The notes under the pieces are model-generated. The model was not told the DNA's origin and searched no databases. It saw nothing but the letters and a program-made list of their open reading frames with translations. From Macrostomum hystrix (taxonomy: Eukaryota > Animalia > Platyhelminthes), in NCBI GenBank assembly GCA_950097015.1, contig CATNEN010000012.1, positions 2,356,001 through 2,420,000 on the forward strand: DNA of 64,000 nt. The letters run 5' to 3'. The position numbers and the translations under genes are program-made. Below, piece after piece: positions 1-64,000 of this stretch (position 1 is its first letter; each line of letters begins with the position of its first letter).

Positions 1-289
1 TATTATATTTTGAAATAGGTTTTAAACTAGTGCTAGTTCAGTTATTATTTACATCTGTCATTCCTAGACTTATCTATTATTTACTTGGCACGCATCAACT
101 TTTCTTGATTGAAATTCAATGTAAAGACTATTGTTGATTAGACTGTATAGCACTTGACTTTGCTCAAGAGAAATTTTCTCACCTGTTAATGACAGACAGG
201 CATATTCAATGCGCTTGACATGTTTTCTTCATATCTGTCTGTTAGTCTGCCAAGTTGTCTCAGTTTGTCAAAAGTAACTCTCAACTTCC

Positions 290-495
290 TGGAATCTACG
301 GGCTCGTAAAAGGTACGAGTGTATTTGGCCCAGTTGGGCCAAATACACTGGCCCTGCGTACAGCTGTTCAGTCCATGGACTTTTCCATGAATTTTCTACC
401 CCAGCTGAGGCTTGCTCAGTGTCTTGCTCAAGGAAACATTGGGGCTGAAAGATTCGAACGCATGACATCTCGAACCCACACGTTGCGTGGTGACT
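290..495 (-). mobile_element. SINE-like element (tRNA-type box B plus CORE-like segment) in GALT intron
   Basis: Minus strand carries GTTCGAATC (plus 451-459), followed by GTTTCCTTGAGCAAGACACTG (plus ~417-437), which resembles the CORE-SINE central domain. The downstream 24-mer AGTCCATGGACTGAACAGCTGTAC recurs at ~27332 and partly at ~22107. Boundaries approximate. Confidence 0.5.
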
Positions 496-1014
496 GATTG
501 GTTGAGACTAGGCGATGGTGTCCTGTGGTTGAGCTGCGCCTAATATTTTTGCTTGATTAGTGAAATTGGAGAAATTCGCGTCGGGGTGTCCATAGTGGCC
601 TATTTCCTCCTGTTGTAGCTCTTGAAGGTCTAGCAGTCCGTCTAGATGAAGGTAGGTGACCACCGAAGACGGAGATGATGCAGGCACATTTGGGTGACAT
701 GCTGATCAATTTTGAAGGCCTGGCAAGGCCGTACTGAGGCGCAGTGCTAATTCGTGTATAGTGCTTATGGGAAAAATCTGGCCTTCGGCCAGAACCATTG
801 AATATCTCGTCGGTCTGAAGAGCTGGCGACTTGATTCTTGCTTCAGAAGATGCGCAACAAAAAGTTGGCCCGTGTTCTTGACTTTCGTGTGCTTGCGTTA
901 CTCCGTTCGGGTGCAGCACAAAAAATTGTAAGGGGGGAATTCCCCCTCATTGGTACGAGCTAGTTCTACTATTAAAGGCAAAAATTCCAGCTGCCGTCTG
1001 TTATGATGTTGCAG

Positions 1015-2996
<1,982 letters not shown>

Positions 2997-3067
2997 CCTT
3001 GGGATGATTTGAGGCGTCTGGGTTTGGTGGTGAATTTGTCGGCAAGTTAAGAGTCGATTGACTAGTC

Positions 3068-3490
3068 AACAGATGAGTCGGTAGATGAGTCGGTAGATGA
3101 GTCAATAGATGATTCGGTAGATGAGTCTGTAGATGAGTCTATAGATGAGTCAATAGATGAGTCGGTAGATGAGTCGGTAGATGAGTCAATAGATGATTCG
3201 GTAGATGAGTCTGTAGATGAGTCTATAGATGAGTCTATAGATGAGTCTATAGATGAGTCTATAGATGAGTCAATAGATGAGCCGGTAGATGAGTCTGTAG
3301 ATGAGTCTGTAGATGAGTCAGTAGATGAGTCAATAGATGTATCGGTAGATGAGTCTATAGATGAGTCTATAGATGAGTCTATAGATGAGTCAATAGATGA
3401 GCCGGTAGATGAGTTTGTAGATGAGTCTGTAGATGAGTCTATAGATGAGTCAGTAGATGAGTCAATAGATGAGTCGGTAGATGAGCGATA
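3068..3490. repeat. Minisatellite, 12 bp unit (GTAGATGAGTCN-like), just 3' of the GALT stop
   Basis: Directly visible tandem copies. Confidence 0.93.
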
Positions 3491-4185
3491 GATAGGTCGG
3501 TCGATAAGTCGATGCTTGGATAGATGATTCAGAGTAGTCGGTAGATGAGTTGATAAATTATTCTGTAGATTAGTCAATAAAGTAGCTGTTGATTTACAAT
3601 TTACTGTCACATGACTATAGTTGATCGTTTTGCTTTTGAAAACAATTTAGCCATGGAGGATTTGCCATGACTTTTATAAAACATTCCGTTAAATTCCTTT
3701 TGCATTTGTGATTTAAACAAATAAGCAGCGCGTTGGTCATTGTGTTGGTCATTGTGTTGGTCATTGAATTTTTTCAATATAGCTACTCTTGATTCTTCTT
3801 AGCTAGTTTTGACTGGTTGATTATTAATTGTTTTAATTTTGCATATATTATTTGTCAAACTTATAATGCATAATTTAGTGATTCTCTACGATCAGATATA
3901 TTCAAGTGCTGGGTGTACTTCCCTAATATTGTAATACGTTGTTACCTTTATTAATAAAAAACTAAAGTTAGATTGGCAAGTGCTATTGCTTCCAATATTC
4001 CTGTTTGATTCTTATGAAATTGATAATAAACTAATGCTGCATGGATGTACACTTGCAGTTGAGAACATCCCCTCTGATGATTTTAAGGTGCAACAGCCAC
4101 TTTTCAATTCATGTTTGTACTGCTTTTCTTTCTATTTTTACTATGGAATTGCTGCAGATATGTGAATTATCAGTAAAAAGACTTG

Positions 4186-4852
4186 TGAGGGGGGCAGTGG
4201 ATGGTGAGGGGGGCAGTGGATGGTGAGGGAGGCAGTGGATGGTGAGGGAGGCAGTGGATGGTGAGGGGGGCAGTGGATGGTGAGGGAGGCAGTGGATGGT
4301 GAGGGAGGCAGTGGATGGTGAGGGGGGCAGTGGATGGTGAGGGAGGCAGTGGATGGTGAGGGGCAGTGGATGGTGAGGGGGCAGTGGATGGTGAGGGAGG
4401 CAGTGGATGGTGAGGGAGGCAGTGGATGGTGAGGGGGGCAGTGGATGGTGAGGGAGGCAGTGGATGGTGAGGGAGGCAGTGGATGGTGAGGGGGGCAGTG
4501 GATGGTGAGGGAGGCAGTGGATGGTGAGGGAGGCAGTGGATGGTGAGGGAGGCAGTGGATGGTGAGGGGGGCAGTGGATGGTGAGGGAGGCAGTGGATGG
4601 TGAGGGAGGCAGTGGATGGTGAGGGGGGCAGTGGATGGTGAGGGAGGCAGTGGATGGTGAGGGAGGCAGTGGATGGTGAGGGAGGCAGTGGATGGTGAGG
4701 GAGGCAGTGGATGGTGAGGGAGGCAGTGGATGGTGAGGGAGGCAGTGGATGGTGAGGGAGGCAGTGGATGGTGAGGGAGGCAGTGGATGGTGAGGGAGGC
4801 AGTGGATGGTGAGGGAGGCAGTGGATGGTGAGGGAGGCAGTGGATGGTGAGG
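4186..4852. repeat. G-rich minisatellite, 19-20 bp unit GTGGATGGTGAGGGAGGCA
   Basis: Directly visible tandem copies. Confidence 0.95.
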
Positions 4853-5261
4853 TAGGCAGAGCATGCAGTGTGCCAGTCCAAAAAAGGTCGCAGGAGTCGG
4901 GTGTCAGCTTGTCGTTGTACTTTCCCAATTGATCTTTCACCTGGTTGACGCAGCCGCTCTTTACTCAGAAGCGGATTGTGCTCACCTGAGTCCTGGCTTA
5001 TCCTACTGTCGATTCGAATCCGCAAACGCTTGGCTGAGCACACTTAAAGCAGCAGCAGCAGCAGCCTGCGTTAGCGTCTCAAATTAAGTGTCCTTCAGCT
5101 TGTCTTCTTGTCTGCCACCAGACTTTTCATAATCTGTTGCTTAATATGTATACTTCGTACATGTTATTTTTTACTTCTCGACACTGCTCTACTGCTATTT
5201 ATACTGTAAAAAAGTGTCTAAATCAGACAAAAAAGTCTGGCTATGCTCAATAGAATCATTG

Positions 5262-5985
5262 AAACATTTTCTCCTCACCCTGATCTGGTCATTGAAACAG
5301 TCTCTCTTCACCCTGATCTGGTCATTGAAACAGTCTCTCCTCACCCTGATCTGGTCATTGAAACAGTCTCTCTTCACCCTGATCTGGTCATTGAAACAGT
5401 CTCTCCTCACCCTGATCTGGTCATTGAAACAGTCTCTCCTCACCCTGATCTGGTCATTGAAACAGTCTCTCCTCACCCTGATCTGGTCATTGAAACTGTT
5501 CTCTCCTCACCCTGATCTGGTCATTGAAACAGTCTCTCCTCACCCTGATCTGGTCATTGAAACTGTTCTCTCCTCACCCTGATCTGGTCATTGAAACTGT
5601 TCTCTCCTCACCCTGATCTGGTCATTGAAACTGTTCTCTCCTCACCCTGATCTGGTCATTGAAACTGTTCTCTCCTCACCCTGATCTGGTCATTGAAACA
5701 GTCTCTCTTCACCCTGATCTGGTCATTGAAACTGTTCTCTCCTCACCCTGATCTGGTCATTGAAACAGTCTCTCCTCAACCTGATCTGGTCATTGAAACA
5801 GTCTCTCCTCACCCTGATCTGGTCATTGAAACTGTTCTCTCCTCACCCTGATCTGGTCATTGAAACAGTCTCTCTCCTCACCCTGATCTGGTCATTGAAA
5901 CAGTCTCTCTTCACCCTGATCTGGTCATTGAAACTGTTCTCTCCTCACCCTGATCTGGTCATTGAAACTGTCTCTATTCATCCTG
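5262..5985. repeat. Minisatellite, 33 bp unit CTCACCCTGATCTGGTCATTGAAACAGTCTCTC
   Basis: Period 33 measured between successive TGATCTGG. Confidence 0.95.
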
Positions 5986-6387
5986 ATTGGGCCATATGTT
6001 TTGGCATTTTATCATGAGAATTTTTTTTCGTGAATTTTGGCAAGATTTTCTTTGTTGGTCACATTTAATTTAAGCCTGTTAATTTTCAATGAAGTGCAAA
6101 CTATGTGTATTGATAGATACTTTAACACCTGGTCAACCGTTTAGCAGGGTCCTAAGTGTTAAGGAATAATGCTCTTAATTAGCTCTGTTTCATATTGATC
6201 TCTGCTTTAACGAGACATTAAACTAATAGACTGTAAAATGAAACTTTTCTAATGCTATTGCACAATTTGCCAGCTGCATTGATTTCAAATGGCCAATTTA
6301 TTTTTATCTCGACCTGTAAAAATGGTTATGAACCTTTAAAATTGTTTTGTTAAATATTAAGAGCTAAATCAATGGTTTCCAAAGAGA

Positions 6388-7251
6388 TATATTTGCCAAC
6401 TTTCTCTGTACTCCAAATCCCGAACTCCAAATCCTAAAATCCCTTGCTCCGAGTCCTGAAATCTCCTAACTCTGAATTATAAAATCCTGAACTCCAAATG
6501 CAAAAATCCCGAACTCCAAATCCTGAAATCCCGAACTCCAAATCCTGAAATCCCGAACTCCAAATCCTGAAATCCCGAACACCAAATCCTGAAATCCCGA
6601 ACTCCAAATCTTAAAATCCCGAACTCTCCAAATCCGAAAATCCCGAACTCCAAATCCTGAAATCCCGAACTCCAAATCCTGAAATCCCGAACTCCAAATC
6701 CAAAAATCCCGAACTCCAAATCCAAAAATCCCAAACTCAAAATCCTGAAATCCTGAACTCCAAATCCTGAAAGCCCGAACTCCAAATCCAAAAATCCCAA
6801 ACTCCAAATCCTGAAATCCCGAACTCCAAATCCTGAAATCCCGAACTCCAAATCCAAAAATCCCAAACTCAAAATCCTGAAATCCCGAACTCCAAATCCT
6901 GAAATCCCGAACTCCAAATCCAAAAATCCCGAACTCCAAATCCTGAAATCCTGAACTCCAAATCCAAAAATCCCAAACTCCAAATCCTGAAATCCCGAAC
7001 TCCAAATCCTGAAATCCCGAACTCCAAATCCAAAAATCCCGAACTCCAAATCCAAAAATCCCGAACTCCAAATCCTAAAATCCTGAACTCCAAATCCGAA
7101 AATCCCGAACCCCAAATCCTGAAATCCCGAACTCCAAATTCTGAAAGCCCGAACTCCAAATCCAAAAATCCCGAACTCCAAATCCTGAAATCCTGAACTC
7201 CAAATCCTGAAATCCTGAACTTCGAAACCTGAAACCCCCTCTTCAGAATCC
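6388..7251 (+). repeat. 22 bp minisatellite (CCAAATCCTGAAATCCCGAACT) with short non-repetitive ends, copy 1
   Basis: 5' end TATATTTGCCAACTTTCTCTGTACTCC and 3' end CCTGAAACCCCCTCTTCAGAATCC are both shared with the copy at 9498-10434. Confidence 0.93.
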
Positions 7252-7648
7252 TGCAAGCTGTTAACGCATATTATGTGTTGCTCTTATTTCTCGTTAAGAA
7301 AGTGCCTTTGAATTTTTCCTTCATTGAGCTCAAATCTCAAATCCTCCGCCTGTGAGTGCTGGGCCGGCAGAAGTGGGAATAAGCTAGACCCGACCCTGCA
7401 TGATGAAAATAAGTGCATCCCATTTTGCATTTCTGCGACTTCCCCATGCTTCCCATTGGAAGGGTTGGCACAGGAAACTGAAAGCATGAAAGCTGGGTCT
7501 AGTTGGAGGTGTTTTTAAACCTTATTCCATGATTTTTCTTAACTATTTTGTACTTGATATTCTCACTCACCAATTCCTTACTACCATATTCAATTCTTTA
7601 ACAGTAGACCTCGGCGCTCGGAGTTTTCAACTCCCACATTCTGTATCT

Positions 7649-7752
7649 CCAGAAAATATTCAACCTATCGCCATGAAAATCCAGAAAATATTCAACCTAT
7701 CGCCATGAAAATCCAGAAAATATTCAACCTATCGCCATGAAAATCCAGAAAA
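7649..7752. repeat. Three tandem copies of a 32 bp unit CCAGAAAATATTCAACCTATCGCCATGAAAAT
   Basis: Copies start at 7649, 7681 and 7713. Confidence 0.9.
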
Positions 7753-7834
7753 CGGACTAAAATTTTCCGCTCCATCCGATAAATCAACTTTCAGAATCAC
7801 AAAACATCGGCATAGTCGCAAAACAACCGTCCAT

Positions 7835-8900
7835 CCCTATCCAATCCTTCCATCCCTATCCAATCCTTCCATTCCTATCCAATCCTTCCATCCCTATCCA
7901 ATCCTTCCATCCTTATTAACCCTTACATCCTTATCCAATCCTTCCATCCTTATTAACCCTTACATCCTTATCCAATCCTTCCATCCTTATTAACCATTAC
8001 ATCCTTTTTCAATCCTTCCATCCTTATTAACCCTTACATCCTTATCCAACCCTTCCATCCTTATCCAATCCTTCCATCCTTATTAACCCTTACATCCTTA
8101 TTCAATCCTTCCATCCTTATTAACCCTTACATCCTTATCCAACCCTTCCATCCTTATCCAATCCTTCCATCCTTATTAACCCTTACATCCTTATCCAATC
8201 CAATCCTTCCATCCTTATTAACCCTTCCATCCTTATTAACCCTTACATCCTTATCCAACCCTTCCATCCTTATCCAATCCTTCCATCCTTATTAACCCTT
8301 ACATCCTTATCCAATCCTTCCATCCTTATTAACCCTTACATCCTTATTAACCCTTACATCCTTATCCAACCCTTCCATCCTTATCCAATCCTTCCATCCT
8401 TATCCAATCCTTCCATCCTTATTAACCCTTACATCCTTATTAACCCTTACATCCTTATTAACCCTTACATCCTTATCCAATCCTTCCACCCTTATTAACC
8501 CTTACATCCTTATCCAATTCCTTCATCCTTATTAACCCTTACATCCTTATCCAATCCTTCCATCCTTATCCAATCCTTCCATTCTTATCCAATTCTTCCA
8601 TTCTTTTACCCTTCCATCCTTATCCAATCCTTCCATTCTTATCCAACCCTTCCATCCCTATCGAATCCTTCCATCCTTAATCAACCCTTCCATCCTTATC
8701 CGATTCTTCCATCACTATCCACACCTTCCATCATTTTTCAATCATTCCATCCCTATCCAATCCTTCCATCCTTATCCAATCTATTCATAATTGTCCAATC
8801 CTTCCATCCTTATCCAACCCTACCATCCTTATCCAGTCTATTCATAATTATCCAATCCTTTCATCCTTATCCAATATTTTAATAATTGTCCAATCCTTCC
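7835..8900. repeat. Composite CT/A-rich minisatellite (ATCCTTCCATCCTTATCCA / ATTAACCCTTAC modules)
   Basis: Directly visible, almost G-free on the plus strand, degenerating at the 3' end. Confidence 0.9.
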
Positions 8901-9497
8901 ATCATTTTCCTAGCCCTCCATCATTTCATATCCTGCCATTATTTTTAATTCTTCCAGCTTAATTAACAGTTTTTGTCTCTATCAATTTTTTATCATTGTT
9001 TTCCATTCTCCATTTCTTCCGTTTCTTTGTCCGATCCTTCCGTATTTTTCAGTTTTATTCATATTGATAAAAAATTTGCCTTCTCATCCAGCGTATCAGT
9101 GCGCTAGTGAATCAGTGCATTATTCTATTCTACCCGCAATCTGATGACAAGGATCTTCAACAATCGTGCACAATTCAGCTGCCCTTTTCGCACGATTTTG
9201 TCCCCATCCCAGCCCAATGGGCTGGATACAATGATCCTAAATATTTTCTGGCCCATACTGAACCATCGGTTGACCTTAATTTCCTTTAAAATAAGAAATC
9301 ATCGGTGAGTTTTCTGTTCTTTTAATTGTTTGTCCTTTGTAAATGGTAACTATTGTTATAGAAAACAACTGCATCGAAAAATGTGAACTTTATCGGTTGA
9401 GTTCGCATTGAAAATTTGCTTGTTTAAAACTCCGGATTTTTTTAAAACGACGGATAGGTTTAAGGCGCTTTTTAGTTAGCAAAAGGAAGTCTAACTT

Positions 9498-10434
9498 TAT
9501 ATTTGCCAACTTTCTCTGTACTCCAAATCCCGAACTCCAAATCCAAAAATCCCAAACTCCAAATCCTGAAATCCCGAACTCCAAATCCTGAAATCCCGAA
9601 CTCCAAATCCTGAAATCGCGAACTCCAAATCCTAAAATCCCGAACTCCAAATCCTAAAATCCCGAACTCTCCAAATCCGAAAATCCCGAACTCCAAATCC
9701 GAAAATCCCGAACTCTCCAAATCCGAAAATCCCGAACTCCAAATCCTGAAATCCCGAACTCCAAATCCTGAAATCCCGAACTCCAAATCCTGAAATCCCG
9801 AACTCCAAATCCGAAAATCCCGAACTCCAAATCCTAAAATCCCGAACTCCAAATCCTGAAATCCCGAACTCCAAATCCTGAAATCCCGAACTCCAAATCC
9901 TGAAATCCCGAACACCAAATCCTAAAATCCCGAACTCCAAATCTTAAAATCCCGAACTCTCCAAATTCTGAAATCCCGAACTCCAAATCCTGAAATCGCG
10001 AACTTCAAATCCTAAAATCCCGAACTCCAAATCCTAAAATCCCGAACTCTCCAAATCCGAAAATCCCGAACTCCAAATCCTGAAATCCCGAACTCCAAAT
10101 CCTGAAATCCCGAACTCCAAATCCGAAAATCCCGAACTCTCCAAATCCGAAAATCCCGAACTCCAAATCCTGAAATCCCGAACTCCAAATCCTGAAATCC
10201 CGAACTCCAAATCCTGAAATCCCGAACTCCAAATCCTAAAATCCCGAACTCCAAATCCTGAAATCCCGAACTCCAAATCCAAAAATCCCGAACTCCAAAT
10301 CCGAAAATCCCGAACTCCAAATCCTGAAATCCCGAACTCCAAATCCTGAAATCCCGAACTCCAAATCCAAAAATCCCGAACTCCAAATCCAAAAATCCCG
10401 AACTTCTAAACCTGAAACCCCCTCTTCAGAATCC
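9498..10434 (+). repeat. 22 bp minisatellite with short non-repetitive ends, copy 2
   Basis: Same unit and same terminal sequences as 6388-7251, same orientation. Confidence 0.93.
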
Positions 10435-11085
10435 AAAGGATTCAAGGATTATACAAAGGAAGTCTGTATAAATAATTTCAATATCACATTTAGATGCATA
10501 GATTTATGTTAGGTGCTTAATTAGTTCTTTATTGTTGTTTGTCACCGTACTATAACTGAAGTCATGATTGGTAATATGAGCGAATAGGAATTGATTTTTA
10601 CCCTAAAGGTAGCAATTGATTCCTATTTGCAGCACTATTTAGAAGCTTTCTCTAAGTCATTGAATCTCTTTAATTATGCATCGAACTTCTCTGTAAGCAA
10701 ATTTTGTTTAAAACCTTTAATTTCTTGATTTTCGTTTTCTAGAGATACAAGCTAGTTTTAAAAGATTTGAACGATTACAATTCTAAAAAATCTGCTTTTA
10801 TCGCAGTGATTCAGAATTAAATATTTACTCTCATGCTTGAGTCTTTAAATTAAGTTCGAATAATATTCAATGGACCCAGTTCAGACATGGAGATATAGTT
10901 TTTAATCAATACCACAGACTAACTCGTTTAATTAATAATGGTTTTTATTGTTTCTCAAGGTTATCAGCTCATAAGGTTGATCTCATCTCTGCTTCACTTC
11001 TCGTCTCTGCCGCTGTGCGTATACTTGCTAGGAAATCGACAACAACATCAATCGGTTATTCGTCATCTGCGGCGCCTTCTTGCGC

Positions 11086-11874
11086 TCACAGGCTCTTCTG
11101 GCAGGCGTAGTACATCTCCTGGCCGTTCTGCATCCGGGTGCAGATGTCCCAGTACAGCTGCCGCTTGCTGCCGTGCTGCTGGCTGGCCGGATTGGCCCGG
11201 TGCTGAAATCGGGTTTTAGTGCGGCATCGTCAAAGGCGGTGTCATTTGCAGTTCAGCTGTTTTGTTTTCAAACTTACGTGGTGGCTCTTGGCGCCCTTGT
11301 GGCCCTCAGACTCGCGATATGGCTTCTTGTCCGAGCGCTTGAAGTCGGCCAGAGCGGCGCGTTTGAAGTCAGCCAGAGCGGCGCGTTTGAAGTCAGCCAG
11401 GGCGGCGCGTTTGAAGTCGGCCAGAGCGGCGCGCTTGAAGTCAGCCAGAGCGGCACGTTTGAAGTCGGCCAGGGCGGCGCGTTTAAAGTCAGCGAGGGCG
11501 GCGCGTTTGAAATCGGCCAGAGCGGCGCGTTTGAAGTCAGCGAGGGCGGCGCGCTTGCCTTCGCGGCCGTGCTTGCGGGGCCTTCGCTCCTCGGCCTCGT
11601 AGCCGCGCCAGCTATCAAAGCGCTTGCGAAAATCGGCTAGGGCGGCCCGCTTGGCAACGTGATACTCGGAGTCGGACTCGAAGTGTGTCCTCTGAAAGCG
11701 TTTGGAATTTTATCAGGCAAAGCTGTGGATGCCTTCCTGGACTAGACAATCGACGGCTGTTTGTTGTTCTTAATTCGCTAAAACTGCAATCACAGCCCTC
11801 GGCATGCTCACCTCAGCGCTGCCGACAGACACCAGAAGGCCCACCAGAAGGCAGAGTTGAAGCGCGCAGTTCAT
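11086..11874 (-). CDS. Secreted neuropeptide precursor, 197 aa (coding exons 11874-11812, 11691-11278, 11202-11086): signal peptide, 10 x AALADF, C-terminal Cys-bridged peptide
   Basis: Exon 1 MNCALQLCLLVGLLVSVGSAE (signal peptide), donor GTGAG. Exon 2 (138 codons, phase 0/0) RTHFESDSEYHVA-KR-AALADF-RKR-FDSWRGYEAEE-RRPRKHGREG-KR-(AALADF-KR)x9-SDKKPYRESEGHKGAKSHH, donor GTAAG. 75-nt intron. Exon 3 HRANPASQQHGS-KR-QLYWDICTRMQNGQEMYYACQKSL-stop. All three exons join in frame, and variation among repeats is synonymous. Confidence 0.92.
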
Positions 11875-12831
11875 TCTTGGCTGTCCTGACAAATAAGTGA
11901 TCCAGGTGAAAACGACGAAAGCTGAAATTGGGAATGGGGCAGAGCAGAGTCGCAGCAGTTGAGGCTCGCTCCTTCATCGCATATATACCACAGCTTTCAT
12001 CGCAACAGAGACGCCAAGGCGCCCCTGCTCACACACGGAGCGCAGGAATGAGCGATTGATTGTTTCCGTTGGGAGGCTGGCGCCCGCTCAGCCGCATCGG
12101 CTCAGCTCGTTTCAAAAGCGATGCAACAGAATGGCAATTTTGCAACACGATTCGATCGCCTGTACCAGCTGGCTCCTAAGCTAGAGGCGCACGGAAAAGC
12201 GACACACACACAAACACAAATGGATCGACCTTGCAGCAATTTAGAACAATCTAGGCGCGCAAACAATGTCGCTCTAACCAGTTCTGCCATCTCCCTTATT
12301 AATCCCATTTATAACTGTTAGCACACCTGTCGCATTAAATCTATATAGGGGGGGCGGAGGCTGCCCGCGATGCAACTTTGCAGTTTCAGACAACTCTAAA
12401 CTCTGCAGGAAATCTAAGAAAGCGTGCCCAGAGCTATCCATTCACTATGGATGCACAGTCTGTCTCTAGTTCACTATTCTTAGTGAATGCCCTTTATAAT
12501 TTTGAGGAAGATGCTTCTGAATAGCTAGAGTAACTGCAGACCGCCCTCCGTCAGTCAATTTGGCGTCAATGTGGCGCCCTCCACGCTGCTGAGAAATCTT
12601 GTTTGGCGCTGTTCGCTTAACAGAGAACAATATTAAATTGCCTATTCATTCACTGGCATGAGGCCTCACTCCCACTTCTTTGTTAATCCCATTCTATTGT
12701 CTCGCGTGTCGGGAAAAACATTTAGGACCGATTGGACCCACTGGTGCTGCTGCTACTCTATCTCACAGAAAATGCAAGCAAACACTAAAAGTATTGTTTA
12801 AATTACTCAATTTAGTAGCTAATCAGCTTAC

Positions 12832-12940
12832 CTTGGTTGGAACGCTGCAGCGGAGAGGTAATTGGTGCCGCTTTCTTGTGTTGTTGTTGTTGTTATCGAG
12901 TCGATCGTTGAAACACACAGATCGGGAGGAGAGCTAGAAA
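12832..12940 (-). other. Possible 5' UTR exon of the neuropeptide gene
   Basis: Strong minus-strand donor CCAAG|GTAAGCTG at 12832/12831 and an acceptor TTATTTGTCAG ending at 11886, 11 nt before the ATG. The upstream boundary is a guess. Confidence 0.35.
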
Positions 12941-14367
12941 AGTGCCCGTCAAATTGGGCTGCCGGTATCAGCATAAATGCCTGCCTGGAGCGGCTACCGT
13001 GCCTTCGTCAGCCCGTGTCATGTCAACATCCCCATGGACGCTTCCCAGCCAATCAGCTTCGCCGCGGTAACTGAGCAGGATTTTAGTCTTGGCCAACCAA
13101 AGTCCAAATCCTTTTCTCCAACTGTCGGACAATAGTTGCCAGGCGACCTAGCCTGTCTGTGACTCAATTTGGAGCTAGCTCAACAACACACACGCGCGCG
13201 CACACTTCTCTAGATGGATCTTTTGTTAGTTTGATTGGGACCACATCGACGAATGGCATTTTAGGCCTATAGAAATGGGGGACAGGGGGGCATCAGTTTG
13301 TGTTTTAGCAGACCCGATCAGGGGGCGTCCCTGAGGCTCCTCATTCAAATTAATATTTCATCCGGTTTTTCGGTAATGAATAGATCACTAACTGCTATGG
13401 GGAGCACATACACTCCCAATAGCCCCTCTCCTCATCCACCCGCTAAAAATGATTATCGCTATAACTCCTCCTTTGTTTGAGTGCCTCTGTCCTGCAGTCA
13501 CATTCTCCCTGGTCGAAGCCCCTCTGTTACAGGCCATAGCACATTCCTGCTCTGCATAGAAACTGATGCTGCATTGCAGTGGAGGCGTTGGTTGAAGGGA
13601 GAATAATTATGCAGTTTTGGAGCATATTAAGGGATAATAATTAAGCGTCAAGGATGATGACTTGCTAAGCTAGGAGGATGGGGTCGGCCACTTGGCGTGG
13701 GATGACACGGCTGCTGCAGCAGAAGCTCGCAAGGATAGGTCCACCAATTATTTTACAATCGCTAGGCAGACAACAATGCTGCGTTATTGAATTGCTTCGC
13801 TGCAGCCGTCCTGCATAGGCACCACCTTCAGCATGTGAAGATAAAAATAGATCTGCGAGTCAGTGACGATGGCGCCGCACACGACAATGTCCAAAAACGG
13901 ATGGGTGATGCGGGCAAATTAATTTAAAGGAGACAGTCTACTGCATGGCGCGACAGTTTTTATAAGCGCTTCAAAAACTTTATCAACTTTATCGTTTCAA
14001 CAATAAACTGCCAAGATGAAGCTAATTTGGAATCGACAGACAAAAGTCGGTTTATTGCCAACGAGTATTAGTCATTCTTCAAATAAATTTTTGTTATATA
14101 CAGTTAATGAGCATTTTCATTGCTCCTGCTGGACTTCCTATACATCAATAAGGGCGTTGCTATCATTCATTTCAGTCTCAGTCGATGAGTAATAGATATA
14201 ATTTTATTAAATTGTTGGACCATTTGTTTCGTTACTTTTTGGACGCACAGATCGTCCTGAGAAAACAAATTGAGCATTGAGCTGGACGTGGGACATAATT
14301 TTGAGGCTCGTTAAATAATTGCCATTCCTTAAGCATGTATTTTTTCTGAAGCTTAAGCTTTCGCTTT

Positions 14368-14446
14368 GAATCCAGGTGTTTCAGTTGTCCCTTCGAATCC
14401 AGGTGTTTCAGTTGTCCCTTCGAATCCAGGTGTTTCAGTTGTCCCT
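14368..14446. repeat. Three tandem copies of a 27 bp unit GAATCCAGGTGTTTCAGTTGTCCCTTC
   Basis: Copies start at 14368, 14395 and 14422. Confidence 0.9.
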
Positions 14447-14753
14447 ATGACGTTGTACATTAAGTACAAGCACTACGTTTTTTCATGATTTTGACGAAGT
14501 ACTTGTAAAGTTTTTCTGTTTAAGGCTCGTTTACAGAGGTCGCCTGGTTGTGATGACTGAGTAATTTCTGCGCGCAGGTCAATGCATGTATTGAACGTGC
14601 AGTGAACTCAAATATGTAACAATGATGTCCGTTCAGAGTATTAAAATTCGCGATTATACACATAATAACTCAGTTACCAGTTTTAGAGCAAAAAGACACG
14701 ATGGTATATACAATTGTAAGTAAATTATTTCGAAAGGAAAACTGTGCCTGAAA

Positions 14754-15199
14754 GGATCCTAGACACTTCGTCATCTTACAACTTCGTCATCTTACAACTT
14801 CGTCATCCACTTGGAAGGTAGGACACTTCGTCATCCAGCCAATTGGCATGCTTTAAAGTTTGGTCAGTTCGTCATCTACTAATAACAAGCAATCAAGTTC
14901 GTCATCAATAAAGTGAGGGTGCATGGGGTGGTGGGGCAGAGGTGTGAACACACTTCACACTCTAAATTGTCAAAAAGAGGTGTCAAAACTGATTTAATTA
15001 TAAGAGTTGAAAGATAGGTGCCAACACGATGTGAGGAGGTGGGGAGGGGTGGTTCGATCTGTTCTAACTTTGAAAACTTTTGTTTTATAGATGACGAAGT
15101 GTCCACAAGTCTAAGTCTCTTCGTAATCCACCCTCTGAGATATTAGACAGATCGTCATCTGGATGACGAAGTTGTAAGATGACGAAGTGTCCAGGTACC
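14754..15199. mobile_element. MITE with GG-terminal inverted repeats and subterminal ACTTCGTCATC repeats (Merlin-like by TIR and TSD, tentative)
   Basis: Left end GGATCCTAGACACTTCGTCATCTTACAACTTCGTCATC; right end reverse-complement GGTACCTGGACACTTCGTCATCTTACAACTTCGTCATC. Flanks GCCTGAAA (left) and GCCTGCTGAAA (right) look like an 8-bp TSD with a 3-bp slip. A second partial copy lies at 62557-62816. Confidence 0.8.
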
Positions 15200-16027
15200 G
15201 CCTGCTGAAACACGCTGTATACGATTGTCGAAAGCTAATTGTTACCTTCATAGTTTTTTTGTCCGGGCTTAAAGAGTCAACAGTTATATCAAGCAATTAA
15301 ATCGGAGAAAAAAAACTAATGTGAGTAAAATGCAATACAAAATATTGATCTCGAGTCAAATGTGTTGTAATACTCGGTTGAAATATAATCGTAAAACATT
15401 GTAACAAAAAAATTATATTGCAACATTTCAAAAACGTGTTATTTTCTAAAACGTGCTTTCGTCCAGTGCACCGAAGTCGTCAGTTGTGTATTTGGGTCAG
15501 GCTTACTTTATTGTTTTTGACCAGTTATCTTTACAGAAGGAAGCTTCTAAAGAGATAAATATATAGCATCCTTTCGATTCTAAAAGAAAGAGGACTAATA
15601 TTAGCTATTTATCAACATACTTTTTACATAGGCCTATATATTTAAAAACATTTGAAGTGGCAAGTTGCTACTTCGCCTACTAGCTGATGTATTTTTCGTA
15701 TAAAGTATCAATGATACATGACCAATATGACCAATACTTTGACAAGCATAAATAAATGTATAAAATTAAATATTATAATAAAAATTTTTGGCCAGTTTCA
15801 TAATTTGATGCTAACTTGAGTCTTGTCAATGACTCAATGTTTGTGACTTTAGTTGCATGTTAAACTGCATGTTTTTCTGCATGTTAAATGGCATGTAAAA
15901 CCACATTGTAATGTGCTTGCATCTCAAATGGCTAACAAAAGTCTGATTTGCTAGACATGAGTTTTTACAATTTAAACCTATATGCATAGCATTGCACAAA
16001 TTTGAATACTTAGAATAAGATAAAGAG

Positions 16028-16109
16028 ATATGATTTGCAATCTGATAAATGCCATGTCTGACTGTCCAATCCTACACGAGAAACTGTCAGCCCTAATGAT
16101 GGCCACAGA
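16028..16109 (+). pseudogene. Diverged duplicate fragment of the BARD1 5' end
   Basis: GCAATCTGATAAATGCCATGTCTGACTGTCCAATCCTACACGAGAAACTGTCAGCCCTAATGATGGCCACAG aligns to ~18236-18306 (MSDCPILHEKLSALMMAT vs MSDWPILREKLSALMMAT). Confidence 0.85.
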
Positions 16110-16135
16110 AGTAATTCTTCTAACTAAGCTTATAT

Positions 16136-16879
16136 CCATAGTCCCGAGTATGCTCCGTGCACGCGAGAACTGTTTTTGCCCTTGCACGCCGTACGCGGAA
16201 GGTCAACCACCAATGCACGCCACATGCTAAGCTGAATGACGGGGGGAAGGTTCCAACTTCCAGCGTCCAATGTATGAATGCGTTTTTATGCTTTTATCCT
16301 AAATAAATGTGCTGTGCTATTTTTTCTAGCTATGCTAAACCTGTTTTATAAGTCAAGACACACTTTCAAATGATAAGCAAAAAAAAACAGTTAAACGAAA
16401 TACTATACGGTTTGTACTCGTATTTATTATAAGTTGAAATGCTTTGTAAGTTTGTACAGCATAAAAATTTGCGCTGCGCAGCTCACACCAAAAAAATTTG
16501 CTGCCTCTCGGCTGCATGCTGTGCACACAGCCCATCACTGCCCACATACATGAGCAATACCCGGCCGAACCGGCCGGGTGAAACGAGGGCCAAGCAAGGT
16601 AAGTCGCAAAAACCAATCAACCAAGTGCAAAAAAATCAAAGGGGGGACCAAGGGACAAAAAAGGAAGGCGTGAAGAAAAGGAAAAAGGGGAGAGAAAAAG
16701 AGAGCAAATGAGAGCAAACTAAGTTGTAAATAGAGCAATGAAACGAACCAAGTCGCAAATGAGAGCAAAAACTAAGTCGCATGGCCGGCTAAGATTTGGG
16801 AGGTTGCGCATGTATGACTGCCCAAGACCCTGTTGCACGCGAGAATTTTCCCCAAAAAACAGTATCTTCGGGAGTATGG
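16136..16879. mobile_element. Non-autonomous DNA transposon (~744 bp) with 12-bp TIR and perfect 8-bp TSD
   Basis: TIR CCATAGTCCCGA / CCATACTCCCGA (11 of 12 match). TSD GCTTATAT at 16128-16135 and 16880-16887. No transposase ORF. An 8-bp TSD fits hAT, P or Merlin; superfamily not determined. Confidence 0.8.
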
Positions 16880-18251
16880 GCTTATATTAATGTCTAGAAA
16901 TTATTATACATGTCTATGACATGGTCCTGTTTATTCACACTTAATCCTCACAATTGCTACTAGGCTATCTGCTATTTTAGTGATACTTTTGCTATATTTG
17001 ATGTTTAATTATTTTTACATGCCTCCAAAACATTACAATGCTTATTCACATTTCTAACCCTCAGTTTTTGCAAACAAGCTTATTAGGCCCTAGTAATACT
17101 ATTATTTTAAACCAAAAAATTAACAACTGTTTGAAAATGTGTCTCTATAGGTGATGTGATTCTGTTAAAATTGTTCTTCCTTCCTTCTTCCTTTTTGGTA
17201 TGGTAATAATAAGCCTAGTAGTCAACTTTTGTGTCTAGCTATTATGTTGTCTGGCCATTTTGATGTGTAACCAGGTAAGAAAGTTTTAACAACATAAGTA
17301 TTGATTTCTTCATTACATTGTTTTGACTTCAGAAAAGGTTATTGTGTATCAAAACATGTTATTTCTAAAAATGCCCCAGAAAAGCCTTACTTCATTTCAG
17401 TACTGGTAAAAACCAATAGTTATATTTTCAATAGTGAGACATGAGTCATGAGTAGCACAGGCTATAGTTTAAGACCAAAACTTATAATATTTTGATTGGC
17501 AAGTGGGTAGAAAAAGTAGCAATCATGTAGATCAATATAAATTTCAAGAAAGTTTTTTAGCTCAAACTCTAATAAATGAGCAAGCATAATTCTTGCCAAC
17601 AATAAGCTCCAACAGTAAATGTCACACTGGCAGATGTTCATCTATATGCAAAATTAAACATAGCAAAAGTCATAATTAAAACTGAGTTTTACAATGTTTG
17701 AAAGAATGTTTTCTCACAGAAATAAAATAGAACTATACTAGGCTATTCTGGGCAAGCTATCTATCTTTCCTGAACCTATTGAAATGAAGATTTATACTGG
17801 TAATTATTTAATTGACCCATGATTGTAGCTAAAGCAGTCTTGCTATGTTGCAATCTTTGTCTTATCACTGATTTCAGCCTTAACTTGCTATCATATAATT
17901 TTAGATAAGGCATAATTTCTTATCTTGCTTACTATCCTTCTATGTGATGTGTAATACTATATCTATTATATACATTAGTAGCCAAGTTTTCATTCATATT
18001 TTTCTCTACTTTCTCAATACTTAAATATGATTTGCAAGTCCTAGCTTTCAAAAAGAGCTTTGCTAAGAGCTTAATTAGAATTTTAATATTTAAAACTAAT
18101 AATAGCAGCATCAATACATAAACATATGCCTCCACAGTCGCAGAAATCGAACATCAAATTCCTAAATCTAACAGGAAAATTAAAAGCTGTTGATTGAAAA
18201 CCTGATTGTAGAGCCTAGTTAGAATCAAGTATTCAGCAATCTGATAAAGCC

Positions 18252-21200
18252 ATGTCCGACTGGCCAATCCTACGCGAGAAACTGTCGGCCCTAATGATGG
18301 CCACAGGCTGTTCCACCGGCACCAATCGATGCAGCAGCGGCGGCGGCCCTGGAACCCACCTGCTGCCCTGCGGCCACAGCCTCTGCTCCGACTGTCTGGC
18401 GGGCAAGCGTCCAGGCGGCGCGTTCCGCTGTCCGGGCTGTAACGGGCTTGTCCGCAGCGGCCCGAAGTCTGCCCAGGCCTACGACGCCCTGACGGAATCG
18501 TTGACTCTTGTCTGGGAGATGGCCGCTATGCTTGAAAAGGATGACGGCGACGCTGACAATAAGGCGGCCTCGGTGCGCCAGAGTATCGAGTCCTCCATCG
18601 ATAGAATGCGTGGCCTGATGTCTGAGCTGCGTCAGTTTGTTGACATCTCCGACTCCGCCGCCACCACCGCCGCCACCACCGCCGCCGCTGGCAAAGCTCC
18701 AGTAGGAACAGCCTCCGGACGGAAGCGCGGTGCAGCTGTTGAAAGTGACTCAGCCGAGGCAGCTTCTACGGAAGAAGCTAGAACTGATGAGGATAATAAC
18801 GATGATGTTGGAGAAAAAACTGCCACCCCGCCGGCTAAGATGACAAAGCAGAATAAAAGACAGTCGGGTCGAATCTCTGTTGGTAGCACGCCTCAGCAGT
18901 CGCAGGCTAGCGTCAGGGTAAGCTTCTAATAAACTGATTTTCTACTATACGCTCAGTCCACCACGTTTAGCTGCTCAATATCTTAATTGTTTAGCTGTTT
19001 GAGCTTGTCCTTCGCCCATTGAGGTTTTTGAGATATCACTCACTCATTCAGCTGTTTGAGTATATCACTCACTCATTCAGCTGTTTGAGCATATCACTCA
19101 CTCATTCAGCTGTTTGAGCATATCACTCACTCATTGAGTTGTTTGAGCATATCACTCACTCATTCAGCTGTTTGAGCATATCACTCACTCATTCAGCTGT
19201 TTGAGCATATCACTCACTCATTCAGCTGTTTGAGCATATCACTCACTCATTGAGTTGTTTGTGCATATCACTCACTCATTCAGCTGTTTGAGCATATCAC
19301 TCACTCATTCAGCTGTTTGAGCATATCACTCACTCATTCAGCTGTTTGAGCATATCACTCACTCTGGCGCATCGTCACTCGCCCTAGCAGCAGCAGGAGA
19401 GGAAAACTTTGACGCCTGCAAGCCGGAAGGAGCAGAAGAAGCCTCAGTCGGCAACGGATGATGCGGGTGCAGTTGGTCAGTTAAACAGCAGCCAGCCGGC
19501 AACACCGCTGCAGGAGCGGGACTCGGGCAACTCTGCTGGCCGTGCGGTGTCTGTCGCTCCGGCTGGCAAACGGCTGGCCAAGGAGGCGCGCATATCGCAA
19601 AGTCCCGGCCTGAACTATTCACAGCGCAGCGTTGGCAATATTGACAAGCGAAATCGCAAGGGCGAGACGCTGCTGCAGGTAAGAGTTGTGTTCTATACTT
19701 CACTGACAGCACACAGAATCCACACTGACAGCACACAGAATCCACACTGACAGCACACAGAATCCACACTGACAGCACACAGAATCCACACTGACAGCAC
19801 ACAGAATCCACACTGACATCACACAGAATCCACACTGACAGCACACAGAATCCACACTGACAGCACACAGAATCCACACTGACAGTAGGCAGTTACCAAT
19901 GACCGCTCTAGGTGGCCTGCATCCGCGGTGACCTAGCGAAGGCCACGCAGCTGCTGGCCGAAGGCGCTGATCCCAACAACAAGGACAACGCCGGCTGGAC
20001 GCCGCTGCACGAGTGCGTCAGTCGAGGCCACGTGGCGCTGGCCCGGCTGCTGCTGGAGAACGGCGCCAACGCCAATGTACCAGGCGGTGACAATGACACA
20101 CCGCTTCACGAGGCTGTTGAAACCGATCATCTGGAGATCGCTCGGCTGCTGATGCAGTACGGAGCTGACGCGGATCAGGTCAATTTGGCCGGGCGAACGC
20201 CAAGGTAATGCGTTTATTGTCTGTCTATTTTACTAACCATTTTTTTCTAGTTTGCATGTTTTTGTCTACTATTAGTAGTAGTTTTTTATATTAATCAATC
20301 GGCTAAAAACTAAGTTACTAACAGGCAGCTGTGCTTTCCCCTCTCCCATGCCTCTCTCGCCTCTCCCATGCCTCTCTCCCCACTCCCATGCCTCTCTCCC
20401 CTCTCCCATACCTCTCTCCCCTCTCCCATGCCTCTCTCCCCTCTCTTGTGCCTCTCTCCCCTGTCCCATGTCTCTCTCCCCTCTCCCATGCCTCTCTCCC
20501 CTCTCCCGTGCCTCTCTCCCCTGTCCCATGTCTCTCTCCCCTCTCCCATGCCTCTCCCCTCTCCCGTGCCTCTCTCCCCTGTCCCATGTCTCTCTCCCCT
20601 CTCCCATGCCTCTCCCCTCTCCCGTGCCTCTCTCCCCTGTCCCATGTCTCTCTCCCCTCTCCCATGCCTCTCCCCTCTCCCGTGCCTCTCTCCCCTCTCC
20701 CATGCCTCTCTCCCCTGTTATTAATCAGTTTTGATTACTCAATCAGCTAAACACTAAATTACTAAACAGGCAGCTGTGTCGCAATCAAGCTATGCGTCAA
20801 GTTCTAGACCAGACCAAACCGATCGAAGGCCTCTCTAGCATCCAGTCGACTAGCGGCGCTGGCGCCATCTCGTCGTCGGCTGAGTCAGCCGCAGCCGCGG
20901 CCGCAGCCGCTGCCGCCGCCAGGCCGCCGCAGCTGGTTAGCACCGGCCTGTCCAATAAGGATCGAAAGCTGACTGTACAGCTGGCTGCAATGCTTGGCGG
21001 CACGTCGGCTGATGTTAGTACTGCAAGGGAATTACTTCGGTTAAATTTGGCGTTTTTTAACTGTTTTATGTACTCGATTTCGTTCCTCAAGCAATTGTTG
21101 TCCATTAGCATTCCCAGATCCCAAACTATTTATCCGAACTGATTCCAAATATATTCCAAAATACTCCAAACTGTTTTCTAAGTTAAAAACTCTTGCCAGG

Positions 21201-23828
21201 TCTCTAATCAATTATGTTCCACATTTCCTATCGATCCCAAAATGTTTCTGGATTTCAAATCGATCCCAAAATCTTTCTGGATTTCCAATCGATCCCAAAA
21301 CCTTTCTGGATCTCCAATCGAATCCCAAAATCTCCCTAGATCTCTAATCGATCCCAAAATTTTTCCAGATCCTCAATCGATCGCAAAATATTCTCAGATC
21401 CTCAATCGATCCCTATATTTTCCCAGATCTCTAATCCATCCTAAAATTTTCCCAGATCCTCAATCGATCCCAAAATCTTCCTAGATCTCTAATCGATCCC
21501 AAAATTTTCCCAGATCCTCAATCGATCCCAAAATTTTCCCAGATCCTCAATCGATCCCAAAATCTTCCCAAGTCTCTAATCGATCCCAAAATCTTCCGAG
21601 ATCTCTAATCGATTCCAAAATCTCCCCAGATCTCTAATCGATCCCAAAATTTTCCCAGATGCTCAATCGATCCCAAAATATTCCCAGATCCTCACTCTTT
21701 CCCAAAACCTTCCCGGATTGTCAATCGATCCTAAAATTTTCCCAGATCCTCAATCGATCCCAAAATTTTCCCAGATACTCAATCGATCCTAAAATTTTCC
21801 AGATACTCAATCGATCCTAAAATTATCCCAGATCCTCAAACGATTCCAAAATCTTCCCAGACCACCAATCGATTTCCAAAACTTTCCCAGATGTCCAATC
21901 GATCCCAAAAATTTCCCAAATCCTCAATCGATCCAAAATTTTCCTAGATCTCCAATCGATCCCCAAGTCTTTCCTGATCCTGAATCGATCCTCAAAAGCT
22001 TCCTATAATTTCCAATACGTTCTGTTCCGTATAGAAATGTTTAGGCCAGGTGTAAAGCCATTGACACACCACCGCAGTTATTGCGCGGCGCATCTTAAGG
22101 CTTGTGTACAGCTGTTCAGTCCATTGGGGTAGGCCGCTAGGTCAGAAATCTTTAGCTATATCTGTTTTCCATATTTATTTTCTCCTCAGAGTTGTTAGTC
22201 CGAATGCGCAGAATTAGCTAAGCAAGTTATAATTAAAAATAAATGGGATTCTTGCATTTCTCTAGTCAGTGCAAAACGACACCACACACCTGGTGACCTC
22301 CGTGGATGAGCGAGGCTCCGCGCCGCGCACGCTAAAATTTCTTGAAGCTGCCGCACTCGGCCGATGGATTGTCAGCTTTGAATGGGTTCAGCAGTGCGCC
22401 AATGCCAGGACTCGCGTCTCCGAGGAGCCCTTCGAGGTGGCGGGCACCTGCACCCTGCCGGATACTGGCGGCCCAAGACGCTCCAGACTCAACCGGCTGC
22501 AGGTGAGGGCTCGATACAACTGCTTCAACTGGGCTGTCATTAACTTACTTGGGATTCAGTGAGCTGTCATTAACCTAAATGGGATTCAGTGAGCTGTCAT
22601 TAACCTACTTGGGATTCAGTGAGCTGTCATTAACCTGCTTGGGTTTCAGTGAGCTGTCATTAACCTACATGGGTTTCAGTGAGGTGTCATTAACCTACTT
22701 GGGTTTCAGTGAGCTGTCATTAACCTACTTGGGTTTCAGTGAGCTGTCATTAACCTAAATGGAATTCAGTGAGCTGTCATTAACCTACTTGGGATTCAGT
22801 GAGGTGTCATTAACCTACTTGGGTTTCAGTGAGCTGTCATTAACCTACTTGGGTTTCAGTGAGCTGTCATTAACCTGCTTGGGTTTCAGTGAGCTGTCAT
22901 TAACCTAAATGGAATTCAGTGAGCTGTCATTAACCTAAATGGGTTTCAGTGAGCTGTCATTAACCTACTTGGGATTCAGTGAGGTGTCATTAACCTACTT
23001 GGGATTCAGTGAGCTGTCATTAACCTAAATGGGATTCAGTGAGCTGTCATTAACCTAAATGGGTTTCAGTGAGCTGTCATTAACCTACTTGGGTTTCAGT
23101 GACCTGTCATTAACCTACATGGGTTTCAGTGAGCTGTCATTAACCTACTTGGGATTCAGTGAGGTGTCATTAACCTACTTGGGATTCAGTGAGGTGTCAT
23201 TAACCTACTTGGGATTCAGTGAGGTGTCATTAACCTACTTGGGATTCAGTGAGGTGTCATTAACCTACTTGGGATTCAGTGAGGTGTCATTAACCTACTT
23301 GGGTTTCAGTGAGGTGTCATTAACCTACTTGGGTTTCAGTGAGCTGTCATTAACCTACTTGGGTTTCAGTGAGCTGTCATTAACCTACTTGGGTTTCAGT
23401 GAGCTATCTTTCCAACTCATAATCCAACTCAGGGCCTGCCTCCGCTGCTCAACGGTTGCCATTTTCACCTGGATGCGGCCAGCGTGGGACCCAGTGCGAA
23501 TCCGTCGCGCCAGGAGCTCGGCCGCCTCATCAGCATGGCTGGCGGCATGCTGGTTGCTCGCGAGCCGAAGCCGGGCTTCTTGCAGGATTTTGTCTGGTCC
23601 AAGCCCTTCCACGCGGCCAAGGGCTCCCAGCTGTCCAGTTGCGCTGTTGTGATTCTATTCGATGCTAAACAGCTGCAGCAGCAGCAGCAGCAGCAGTCTG
23701 GTTTGGGTTCCAAGAAGAAAGCCGGCAGTGTCGTCGCGAACGCCAATCGTCCAGAGATTGAAGGCGTACTGTACAGATCTATCGACTGGCTGATGGACTG
23801 CCTGACTCGGTTTGAACTAGCCGACTGA
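18252..23828 (+). CDS. BARD1: BRCA1-associated RING domain protein 1, ~708 aa (exons 18252-18917, 19388-19678, 19912-20204, 20770-21013, 22266-22502, 23433-23828)
   Basis: N-terminal RING (PCGHSLCSDC...CPGC), ankyrin repeats (KRNRKGETLLQVACIRGD, GWTPLHEC, DTPLHEA), tandem BRCT (STGL, THLV, RTLKFL, WIVSFEWV, LLNGCHF, WLMDC). GT-AG junctions keep the frame. The exon 4 donor (GTTAGT) and exon 5 acceptor are the least certain; the exon 2 acceptor has NAGNAG alternatives. Confidence 0.93.
19030..19362. repeat. Minisatellite, 29 bp unit GCTGTTTGAGCATATCACTCACTCATTCA, BARD1 intron 1
   Basis: Period 29; ends ~25 bp before the acceptor. Confidence 0.93.
19697..19885. repeat. Minisatellite, 22 bp unit CACTGACAGCACACAGAATCCA, BARD1 intron 2
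   Basis: Period 22; occupies most of the 233-bp intron. Confidence 0.93.
20335..20717. repeat. CT-rich minisatellite (~19-20 bp, CTCTCCCATGCCTCTCTCCC), BARD1 intron 3
   Basis: Directly visible; flanked by a ~40-bp direct duplication. Confidence 0.93.
21230..22000. repeat. Degenerate 29 bp minisatellite (AATCGATCCCAAAATTTTCCCAGATCCTC), BARD1 intron 4
   Basis: Period 29 between AATCGATCCC copies. Confidence 0.9.
22530..23405. repeat. Minisatellite, 30 bp unit GTCATTAACCTACTTGGGATTCAGTGAGCT, nearly all of BARD1 intron 5
   Basis: Period 30; intron is 22503-23432. Confidence 0.95.
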
Positions 23829-24067
23829 CTCAGTCTTTAATGCGGCCATCGAACTTCAGAACCAGTCTCTGCGTTGTCCTTAGCTTGCTAACCGTGTTCT
23901 ACTAATCGCTGTTGTGCCTCTTGTACGCTCGTATTTAGCAGCTCCTGTAACTGATGCTGGGCTTTGATTTTTCACCTTTGCAACAAAACTTCATGCTACC
24001 AATTTCACCCCAATTTTTACACTTTACATTTCCCCATGTCCACCTCATTAAGCCATTAAATTGCCCA

Positions 24068-26630
24068 CGGGTTGTAGCCCAGGAGGGGTTGTAGTCTAGT
24101 AGGGGTTGTAGCCCAGGAGGGGTTGTAGTCTAGTAGGGGTTGTAGTCTAGTAGGGGTTGTAGTCTAGTAGGGGTTGTAGCCTAGGAGGGGTTGTAGTCTA
24201 GTAGGGGTTGTAGTCTAGTAGGGGTTGTAGCCCTAGGAGGGGTTGTAGTCTAGGAGGGGTTGTAGTCTAGTAGGGGTTGTAGCCTAGGAGGGGTTGTAGT
24301 CTAGTAGGGGTTGTAGTCTAGTAGGGGTTGTAGTCTAGTAGGGGTTGTAGTCTAGTAGGGGTTGTAGTCTAGTAGGGGTTGTAGTCTAGTAGGGGTTGTA
24401 GTCTAGTAGGGGTTGTAGTCTAGTGGGGGTTGTAGTCTAGTAGGGGTTGTAGTCTAGTAGGGGTTGTAGTCTAGTGGGGGTTGTAGTCTAGTAGGGGTTG
24501 TAGTCTAGTAGGGGTTGTAGTCTAGTAGGGGTTGTAGTCTAGTAGGGTTTGTAGTCAAGTAGGGGTTGTAGTCTAGTAGGGGTTGTAGTCTAGTGGGGGT
24601 TGTAGTCTAGTAGGGGTTGTAGTCAAGTAGGGGTTGTAGTCTAGTAGGGGTTGTAGTCTAGTGGGGGTTGTAGTCTAGTAGGGGTTGTAGTCTAGTAGGG
24701 GTTGTAGTCTAGTAGGGGTTGTAGTCTAGTAGGGTTTGTAGTCAAGTAGGGGTTGTAGTCTAGTAGGGGTTGTAGTCTAGTAGGGGTTGTAGTCTAGTAG
24801 GGGTTGTAGTCTAGTAGGGGTTGTAGTCTAGTAGGGGTTGTAGTCTAGTAGGGGTTGTAGTCTAGTGGGGGTTGTAGTCTAGTAGGGGTTGTAGTCTAGT
24901 AGGGGTTGTAGTCAAGTAGGGGTTGTAGTCTAGTAGGGGTTGTAGTCTAGTAGGGGTTGTAGTCTAGTAGGGGTTGTAGTCTAGTAGGGGTTGTAGTCTA
25001 GTGGGGGTTGTAGTCTAGTAGGGGTTGTAGTCTAGTAGGGGTTGTAGTCTAGTAGGGGTTGTAGTCTAGTAGGGGTTGTAGTCTAGTAGGGGGTTGTAGT
25101 CTAGTAGGGGTTGTAGTCTAGTGGGGGTTGTAGTCTAGTAGGGGTTGTAGTCTAGTGGGGGTTGTAGTCTAGTAGGGGTTGTAGTCTAGTAGGGGTTGTA
25201 GTCTAGTAGGGGTTGTAGTCTAGTAGGGGTTGTAGTCTAGTAGGGGTTGTAGTCTAGTAGGGGTTGTAGTCTAGTAGGGGTTGTAGTCTAGTAGGGGTTG
25301 TAGTCTAGTAGGGGTTGTAGTCTAGTAGGGGTTGTAGTCTAGTAGGGGTTGTAGTCTAGTAGGGGTTGTAGTCTAGTAGGGGTTGTAGTCTAGTAGGGGT
25401 TGTAGTCTAGTGGGGGTTGTAGTCTAGTAGGGGTTGTAGTCTAGTGGGGTTGTAGTCAAGTAGGGGTTGTAGTCTAGTAGGGGTTGTAGTCTAGTGGGGG
25501 TTGTAGTCTAGTAGGGGTTGTAGTCTAGTGGGGGTTGTAGTCTAGTAGGGGTTGTAGTCTAGTGGGGGTTGTAGTCTAGTAGGGGTTGTAGTCTAGTAGG
25601 GGTTGTAGTCTAGTAGGGGTTGTAGTCTAGTAGGGGTTGTAGTCTAGTAGGGGTTGTAGTCTAGTAGGGGTTGTAGTCTAGTGGGGGTTGTAGTCTAGTA
25701 GGGGTTGTAGTCTAGTGGGGGTTGTAGTCTAGTAGGGGTTGTAGTCTAGTAGGGGTTGTAGTCTAGTAGGGGTTGTAGTCTAGTAGGGGTTGTAGTCTAG
25801 TGGGGGTTGTAGTCTAGTAGGGGTTGTAGTCTAGTGGGGGTTGTAGTCTAGTAGGGGTTGTAGTCTAGTGGGGGTTGTAGTCTAGTAGGGGTTGTAGTCT
25901 AGTAGGGGTTGTAGTCTAGTAGGGGTTGTAGTCTAGTAGGGGTTGTAGTCTAGTAGGGGTTGTAGTCTAGTAGGGGTTGTAGTCTAGTAGGGGTTGTAGT
26001 CTAGTAGGGGTTGTAGTCTAGTAGGGGTTGTAGTCTAGTAGGGGTTGTAGTCTAGTAGGGGTTGTAGTCTAGTAGGGGTTGTAGTCTAGTAGGGGGTTGT
26101 AGTCTAGTAGGGGTTGTAGTCTAGTGGGGGTTGTAGTCTAGTAGGGGTTGTAGTCTAGTGGGGGTTGTAGTCTAGTAGGGGTTGTAGTCTAGTAGGGGTT
26201 GTAGTCTAGTAGGGGTTGTAGTCTAGTAGGGGTTGTAGTCTAGTAGGGGTTGTAGTCTAGTAGGGGTTGTAGTCTAGTGGGGGTTGTAGTCTAGTAGGGG
26301 TTGTAGTCTAGTGGGGGTTGTAGTCTAGTAGGGGTTGTAGTCTAGTGGGGGTTGTAGTCTAGTAGGGGTTGTAGTCTAGTAGGGGTTGTAGTCTAGTGGG
26401 GGTTGTAGTCTAGTGGGGGTTGTAGTCTAGTAGGGGTTGTAGTCTAGTAGGGGTTGTAGTCTAGTAGGGGTTGTAGTCTAGTGGGGGTTGTAGTCTAGTA
26501 GGGGTTGTAGTCTAGTGGGGGTTGTAGTCTAGTAGGGGTTGTAGTCTAGTAGGGGTTGTAGTCTAGTGGGGGTTGTAGTCTAGTAGGGGTTGTAGTCTAG
26601 TAGGGGTTGTAGTCTAGTAGGGGTTGTAGC
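24068..26630. repeat. Satellite, 17 bp unit AGGGGTTGTAGTCTAGT (~2.6 kb)
   Basis: Highly homogeneous tandem array just 3' of BARD1. Confidence 0.97.
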
Positions 26631-26702
26631 TCATTTTCGTACCAATTTTGTCTCATTTTTCTTCCCATCCCCATAAGAATATTTGCAGGAGGGCTGCGGG
26701 CA

Positions 26703-26940
26703 ATGGCACATCATTTGGTGACACTAGTCCCGCAGCCATAGAGGAGGCAATTCTGCCCATTCCGCTGACTCCTGAGCACAGATGCACACATACTGTAAGC
26801 AGGCACACGGTCACACAGGTGTGTACATCTGCCTTGACTTTCTCATGATCAGGCAGTGCACACTCTCACTGGGCCTCGGAGGTTGGTCCTCAAGGGCGTA
26901 AATTGCAGGACAAGCCCCCAAGCATTCTCACCGCGGCTGC
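26703..26940. mobile_element. Dispersed ~230 bp repeat, copy 1 (unclassified SINE or TE fragment)
   Basis: Aligns along its length with 41167-41386 (GGTGACACTAG-CCCGCAGCC, GCTGACTCCTGAGCACA, CACAGGTGTGTACATCTGCC, GGAGGTTGG-CCTCAAGGGC). Confidence 0.7.
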
Positions 26941-27397
26941 ATTCACTTACTGGTACTATTATTACTATTATTTATCTAGTGCATCTATGCCAGCTTAGTC
27001 AAAGCATTTCTCACTCAATAAGCAGCTTTTACAAGTAACAGACAAATTTCATTTTTTAGTTTTTATAGCAACAAATTTCAGCGACACCAATTTTACTTTT
27101 TCAAACGATCGATTGAAACGATCGATCGAGAAGCAACAAATAAGGCTAAAACAAAAATACATAATTGTGCAGTTAATAATTTGCCACCAGCGATCTGTTA
27201 CAGAGAAAATGCCTGCTGTCTTCAATGCTTGTCTCTTTTGGATTTAGCTCATTTTCTCTGATAGACTACTCATATTTGACGAGGAACGAGCTCGAAGTGC
27301 AGTGATTTGAGCTTACTGGGCGCCGGCCCCCAGTCCATGGACTGAACAGCTGTACACAGACAGTATTTGGAAGCTCCAAGTTTTTTAAAGAAACTTA

Positions 27398-28133
27398 AGG
27401 AGGGGTTGTAGCCCAGGTGGGGTTGTAGCCTAGGAGGGTTTGTAGCCCAGGAGGGGTTATAGCCCAGGAGGGGTTGTAGCCTAGGAGGGGTTGTAGCCCA
27501 GGAGGGGTTATAGCCCCGGAGGGGTTGTAGCCTAGGAGGGGTTGTAGCCTAGGAGGGTTTGTAGCCCCGGAGGGGTTGTAGCCCAGGAGGGGTTGTAGCC
27601 TAGGTTGGGTTGTAGCCCAGGTGGGGTTGTAGCCCAGGAGGGGTTGTAGCCTAGGAGGGGTTGTAGCCCAGGAGGGGTTATAGCCTAGGAGGGGTTGTAG
27701 CCCAGGTGGGGTTGTAGTCTAGTAGGGGTTGTAGTCTAGTAGGGGTTGTAGTCTAGTGGGGGTTTTAGTCTAGTAGGGGTTGTAGTCTAGTAGGGGTTGT
27801 AGTCTAGTAGGGGTTGTAGTCTAGTAGGGGTTGTAGTCTAGTAGGGGTTGTAGTCTAGTAGGGGTTGTAGCCTAGGAGGGGTTGTAGCCCAGGAGGGGTT
27901 ATAGCCTAGGAGGGGTTGTAGCCCAGGTGGGGTTGTAGCCTAGGAGGGGTTCTAGCCTAGGTGGGGTTGTAGCCTAGGTGGGGTTGTAGCTCAGGTGGGG
28001 TTGTAGCCTAGGAGGGGTTCTAGCCTAGGTGGGGTTGTAGCCTAGGTGGGGTTGTAGCCTAGTTGGGGTTGTAGCCCAGGAGGGGTTGTAGCCTAGGAGG
28101 GGTTGTAGCCTAGGAGGGGTTGTAGCCTAGGAG
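27398..28133. repeat. Satellite, 17 bp variant AGGGGTTGTAGCC(C/T)AGG with an internal block of the 24068-26630 unit
   Basis: Same family as 24068-26630. Confidence 0.95.
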
Positions 28134-28861
28134 GGCTGTGCTGTCGGCTGCACATCTGACCAATGGGGGCAGGTGTTATCAATTATTATTTGATTGATTA
28201 TTAAATCTAATTAATATTAGTTAGTTGATATTAATACAAAATATTAGATACAATTTTTTTTCATTTCTACTGGAAGTAGCGCTATTGGGGTGTTTTATTT
28301 TTTGAAGTCCTGTCGTATTTTATCTCGCCTAACATCTGTATCTTTTAGAATTGAGTTGAGTTTAACGAGATGTGAACAGGTTGGGCGAGTTCGGCTTGAG
28401 TGGAGCAGACAAGGCTCAACTCTGTAATTATCCCTATGATCGCTTTCAAGTTCTGTCTGACTCGATTCAAAGATGAGCTCCTCTGGGACTGCGATGTTGC
28501 TAGACTGAACGGAACGAATCTTTTGACTTCCTAACCCCTTTTCGATTTATCCCAATCCGGCCCAGCTCCACTATGGGGAATTCCCCGGCGCTCTGGTTGG
28601 CAACCGGGGCAGTAAAATAAAAAATTCGACCTCAATTTCGCATTTGTCGCTCTGGATTGGAAATTAATGGACCGCCCGGTCTCCCGCTGGCCATCTGTCC
28701 GCATGCTCATATCTAAAATGTTAAATCCCACAAAACTTATTCAGCTGCGGTCAATTCTTGTCAGCTGAGATGAGTTGATTTATGACGAATCGGAAATGTC
28801 ATGGATTAAAAAGCTATCGGGATTTTTAGTGGGAAAATCGGAGGTAAAAAATTTCGGAGTT

Positions 28862-29868
28862 TAGAAGTTTCGGAGCCAGGAAGTTTCGGAATTAGGAAGA
28901 TTCGGAATTAGGAAGTTTCGGAATTAGGAAGATTCGGAATTAGGAAGATTCGGAATTAGGAAGATTCGGAATTAGGAAATTTCGAAGCCAGGAAGATTCG
29001 GAATTAGGAAGTTTCGGAGTTAGAAAGTTTCGGAGTAAGGAAGTTTCGGAGTTAGGAAATTTCGAAGCCAGGAAGATTCGGAATTAGGAAGTTTCGGAGT
29101 TAGAAAGTTTCGGAATTAGGAAGTTACGGAGCCAGGAAGTTTCGGAATTAGGAAGATTCGGAATTAGGAAGTTTCGGAATTAGGAAGATTCGGAATTAGG
29201 AAGATTCGGAATTAGGAAGATTCGGAATTAGGAAATTTCGAAGCCAGGAAGATTCGGAATTAGGAAGTTTCGGAGTTAGAAAGTTTCGGAGTAAGGAAGT
29301 TTCGGAGTTAGGAAATTTCGAAGCCAGGAAGATTCGGAATTAGGAAGTTTCGGAGTTAGAAAGTTTCGGAATTAGGAAGTTACGGAGCCAGGAAGTTTCG
29401 GAATTAGGAAGATTCGGAATTAGGAAGTTTCGGAATTAGGAAGATTCGGAATTAGGAAATTTCGAAGCCAGGAAGATTCGGAATTAGGAAGTTTCGGAGT
29501 TAGAAAGTTTCGGAGTAAGGAAGTTTCGGAGTTAGGAAATTTCGAAGCCAGGAAGATTCGGAATTAGGAAGTTTCGGAGTTAGAAAGTTTCGGAATTAGG
29601 AAGATTCGGAATTAGGAAGTTTCGGAATTAGGAAGATTCGGAATTAGGAAATTTCGAAGCCAGGAAGATTCGGAATTAGGAAGTTTCGGAGTTAGAAAGT
29701 TTCGGAGTAAGGAAGTTTCGGAGTTAGGAAATTTCGAAGCCAGGAAGATTCGGAATTAGGAAGTTTCGGAGTTAGAAAGTTTCGGAGTAAGGAAGTTTCG
29801 GAGTTAGGAAGTTTCGGAGTTAGGAAGTTTCGGAGTTAGGAAGATTCGGAGTTAGGAAGATTCGGAGT
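28862..29868. repeat. Satellite, 16 bp unit GGAAGTTTCGGAATTA with ~80 bp higher-order periodicity
   Basis: Variant monomer GGAAATTTCGAAGCCA recurs in pairs about 80 bp apart. Confidence 0.93.
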
Positions 29869-30635
29869 TCTCTCACTGAAGTTTCTGAGAAGATCTTGTC
29901 TGCCGCAGATCGCAAACCCATCAACATGCCGGCCGGCCTGTGCCATTTAGAGTTTTTCTGCTCAAAGCATTTTTCATGAAGATTCTAATTCTATGACCCG
30001 GACGGACACAATATGAGTTTAGACTGCCCCATCCTGTGTTAATCCTAACTATGGAAGTCATGCGGGCTGCACTGTTGCTGGTGTTTCAACAAAAATGCGA
30101 TCCCTCATGAGGGCTGGGGACCACCATGATGAGATGCGGAGTTTGCAGATTGCACAGCTTAGCTGGTCAGGTACCCCAGTTCCCCAGTACCAGCATGTTC
30201 CCAGCGCAACAGTTCTGCCCTATACTCCTCTGTGGCACTAGTCACACAAGTTTAACAAGTTTTATGCGTATAATAAGCTATGGGAACTGCTCCGTACAGT
30301 TTGGGCAGGTTGCTGCCGCTGCTGCTGCTGCTGCTGCCGCTGCTGCTGCTGCTGCTGCTGCCGCTGCAAGAGTTTATTACGGGGCTGCTGTCTCCCAGAT
30401 GCCTCCCTTAGTTTATCCCCAGTTGAGTTTTGAGTTCCACCGCCGCCATAAACGCAGCCCAGTTTGTTGCTCGGTAAGTTGCTTTTTGACTCAGCTTTGT
30501 TGTGACACCGACCGCTGTTTGCAGTCGACAATGTCCCAGTTCTAGGCAGCGTTTTCCTATTCACTGGTTCACTTCTCATGAGCTTCAGGTTAGTGTTATT
30601 TTGAAATTGTGCAATTCACTCACAGAATGAATTTT

Positions 30636-33600
30636 TATATTCTCTCACTGCTGCTGTTCTACTCTCTCACTGCTGCTGTTCTATTCTCTCACTGCTACTG
30701 TTCTACTCTCTCACTGCTGCTGTTCTATTCTCTCACTGCTGCTGTTCTATTCTCTCACTGCTGCTGTTCTATTCTCTCACTGCTGCTGTTCTATTCTCTC
30801 ACTGCTGCTGTTCTATTCTCTCACTGCTGCTGTTCTATTCTCTCACTGCTGCTGTTCTATTCTCTCACTGCTGCTGTTCTATTCTCTCACTGCTACTGTT
30901 CTATTCTCTCACTGCTGCTGTTCTATTCTCTCACTGCTACTGTTCTATTCTCTCACTGCTGCTGTTCTATTCTCTCACTGCTGCTGTTCTACTCTCTCAC
31001 TGCTGCTGTTCTACTCTCTCACTGCGGCTGTTCTATTCTCTCACTGCTGCTGTTCTATTCTCTCACTGCTACTGTTCTATTCTCTCACTGCTGCTGTTCT
31101 ATTCTCTCACTGCTGCTGTTCTATTCTCTCACTGCTACTGTTCTTATTCTCTCACTGCTGCTGTTCTATTCTCTCACTGCTACTGTTCTATTCTCTCACT
31201 GCTGCTGTTCTATTCTCTCACTGCTGCTGTTTCTATTCTCGCACTGCTGCTGTTCTATTCTCTCACTGCTACTGTTCTATTCTCGCACTGCTGCTGTTCT
31301 ACTCTCTCACTGCTACTGTTCTATTCTCTCACTGCTGCTGTTCTATTCTCTCACTGCTGCTGTTCTATTCTCGCACTGCTGCTGTTCTATTCTCTCACTG
31401 CTACTGTTCTATTCTCGCACTGCTACTGTTCTATTCTCTCACTGCTGCTGTTCTACTCTCTCACTGCTACTGTTCTATTCTCTCACTGCTGCTGTTCTAT
31501 TCTCTCACTGCTACTGTTCTATTCTCTCACTCCTGCTGTTCTACTCTCTCACTGCTGCTGTTCTATTCTCTCACTGCTGCTGTTCTACTCTCCACTGCTG
31601 CTGTTCTACTCTCTCTCACTGCTGCTGTTCTATTCTCTCACTGCTGCTGTTCTACTCTCTCACTGCTGCTGTTCTATTCTCTCACTGCTGCTGTTCTATT
31701 CTCTCACTGCTGCTGTTCTACTCTCTCACTGCGGCTGTTCTACTCTCACTGCTGCTGTTCTATTCTCTCACTGCTGCTGTTCTATTCTCTCACTGCTGCT
31801 GTTCTATTCTCTCACTGCTGCTGTTCTATTCTCTCACTGCTGCTGTTCTATTCTCTCACTGCTGCTGTTCTATTCTCTCACTGCTACTGTTCTATTCTCT
31901 CACTGCTGCTGTTCTATTCTCTCACTGCTACTGTTCTATTCTCTCACTGCTGCTGTTCTATTCTCTCACTGCTGCTGTTCTACTCTCTCACTGCTGCTGT
32001 TCTACTCTCTCACTGCGGCTGTTCTATTCTCTCACTGCTGCTGTTCTATTCTCTCACTGCTGCTGTTCTATTCTCTCACTGCTGCTGTTCTATTCTCTCA
32101 CTGCTACTGTTCTATTCTCTCACTCTGCTGTTCTACTCTCTCACTGCTGCTGTTCTATTCTCTCACTGCTGCTGTTCTACTCTCTCACTGCTGCTGTTCT
32201 ACTCTCTCACTGCTGCGTTCTATTCTCTCACTGCTGCTGTTCTACTCTCTCACTGCTGCTGTTCTATTCTCTCACTGCTGCTGTTCTATTCTCTCACTGC
32301 TGCTGTTCTACTCTCTCACTGCGGCTGTTCTACTCTCACTGCTGCTGTTCTATTCTCTCACTGCTGCTGTTCTATTCTCTCACTGCTGCTGTTCTAATTC
32401 TCTCACTGCTGCTGTTCTATTCTCTCACTGCTGCTGTTCTATTCTCTCACTGCTGCTGTTCTATTCTCTCACTGCTACTGTTCTATTCTCTCACTGCTGC
32501 TGTTCTATTCTCTCACTGCTACTGTTCTATTCTCTCACTGCTGCTGTTCTATTCTCTCACTGCTGCTGTTCTACTCTCTCACTGCTGCTGTTCTACTCTC
32601 TCACTGCGACTGTTCTATTCTCTCACTGCTGCTGTTCTATTCTCTCACTGCTACTGTTCTATTCTCTCACTGCTGCTGTTCTATTCTCTCACTGCTGCTG
32701 TTCTATTCTCTCACTGCTGCTGTTCTATTCTCTCACTGCTACTGTTCTACTCTCTCACTGCTGCTGTTCTATTCTCTCACTGCTGCTGTTCTATTCTCTC
32801 ACTGCTGCTGTCTATTCTCTCACTGCTGCTGTTCTATTCTCTCACTGCTGCTGTTCTATTCTCTCACTGCTGCTGTTCTACTCTCTCACTGCTGCTGTTC
32901 TACTCTCTCACTGCGGGGATGCCTGTTTCTATTTCTCTCACTGCTGCTGTTCTATTCTCTCACTGCTACTGTTCTATTCTCTCACTGCTGCTGTTCTATT
33001 CTCTCACTGCTGCTGTTCTATTCTCTCACTGCTGCTGTTCTATTCTCTCACTGCTACTGTTCTACTCTCTCACTGCTGCTGTTCTATTCTCTCACTGCTG
33101 CTGTTCTATTCTCTCCACTGCTGCTGTTCTATTCTCTCACTGCTGCTGTTCTATTCTCTCACTGCTGCTGTTCTATTCTCTCACTGCTGCTGTTCTATTC
33201 TCTCACTGCTACTGTTCTACTCTCTCACTGCTGCTGTTCTATTCTCTCACTGCTACTGTTCTATTCTCTCACTGCTGCTGTTCTACTCTCTCACTGCTGC
33301 TGTTCTATTCTCTCACTGCTGCTGTTCTACTCTCTCACTGCTGCTGTTCTATTCTCTCACTGCTGCTGTTCTATTCTCTCACTGCTGCTGTTCTACTCTC
33401 TCACTGCTGCTGTTCTATTCTCTCACTGCTGCTGTTCTACTCTCTCACTGCTGCTGTTCTATCTCTCACTGCTGCTGTTCTATTCTCTCACTGCTGCTGT
33501 TCTATTCTCTCACTGCTGCTGTTCTATTCTCTCACTGCTGCTGTTCTATTCTCTCACTGCTGCTGTTCTATTCTCGCACTGCTGCTGTTCTATTCTCTCA

Positions 33601-34148
33601 CTGCTACTGTTCTATTCTCTCACTGCTGCTGTTCTATTCTCTCACTGCTACTGTTCTATTCTCTCACTGCTGCTGTTCTATTCTCTCACTGCTGCTGTTC
33701 TACTCTCTCACTGCTGCTGTTCTATTCTCTCACTGCTGCTGTTCTATTCTCTCACTGCTGCTGTTCTATTCTCTCACTGCTGCTGTTCTATTCTCTCACT
33801 GCTGCTGTTCTATTCTCTCACTGCTGCTGTTCTATTCTCTCACTGCTGCTGTTCTATTCTCTCACTGCTGCTGTTCTATTCTCTCACTGCTGCTGTTCTA
33901 TTCTCTCACTGCTGCTGTTCTATTCTCTCACTGCTGCTGTTCTATTCTCTCACTGCTGCTGTTCTACTCTCTCACTGCTACTGTTCTATTCTCGCACTGC
34001 TGCTGTTCTATTCTCTCACTGCTACTGTTCTATTCTCTCACTGCTACTGTTCTATTCTCTCACTGCTACTGTTCTATTCTCTCACTGCTACTGTTCTATT
34101 CTCTCACTGCTACTGTTCTATTCTCTCACTGCTACTGTTCTATTCTCG
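30636..34148. repeat. Satellite, 22 bp unit CTCTCACTGCTGCTGTTCTATT (~3.5 kb)
   Basis: Directly visible; source of the spurious 1234-aa ORF. Confidence 0.97.
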
Positions 34149-36004
34149 GTCTTCCACTGTTTCAATCTCTCTCTTATCTCTTTTTCCTTATCATTCTCCT
34201 TATCTTTATCTTTCGTTATCTTATCTTTCTATCTCTCTTTAACTGGCCTCTCCATCGTAGAGCTCGGCTCGACCTCAGCAGCAAATCCTTCAGCTCGAAC
34301 TGGACTTTCCTGATCCGATAAAAATCGATGCAGTAATATCCCCAGGGGATGAAACTGGGGTGGTGGTTGCTGGACCGATGCTGACAGCAGCAGCTGCCAA
34401 TCCTAATTGTTTTACGTCGGCAGCGGAAGCAGTTTTTTTCTCCACGTGACACTTTCCGACGGCCCGACAACTGTTCCATCGGAAGGCCCGCCCATCCTTC
34501 TCATTGCTGCTCTCCAGTGTTGCTAAGGCCCGGCTCTGGGTTAGTTACACCCTGACTTCTGCTTTCTCTCTCCTGTCTCATCCTTCATCCGCTTTCTATC
34601 TCCATTCCACCTCCCGGATTCTCCCAAGGGGATTTTTCGCTAATTTATTAACTCAATAAGCCATGAGCCCCTATCCCATGTCGCTAGCAAAACAGCAGCA
34701 TCAGCAGCAGCAGCGGCTTATTCAAGTCCCACGAGGATCTTATACGGAATCAGGCGGGGCAAAGCAGTGCTTGTCCGGAGACACACGGAGTAGCGACACA
34801 CCAGGAGATGGAGATGGATATCACCACTCTCCCTATATACCTTACTGGCTAGTAGAAATACGACCTAGCCAACACGTTCTGCCATTTCTTTTAAACTATA
34901 ATTTATCACTTGGCATTAAAATGGCTTTTAATGATTAGTCAAACTATACTCAGCGTGAGCCGATGATTAGGGAAAATTGGGGAGGGGAAATCTTCTCATT
35001 CCTTTGTCTCTGGGAGACATTGCTAAAGCGATAAGGTGCAGGGGCTGGAAAACTATTTTTTGAGTGATGGAAGAGGGAGTGCCTAAGTTTTAGAAACAAT
35101 CGACACTAGCAGCAGCAGCAGCAGCAGCAACTTAAGCTCTTATTGTTTTGTTCTTCCGCTAAAAAAGCGTGAAAGACAAAGTGAAAGAAAAATACAGGCA
35201 GAGAGGATGGCCATGCAGTCTGGATAAGAGCGGCATCCAGCATGTTTCTACTAGACCCATCATAGCTCCGCATCTTCCGTCTTCAGTCCGTCCCGCTGCG
35301 AGCAGTTCTCCCCACTCATGTTGAAGTCTATAGCTCCCAAAAGCAAAGTGGAGCCACAGAGCCCAGTCCATTGAAGAGCCACAGGTGCCACACGCGACAA
35401 GTGTTGAACGCTGAGAAGCCTCCTCTCTCCAACAGTCAAATGCTGCACTGCCCTGGGCGGGTCCTGCAGCTCCCCTATTACTCTTCTTCTTCTAAAAGCA
35501 GTTCTCCTCTTTTGCCCCTAAGCGTCGCACCTTGCTTGGCTGAGTTGTTCTCCCCCCCCTAAGTTCCTGTCTTCCCTTTTTGCTGTTAAAGCAGCGCCTG
35601 TCTTTATCGTCAAAGCTGCCAGCAGACTGATTCTCATCAGCGGAGGCAGCAACTTTCTGCAGCTAGCTCTCTCTGACTGCGAGATTTGCCTGCGGGCCAG
35701 GATTAGAATATTATTTAATGGATGGCCACGAGCTGTCGATCTAGCTGTCCAAGCTGCTATATTCGATGCAGATACGAGTACATTTCTGCGGAATCTGTTA
35801 AAGAAACTGGTTAAACAAATCACTTGAATCGACCGCATTTGCTTGCTTTGAGGCAGGGTAAGCCTGTTAGCCGACCCATCGGTCAGTAACCTTACTTGGA
35901 ACTATATATTGTTAAGACTAATTAACTGTCACATCCGCAGGAATAATCCAAAGTAGGACCCTAGGAATCTCCTACCAGTTGTGGTGGCCTGCCCAGCAGC
36001 CGGA

Positions 36005-37099
36005 ATGGACAATCTGCACAGTCAGGGCCACTTTGGCCTCACCGCCGCTGCCACCGCGGCCGGCTCTGCCGCCTGGAATCACCAGCATCAGCCAGCTGAC
36101 GATTACTACTCTGGTCAGGTTCAGCACGAGGACCAGCACCTGATGCATGCCCATCAGCAGCACCTGCCGCAGCACCAGTCCGTGCCCTCTACAAGCTGCT
36201 GGTACAGCGGCAATCACCACCTGGACTTCAGCCAGCAGGCCGCGGCAGCCGCTGTCATCGGCTTCCACTGCTACTCCTCGGAAGGACAGCAGCAGCCTCA
36301 GCAGCCTCAGCATCAAGCGATGCCGGCCGCCTACAGGACCGGCTCCTCGATGACTTCGAGCTCGCCGAGTGGCATCCAGTGGCTGGAGGAGGCGAAGGCC
36401 ATCAGCCAGACGCTCAGCCAGGAGACCATACGCGACCTGGAACAGTTCGCCGAGGCCTTCAAGCAGAGAAGAGTAAAGCTGGGCTTCACGCAGGCCGATG
36501 TCGGGCGGGACATTGCCCAGCTGAATGTGGCCGGCATGGGCTCGCTGTCTCAGTCTACAATCTGCCGATTCGAGTCCCTGACCCTCAGCCACAACAACAT
36601 GCTGGCACTGCGGCCAATCCTGGAGCAGTGGCTGCTACACGCCGAAGAGCAGTACGATATCCGTCTGCGGTCCGGCCTGCGCGAGTCCAAGCGTCGCCGG
36701 ACATCCATCGGAACTCCCGAGCGGCGCTCGCTGGAGGCCTACTTCGCCGTCCAGTCGCGTCCGTCCTCCGAGAAGATTGGCGACATTGCGCAGAAGCTCG
36801 GCCTGAAGAAGAGCGTTGTCCGGGTCTGGTTCTGCAACCAGCGGCAGAAGCAGAAACGGATTAAGATTAACAATGGTCAGGCGGACCTGCCGAACGCTGC
36901 TTTCGCGCCACCGAAAGGAGCCGTCGCCGCCGCAGCCGCAGCCGCAGCCGCAGCCGCCGCCGCCGCAGCCGCGGCAGACTCCAGTCAACTGCTTCCTCTG
37001 CCATCGCGCACCGGGCTAGGCCAGGATCTAGACGAGACAGTCAACTTCGATGGCCAGGAAGATCCAGATGTGGACGATGACGAAGAGTTTGCCGACTGA
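36005..37099 (+). CDS. pou4: Divergent POU class IV homeobox protein, single coding exon (~364 aa from first ATG)
   Basis: POU-specific domain FKQRRVKLGFTQADVG...SLSQSTICRFESLTLSHNNMLAL (the SHNNM motif is diagnostic for class IV) and homeodomain RTSI...RSLEAYF...VVRVWFCNQRQKQKR. First ATG at 36005. Possible 5' UTR intron 35858-35978; AATAAA at 37236. Confidence 0.93.
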   Translation: MDNLHSQGHFGLTAAATAAGSAAWNHQHQPADDYYSGQVQHEDQHLMHAHQQHLPQHQSVPSTSCWYSGNHHLDFSQQAAAAAVIGFHCYSSEGQQQPQQPQHQAMPAAYRTGSSMTSSSPSGIQWLEEAKAISQTLSQETIRDLEQFAEAFKQRRVKLGFTQADVGRDIAQLNVAGMGSLSQSTICRFESLTLSHNNMLALRPILEQWLLHAEEQYDIRLRSGLRESKRRRTSIGTPERRSLEAYFAVQSRPSSEKIGDIAQKLGLKKSVVRVWFCNQRQKQKRIKINNGQADLPNAAFAPPKGAVAAAAAAAAAAAAAAAAADSSQLLPLPSRTGLGQDLDETVNFDGQEDPDVDDDEEFAD

Positions 37100-37559
37100 C
37101 GAACTGACCAGCAGTTTCTATAATTCTCAGAAGTGCCACTTTCATAGTTATACTAATGCTTTATGAATTGCAAACTGAAATTTGTAAATTGTCACAAACT
37201 AGTCTGCTAATTGAGCAGCAGCTTGAGGCTCGGTAAATAAACTCAGCTGGTGTTTTCTGGCTAATCGTCAGAGATTTGAAAAAAATAATATAAATAATTC
37301 GACTGCCCGCGCGTTTCCGTTTCTGGACAGGCTAAACTTGGCACGAAGCTGGGGAAGAGTCACGATTTAGCTAATCTGGACTCGGATTATGACTTTTTTC
37401 TGGCTCAATAATCACTTTAATCACCTTTTCATGGGGGCGTTAATTTTATAGACATCAGAAAAGTGAATATGAGGAAGGAAAATATATATCCAGAAGTTTA
37501 CAGTTTAAATATCAAATCTATTTGGTCTACCATATATCTGATGCTAGCTATAGAAGTCC

Positions 37560-37800
37560 ATGGTAACCGCAATCAGAGAAATTATGCGCTTTTGAACACT
37601 CTCTCCACGTTCCCTTTGATTGGCTGTTGAGTCATCCTCAATTACCCCAGCTAATGCTGGTACCCATTTAACAGCTGGGTGAACTGAAGCAATGCAGATG
37701 CAAGTGGTCTCGGTAGAGGAAACAAATTGTTCCAGTGGAGTCTGGAATCGAACCCCCGACCTTCAAGTCGTGAGTCCGCCTGGCAACACCTGGCAAATGA
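37560..37800 (-). mobile_element. tRNA-derived SINE-like element
   Basis: Minus strand has box B GGGTTCGATTCC (plus 37744-37755) followed by TTCACCCAGCTGTTAAATGGGTACC, a motif I recall from conserved central domains of invertebrate SINEs. Boundaries approximate. Confidence 0.6.
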
Positions 37801-38489
37801 AAGAATTCAAGATTTTCATTTTTTCTTAGTGTTCAGCGACAATATGCAGCGAGACACGGCCTCAGTAAAAATGTGCGCCCATCTACACGGGATTTCATTT
37901 GACACCCTATTATATTATTCCTCCATCGTCTAACAACCCTGATTGGGATTTTGGAAAATAATATCACTATGGGGATGAGCCTAGTGGACTGGCGTGCAAT
38001 CCTCATGCATTTTTCAGCATTTCTGAGAGATAGCTGAGTGAGGGACTGACAGGCGCCGCATGGTGTCAGGCCGTTCCCCTAGCCACCCACCCCCTCCGCC
38101 CAGCGAATGGCATGAAATATTCATGGCCGTGCCCTGCCCGATACACCAAAGGCGGGCCCGATTGTAGGAAAAACTGGCATTTTTCAAGGGGATTAGCGAA
38201 CCTGCCAGACCTCTTCCAGGCCGAGGACCCGACTGTGTGACATCGAAAACATATTTTCCTGCCTTTTAAAACCTAGCCTCTCTGTCTCTTAGGCAGCCTG
38301 TGTGTTTGAGTGTCTGCTGCCAAAGATGCAGTCTCTTTGTCGCTTTTTCTAAGAGCTACCATTGCGAATTGAATCTGGCTAGTTCTTATAAATTATTTAT
38401 TACACTAATTGCCTGGCCATGTCAAGTGGCTTATCATGATTTTTTAGATTTGCTTTCTATATATTTATCTGATAGAACAGTTTCTATCA

Positions 38490-38695
38490 GTCTTTATCCA
38501 ACTCTCCAAAAGCTTCTGTCAGTCTTTATCCAACTCTCCATCGGTTTCTATCAGTCTTTATCCAACTCTCCATCGGTTTCTATCAGTCTTTATCCAACTC
38601 TCCATCGGTTTCTATCAGTCTTTTTCCAACTCTCCATCGGTTTCTATCAGTCTTTATCCAACTCTCAATCTGTTTCTATCAGTCTTTATCCAAAC
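38490..38695. repeat. Minisatellite, 32 bp unit TTCTATCAGTCTTTATCCAACTCTCCATCGGT
   Basis: Period 32. Confidence 0.9.
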
Positions 38696-40394
38696 CTTTG
38701 TCCGTTTCTATAATATTTCCGAGTAATTCGTTGAAATATACAATACAATACAATACAATTCACAATACAATACAAATCTGGAGTTCTTTAAAATCTGCAG
38801 TTCGTTAAAAAAGCAAATCGTTAAAACTATAAAACTTATAAACTCCTAAAGTTTTAGAAATATGAATGAAACACAATACAATTTTTTCGTCAAAACCGTA
38901 ATGCTTCTAACTCATAGAAGTTCGTTAAATTCTGCACATCGTTAAAAATTCGTTAACTTGTTTAAGAACTAATATATATGGGAAAATGAAAGCTGTAAAA
39001 TTAAAAAGTGATTGACATTTTTGTATGAAAATTTCACAGTTTCCCAAACTTGGCCATCTGCCAAACAATTTTCTCGAAAAAAACTGTTCTAGAATCTTCA
39101 GGGACTTCAGAAAATAAATCTGGACAATTCAATCTTTGTTAGTTGCCGTGTAATTTAGTCAGTTTTATTAGCCAAATTATCATTGTCCAAACTTATTAGC
39201 TGAGCTTATTAATAATCAATACTGCACGACCGCGGGGTCATTTTCATCTGTCAATCTGCTTTCTCTACTCAGTCGGAGATCCTTCTAAATGAGGAAATTT
39301 TGAAGAAGCCCCATTGATATCAATAGAGGATTCTAGATAGGGTTTAGAATTTTTCCATTCATTAAAAGCGCCCATGTGGCTAGCGAAGGCGGGGGAATGA
39401 AACAGAGGCAGGGCGGTGAGCAGGTTAAGTCTGTCACTCGCTATTACAGGGCCATGAAAAAAGAATACATTATTATTACATATCTAGACTATAGGGAGGG
39501 GGGATTAATCATAAAAGTTTGACAAGCCAGACAAGCGGAGGAGAATTGTATAGACGGTGCTGGTGAGGAGGGGAGGCCGGTCTGGGAGACATACACACGG
39601 AGACACGCTGAGCACATGTTGGCTTATGCGCTTCACATCTGGAACACTTTGCTGGCTCTCTTGACTTCTCCGCGGGATAAATAACAAGACGATTGCTCGG
39701 ATAGATAGGGCGGATGAGATTCTAAGCGAATACCACAGAAAAAAAACTGCTTAAACCCAGGAGAGGATTGTAAACTGCTGGCGACCCACCCCCTCTGTCA
39801 TGTGATGGGGGGCCGATTCGTTTTTTGTGCCTTTTTCTAGAACTTGGGATTCGGGACTTGGTGGGAGCATTTTTTTGGGAGGCTGAAAATTAGCTCTATA
39901 TAGGAATTTCGATGGGACATTTTCCTTGGATGACTGGGAAGACTTTCAGGATGGGAACAGCTGGGGGACAACCATCCCCACCCAGAGAGATGAAAGCTGT
40001 GAGAGGGTTCCCCACCCGCTGGTCCGTTTATTGTTCCCATAGGGCCCCCCCGTAGGGTTGGCTGTGGTGGCCAAAATGTTTTAGGAAAGTATAAGTATAG
40101 TAGTATATTGTAAACTGCGCGCATGTTGAGTCAGTGAGCCCAGTTCACTGTGGCACATAAGCAAGGAGTCTGCTTAGTCTCTTAGGAGCTGTTAAACAGT
40201 TTATGTACCCACAAGCATTTCAGTGTGTTGGATGCGACACACGCAGATCTTGCCTACAGATCGGCCGAAAGTCAATTTCTTCAATGGTCTACTAGGTCGT
40301 GAAGGTCAACATGTCCACAGAGCTTTAAAAGGCTCATAACTTACAGATCCCAAGCTGCGAATAATAAATTTCCCACTCCCCAAATTTCACAGAT

Positions 40395-40542
40395 CCTAAA
40401 TTTCCGACTCCCGAAACTTCCCAGATCCCAAGCTTCCCAGATCCCAAGCTTCCCAGATCCCAAGCTTCCCAGATCCCAAGCTTCCCAGATCCCAAGCTTC
40501 CCAGATCCCAAGCTTCCCAGATCCCAAGCTTCCCAGATCCCA
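40395..40542. repeat. Minisatellite, 16 bp unit TTCCCAGATCCCAAGC
   Basis: Directly visible tandem copies. Confidence 0.9.
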
Positions 40543-41166
40543 CTCACGGATCTCTCTAAAGATGACAGATGCTTAAACTTCCCATCCACTAAACTTCAAA
40601 CATCCCACGCTTCCCAAATTTCCCATCGCTCACGTGAAGGCACCCACCTGCACAGTCAACCTCCGCATTGTTAGCCATGATGTTATGACATTGTTGCTTT
40701 TTTATTAAATTAGGAGAGGGGATAAAAAATGGGCTGGCGTGAAAGAGGAAAAACACATCCCAACTGACTTCCCGATCATAAGGGTAGGTCCCAGGCTTTG
40801 TAGGGGGGGTGGGGTGATTCTGCCCACATCCCCAGCTCAACACTGCTGGCGGTGGTGAAGAGGCGGACACGGCACGGGCCGCCATCAATCAGCTGATGCT
40901 ACTCCCCCAGTATTTTGTATTTCTCCTGGCATATAAATGTCATTCCGTCTAGTTGAAAAAAGACGACAATGTCAGGCCATTAATCTTGTGTTCCGCCAGC
41001 TTCAATTTGCTTTCCTGTCGGCTACTATTGAGTCGATTCTCCGATAAACACTCAGCTATTTGGAATTTGACATTTTAATAATAAAACAATTACTGTTAAG
41101 TATAATTCACGAACAATGCCTACAGAAAACTTTGCGAATCGGCAACTTATTGAGATCTCTTCTTCT

Positions 41167-41386
41167 ATGGCACATCAGTAGGTGACACTAGACCCGCAGC
41201 CTTAGAGGAGGCAACTCTGCATATTTCGCTGACTCCTGAGCACACACGCACACAGATTCTGTACACAGGCACACACTCACACAGGTGTGTACATCTGCCC
41301 TGACTTTCTCATCGTCAGACAGTGTACAATTTTACTGTGCCTTGGAGGTTGGCCCTCAAGGGCCCAAGCCTTCTCTCCGCGGCTGC
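41167..41386. mobile_element. Dispersed ~230 bp repeat, copy 2
   Basis: Same orientation as, and colinear with, 26703-26940. Confidence 0.7.
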
Positions 41387-41489
41387 TCGCCAAATTAATG
41401 TGGCCTCGCCGCAGAATCGAGCTCAGGGACCTTGGTGCGAGAGGCAAACGCGTTAACCACTCAGCTACTCACCACCACTGAATTTTTAA

Positions 41490-42182
41490 GTTTAGGAGTT
41501 TGGGATCTGTGAAGATTAGAGTTTGGGATCTGTGAATTTTAGAGTTAGGGATCTGTGATGTTTAGAGTTTGGGATCTGTGATGTTTAGAGTTTGGGATCT
41601 GTGATGTTTAGAGTTTGGGATCTGTGAAGTTTAGAGTTTGGGATCTGTGAAGTTTAGAGTTAGGGATCTGTGGAGTTTAGAGTTAGGGATCTGTGAAGTT
41701 TAGAGTTTGGGATCTGTGAAGTTAAGAGTTTGGGAGTTTAAAATTAGTGAAGTTTAGAGTTTGGGATCCGTGAAGTTTAGAGTTTGGGATCTGTGAAGTT
41801 TAGAGTTTGGGATCTGTGAAGTTTAGAGTTTGGGATCTGTGAAGTTTAGAGTTTGGGATCTGTGAAGTTTAGAGTTTGGGATCTGTGAAGTTTAGAGTTA
41901 GGGATCTGTGAAGTTTAGAGTTTGGGATCTGTGAAGTTTAGAGTTTGGGATCCGTGAAGTTTAGAGTTTGGGATCTGTGAAGTTTAGAGTTTGGGATCTG
42001 TGAAGTTTAGAGTTTGGGATCTGTGAAGTTTAGAGTTTGGGATCTGTGAAGTTTAGAGTTTGGGATCTGTGAAGTTTAGAGTTTGGGATCTGTGAAGTTT
42101 AGAGTTTGGGATCTGTGAAGTTTAGAGTTTGGGATCTGTGAAGTTTAGAGTTTGGGATCTGTGGAGTTTAGAGTTTGGGATC
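41490..42182. repeat. Minisatellite, 23 bp unit GTTTAGAGTTTGGGATCTGTGAA
   Basis: Period 23. Confidence 0.95.
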
Positions 42183-43159
42183 TAAAAATTTGAGGGCATT
42201 TTTAAGCTTGGGATTCGTGAAGATTAGGCAATTTGAAGCATTCCGTTTGGGGATTTCTAGGAAACTCCAAGATGGTGCCTCACCTCCACTCCAGCACTCC
42301 CACCTCCCAACCTCCCGCTAGCAGCTCCGCTCTCCCACCGCAGTCTATTCCCTTGCTCCTATTTCTCCCATAGCAGCCTCTCTGCGCCCGTGCAGCTGCA
42401 ACAACTGCTGGAAGCGGTCAGCCCCAGTGCGGCAGTACCGCTTGTAGGCAGAAAAATTAATGAGCTACCGCAGCGAGCCACCTAGCCAGTCAGTTAGTTG
42501 GCCCACTCTACTTGGAGAGAGAGAGAGAAGCATGACAGGCAAAAAAGTTCCCCAAAAAGCTATGAAAGCTCTCCCTCAAGGATCCCAGCATGCAGTGTCC
42601 GCTGCGGCTGCAGCTGCCTGCCGACGCTGCCGCCGCTGCCGCCGCCGCCGCTACTCCATCGCTGTTTTGGCCGTGAGAATCGCGCAGCTGTGAAATATTT
42701 ATGCTGGGACAACCAACCCCCTCCTTCTCTACTAACCCACCCCAATGCAACCCGGCCTCCCACCAAGATTAAACAATGCCCCCCTTGCGTCCATCGGCAG
42801 CTGGCTCTCTGGCCCAGGCTCCACCTTTCTGAGCAGCCTCATCAGTCAGCGGCTGTTCTCATCCGTGCCTGCATGAGATCGGCCATTTCATCTGCCATAT
42901 AGTGTGCTGTATATTCAATTAAGAATACGCGCGCACACACACACGAGAGCACAGGTACAGAGGTATGCTGACAAAAGCTAAAAAACTGTTGCATTTTTCC
43001 TTCTTTATATCGGAGGGATTTGCCGATGCGAGAAACTAGGCGGGGGAGGCAATTTATGTTGAAACAGTTTTTGGCCCTGAATGCTCTCCCACTATGGGGA
43101 TTAATCATGCAGGCTTTGCTTCTATACTCAACTGCATTTTAAACTGCACATAAACTACT

Positions 43160-43650
43160 CCTAGATATCTAATCTCTCCTAGATCTCTACTCTCTCCTAT
43201 ATCTCTACCCTCTCCTATATCTCTACTCTCTCCTAGATCTCTACTCTCTCCTAGATCTCTACGCTCTCCTAGATCTCTACTCCCTCCTAGATCTCTACTC
43301 TCTCCTAGATCTCTACTCTCTCCTATATCTCTACTCTCTCCTAGATCTAAACTCTCTCCTAGATCTCTACGCTCTCCTAGATCTCTACTCCCTCCTATAT
43401 CTCTACTCTCTCCTAGATCTAAACTCTCTCCTAGATCTCTACGCTCTCCTAGATCTCTACTCCCTCCTAGATCTCTACTCTCTCCTATATCTCCACTCTC
43501 TCCTATATCTCTACTCTCTCCTATATCTCTACTCTCTCCTATATCTCTACTCTCTCCTATATCTCTACTCCCTCCTAGATCTCTACTCCCTCCTAGATCT
43601 CTACTCTCTCCTAGATCTCCACTCTCTGATAGATCTCTACTCTCTTCTAG
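43160..43650. repeat. Minisatellite, 18 bp unit CTCTCCTAGATCTCTACT
   Basis: Period 18. Confidence 0.93.
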
Positions 43651-44473
43651 ATCTTCTCTCTCCTGATTCCTCAAATGTCAATGCCTTGTCTTTTCTCTTC
43701 TTTTCTAATCTTAAAAAAGCTGAAGACACGCCTCCTAGTACAAATATAGAAAAAGAGTAGGTAATTTCTCTTGCAAACAATACAGCTTAGCCATCAAACC
43801 CATCAGCACCTGTCAGTTTCACAGGGGGTTCAATATTTGATGCGGTCAGGTCCCCTCATGGCACTTGTACAAGTCAAAAGACAATGAAAAATTAAAGAAA
43901 ATTCGTTTCAGGTTAAAGATACGTAAGTTAATTATTTGTCTGCCGCAGGTGCACTGTCAGTGCACAGTTTTATTTTTCGATGCGTTAGAGACACAGATAG
44001 ACACATATTGCTATATAATTTATATATATAAACAAAGAAGACAATATTATTTAAATAGAACTGAGACTGAACTTGCAATCCGATGTGACAACACCAAATC
44101 ATCAGCACAGGATTTCTTAAAAGCAAAAATTAATTGCACAAATGAACACAAAAAACACAATTAACAGAGGTGCGCAAAACAGACTAGAGACAGGACGAAA
44201 AATGGAGTAAATAGAATAACCAAAACTTGCACAAAACTACTAAACATACTAATAAGAATTCTACGTGCAGAATTGTTTTGTTCGAATCATTGCTGGGTGT
44301 TAAAAGCAAACAGACACAGAGGATTAAACAGTACACACAAGCCATAAAAGAACAGGAAATGCAACATGAGAAAATGGACACCAAATTTGTATAGCGCAGG
44401 CGAGCACAGAACGCAACATCGCTCGAATCACAGAGGTCCAAAGTGTCTATGGCCAAATGTGACAGCGCTCTGC

Positions 44474-46081
44474 TCAGGGCGGACTCATTGGAAGCATGCC
44501 GGGCGAGGCGAACTTCATCCGCTTCTGCTTCTGGCGCTGGTTGCAGAACCAGACTCGCACAACGTTCTTCTTCAGGTTGAGCTTCTCGGCAATCTGGGCG
44601 ATCTTCTCGGAGGACGGCCGCGGCTGCACGTGGAAGTAAGCCTCCAGCGAGCGCTTCTCGGCGTCCGTTATCGACGTCCGCTTGCGCTTCTTGTCTAGGC
44701 CGTCGCCGTAGACATCCGGGTTCTTCTGCCGCTCCATGGCGACGTGCTCGGCCTCCTCCAGCCAGGCGTGGAGCACCGGCTTCAGCGCGATCATGTTGTT
44801 GTGGCTCAAGGTCAGCGACTCGAACCGGCAGATGGTGGACTGGGACAGCGAGCCGACGCCGGGCAGTTTCAGGTTGCCGAGAGCCTTGCCAACATCGGCC
44901 TGAGTGACGCCCAGTTTAATGCGCCTCTGTTTGAAGCGCTCGGCGAAGGCTTCGAGTTCGCGCGGATCGTAATCTAATTCGCCGATTGACGGCGTCGGCA
45001 TGTGCAACGGCATGGCGTAGTGATGCTGCTGGCCTTGAGGCGATGCTGGGCTGCCGCAACCGCCCGCCAGGCCCATGTGGGCGTTGGAGTTGATTGCGCC
45101 GGGGGAGGTATTGATTGCGTAGGCGGCTGATGCGGGATAAGCGTAGCCCGCCACAGCCCCCATCGCGTGCAGATGCGACTCGAAGCCGGAGCTGTGGTGC
45201 ATGTCCTGCATGTACAGGGCGTGCTGATGCTGCTGCTGATGCTGCTGCTGCTGCTGCTGTGCATGATGAAGCTGATGTTGATGCTGAGATGCGTGGTGCA
45301 ATAGCTGCTGCTGCTGCTGCTGCTGTTGCTGCTGTTGAAGCTGCTGAGAATGCTGCTGAAGCTGCGGTGGCGGCGGCTGCTGCTGCTGCTGCATCTGCTG
45401 GCTAAGCGTTGGTCGGCATGGAGTCTCGAAGCCGGTAGCGTAATGCAAGCCGTCATGGTGATGCCGCAGGAATGGCACGGTCGGCATGGCGCGCGGCTTG
45501 ATGTCGCCGCTCTCAACCAGATTAGCAGCTCGGACCAGGATGTTCTCATCCAGATTGAATGCGGCAGCCTGTAGTGGTGACCGAGTGGGTTGGCTGAGGA
45601 TGAGTACAGATTTCGAACCTGCCAGTCATCCGTTTCAAATACAAATGATGCATTGATGTCAGGTTTTATGCCAAGTGAAACTGCTCGCCGTTTATAACAA
45701 AAATCCCCCTAAAATAAACACTGTAAGCTTTCTCACGCATCAGTTTCATCTTTCAAATCCACCCCTACTCCTTCACTGGATGCGTTCAAGCTATTTGCCA
45801 ACCGAGCAAACATTGGTAAGCTCGTGTAGGGCAGTGAAGTGAAGCCTTGCTTTGAATCTTTAGGGATCAGAAAGAAGTACAATTTATTCGATGGCGAAAC
45901 TCACCGACGATCCGCACCTCCGCATGGCCTCCCAGGAGTTTCGGTACTGCGCTCCGCCCGCTCCCTGGTACAGGCCGTCCATCATGTCCTGATGATGCGG
46001 GTTGCCAGCCGCTGCCGCGGTCGCCGCCGCAGCCGCAGCCGCTGCCGCGGCCGCAGCAGCCGACTGGCCCCAATCGTCCAT
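44474..46081 (-). CDS. pou4: Canonical POU class IV (Brn-3/UNC-86/Acj6) transcription factor, ~423 aa (exons 46081-45905, 45568-44474)
   Basis: Exon 1 ends SWEAMRRCGSS (cf. EAIRRAC of POU4F), donor GTGAGT. Exon 2 starts AAAFNLDENILVRAANL (POU-IV box), then DPRELEAFAERFKQRRIKLGVTQADVG...SHNNMIALKP and KKRKRTSI...WFCNQRQKQKRMKF. Phase-0 intron 45569-45904. The frame stays open upstream of ATG 46081, so the true start could be further 5'. Confidence 0.96.
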
Positions 46082-46599
46082 AGCGGAGGAGGCGGAGGCT
46101 GGCCAGACGTTGATGCCGCCGCAGCCGGGGCCGCCGACGCCCCTGCCGACGCCACTGCTGCTTCCGCTGCCACTGCTGCTAGTGCTGTTGTTGCGGCTGC
46201 GGCTAGCGTCGCCCCGTTGATGGACGTAGGCGCCGCCGCCGACGACGCCTCCGCCGCCAGCCAGCCTGACGCCGAAGTCGGCCGAATGCGAGTTTGCGAG
46301 CGCCGTGGCTGCTTCAATTGACTGCTCCCTCCAAACTCTCTATTTAAGCAAGACTAATTCCCACCTCTTTCTTTCGCTCGCTTCTCTCAGCAACCCCCCT
46401 GAAGCCTAGAAACGTGGTAACCGCGGCTTTGCAAAGCACAATTACGCCGGGGTCCTTCGGCACAAGTGTTTGTTTGTTTCCGAGCGTTGCCAAACTGGGC
46501 AAAGGTCTGGACAGAACGGGGGGAACAGTACACGGGGTGGTCGCAGGTCAGCAGTCTGGTCCACTGAGTCTACAGCTTCTCCTGTCTGTGCACGCGGCT

Positions 46600-46631
46600 C
46601 AGGTGAATAATTTAGCTGGCTGAATAATTCA
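46600..46631. promoter_or_regulatory. Candidate enhancer: E-box CAGGTG overlapping two POU4-type sites
   Basis: CAGGTG at 46600-46605, TGAATAATTTA at 46604-46614 and TGAATAATTCA at 46621-46631, ~520 bp upstream of the pou4 ATG. Motif match only. Confidence 0.4.
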
Positions 46632-47224
46632 AACTTTCAACACTTTAAATTGAGGGCCAGCTCTTTCTTCAATGCTGCGGAGGTGGGGTGGGGGCGCCGG
46701 ATCAGTGCCCGCCTCTCCTCCGCTCTCGATACCTCCCCACATTCTCCCCCGTTCCCAGATCCCGCAAGAGGTTTGAGTCCGTTCTCATCCCAGTCTGGGA
46801 GCAAATGGCTCCCTGGCTGCCGCCCGCAGGGGGTCAGTTGGGCTAGCCTCCTCGAAGCCGCGGACCAATGAGCGACGCCCTTCGGGTGAAGGGTTTGGGG
46901 ATGCGAGGATGGGGAAGGGTGGGATATTTTCTGCGCCTGTTAGAGCTGAGTCGATTCTCTTGTGGTGTCCAGTCTGGCCCACTTTCCAGCGCGCGAGAAG
47001 AGAGGGGAAAACTGAGGAGAAAATGGGATCAAGCATTCGAGATCCCATTGGGCCAATTTTTGCGGTGTTAAAGGTAGCGGTCAATTGTGTTTGAGCAGCT
47101 GTGTGCCAATAAAGCACGCGCCACTCATGGGTCGTTCAGTTAAACTGAATGCCAAGCGGCTTGTGATTTCACTTCATTTATGAAGGAACCAGCAATGCTC
47201 ATCTTGCAGGAATGATGGGATACC

Positions 47225-47862
47225 GACAATCTTGGGATTAAACGAATGAAGGGGATATTAACAATCTTGGGATTAAACGAATGAAGGGGATATTAACAAT
47301 CTTGGGATTCGAAGAATGAAGGGGATATCAACAATCTTGGGATTCGAAGAATGAAGGGGATATCAACAATCTTGGGATTCGAAGAATGAAGGGGATATTA
47401 ACAATCTTGGGATTCGAAGAATGAAGGGGATATCAACAATCTTGGGATTAAACGAATGAAGGGGATATTAACAATCTTGGGATTCGAAGAATGAAGGGGA
47501 TATTAACAATCTTGGGATTCGAAGAATGAAGGGGATATCAACAATCTTGGGATTCGAAGAATGAAGGGGATATTAACAATCTTGGGATTAAACGAATGAA
47601 GGGGATATTAACAATCTTGGGATTCGAAGAATGAAGGGGATATCAACAATCTTGGGATTCGAAGAATGAAGGGGATATCAACAATCTTGGGATTAAACGA
47701 ATGAAGGGGATATTAACAATCTTGGGATTCGAAGAATGAAGGGGATATCAACAATCTTGGGATTAAACGAATGAAGGGGATATCAACAATCTTGGGATTA
47801 AACGAATGAAGGGGATATTAACAATCTTGGGATTTGACCAATGAAGGGGATATTGACAATCT
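47225..47862. repeat. Minisatellite, 35 bp unit AACAATCTTGGGATTCGAAGAATGAAGGGGATATC (two interleaved variants)
   Basis: Period 35. Confidence 0.95.
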
Positions 47863-48962
47863 TGAAATTCATTCAAACAATTCAATGATTCTCTTGACTT
47901 CATATATCTGATATTTGAGGCTGAGGAGCTAAATGAAAAATTAATTACTCGTATTTATCTACCTACAATGCGATTTTGCTAAGTGGTTCTAAATGTCTTT
48001 CAAAAACAGAACTCCTCCAGCGTCCGGGTTTTGACAGAAAATTGAAAATGAAAGCTGCTATCTGTTTCAAGTGAGACACTCAGCCCAATGCACTTCACAA
48101 GTTAAACAATGTAGAACAATATCAAATGGGGTCGAATTGTCTATACACGTGCCCAATCGATGAAAAGGCCTGTATGCTCACGATATCGGGCTGGACAGCA
48201 GGTATTGTTTAACCTTACCTTGTTGGTGTTGTCAGTTTGATAACCCCGAATCGCAAGAGATTGCATCACCCATCATCTGCTGACAAGATTTTGCCTAGTG
48301 GGACTTGAGCGCAAATATGTGCCATATTAGGCTTGGGAAAGCAAAACACAGTGCGGCCCAACACAGAGTTTAATTAACCCACCAGACTCTTGCCTACCTT
48401 TGCTCCTCTTCATCACCAGGGTTTTGAGTTGTGGTATGGGCTAAGGCTTCAGTTTGAACTATGAAATATTTCTATAAGGCCTAAGTAATCGCGCCGAGAA
48501 TTAATAATTAACAATCTTTTGGGTTCCAGCTAAACAGAGATAACGATTTTCCTCATCTAACTAGCTGGCAAAATCTCCAGTGCGACAGCAATATGAAAGC
48601 AGATATTTTCATAAGCTGTAATATAACAATGCCTGTTATAATACTTCTGTGAAACAAACCTGCACTGCCTCCACTAACCATGAATGCGTGCGTGGTCATT
48701 AATTAAAAAACTGTTTATGAATGAGAAATAAACTTGCCACCGCTCAAACACATCGCTTTTATATAAACACATCGAAACAGAAGGCGGGCGAATCACTTTG
48801 ACAAACAAATGCGAATTGACCCCTCTTAGATGCATTATTAAATTTGTTACCTTGATTTTTAGAAACACAAAGATTAACAATGGAATGGGACACACGGGAA
48901 ATTATGTGCTGGTTAGATCAGAAAGGCAACAATGAAAAGGCTGTATAATATAAACATGTACA

Positions 48963-49335
48963 TGAAGAAGAGTAGATGAGAGGGGCGGAAGAGTAGATGA
49001 GAGGGGCGGAAGAGTAGATGAGAGGGGCGGAAGAGTAGATGAGAGGGGCGGAAGAGTAGATGAGAGGGGCGGAAGAGTAGATGAGAGGGGCGAAAGATTA
49101 GATGAGAGGGGCGGAAGAGTAGATGAGATGGGCGGAAGAGTAGATGAGAGGGGCGGAAGAGTAGATGAGAGGGGCGGAAGAGTAGATGTGAGGGGGGGGT
49201 AAGAGTAGATGAGATGGGCGGAAGAGTAGATGAGAGGGGCGGAAGAGTAGATGAGAGGGGCGGAAGAGTAAATGAGAGGGGCGAAAGAGTACAAGTGAGG
49301 GGCGGAAGAGCAGATGATAGGGGCGGAAGAGCGGA
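48963..49335. repeat. Minisatellite, 21 bp unit GAAGAGTAGATGAGAGGGGCG
   Basis: Period 21; lies just 3' of GNB1L. Confidence 0.93.
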
Positions 49336-49493
49336 CAAAAGTAGCGGAAGAGGATAATATCCGCGGAAGAGCAGATAAAAGAGGAAGAGCGAAGAAGTTA
49401 AAAGAAAGAAACCATTTGAAAATAGTTATATCAAAACTCAAGCAAAGTTCGTATCGCGGTTCGAATTCAGAAATGCAGCGCCAAGAACAAGTC

Positions 49494-50642
49494 TCAGTGT
49501 CGCTGCTGAGCATAGAGCTCCCAGGCGCAGATCAGGCCCTCCTTATCTCCGCTATAAAAACAGCCGGTCTCAGAATTGAATGCCAGCGCGCTAACACTGC
49601 TACTATGAGTAGACAGTACGGCGAGCGGCTTGCAGGCTCTGCCAGAATAGACTCGAATTCTCGTGTCCCAGGAGGCGGACAGCAGCAGGCGACCGTCTGG
49701 CCGGTAGGTCAGGCAGCCGACGCCCGGACTGGGGCCGCTGGTCCTGCCGCGCAGGCTCACCCGGATGCCGTCCACGCTTATCAAGGCGAAGTCGGGCGTG
49801 GCCGAGCCGGCCACTCCACGGCCCGCCGCGGGGCTGTAGTCTATGGCCATAACTGGCTCTTCAAATAGGCGAATGCGGCAAAGGCGCGCCGGCCAGCGAA
49901 TCAGTTCGCAGTGGCCGCTCTCGTAGCCGGCTAGGAAGAAGGGCAGACTGGTAGCGGACGAGGGAGCAGAAGGATCGATTGGGGCGGGTAAGGGGGCGGA
50001 AGAATTGGAGGAAGCGGCAGACGGGGCAGAAGGGTCGGAGCAGGCGGTAGTGCGGGCGGAAGGATCGGAGGATGTGGAAGTGGGGGCGGAGGAGGGGGCG
50101 GAAGGATCGGAGCTGGCGGTATTAGCCGCTACAACCAGAGCCAGGGCCATGCAGACGCCGAGTTCGGACTTGTCAAAAGCGTAGATTTCCGATTCTCCAA
50201 CAGCTGCAGCCGTTTGAAAAAATCGGCACCGCAAAGTCTCTCCGCCGCTGCCCGGATACAGGAGGAAAGCTGGAGTAGCTAGGGCGCGGCAGAAGGTCAA
50301 ATCGCAGGCGTCCGAAATGCGCACCTCCGACTCAGACAAGCAGCGAGCCGAATCCGCGTTCAAATCAACGTGCCACAACAAAATTAGGCCGTCACGTCCC
50401 TGGCTAGCTACTAGCAGTAGGCTAGGCAGAAAGTTTAGCGACAAAATTGCGGCCGAATGAGCACCCGAGCGAGTTTCCAGCGGCCTGCGGACGCGCAGAT
50501 CCCAGCAGACCAGCTGGCCGGACTGGTGGCCGGAGAGCAGCAGCTGGCGAGGGCAGCCGCGGTCGACGGCAAGGGAGGCCAGGGCGGTTACTGGCGAGCT
50601 CAGCGCCCGCAGGGTAAAAGCTGGCACGCAGGGATTCTCCGA
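49494..50642 (-). CDS. GNB1L: GNB1L / Asa1-family WD40 protein, single long exon with no in-frame ATG at its 5' end
   Basis: PAFTLR, LLSGHQSGQLVCWDL, SQGRDG, LAGYESG, RPDGRLLLSASWDTRIRVY and ICAWELY match recalled GNB1L motifs. Candidate acceptor CCCGCAG at 50649-50643, phase 0. The 28 further codons in the ORF track come largely from the satellite. Confidence 0.88.
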   Translation of the reverse strand, partial: SENPCVPAFTLRALSSPVTALASLAVDRGCPRQLLLSGHQSGQLVCWDLRVRRPLETRSGAHSAAILSLNFLPSLLLVASQGRDGLILLWHVDLNADSARCLSESEVRISDACDLTFCRALATPAFLLYPGSGGETLRCRFFQTAAAVGESEIYAFDKSELGVCMALALVVAANTASSDPSAPSSAPTSTSSDPSARTTACSDPSAPSAASSNSSAPLPAPIDPSAPSSATSLPFFLAGYESGHCELIRWPARLCRIRLFEEPVMAIDYSPAAGRGVAGSATPDFALISVDGIRVSLRGRTSGPSPGVGCLTYRPDGRLLLSASWDTRIRVYSGRACKPLAVLSTHSSSVSALAFNSETGCFYSGDKEGLICAWELYAQQRH

Positions 50643-50671
50643 CTGCGGGCATCCGGCAGATATGGCTGCTT

Positions 50672-52804
50672 TCTCCAACCACAAACCCTCTCTAATTAGT
50701 GAGTCTGCAACCACAACCCTCTCCAATTAGTGAGTCTGCAACCACAAACCCTCTCCAATTAGTGAGTCTGCAACCACAACCCTCTCTAATTAGTGAGTCT
50801 GCAACCACAACCCTCTCCAATTAGTGAGTCTGCAACCACAACCCTCTCTAATTAGTGAGTCTGCAACCACAACCTTCTCTAATTAGTGAGTCTGCAACCA
50901 AAACCCTCTCTAATTAGTGAGTCTGCAACCACAACCCTCTCTAATTAGTGAGTCTGCAACCACAACCTTCTCTAATTAGTGAGTCTGCAACCAAAACCCT
51001 CTCTAATTAGTGAGTCTGCAACCACAACCCTCTCTAATTAGTGAGTCTGCAACCACAACCCTCTCTAATTAGTGAGTCTGCAACCACAACCCTCTCTAAT
51101 TAGTGAGTCTGCAACCACAACCCTCTCCAATTAGTGAGTCTGCAACCACAACCCTCTCCAATTAGTGGGTCTGCAACCACAACCCTCTCCAATTAGTGAG
51201 TCTGCAACCACAACCCTCTCCAATTAGTGGGTCTGCAACCACAACCCTCTCCAATTAGTGAGTCTGCAACCACAAACCCTCTCCAATTAGTGAGTCTGCA
51301 ACCACAACCCTCTCTAATTAGTGAGTCTGCAACCACAACCCTCTCCAATTAGTGAATCTGCAACCACAACCCTCTCCAATTAGTGAGTCTGCAACCACAA
51401 CCCTCTCCAATTAGTGAGTCTGCAACCAAAACCCTCTCCAATTAGTGAGTCTGCAACCACAAACCCTCTCCAATTAGTGAGTCTGCAACCACAACCCTCT
51501 CCAATTAGTGAGTCTGCAACCACAACCCTCTCCAATTAGTGAGTCTGCAACCACAAACCCTCTCCAATTAGTGAGTCTGCAACCACAACCCTCTCCAATT
51601 AGTGAGTCTGCAACCACAACCCTCTCCAATTAGTGAGTCTGCAACCACAACCCTCTCCAATTAGTGAGTCTGCAACCACAAACCCTCTCCAATTAGTGAG
51701 TCTGCAACCACAACCCTCTCTAATTAGTGAGTCTGCAACCACAACCCTCTCTAATTAGTGAGTCTGCAACCACAACCCTCTCTAATTAGTGAGTCTGCAA
51801 CCACAACCCTCTCCAATTAGTGAGTCTGCAACCACAACCCTCTCTAATTAGTGAGTCTGCAACCACAACCCTCTCCAATTAGTGAGTCTGCAACCAAAAC
51901 CCTCTCCAATTAGTGAGTCTGCAACCACAACCCTCTCCAATTAGTGAGTCTGCAACCACAACCCTCTCTAATTAGTGAGTCTGCAACCACAACCCTCTCT
52001 AATTAGTGAGTCTGCAACCACAACCCTCTCTAATTAGTGAGTCTGCAACCACAACCCTCTCTAATTAGTGAGTCTGCAACCACAACCCTCTCTAATTAGT
52101 GAGTCTGCAACCACAACCCTCTCTAATTAGTGAGTCTGCAACCACAAACCCTCTCCAATTAGTGAGTCTGCAACCACAACCCCTCCAATTAATGAGTCTG
52201 CAACCACAACCCTCTCTAATTAGTGAGTCTGCAACCACAACCCTCTCTAATTAGTGAGTCTGCAACCACAACCCTCTCCAATTAGTGAGTCTGCAACCAC
52301 AACCCTCTCCAATTAGTGAGTCTGCAACCACAACCCTCTCCAATTAGTGAGTCTGCAACCACAACCCTCTCTAATTAGTGAGTCTGCAACCACAACCCTC
52401 TCCAATTAGTGAGTCTGCAACCAAAACCCTCTCCAATTAGTGAGTCTGCAACCACAACCCTCTCCAATTAGTGAGTCTGCAACCACAACCCTCTCTAATT
52501 AGTGAGTCTGCAACCACAACCCTCTCTAATTAGTGAGTCTGCAACCACAACCCTCTCTAATTAGTGAGTCTGCAACCACAACCCTCTCTAATTAGTGAGT
52601 CTGCAACCACAACCCTCTCTAATTAGTGAGTCTGCAACCACAACCCTCTCTAATTAGTGAGTCTGCAACCACAACCCTCTCTAATTAGTGAGTCTGCAAC
52701 CACAACCCTCTCTAATTAGTGAGTCTGCAACCACAACCCTCTCTAATTAGTGAGTCTGCAACCACAACCCTCTCTAATTAGTGAGTCTGCAACCACAACC
52801 CTCT
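50672..52804. repeat. Satellite, 31 bp unit ATTAGTGAGTCTGCAACCACAACCCTCTCTA (~2.1 kb), abutting the GNB1L 5' end
   Basis: Period 31. Confidence 0.97.
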
Positions 52805-53424
52805 ACGAGTATAATTAGTGGGTCTTTGTAACTAAATGTTTTAATATAAAATTTTATACCCACTTAAATTCTATCGTTTGTTCAATCCGAAAGAGCTAAT
52901 TCCATAGCTTAAGGTAATATTAAATAGTGTTAAACACAATAGCAAACCAGTAAAGAAACGAATGAAATACGAGTTATCAGCAACAGGATTATCAAAAGGT
53001 GTCAGTCAAATTGCCTTTATCAAATCGAACAGACTCAAATGCCTGAATCTTAGTTGTGTGTATTTCCAGACAACGGACATAGCTAAGCAGATAAGAAAGG
53101 CTTTAGGAAAACGAAGGTACACAAAGACAACATAGAAAATAACAGAGAACGGAATAGCTAATTTAAGGTAAGTGAATAACAGCTTAAGTTTTGAGCAATA
53201 AAAAATCAAGCCTGCTACAGTATTTTTTATTTAAACACGTAGAAAAATCCTATACACAAATACAAGCTATAACATAAAATATTTGCTTCATTAAAAGCAA
53301 GCGCTATCCACAAGCTGTGCTAAGCAAAGCATCGGGATGGTTCTGGATAGAATACAATTGTGAAACGAGTAGGATAACAGTAAACAATTAGCAAAAAAAT
53401 AACTAATAAGAAACGAAAGCGGCT

Positions 53425-54118
53425 GGTACCTCAGCTGGAGTTTGAAAATGAGGTGGTGGGTGCCTCAGCTGGAGTTTGAAAATGAGGTGGTGGGTGCCTC
53501 AGCTGGAGTTTGAAAATGAGGTGGTGGGTGCCTCAGCTGGAGTTTGAAAATGAGGTGGTGGGTGCCTCAGCTGGAGTTTGAAAATGAGGTGGTGGGTGCC
53601 TCAGCTGGAGTTTTAAAATGAGGTGGTGGGTGCCTCAGCTGGAGTTTGAAAATGAGGTGGCGGGTGCCCCAGCTGGAGTTTGAAAATGAGGTGGTGGGTA
53701 CCTCAGCTGGAAATTGAAAATGAGGTGGTGGGTGCCCCAGCTGGAGTGAAAATGAGGTGGTGGGTGCCCCAGCTGGGGTGAGAAAATGAGGTGGTGGGTG
53801 CCCCAGCTGGGGTGAGAAAATGAGGTGGTGGGTGCCCCAGCTGGAGTGAAAATGAGGTGGTGGGTGCCCCAGCTGGGGTGAGAAAATGAGGTGGTGGGTG
53901 CCCCAGCTGGGGTGAGAAAATGAGGTGGTGGGTGCCCCAGCTGGGGTGAGAAAATGAGGTGGTGGGTGCCCCAGCTGAGGTGAGAAAATGAGGTGGTGGG
54001 TGCCCCAGCTGGGGTGAGAAAAGGAGGTGGTGGGTGCCTCAGCTAGGGTGAGCAAATGAGGTTGATGGTGCCTCAGCTGGGGTGAGCAAATGAGGTTGAT
54101 GGTGCCTCAGCTGGGGTG
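53425..54118. repeat. Minisatellite, ~34 bp unit CCTCAGCTGGAGTTTGAAAATGAGGTGGTGGGTG, with a variant gradient along the array
   Basis: Period 34 at the left; the unit shifts to CCCCAGCTGGGGTGAGAAAATG... at the right. Confidence 0.93.
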
Positions 54119-54605
54119 CAAAATGGTTGAGTTCTATTTCAGGGTTAATAGAATGATGTGTTGGTCGAAGGTTGACTTAAAGTGGCGATTTGTCTATTAA
54201 ACTGTTTCTAGCAACTACAGTCTACCAACGTCTGTGTACCATAAGCGTAGATCAAGCAGTCGAAACTTAACTAATTAACTGCCAATATAAAAATACTGAC
54301 GAAAAGTTTGTGAAAACAAAACTGGAACGTTTGATTTGAGATTTGTTAATTTAAAAAATACATTACAACTGTACTCTGCCATGTAAGTGAGTAATAAATT
54401 AAGTAAAAATACTTATTACATAACGGTTTATAAATCGCCTACTAACAGAACAAAGGAAACGGAAGCCAATCACAAAAAATTATTTTGAAAATTACTTGCT
54501 TATCAAACAGTGAAAAATACAGCAAGCTAGTAAAGCAACACATAGGTGCAACTCGGCAATTGAATCTTCGACTGCCTGTTTCTGTATAATTTCACGGCTT
54601 GACAA

Positions 54606-55000
54606 TCAATGCACCCACCACCCAATTTCACTGCCCGACCAATGCACCCACCGCCCCATTTCACTGCCTGACCAATGCACCCACCACCCCATTTCCCTGC
54701 CTGACCAATGCACCACCGCCCCATTTCACTGCCTGACCACTGCACCCACCGCCCCATTTCACTGCCTGACCAATGCACCCACCACCCCATTTCACTGCCT
54801 GACCAATGCACCCACCGCCCCATTTCACTGCCTGACCAATGCACCCACAGCCCTATTTCACTCCCTGACCACTGCACCCACCGCCCCATTTCACTGCCTG
54901 ACCAATGCACACACCGCCCCATTTCACACCCTGACCACTGCACCCACCGCCCCATTTCACACCCTGACCACTGCACCCACCACCGCCTCATTTCACTCCC
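54606..55000. repeat. Minisatellite, 33 bp unit CCAATGCACCCACCGCCCCATTTCACTGCCTGA
   Basis: Period 33. Confidence 0.92.
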
Positions 55001-55499
55001 AGACCCCATCTACAATATGTCGTCTCATGGACCCAATCAAATTTCCTTAGATTACTTTAGTCGCGTCCTAATTTACTAAAAATTGCACACGAGCTGCTAT
55101 GCATTCAGTAATTTACGTTATTAACCAACAAAAAACAAAGGCAGCTTGAGAAAAAGAGGCAAGCAACGCATGTAAAAAGTAAATAAGAATGGGATAAATA
55201 TTAAATAATTACATGCACGAAAAAACCTGTCAGGAAAAGCAGCCATTCGAATAGCACATTTCAAATAGGCAGATGTTCAAGTTGACACCTAAAGCCCAGG
55301 CACAACATTTGGCAGCTTTTGTTTTATTAAAATCTATTAAGCCGGAAAAATACGCAATTAAAACGTGCTAACCAGACATGACTAAACAAAGACAAAGCAG
55401 GAAAAATTGATTTAATTGATATTGCTGAATCAATGGGATTCTTTATAGAAGTGCTAGAGAAATTTAGGGAGCGATTAAAATAAGCCGAGAGCTTCTGTG

Positions 55500-57887
55500 T
55501 CAGCGGCGCGACAGACGATAGGCGACGAAGCAGGCGCAGGCGGCGAGGGCGCACAGGCCAATTAGCAGCGGCACATCCAGCGTCTGGATAGCCATGTGGG
55601 TGACAGAGCGCTGCGATAGACGGATTAAGAATTAAGCTGTTATCTGCCATATTTTTTAGAACTTGAACGGATAGTTTCTTGCGTTAAGATTTTAGCGACA
55701 ATATTTTTTTCTACAATTCAATATTTAAAAGCAGACATTGCGGTGTATCTTTGTATAGCGCTGCTCATTCTCAAACAATGCTAGTTTAAGTATAATGTAA
55801 TGCCAATACACACAGACACACACACTATAGAAATTATAGAAATGAAAAAATAGAAAAATATCGAGAAATATAGAGGAAAGATCGATTAGGACTATGATAC
55901 TGATCGTGGGAAAAATCGATCGAGAACTATTGCAATTAATATAGGGAAATATCGATTGATTGCAACTGACGTAGAGAAATATCGATTGATTGCAACTGAC
56001 GTAAAGAAATATCGATTGATTGCAACTGACGTAAAGAAATATCGATTGATTGCAACTGATGTGGGGAAATATCGATTGATTGCAACTGATGTAAAGAAAT
56101 ATCGATTAATTGCAACTGACGTAAAGAAATATCGATTGATTGCAACTGATGTGGGGAAATATCGATTGATTGCAACTGACGTAAAGAAATATCGATTAAT
56201 TGCAACTGATGTAAAGAAATATCAATTAATTGCAACTGATGTGGGGAAATATCGATTGATTGCAACTGACGTAAAGAAATATCGATTGATTGCAACTAAC
56301 GTAAAGAAATATCGATTGATTGCAACTGATGTGGGGAAAAATCGATTGATTGCAACTGACGTAAAGAAATATCGATTAATTGCAACTGATGTGGGGAAAT
56401 ATCGATTGATTGCAACTGATGTAGGGAAATATCGATTGATTCCAACTGATGTAGGGAAATATCGATTGATTCCAACTGATGTAGGGAAATATCGATTGAT
56501 TCCAACTGATGTAGGGAAATATCGATTGATTCCAACTGATGTAGGGAAATATCGATTGATTCCAACTGATGTGGGGAAATATCGATGGATTGCAACTGAT
56601 GTAGGGAAATATCGATTGATTCCAACTGATGTAGGGAAATATCGATTGATTCCAACTGATGTGGGGAAATATCGATTGATTGCAACTGATGTAGGGAAAT
56701 ATCGATTGATTCCAACTGATGTAGGGAAATATCGATTGATTCCAACTGATGTAGGGAAATATCGATTGATTCCAACTGATGTAGGGAAATATCGATTGAT
56801 TCCAACTGATGTAGGGAAATATCGATTGATTCCAACTGATGTGGGGAAATATCGATTGATTGCAACTGATGTAGGGAAATATCGATTGATTCCAACTGAT
56901 GTAGGGAAATATCGATTGATTCCAACTGATGTAGGGAAATATCGATTGATTCCAACTGATGTAGGGAAATATCGATTGATTCCAACTGATGTAGGGAAAT
57001 ATCGATTGATTCCAACTGATGTAGGGAAATATCGATTGATTGCAACTAATCGAGGAAACAAATTGCTACTGATCGAATGACTCATGAGTAACTGAAATAG
57101 GTTGGGCATACGAGTAATCCGCTACTCCTTGCCTTCTATAATCGATACTCACCCAACCGCCGTGATCGGCGATCCACTTAGCGATGCGCTCTGCAACCAG
57201 GAACTGGCAGATCCATTTTACCACCTGGCGCACAAAGCCGGAAGCGCCGTGGCTAATTTTCTCCATGGCGATGCGGTAGCCAAAGCAGAACAAGGCCACA
57301 ATGCGGCCCCAGTTAATGGTGCCATCGTAGAACAAGCGTTGAGCAACGCGGCGGAAGGTTTCAAACGAGGTGGCGGTGTCCGTCAGCTGGCCGTCCAGTG
57401 CCTTCATCATCTCGTCGAATTCTGGCTGGTATCGTCGCTGAATGTCGTCGCCAATCTCGGCTAGCTGGCGACCGATGCGCGCCTCAACAGAGAGCGGATT
57501 TGGCGGCGGCTGGGCCAACTCCGGCGAGCTTGGCGTTCCCGGCCGCAGGTGGCCCTGCGGATTAAAATGAGATTCCAATTATTCTATAGATTCAAACTCT
57601 GGCCTAAGAAATTAATATTGTAGAATCACCTGCTCTCGGTCCCTAGAATAGCGCTCGAATACGAAGGCTTGAAAGACCACAGTGGCATCGCGCTCAACGT
57701 TCTCAACGGTATCGGGCGGACTCTCCGGCTCGCAGAAGACCCTGGGCGTCAGCGGATGATCGCCGCCGCCGACGGCGCCAGCAGGCGTCTCCTCTGTCTC
57801 GATTGAATCGTGCGCCGGAATATCGGGAATGTCCTCTGGATTATAACTGAAGCGATTGCCTTCTGGGCAGTCACCGCCGCTTGCCAT
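55500..57887 (-). CDS. BAK1: Pro-apoptotic multi-BH-domain Bcl-2 family effector, BAK-like, 256 aa (exons 57887-57630, 57554-57153, 55610-55500)
   Basis: BH3 IGRQLAEIGDDIQRRY (BAK-type GRQLxxIGDDI), BH1 FYDGTINWGRIVALFCFG, BH2 IAKWIADHGGW. A third exon absent from the ORF track encodes the tail anchor RSVTHMAIQTLDVPLLIGLCALAACACFVAYRLSRR-stop. All junctions are phase 0 GT-AG. BAK rather than BAX is a motif-based judgement. Confidence 0.9.
55940..57050. repeat. Minisatellite, 30 bp unit AAATATCGATTGATTCCAACTGATGTAGGG, in BAK intron 2
   Basis: Period 30; no indels visible. Confidence 0.96.
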
Positions 57888-58199
57888 GACTTGCTAGTTT
57901 ATAGTTTAAAGATCAAAGTTTTTTTAAATAAGTTTTTTACAGATGCTGTTTCACATGCTGAAAATAGACAATTGTTTCGTAAAAATGTTTTGCATATTCC
58001 ATATCTCGCATGACGCCTTGCAAATTAGGAACTTTTTAATGCAACTTGAATTATACTCTAGAGGGTAGAGTCGAAATTACTATGTGCATAAGTAAGGATG
58101 CAAAACTAGTCATGAAATAAGCCCCAATACATTAGCTAACGATATTGGTGAAACGAGCAAACTTGCATTTAGCCAAGAACCAGTTTTAATACTCCAAAT

Positions 58200-58810
58200 A
58201 TGGCTATATTCTTTAGTTGTCGGAAACTGAATAACTTTTTTTCTAACATATCAGCAATAATACTATGGGTGCCCCATTTGTTGACAGAAGAAATGAAAAA
58301 TGTAAGAACTATGTCCTGCAGGGAGAATCTTGAGCTGGTTCGTGATGCTGGTAAATGGCAACTGTATCTGTATGGTGACCGGCAATGAAACCAGGATACC
58401 GCACTTTAAAACTTAGGTCAAGCAGGAGAGCAAGGTGTGGGTGTTAATGGGTTCAGACCCACATGTGAAGCCGAAGCAAGAACAGCACAGTCAGCACTGC
58501 AAGAAAATCATGCTGACCTTTTCTAAGATTAGGAAGTTCCTCTGACCATCGACTTCATTGAGCCTAAAAACAAGGTTAACTCGGACCACTGAGACACTGA
58601 CTCGGCTGAAATCAGGCATCCGCAACAAGCGCAGGACTGCAATGAAGCCTCATCTCCTGTTGCATGACAATGCTCCACCTCACATGGCCAAGAATACACT
58701 TGATCGTATCAATGATCTCAATTTTTATGTTTGCATGACTACCCAATTTTCTCTCAGTTGAAGAAGCAGACCATATCTTCAACCATTGGACCAACTTGAA
58801 ATGAGAAGTC
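58200..58810 (+). mobile_element. Degenerate mariner (Tc1/mariner) transposase remnant
   Basis: WVPHLLT (cf. WVPHEL) and LLLHDNAPPH (cf. HDNARPH) lie in different frames, with stops and frameshifts between them. Confidence 0.8.
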
Positions 58811-59559
58811 AGGCAAGTCATACTTAGTACTAATTCTGATTCACTTCATTATTCACCATATGGATGTGATGCTTTTGTTATACTGCTTCTTAAGTTGGAA
58901 TTTTCAAAGCCAAGTTGCAGGGCATGATCTAATTGTCATTTGTCATGGTTTTGTCTTGCTCTTAGTTATAGCAGGATAATCTAATGTGAATTGTTCATCG
59001 GCTCTGTTCGGATGGTTATAATGTTTTGTGCACTGCTGTTCTGCAAAATTAATATTTTTTTCCTTGGCCTATGTACATAGATGCCAAGGTTGTGTCGGCC
59101 CTTACTGTACATTCTTTCTGCGTGCGCCAGCAACCCCATTTTTAATAGTTATATTAATAGATGCTTGATTTTTAATAAGGTTGCAAGTGTGTGTGTTTTT
59201 TGTCAAGGTGAGATCTGCTTCAATTAAAGATTGACTGCGCAAGATTGCAGTGTTTACTGCAGGCTTTACACAGGCCTGGCCTAGACAGAAAATACTGATA
59301 TTTTATTTCCTTCCAGTCTTCTTATTTCGACTGAAAAACTGGCTCCACTCACTCATTTATTACAAATTCATTTTATTACAAATGTAGAGTTTGATTGGCA
59401 TGGTCTTGACTTGGACTATATAGCAATTAAATACAATGATTAATAATATTATCATTTATCAACAAGAGGTTTTTTGGTATTTTTATTAATCCTAGTATCA
59501 TCATTCCATAGGCATTGACAATGATTACAAGACAGACTATATGGCTAATTTGACAACTG

Positions 59560-59720
59560 TGATGTAGTTGAAGAACTGACTGGCATCAGTATTCATAGTA
59601 TTGCTACTGCTATACTCGTACAATGTGAAAACTGTTTATTTAAAGTTGGCCAACAGTTTGCTTCCTATAAACTACTTCAGGAGGCAGTAAGCAAGTACAA
59701 ATTAGAGTACCCTGCTTAGT
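59560..59720 (+). mobile_element. Possible Mutator-like (MULE) N-terminal domain fragment
   Basis: FKVGQQFASYKLLQEAVSKY resembles the vGqxFxSxxxxxxAvxxY pattern of MuDR-type DNA-binding domains; a stop follows soon after. Short match only. Confidence 0.3.
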
Positions 59721-62556
59721 TTTTCAAAGCAACTAGACCATAAACTATCTATAGTTGGAAGAAGCAAGGCAATTGCTCCATTAGTAATGTGGCAGACCCT
59801 AATTGGCTAGCAACTGCCTCCTACCCTCTGCACCCCACTATAAATGGAAAGAAATTTTGCTTCTAGAAATTATGTTTTGTCTCCGGCTTTGTGCCTAGCC
59901 ATGAGAAATGAATTTGTCTTTGGCTTCCACTGTCTGTTAGCAATGCCCTAATCTTTCCCTTGTTCTAAATAATTCCTGAAATTATCAAGCCTTACCCCCT
60001 ATCATCCCAAGAGATTGCAAATCACTTGGCAATCTTGATCCACTTGTAAATGCCCAGAAAGACTTGGCTTCTGATTTCTCTAATATATTTTTCTAATGTA
60101 AGTCCCATTTCTATTTTCCCCTATCCAAATCCAAAAATAACCCATTTCAATTCTGCCAACCACATGTATGCAACTAGTGTCTTGCTGCTTGGGCACTAGT
60201 GCTACCAAAGTTCCTGTAAACATATAAGGAAGCTCATTCACATAAAATCTACCTAGTTTTTCCCGATTTCATCTTTCACCTCTTTAAAGAGGCAGAGGCC
60301 TACCATAGTTAGTATATTTTATAGCTAGAGCTAAAGGATGTATGTAGGCCTATAGCGAAAGGAAAGAGCAAAGAATTCAAATTTGAATTCAAAATAGGGT
60401 TTGAATTCAAATTATCAGCTAGTTATATTATTTGACAAACACACACGAACATAGCTTCCAAAACTGATAAGGCAATAAACCTGACACAACTTATCTCTCT
60501 AGTTTGCAATTTTTGATGATGCCACTTTCTAAAGACATGTATCAGAGCGTGGTTCACATAGTGATGGCTGTCTGCCTGTCTAGTAAGGGGAGATCTAAAA
60601 GGCATACAATAGGCCTATTGAAATTACCCTATAGATAATTCAAGCTGCACAACAAACACCAAATTTAAGAGTTGTTATATTACTGAATGTGAAGATTTTT
60701 TATGCCAAAAAGCTACAAGATAAAACTGTGAAGTTTATATTTTAATAAAAAGAATGTCATAAATAACAAATAACTAACATATACAGAATAATTACTTTAG
60801 AACAGAAAGGAAGGTATAAAAACTACAACTAAAATGCAAACAGCATTCTAACCAAACACTTAGAGCCAATCAAGTTCCTAAGCTTACATTGCACATGAAA
60901 ACATATTACACATGTAATAGGCCTATATGTATACTGGCTTGTGATTATAGCAAAAGGCCACTTAATCATGTTAATTGGCTTTAATTCACTAATGAGAACA
61001 AGCAATAAAAAGCATATTCTTATAGTATGAAATGAACAAATAGGAACTGTTTCAATACTAGACAAATAAGGTTCAAGTTATTCTCCCATAAGGTAAATGT
61101 TACTCGAATGGTACCAGAAAAATATGGACTGTCTAAGTTCTGAAATAAAGTTATTAGCTATATGAGTGTTTTTTCATAGGTGAACTGCTAAGACTTAGGA
61201 GTAGGCCTACAGTTAAATATTCATGCTAACACTTGACATTACAATAAAACAAAATAAATACAACAAAACAAGTCATTTTATAGAAGTACAAATGAGCCAG
61301 CCATTTTAGTCTTTGGATATCACTATACTAAGACTATAACTAGGCCTACTTTACGAGGAGTAGGACTAGGTAGTTAATAAAAACTAGAAGACTAGAAATT
61401 TTCCTAAGAAAACTTAAGAAACCTAGTTAGTAGAGTTCTGTTTGTGTGACATTTAAATTTCTGCTCAAATTCGGTCTTATGTCAGGCCCCCTAGGTGGCT
61501 AGGCCTAACTTAGGTCGGCTCGAAAATTTACTTTCTGACATAAGCAAATAAAATTGAAATTTGTAGGCAGAAAGCAACGCACAAAAAAGCCGGAGGCGAG
61601 TTGAAACGTTATGCATGCAAGGTAAATCAAAGAAGCACAGCCAACAAATGAGAATATCCAGTGTTTAGAAACTTCAGGTAAAATAAATTTCTGAAATCAA
61701 GTCTTGTTATGTATGTACTTTTGAGCGAGCGAAAATTTTTACTTAAACGGTACATTGAAGACCGATTTGTTTTCATGGAAAATACATTTTAACGTGTTTA
61801 GCTTTTTTAATGAAGTTACTTGTGTTGTGTAGAAATAGCATAAATGATATATAGCACATGATAGCATGAAAGAGTTAATCTATGCTAACATTACATTTCA
61901 GGATGCATTGCTTAAGACATTCAACAAATACACTTCCTTGAAAGTCTTTGTACTTTTTTCATATTTTTTGTATCATTGACATTAGGTTACATATGCGTCA
62001 TATGCGCACGTCGCAGCACTGCAAGCAGACTCGTGCATTGATATGCATGCCATTGTCAACTCTCTGCATGCCAGCCTATACCATGCAATTGTTTATGTAT
62101 GCTAGTGCATGCCAACTTTTCAAATGCATGCTAGAAAATTCTGGCTTGCACTAAATTATCTGGACTATGGCCTTCCTTGGCCTAGAACAGAAACATTTCG
62201 CCTATTGTTTTAATTTTATGATTGATGTTTTCCTTATTTTAATTGTATTTAAGGTTCATGTAGTGCTTATAATATAGTTATATCAGTTGTTATTTGTACA
62301 ATGGCCATACAAATAACACAACTGTTATGCATTTAGTAAAGACACAAATAACAAAATATTTATTTATACCATATGACAGTGATAAATCTAAAAATGTAAA
62401 ATAAGTATTAAATAATACAACAACAAACGCTGCAAGCCCCAAAAGTCAGGGAGGCAATGCTGCAGAGTTAGCTTATAAACAAAGTCCACCCTGTTGGCAG
62501 TGTCTGTGCCCTGTCGTCGCTTAGTAGGCAGTCAAGCTAAAATAGTAGAGGGAATT

Positions 62557-62816
62557 GGTACCTAGACACTTCGTCATCTTACAACTTTGTCATCCAGATG
62601 ACGATCTGTCCAATATCTCAGAGGGTGGATGATGAAGAGACTTAGACTTGTGGACACTTTGTCATCTATAAAACAAAAGTTTTCTAAGTTAGAACAGAAC
62701 CACCCTCCCCACCCCTCCTCACATCATGTTGGCACCTATCTTTCAACTATTATAATGAAAGCAGTTTTGTCACCTTTTTGACAATTTAGAGTGTGAAGTG
62801 TGTTCAAACCTCTGCC
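62557..62816. mobile_element. One-ended partial copy of the 14754-15199 MITE, inverted relative to it
   Basis: Starts GGTACCTAGACACTTCGTCATC and follows the reverse complement of ~14935-15199 for ~260 bp. Confidence 0.85.
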
Positions 62817-63754
62817 AATTTTTTAGAATCTAATGTGTATCTGCAAGATTTGGATATTCATTCCAATATGGCTTGGTGCATACAAAAGTTGTTGATTATG
62901 TAGTGATGATGGTGTATTATAACTACATATGACAAGTAGTTAAGCTAGGTAACGACTTGTACAGACATTTTAGGTATAGGCATAGCATGGCATATATAAT
63001 ATGTGCCTGTGTTGGCCTATTCCTACAAGCTGCCATGTTGATAAGGCACACATTATTGGCAAAAATCAATTTTGATAAAAATTGGCACTATCAGCATGGC
63101 ATATGCAAATCCAGGCACCAAATGTGTCTATCTAAACTGCTTATAAAAATAATCTGAGATTCCATTTAACAAAGAAAGGAAACAAAAAACTAATTGTATG
63201 TTAAATTTTAGGCAAAGCAAAAAGTAAAAGAACAGTTTTTTCATAGCTAAAGCTAAAGCCCAATATTAAAGCAAGATTATAACAAAACAATTGTGTTAAT
63301 TGCAAAAATGTATTTATACAAAAACAAATAACAAACTGTTTTGTTACTCTGTCTCAATTTCCTTTTGTTTTTTTTGACTTGGTTGTTTGTATAGTTTTGA
63401 AAAATATGAATCATGTAGTATTGTATTAAAAATCTAAGCTGTTGTAAGCAGACATTGGCTATCTCTGCTTATATGAGTCTGCTTAGAATATGTAGAAATA
63501 TGTAATAAGGGAGAGATGAGACAGAAGAGATAACGGGTAAATGAGACAGAAGAGATGACAAGGGGAGAGAGCAGACAGGGAAGAGATAAGACACAGGAGA
63601 GATGAAGCAGATGCTGTATAGTTGTCGGAAGGGGCAACGGGTCGGATTTCGTAGCTTTGTGGGCCGCATCTGGCCTGCGGGCTGGAGCTTGCCAACCCAT
63701 GCAATATTCAATATAAAAGATAATCCCGAAAACCTACAGCTATCTGCCTTAACA

Positions 63755-64000
63755 ATGTGGCTATTAACTGGCAGTCTGTTATCACTGCTGTTGATTCTAT
63801 TACGCAATGACTCAGTGGCTGGGCACAATATTGAGCACCTGCCTGATTGGCTAGTGCTAATCTCTATGGACGGCTTTCGTCACGACTATGTAGACTTGGC
63901 TGAAAAAGCTGGCTTCAACGTTACCGCATTTCGTCGTCTGCAGCGGGAAGGCGTCTCCGGCCGCACGGTCATTGATGACTTTGTATCCAAGACATTTCCA
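63755..64000 (+). CDS. Ectonucleotide pyrophosphatase/phosphodiesterase (ENPP4/5/6/7-type), 5' part, runs off the window
   Basis: MWLLTGSLLSLLLILL (signal peptide), LVLISMDGFRHDY, and SKTFP containing the catalytic Thr. Subfamily cannot be assigned. Confidence 0.9.
   Translation, partial: MWLLTGSLLSLLLILLRNDSVAGHNIEHLPDWLVLISMDGFRHDYVDLAEKAGFNVTAFRRLQREGVSGRTVIDDFVSKTFP

What the first reader, a model, noticed from the sequence alone, without database searches (positions are those of the whole stretch)
50620..50726. GNB1L has no start codon: candidate for an initiator AUG donated by the spliced leader
The first in-frame Met is ~190 codons into the ORF, well inside the WD40 fold, and upstream lies 2.1 kb of satellite. 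A CAG at 50645-50643 is followed in phase 0 by SENPCVPAFTLR, about where orthologues begin. Flatworm spliced leaders are established to end in AUG, and that AUG has been shown in Schistosoma to initiate translation. Trans-splicing here would give M-SENPCVPAFTLR exactly in frame. The satellite unit also carries CACTAAT on the minus strand, a branch-point-like motif, so the array may supply the branch site. This depends on the organism being a flatworm, which is inferred.
Basis: partly seen in the sequence, partly recalled or inferred. Interest (0 to 1): 0.72.

Follow-up and report, generated by a model that had tools for sequence, protein, structure and literature searches.

The report
ATG-less flatworm GNB1L gene, leader-supplied start
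A conserved WD40 gene (probably GNB1L) of a Macrostomum flatworm has no start codon of its own and most likely borrows the AUG that ends the trans-spliced leader, a mechanism already known in flatworms; the RNA reads that would prove the junction could not be obtained here.

Summary
A single-exon WD40 ORF lies on the minus strand (49494-50726). Its first in-frame ATG is codon 193. A 31-bp satellite of 68.6 copies abuts it, and CCGCAG at 50648-50643 is followed in phase 0 by SENPCVPAFTLR.

The organism is a Macrostomum flatworm. Two M. lignano loci share the gene order Bcl-2 / WD40 / POU and about 80% exon identity. Both also lack an in-frame ATG and carry the same CCGCAG directly before TCC GAG. 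Homology between the species starts exactly 6 nt before the exon. The first 30-60 codons are under purifying selection (dN/dS about 0.2).

No conserved upstream exon was found, and no ATG-to-GTRAG micro-exon in phase. The Macrostomum spliced leader ends in ATG according to published work. I therefore rate a leader-donated start codon at about 0.68.

One addition: the satellite unit is an amplified copy of a short upstream element that M. lignano keeps as a single copy at the same distance from the acceptor. Each unit looks like a 3' splice site that would give only M-T-H-stop.

The scan has already confirmed leader-donated starts for other genes of this genome.

The parts
49494..50642 (-). Single coding exon of the WD40 (GNB1L-like) gene, from TCG (Ser, would-be codon 2) to the stop codon at 49496-49494
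   Evidence: ORF list and reading. Pfam WD40. Atlas top hits are all GNB1L/Asa1/DSE1 at 0.97. 72% aa identity to the M. lignano orthologue with dN/dS about 0.25.
50643..50648 (-). CCGCAG, the candidate 3' splice (trans-splice) acceptor; the exon starts at 50642 in phase 0
   Evidence: The identical hexamer lies directly before TCC GAG in M. lignano L001 (9281-9286) and L002 (9018-9023). blastn homology starts exactly here.
50650..50652 (-). Out-of-frame ATG 7 nt upstream of the acceptor. It is the only ATG on this strand between 52905 and the exon, and trans-splicing at 50643 would remove it
   Evidence: It opens the frame of the 86-aa overlapping ORF 50422..50682. It is not conserved in M. 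lignano.
50695..50708 (-). Last copy of GCAGACTCACTAAT (acceptor-like GCAG plus branch-point-like CTAAT), beginning 66 nt upstream of the exon start. Its counterpart is the single-copy GCAGACTGCTAAT, beginning 64 nt upstream of the exon in M. lignano
   Evidence: banded alignment, 10 of 3000 shuffles reach the score; MAFFT aligns them.
50672..52804 (-). 31-bp satellite, 68.6 copies. The unit ACTCACTAATTAGAGAGGGTTGTGGTTGCAG holds CTAAT, then TTGCAG ending 22 nt downstream of the CTAAT branch A. There is no ATG on the gene's strand
   Evidence: TTGCAG fits the M. lignano trans-splice motif [T/C]TNCAG (PMC8629364). A leader joined there reads M-T-H-stop.
50148..50150 (-). First in-frame ATG (codon 193 of the ORF, within ...ELGVCMALALV...), well inside the WD40 fold
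   Evidence: The same holds in M. lignano.
49960..50125 (-). In-frame low-complexity insert (SDPSAPSS-type coding minisatellite) whose length varies between the three loci
   Evidence: TRF 49992-50112. Alignment gaps. Longer and frame-shifted in L002.
55500..55615 (-). Last exon and stop codon (55502-55500) of the upstream Bcl-2-family gene on the same strand. This marks the upstream limit of the intergenic region (4.86 kb)
   Evidence: blastn to the M. lignano Bcl-2 gene and translation.

Best explanation
The gene is a functional, single-exon GNB1L-type WD40 gene of a Macrostomum flatworm, and its genomic copy carries no initiator codon. Its pre-mRNA is transcribed through the upstream satellite, which is the outron. 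The spliced leader, which in Macrostomum ends in ...TTGCATG, is trans-spliced to the CCGCAG acceptor at 50648-50643. The leader's terminal AUG then lies directly in front of TCG GAG AAT CCC, and translation gives M-SENPCVPAFTLR.... Trans-splicing also removes the out-of-frame ATG at 50652 and the satellite. Shown here: the missing ATG, the in-phase acceptor, their conservation in M. lignano, and purifying selection right up to the acceptor. Inferred: that the 5' partner is the spliced leader rather than a cis exon, and that the leader AUG is the codon used.
For: There is no in-frame ATG before codon 193. An in-frame stop lies 87 nt upstream of the exon start in the window (TAA 50729-50727), and one lies 111 nt upstream in M. 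lignano (TAA at L001 9176, read). Both M. lignano copies also lack an ATG and have the identical CCGCAG|TCC GAG junction. blastn homology between the species begins at window 50648 = L001 9281, and nothing else in the 4.86-kb (window) or 2.1-kb (M. lignano) intergenic region aligns. The N-terminal 20 residues NPCVPAFTLRALSSPVTALA are invariant despite many synonymous changes. dN/dS is 0.19-0.26 in the first 30-60 codons with dS of 1.0-1.4 there, and dS over the whole ORF is 0.76. So the protein is made and starts close to this point. No ATG-initiated ORF reaches a GTRAG donor in phase 0 anywhere between the Bcl-2 stop and the acceptor in the window or in L001. The M. lignano leader ends in ATG, about 30% of its genes are trans-spliced with an enrichment for conserved genes, and CAG is the acceptor core (PMC8629364). 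The leaders of M. hystrix and M. cliftonense are highly conserved and likely contain the ATG (PMC10468722). Use of the leader AUG as initiator is established in Schistosoma (PMC9851317 citing Cheng et al. 2006). Earlier notes of this scan report RNA-confirmed cases in the same genome (not checked by me).
Against: CCGCAG lacks the T at position -5 of the published [T/C]TNCAG motif, although only 44% of sites carry that motif. The pyrimidine tract is weak. No consensus branch site lies within the 21-nt AG-free zone before the acceptor. Stronger-looking acceptors lie upstream (TTGCAG in every satellite unit, and AAGCAG|CC at 50666), all of them unproductive. About a third of M. lignano donors are not GTRAG, so a small cis exon is not excluded. 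The NCBI models of the M. lignano orthologues are 5'-partial C-terminal fragments and say nothing about the 5' end.
Confidence: 0.68

Rival explanations
1. A small upstream exon (5' UTR plus ATG, perhaps a few codons) is cis-spliced to the same CCGCAG acceptor. The satellite is then simply intron 1.
For: The conserved acceptor fits cis-splicing equally well. Other notes describe satellite-filled introns in this genome, and the Bcl-2 gene here carries a 30-bp array inside an intron.
Against: No block between the Bcl-2 stop and the acceptor is conserved between the species. No ATG-initiated ORF reaches a GTRAG donor in phase 0 in 4852 nt of the window or 2081 nt of L001. The two hits in L002 lie in degenerate satellite and are absent from L001. 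The gene strand holds only seven ATGs in the stretch scanned (53425-50643).
Confidence: 0.15
2. The leader is trans-spliced, but mainly or only at other acceptors. These are the satellite's TTGCAG sites or AAGCAG|CC at 50666 (unproductive), or the in-phase weak sites TTGGAG|AAA at 50672 or TCGGAG|AAT at 50636, which would give M-KAAISAGCPQSENPC... or M-NPCVPAF....
For: TTGCAG fits the published motif exactly and lies 22 nt after a CTAAT branch-like site in each unit. AAGCAG is the first CAG beyond the last CTAAT. Phases and products are listed. In M. lignano the homologous GTGCAG|ACT is in phase with the ORF.
Against: The unproductive sites cannot yield the conserved protein, which selection shows is made. 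GAG acceptors are poor. Only CCGCAG is conserved between the species at the edge of the coding homology. The 20-residue extension possible in M. lignano has no counterpart here, where it reads T-H-stop.
Confidence: 0.08
3. Translation starts at a near-cognate codon (TTG, GTG, ATA, CTG) on an unspliced or differently processed mRNA.
For: In-frame near-cognate codons exist upstream and just inside the exon: TTG 50726, GTG 50714, TTG 50684 and 50678, ATA 50663, GTG 50627, CTG 50612.
Against: None of the upstream ones is conserved in M. lignano. The first AUG of an unspliced mRNA would be the out-of-frame one at 50652. Sole reliance on non-AUG initiation is rare for a conserved housekeeping-type gene (general knowledge).
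Confidence: 0.05

Closest known systems
Leader-donated initiator AUG in Schistosoma mansoni (Cheng, Cohen, Ndegwa and Davis 2006, J Biol Chem 281:733; summarised in PMC9851317 as 'slORFs')
   Same: The flatworm leader ends in AUG. The recipient gene has no in-frame AUG at its conserved N-terminus. The acceptor AG lies in phase 0 directly before codon 2.
   Different: This is a free-living macrostomid, not a trematode. The junction is inferred from two-species comparison, not seen in RNA. The outron here is a 2.1-kb satellite made of splice-site-like units.
SL trans-splicing in Macrostomum lignano, M. hystrix and M. cliftonense (PMC8629364, PMC5730564, PMC10468722)
   Same: Same genus and a 35-nt leader ending in ATG. 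Conserved genes are preferentially trans-spliced. The acceptor core is CAG. Repeats inflate the regions upstream of trans-spliced genes.
   Different: Those papers do not list this gene; no mention of GNB1L or of the two Mlig gene ids was found in text or held supplements. The acceptor CCGCAG does not fit the enriched [T/C]TNCAG motif at position -5.
GNB1L / yeast Asa1 / plant DSE1 family of seven-bladed WD40 proteins
   Same: WD40 repeats. Length matches once the low-complexity insert is removed. All best Atlas clusters carry these three names, for the whole protein and for its N-terminal half.
   Different: No alignment-based or structure-based test of orthology succeeded. This protein carries a coding minisatellite insert of about 60 residues.

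Membership tests
Flatworm genes whose initiator AUG is donated by the spliced leader | The organism trans-splices a leader that ends in AUG | tested here: met
   The window is a Macrostomum locus: synteny and about 80% exon identity to M. lignano NIVC01000662.1 and NIVC01001793.1. The leader sequence ending in ATG is taken from PMC8629364 and PMC10468722. No SL RNA gene lies in the window itself.
Flatworm genes whose initiator AUG is donated by the spliced leader | No in-frame genomic ATG at or upstream of the conserved N-terminus before an in-frame stop | tested here: met
   for the window. The same holds in both M. lignano copies.
Flatworm genes whose initiator AUG is donated by the spliced leader | AG acceptor in phase 0 immediately before the first conserved codon | tested here: met
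   CCGCAG|TCG at 50648-50643|50642. It is conserved in M. lignano, and the coding homology starts there.
Flatworm genes whose initiator AUG is donated by the spliced leader | Transcripts carry the leader joined to that acceptor | not testable with these tools
The protein collections hold no transcript product of the 5' half.
Flatworm genes whose initiator AUG is donated by the spliced leader | No cis-spliced upstream exon supplies the ATG | tested here: inconclusive
   There is no conserved upstream block and no ATG-to-GTRAG exon in phase. Non-consensus donors and unconserved micro-exons cannot be excluded.
Flatworm genes whose initiator AUG is donated by the spliced leader | The leader AUG is the codon at which translation starts | not testable with these tools
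   This needs ribosome profiling or N-terminal proteomics.
GNB1L / Asa1 / DSE1 WD40 family | WD40 beta-propeller protein of about 320-340 residues | tested here: met
   Pfam WD40 with 3 stretches, E 2.4e-17. The protein is 382 aa with a low-complexity insert of about 60 aa. Atlas GNB1L clusters are 321-334 aa.
GNB1L / Asa1 / DSE1 WD40 family | Specific (orthologue-level) similarity to named GNB1L proteins | tested here: inconclusive
   Language-model feature search: the top clusters are all GNB1L, then Asa1 and DSE1, at 0.96-0.97, and the N-terminal half gives GNB1L at 0.95-0.96. Sequence searches were swamped by generic multi-WD40 proteins. PDB holds no named GNB1L among the hits. The AlphaFold model was too poor to search with (pLDDT 35.7).
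Downstream gene of a Macrostomum operon (resolved by SL trans-splicing) | Repeat-adjusted distance to the upstream same-strand gene below 1 kb (criterion of PMC8629364) | tested here: not met
   The Bcl-2 stop at 55500 to the acceptor at 50643 is 4857 nt. Subtracting the three TRF arrays (2133 + 701 + 399 nt) leaves about 1.6 kb. In M. lignano the distance is about 2.1 kb, or about 1.3 kb after adjustment.

The most novel reading that the evidence does not exclude
The 31-bp satellite is not inert filler. It is a 69-fold amplification of a conserved outron element (GCAGACT..CTAAT, single copy at the same distance from the acceptor in M. lignano). Each unit forms a branch-site-plus-TTGCAG module that matches the trans-splice motif. 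The array would then act as a bank of decoy trans-splice acceptors producing dead-end leader-AUG-ACU-CAC-UAA mRNAs, so that array length tunes how much pre-mRNA reaches the single productive acceptor. Together with two similar first-reader notes elsewhere in this genome, this would point to a general tendency of Macrostomum satellites to arise from, and interfere with, 3' splice sites.
Probability: 0.12. Interest if true: 0.6.

Novelty: new member of a known kind. Interest (0 to 1): 0.3.

Why it matters
If confirmed, this adds one more conserved gene to the set whose protein cannot be predicted from the genome alone in flatworms. Annotation pipelines that trim the leader, ATG included, or that require a genomic ATG will truncate or drop such genes. 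The M. lignano orthologues are in fact deposited only as 141-aa and 181-aa C-terminal fragments. The mechanism itself has been known since 2006, and this scan has already confirmed it for other genes of the same genome, so the gain is incremental. The more unusual point is that the outron next to the productive acceptor is a satellite built from a conserved splice-site-like element. That makes this locus a convenient test case for how trans-splicing chooses among many tandem candidate acceptors.

Tried and rejected
I did not use read laying, because it takes run ids only from that tool, and I did not substitute accession numbers from papers.

2. Transcript-derived proteins.
- The three word searches found only generic WD40 proteins or nothing: whole protein, its N-terminal region, and the M. 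lignano N-terminal piece.
- Exact look-ups of four forms of the protein failed.

3. Exhaustive HMMER search. It was swamped by long multi-WD40 proteins. Its one useful hit was the M. lignano fragment P0009, which led to loci L001 and L002.

4. Structure. AlphaFold2 on the two-sequence alignment gave pLDDT 35.7, which is unusable, so no fold search was run.

5. PDB sequence searches showed only generic WD40 chains.

6. Literature and supplements of four Macrostomum papers were searched for GNB1L or for the two Mlig gene ids. Nothing was found.

7. Rfam and a leader-pattern search found no SL RNA gene in the window.

8. The bacterial promoter/terminator scan is irrelevant for a eukaryote and was ignored.

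9. Operon with the upstream Bcl-2 gene. It was considered and rejected on the published distance criterion.

10. Assembly error or pseudogene as the reason for the missing ATG. This was rejected: three loci from two species agree, and dN/dS is about 0.25.

I did not build or search a joined leader-plus-exon sequence.
Full report
**What is there**

On the minus strand an open frame runs from 50726 to the stop at 49496-49494. It encodes a WD40 protein (Pfam PF00400, E 2.4e-17). In-frame Met codons occur only at codon 193 (ATG 50150-50148, inside ...ELGVCMALALV...) and codon 293.

Immediately upstream lies a 31-bp satellite at 50672-52804, with 68.6 copies and 97% matches. The upper 28 codons of the mechanical ORF are just the last satellite units read through. 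An in-frame TAA lies at 50729-50727.

CCGCAG occupies 50648-50643. The next base, 50642, is in phase 0 and begins TCG GAG AAT CCC TGC GTG... = SENPCVPAFTLR.

**Which organism**

The exhaustive protein search was swamped by long multi-WD40 proteins. Its best hit, however, was a 141-aa fragment 81% identical to the C-terminus (P0009). That fragment is Macrostomum lignano PAA78859.1, and a second copy is PAA64000.1.

Both M. lignano loci were fetched: L001 (NIVC01000662.1) and L002 (NIVC01001793.1). Both show the gene order Bcl-2 / WD40 / POU-homeobox. The window has the same order on its minus strand:
- Bcl-2 exons at 57887-57626, 57562-57138 and 55615-55497, with the stop at 55502-55500.
- The WD40 gene.
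- A POU gene at 45487-44474.

Exon identity is about 80% at the DNA level and 72% at the protein level. The window therefore comes from a Macrostomum species other than M. lignano. The flatworm premise of the finding is confirmed.

**Is it GNB1L?**

The language-model feature search puts the whole protein next to clusters named GNB1L (0.97). Next come ASTRA-associated protein 1 and DECREASED SIZE EXCLUSION LIMIT 1, which to my knowledge are the fungal and plant names of the same family. The N-terminal 175 residues alone also land on GNB1L clusters (0.95-0.96).

Those clusters are 321-334 aa. This protein is 382 aa and includes a low-complexity insert of about 60 residues. No alignment-based or fold-based confirmation succeeded:
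- Word searches.
- PDB sequence searches.
- AlphaFold on two sequences, pLDDT 35.7.

I treat the GNB1L assignment as probable, not proven. The main question does not depend on it.

**Comparative test of the 5' end**

Both M. lignano copies read ...LNAPQ|SEHNPCVPAFTLRALSSPVTALA.... The DNA is ...cttaacgctCCGCAG|TCC GAG CAC AAT CCC.... Their first in-frame Met is again in GVCMALAL. An in-frame TAA lies 111 nt upstream of the exon, with no in-frame ATG in between.

A sensitive blastn of the whole upstream interval finds homology only in the Bcl-2 exons and then from window 50648 = L001 9281. That position is exactly the first base of CCGCAG.

Downstream of that point, residues NPCVPAFTLRALSSPVTALA are invariant although many third positions differ. 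By the Nei-Gojobori method:
- dN/dS is 0.19 in the first 30 aligned codons, 0.26 in the first 60 and 0.25 overall.
- dS is 0.76 over the whole ORF and 1.0-1.4 in the first 30-60 codons.

At that divergence neutral DNA should no longer align, and upstream it indeed does not. So:
- The gene is functional.
- The coding sequence begins at or within a few codons of 50642.
- CCGCAG behaves as a conserved exon boundary.
- The lack of an ATG is ancestral to both species and is not an assembly error.

**Where can the AUG come from?**

The M. lignano leader is CGGTCTCTTACTGCGAAGACTCAATTTATTGCATG. About 30% of genes receive it, conserved genes preferentially, and the acceptor core is CAG (PMC8629364). 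The leaders of M. hystrix and M. cliftonense are highly conserved, and the authors note that the leader likely contains the final ATG (PMC10468722). In Schistosoma the leader AUG is known to serve as initiator for genes that need it (Cheng et al. 2006, as summarised in PMC9851317). Joining the leader at 50643|50642 puts its ATG directly in frame with TCG GAG AAT.

The main rival is a small cis exon with its own ATG. I looked for one in three ways:
- No conserved block exists in the 4.86 kb between the Bcl-2 stop and the acceptor.
- The gene strand holds only seven ATGs in the stretch scanned (53425-50643).
- No ATG-initiated frame reaches a GTRAG donor in phase 0 in the window or in L001. The two hits in L002 lie in degenerate satellite and are absent from L001.

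GTRAG covers about 65% of M. lignano donors, so this weakens the rival but does not remove it.

Non-AUG initiation is unlikely. The upstream near-cognate codons are not conserved. An unspliced mRNA would present the out-of-frame ATG at 50652 first.

An operon with Bcl-2 fails the published 1-kb repeat-adjusted criterion, at about 1.6 kb here.

**What speaks against, or is missing**

I also did not build a joined leader-plus-exon sequence.
- The protein collections contain no product of the 5' half of this gene in any Macrostomum. The deposited M. lignano models are 5'-partial C-terminal fragments.
- As a splice site CCGCAG is only moderate. It lacks the T at -5 of [T/C]TNCAG, though only 44% of sites carry that motif. 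Its pyrimidine tract is short. No yUnAy branch consensus lies in the 21-nt AG-free stretch before it.
- Candidate acceptors upstream look stronger but are unproductive. TTGCAG|ACT CAC TAA occurs in each satellite unit, and AAGCAG|CC lies at 50666 in phase 1.

**The satellite**

The unit is ACTCACTAATTAGAGAGGGTTGTGGTTGCAG, with a TTGGAG variant. It contains CTAAT, a branch-point-like yUnAy, followed by TTGCAG, whose final G lies 22 nt downstream of the CTAAT branch A. TTGCAG is a perfect match to the published trans-splice motif.

M. lignano has a different 20-bp satellite upstream (GGAGAGGGTAAGAGCTGTGG). However, it keeps one copy of GGTGCAGACTGCTAAT that begins 64 nt before its exon. The last satellite unit of the window puts GGTTGCAGACTCACTAAT 66 nt before its exon.

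A local alignment restricted to the same distance (within 4 nt) scores 11, and only 10 of 3000 shuffles reach that score. Without the positional restriction the match is marginal (79 of 2000). MAFFT aligns the two elements on its own.

The array thus looks like an amplification of a conserved outron element. Three intervening AGs (at 22, 26 and 30 nt) make it uncertain.

In M. lignano GTGCAG|ACT is in phase with the ORF. In the window the equivalent site runs into TAA after two codons. Only the CCGCAG site is therefore productive in both species.

**Verdict**

The interpretation, a leader-donated AUG at 50643|50642, is the best explanation at about 0.68. It rests on two-species comparative evidence and published knowledge of the Macrostomum leader, not on RNA.

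It is a new member of a known kind. The scan has already reported RNA-confirmed cases for other genes of this genome (CHMP6, NDUFA5, SFMBT and PPP2R3C; not checked by me). Interest is modest. The splice-site-like satellite in the outron is the part most worth a follow-up.

Noticed in passing
window 49960-50125 (minus strand); L001 9830-9982; L002 about 9570-10140: The WD40 coding sequence carries an in-frame minisatellite (SDPSAPSS / SAPSADP units, period 21-30 nt). Its length differs between the three loci. In the second M. lignano copy it is much longer and shifts the frame, which is probably why both M. lignano models are deposited as C-terminal fragments. Its TCCGCCCC core resembles the satellites flanking the gene.
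   Followed up: partly
window 48967-49381; L001 10492-12407: Directly after the stop codon both species have a satellite with related units (21 bp here, 22 bp and 87 copies in M. lignano), both containing TCCGCCCCT and CTCATC. An array seems to have been kept at the same position since the species split.
   Followed up: no
window 55497-57887 (minus strand): This is a Bcl-2-family gene of three exons (57887-57626, 57562-57138, 55615-55500) with its own ATG. Its last intron holds a 30-bp tandem array (about 55929-57080). AATAAA/ATTAAA signals lie at 55416 and 55328.
   Followed up: partly
window 44474-45487 (minus strand): This is a POU-homeobox gene with a long glutamine/histidine-rich N-terminus. 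It is syntenic with the POU gene downstream of the WD40 gene in both M. lignano loci.
   Followed up: no
window 50422-50682 (minus strand, +1 frame): An 86-codon ORF overlaps the start of the WD40 exon and contains the ATG at 50652. It would be the first AUG-initiated frame on any transcript not trans-spliced at 50643. It is not conserved in M. lignano, so it is probably meaningless.
   Followed up: partly
window 47226-47864, 53425-54125, 54607-55005, 43105-43674: Many further unrelated tandem arrays with periods of 30-35 bp fill the intergenic space of this window. This fits the very repeat-rich Macrostomum genomes.
   Followed up: no
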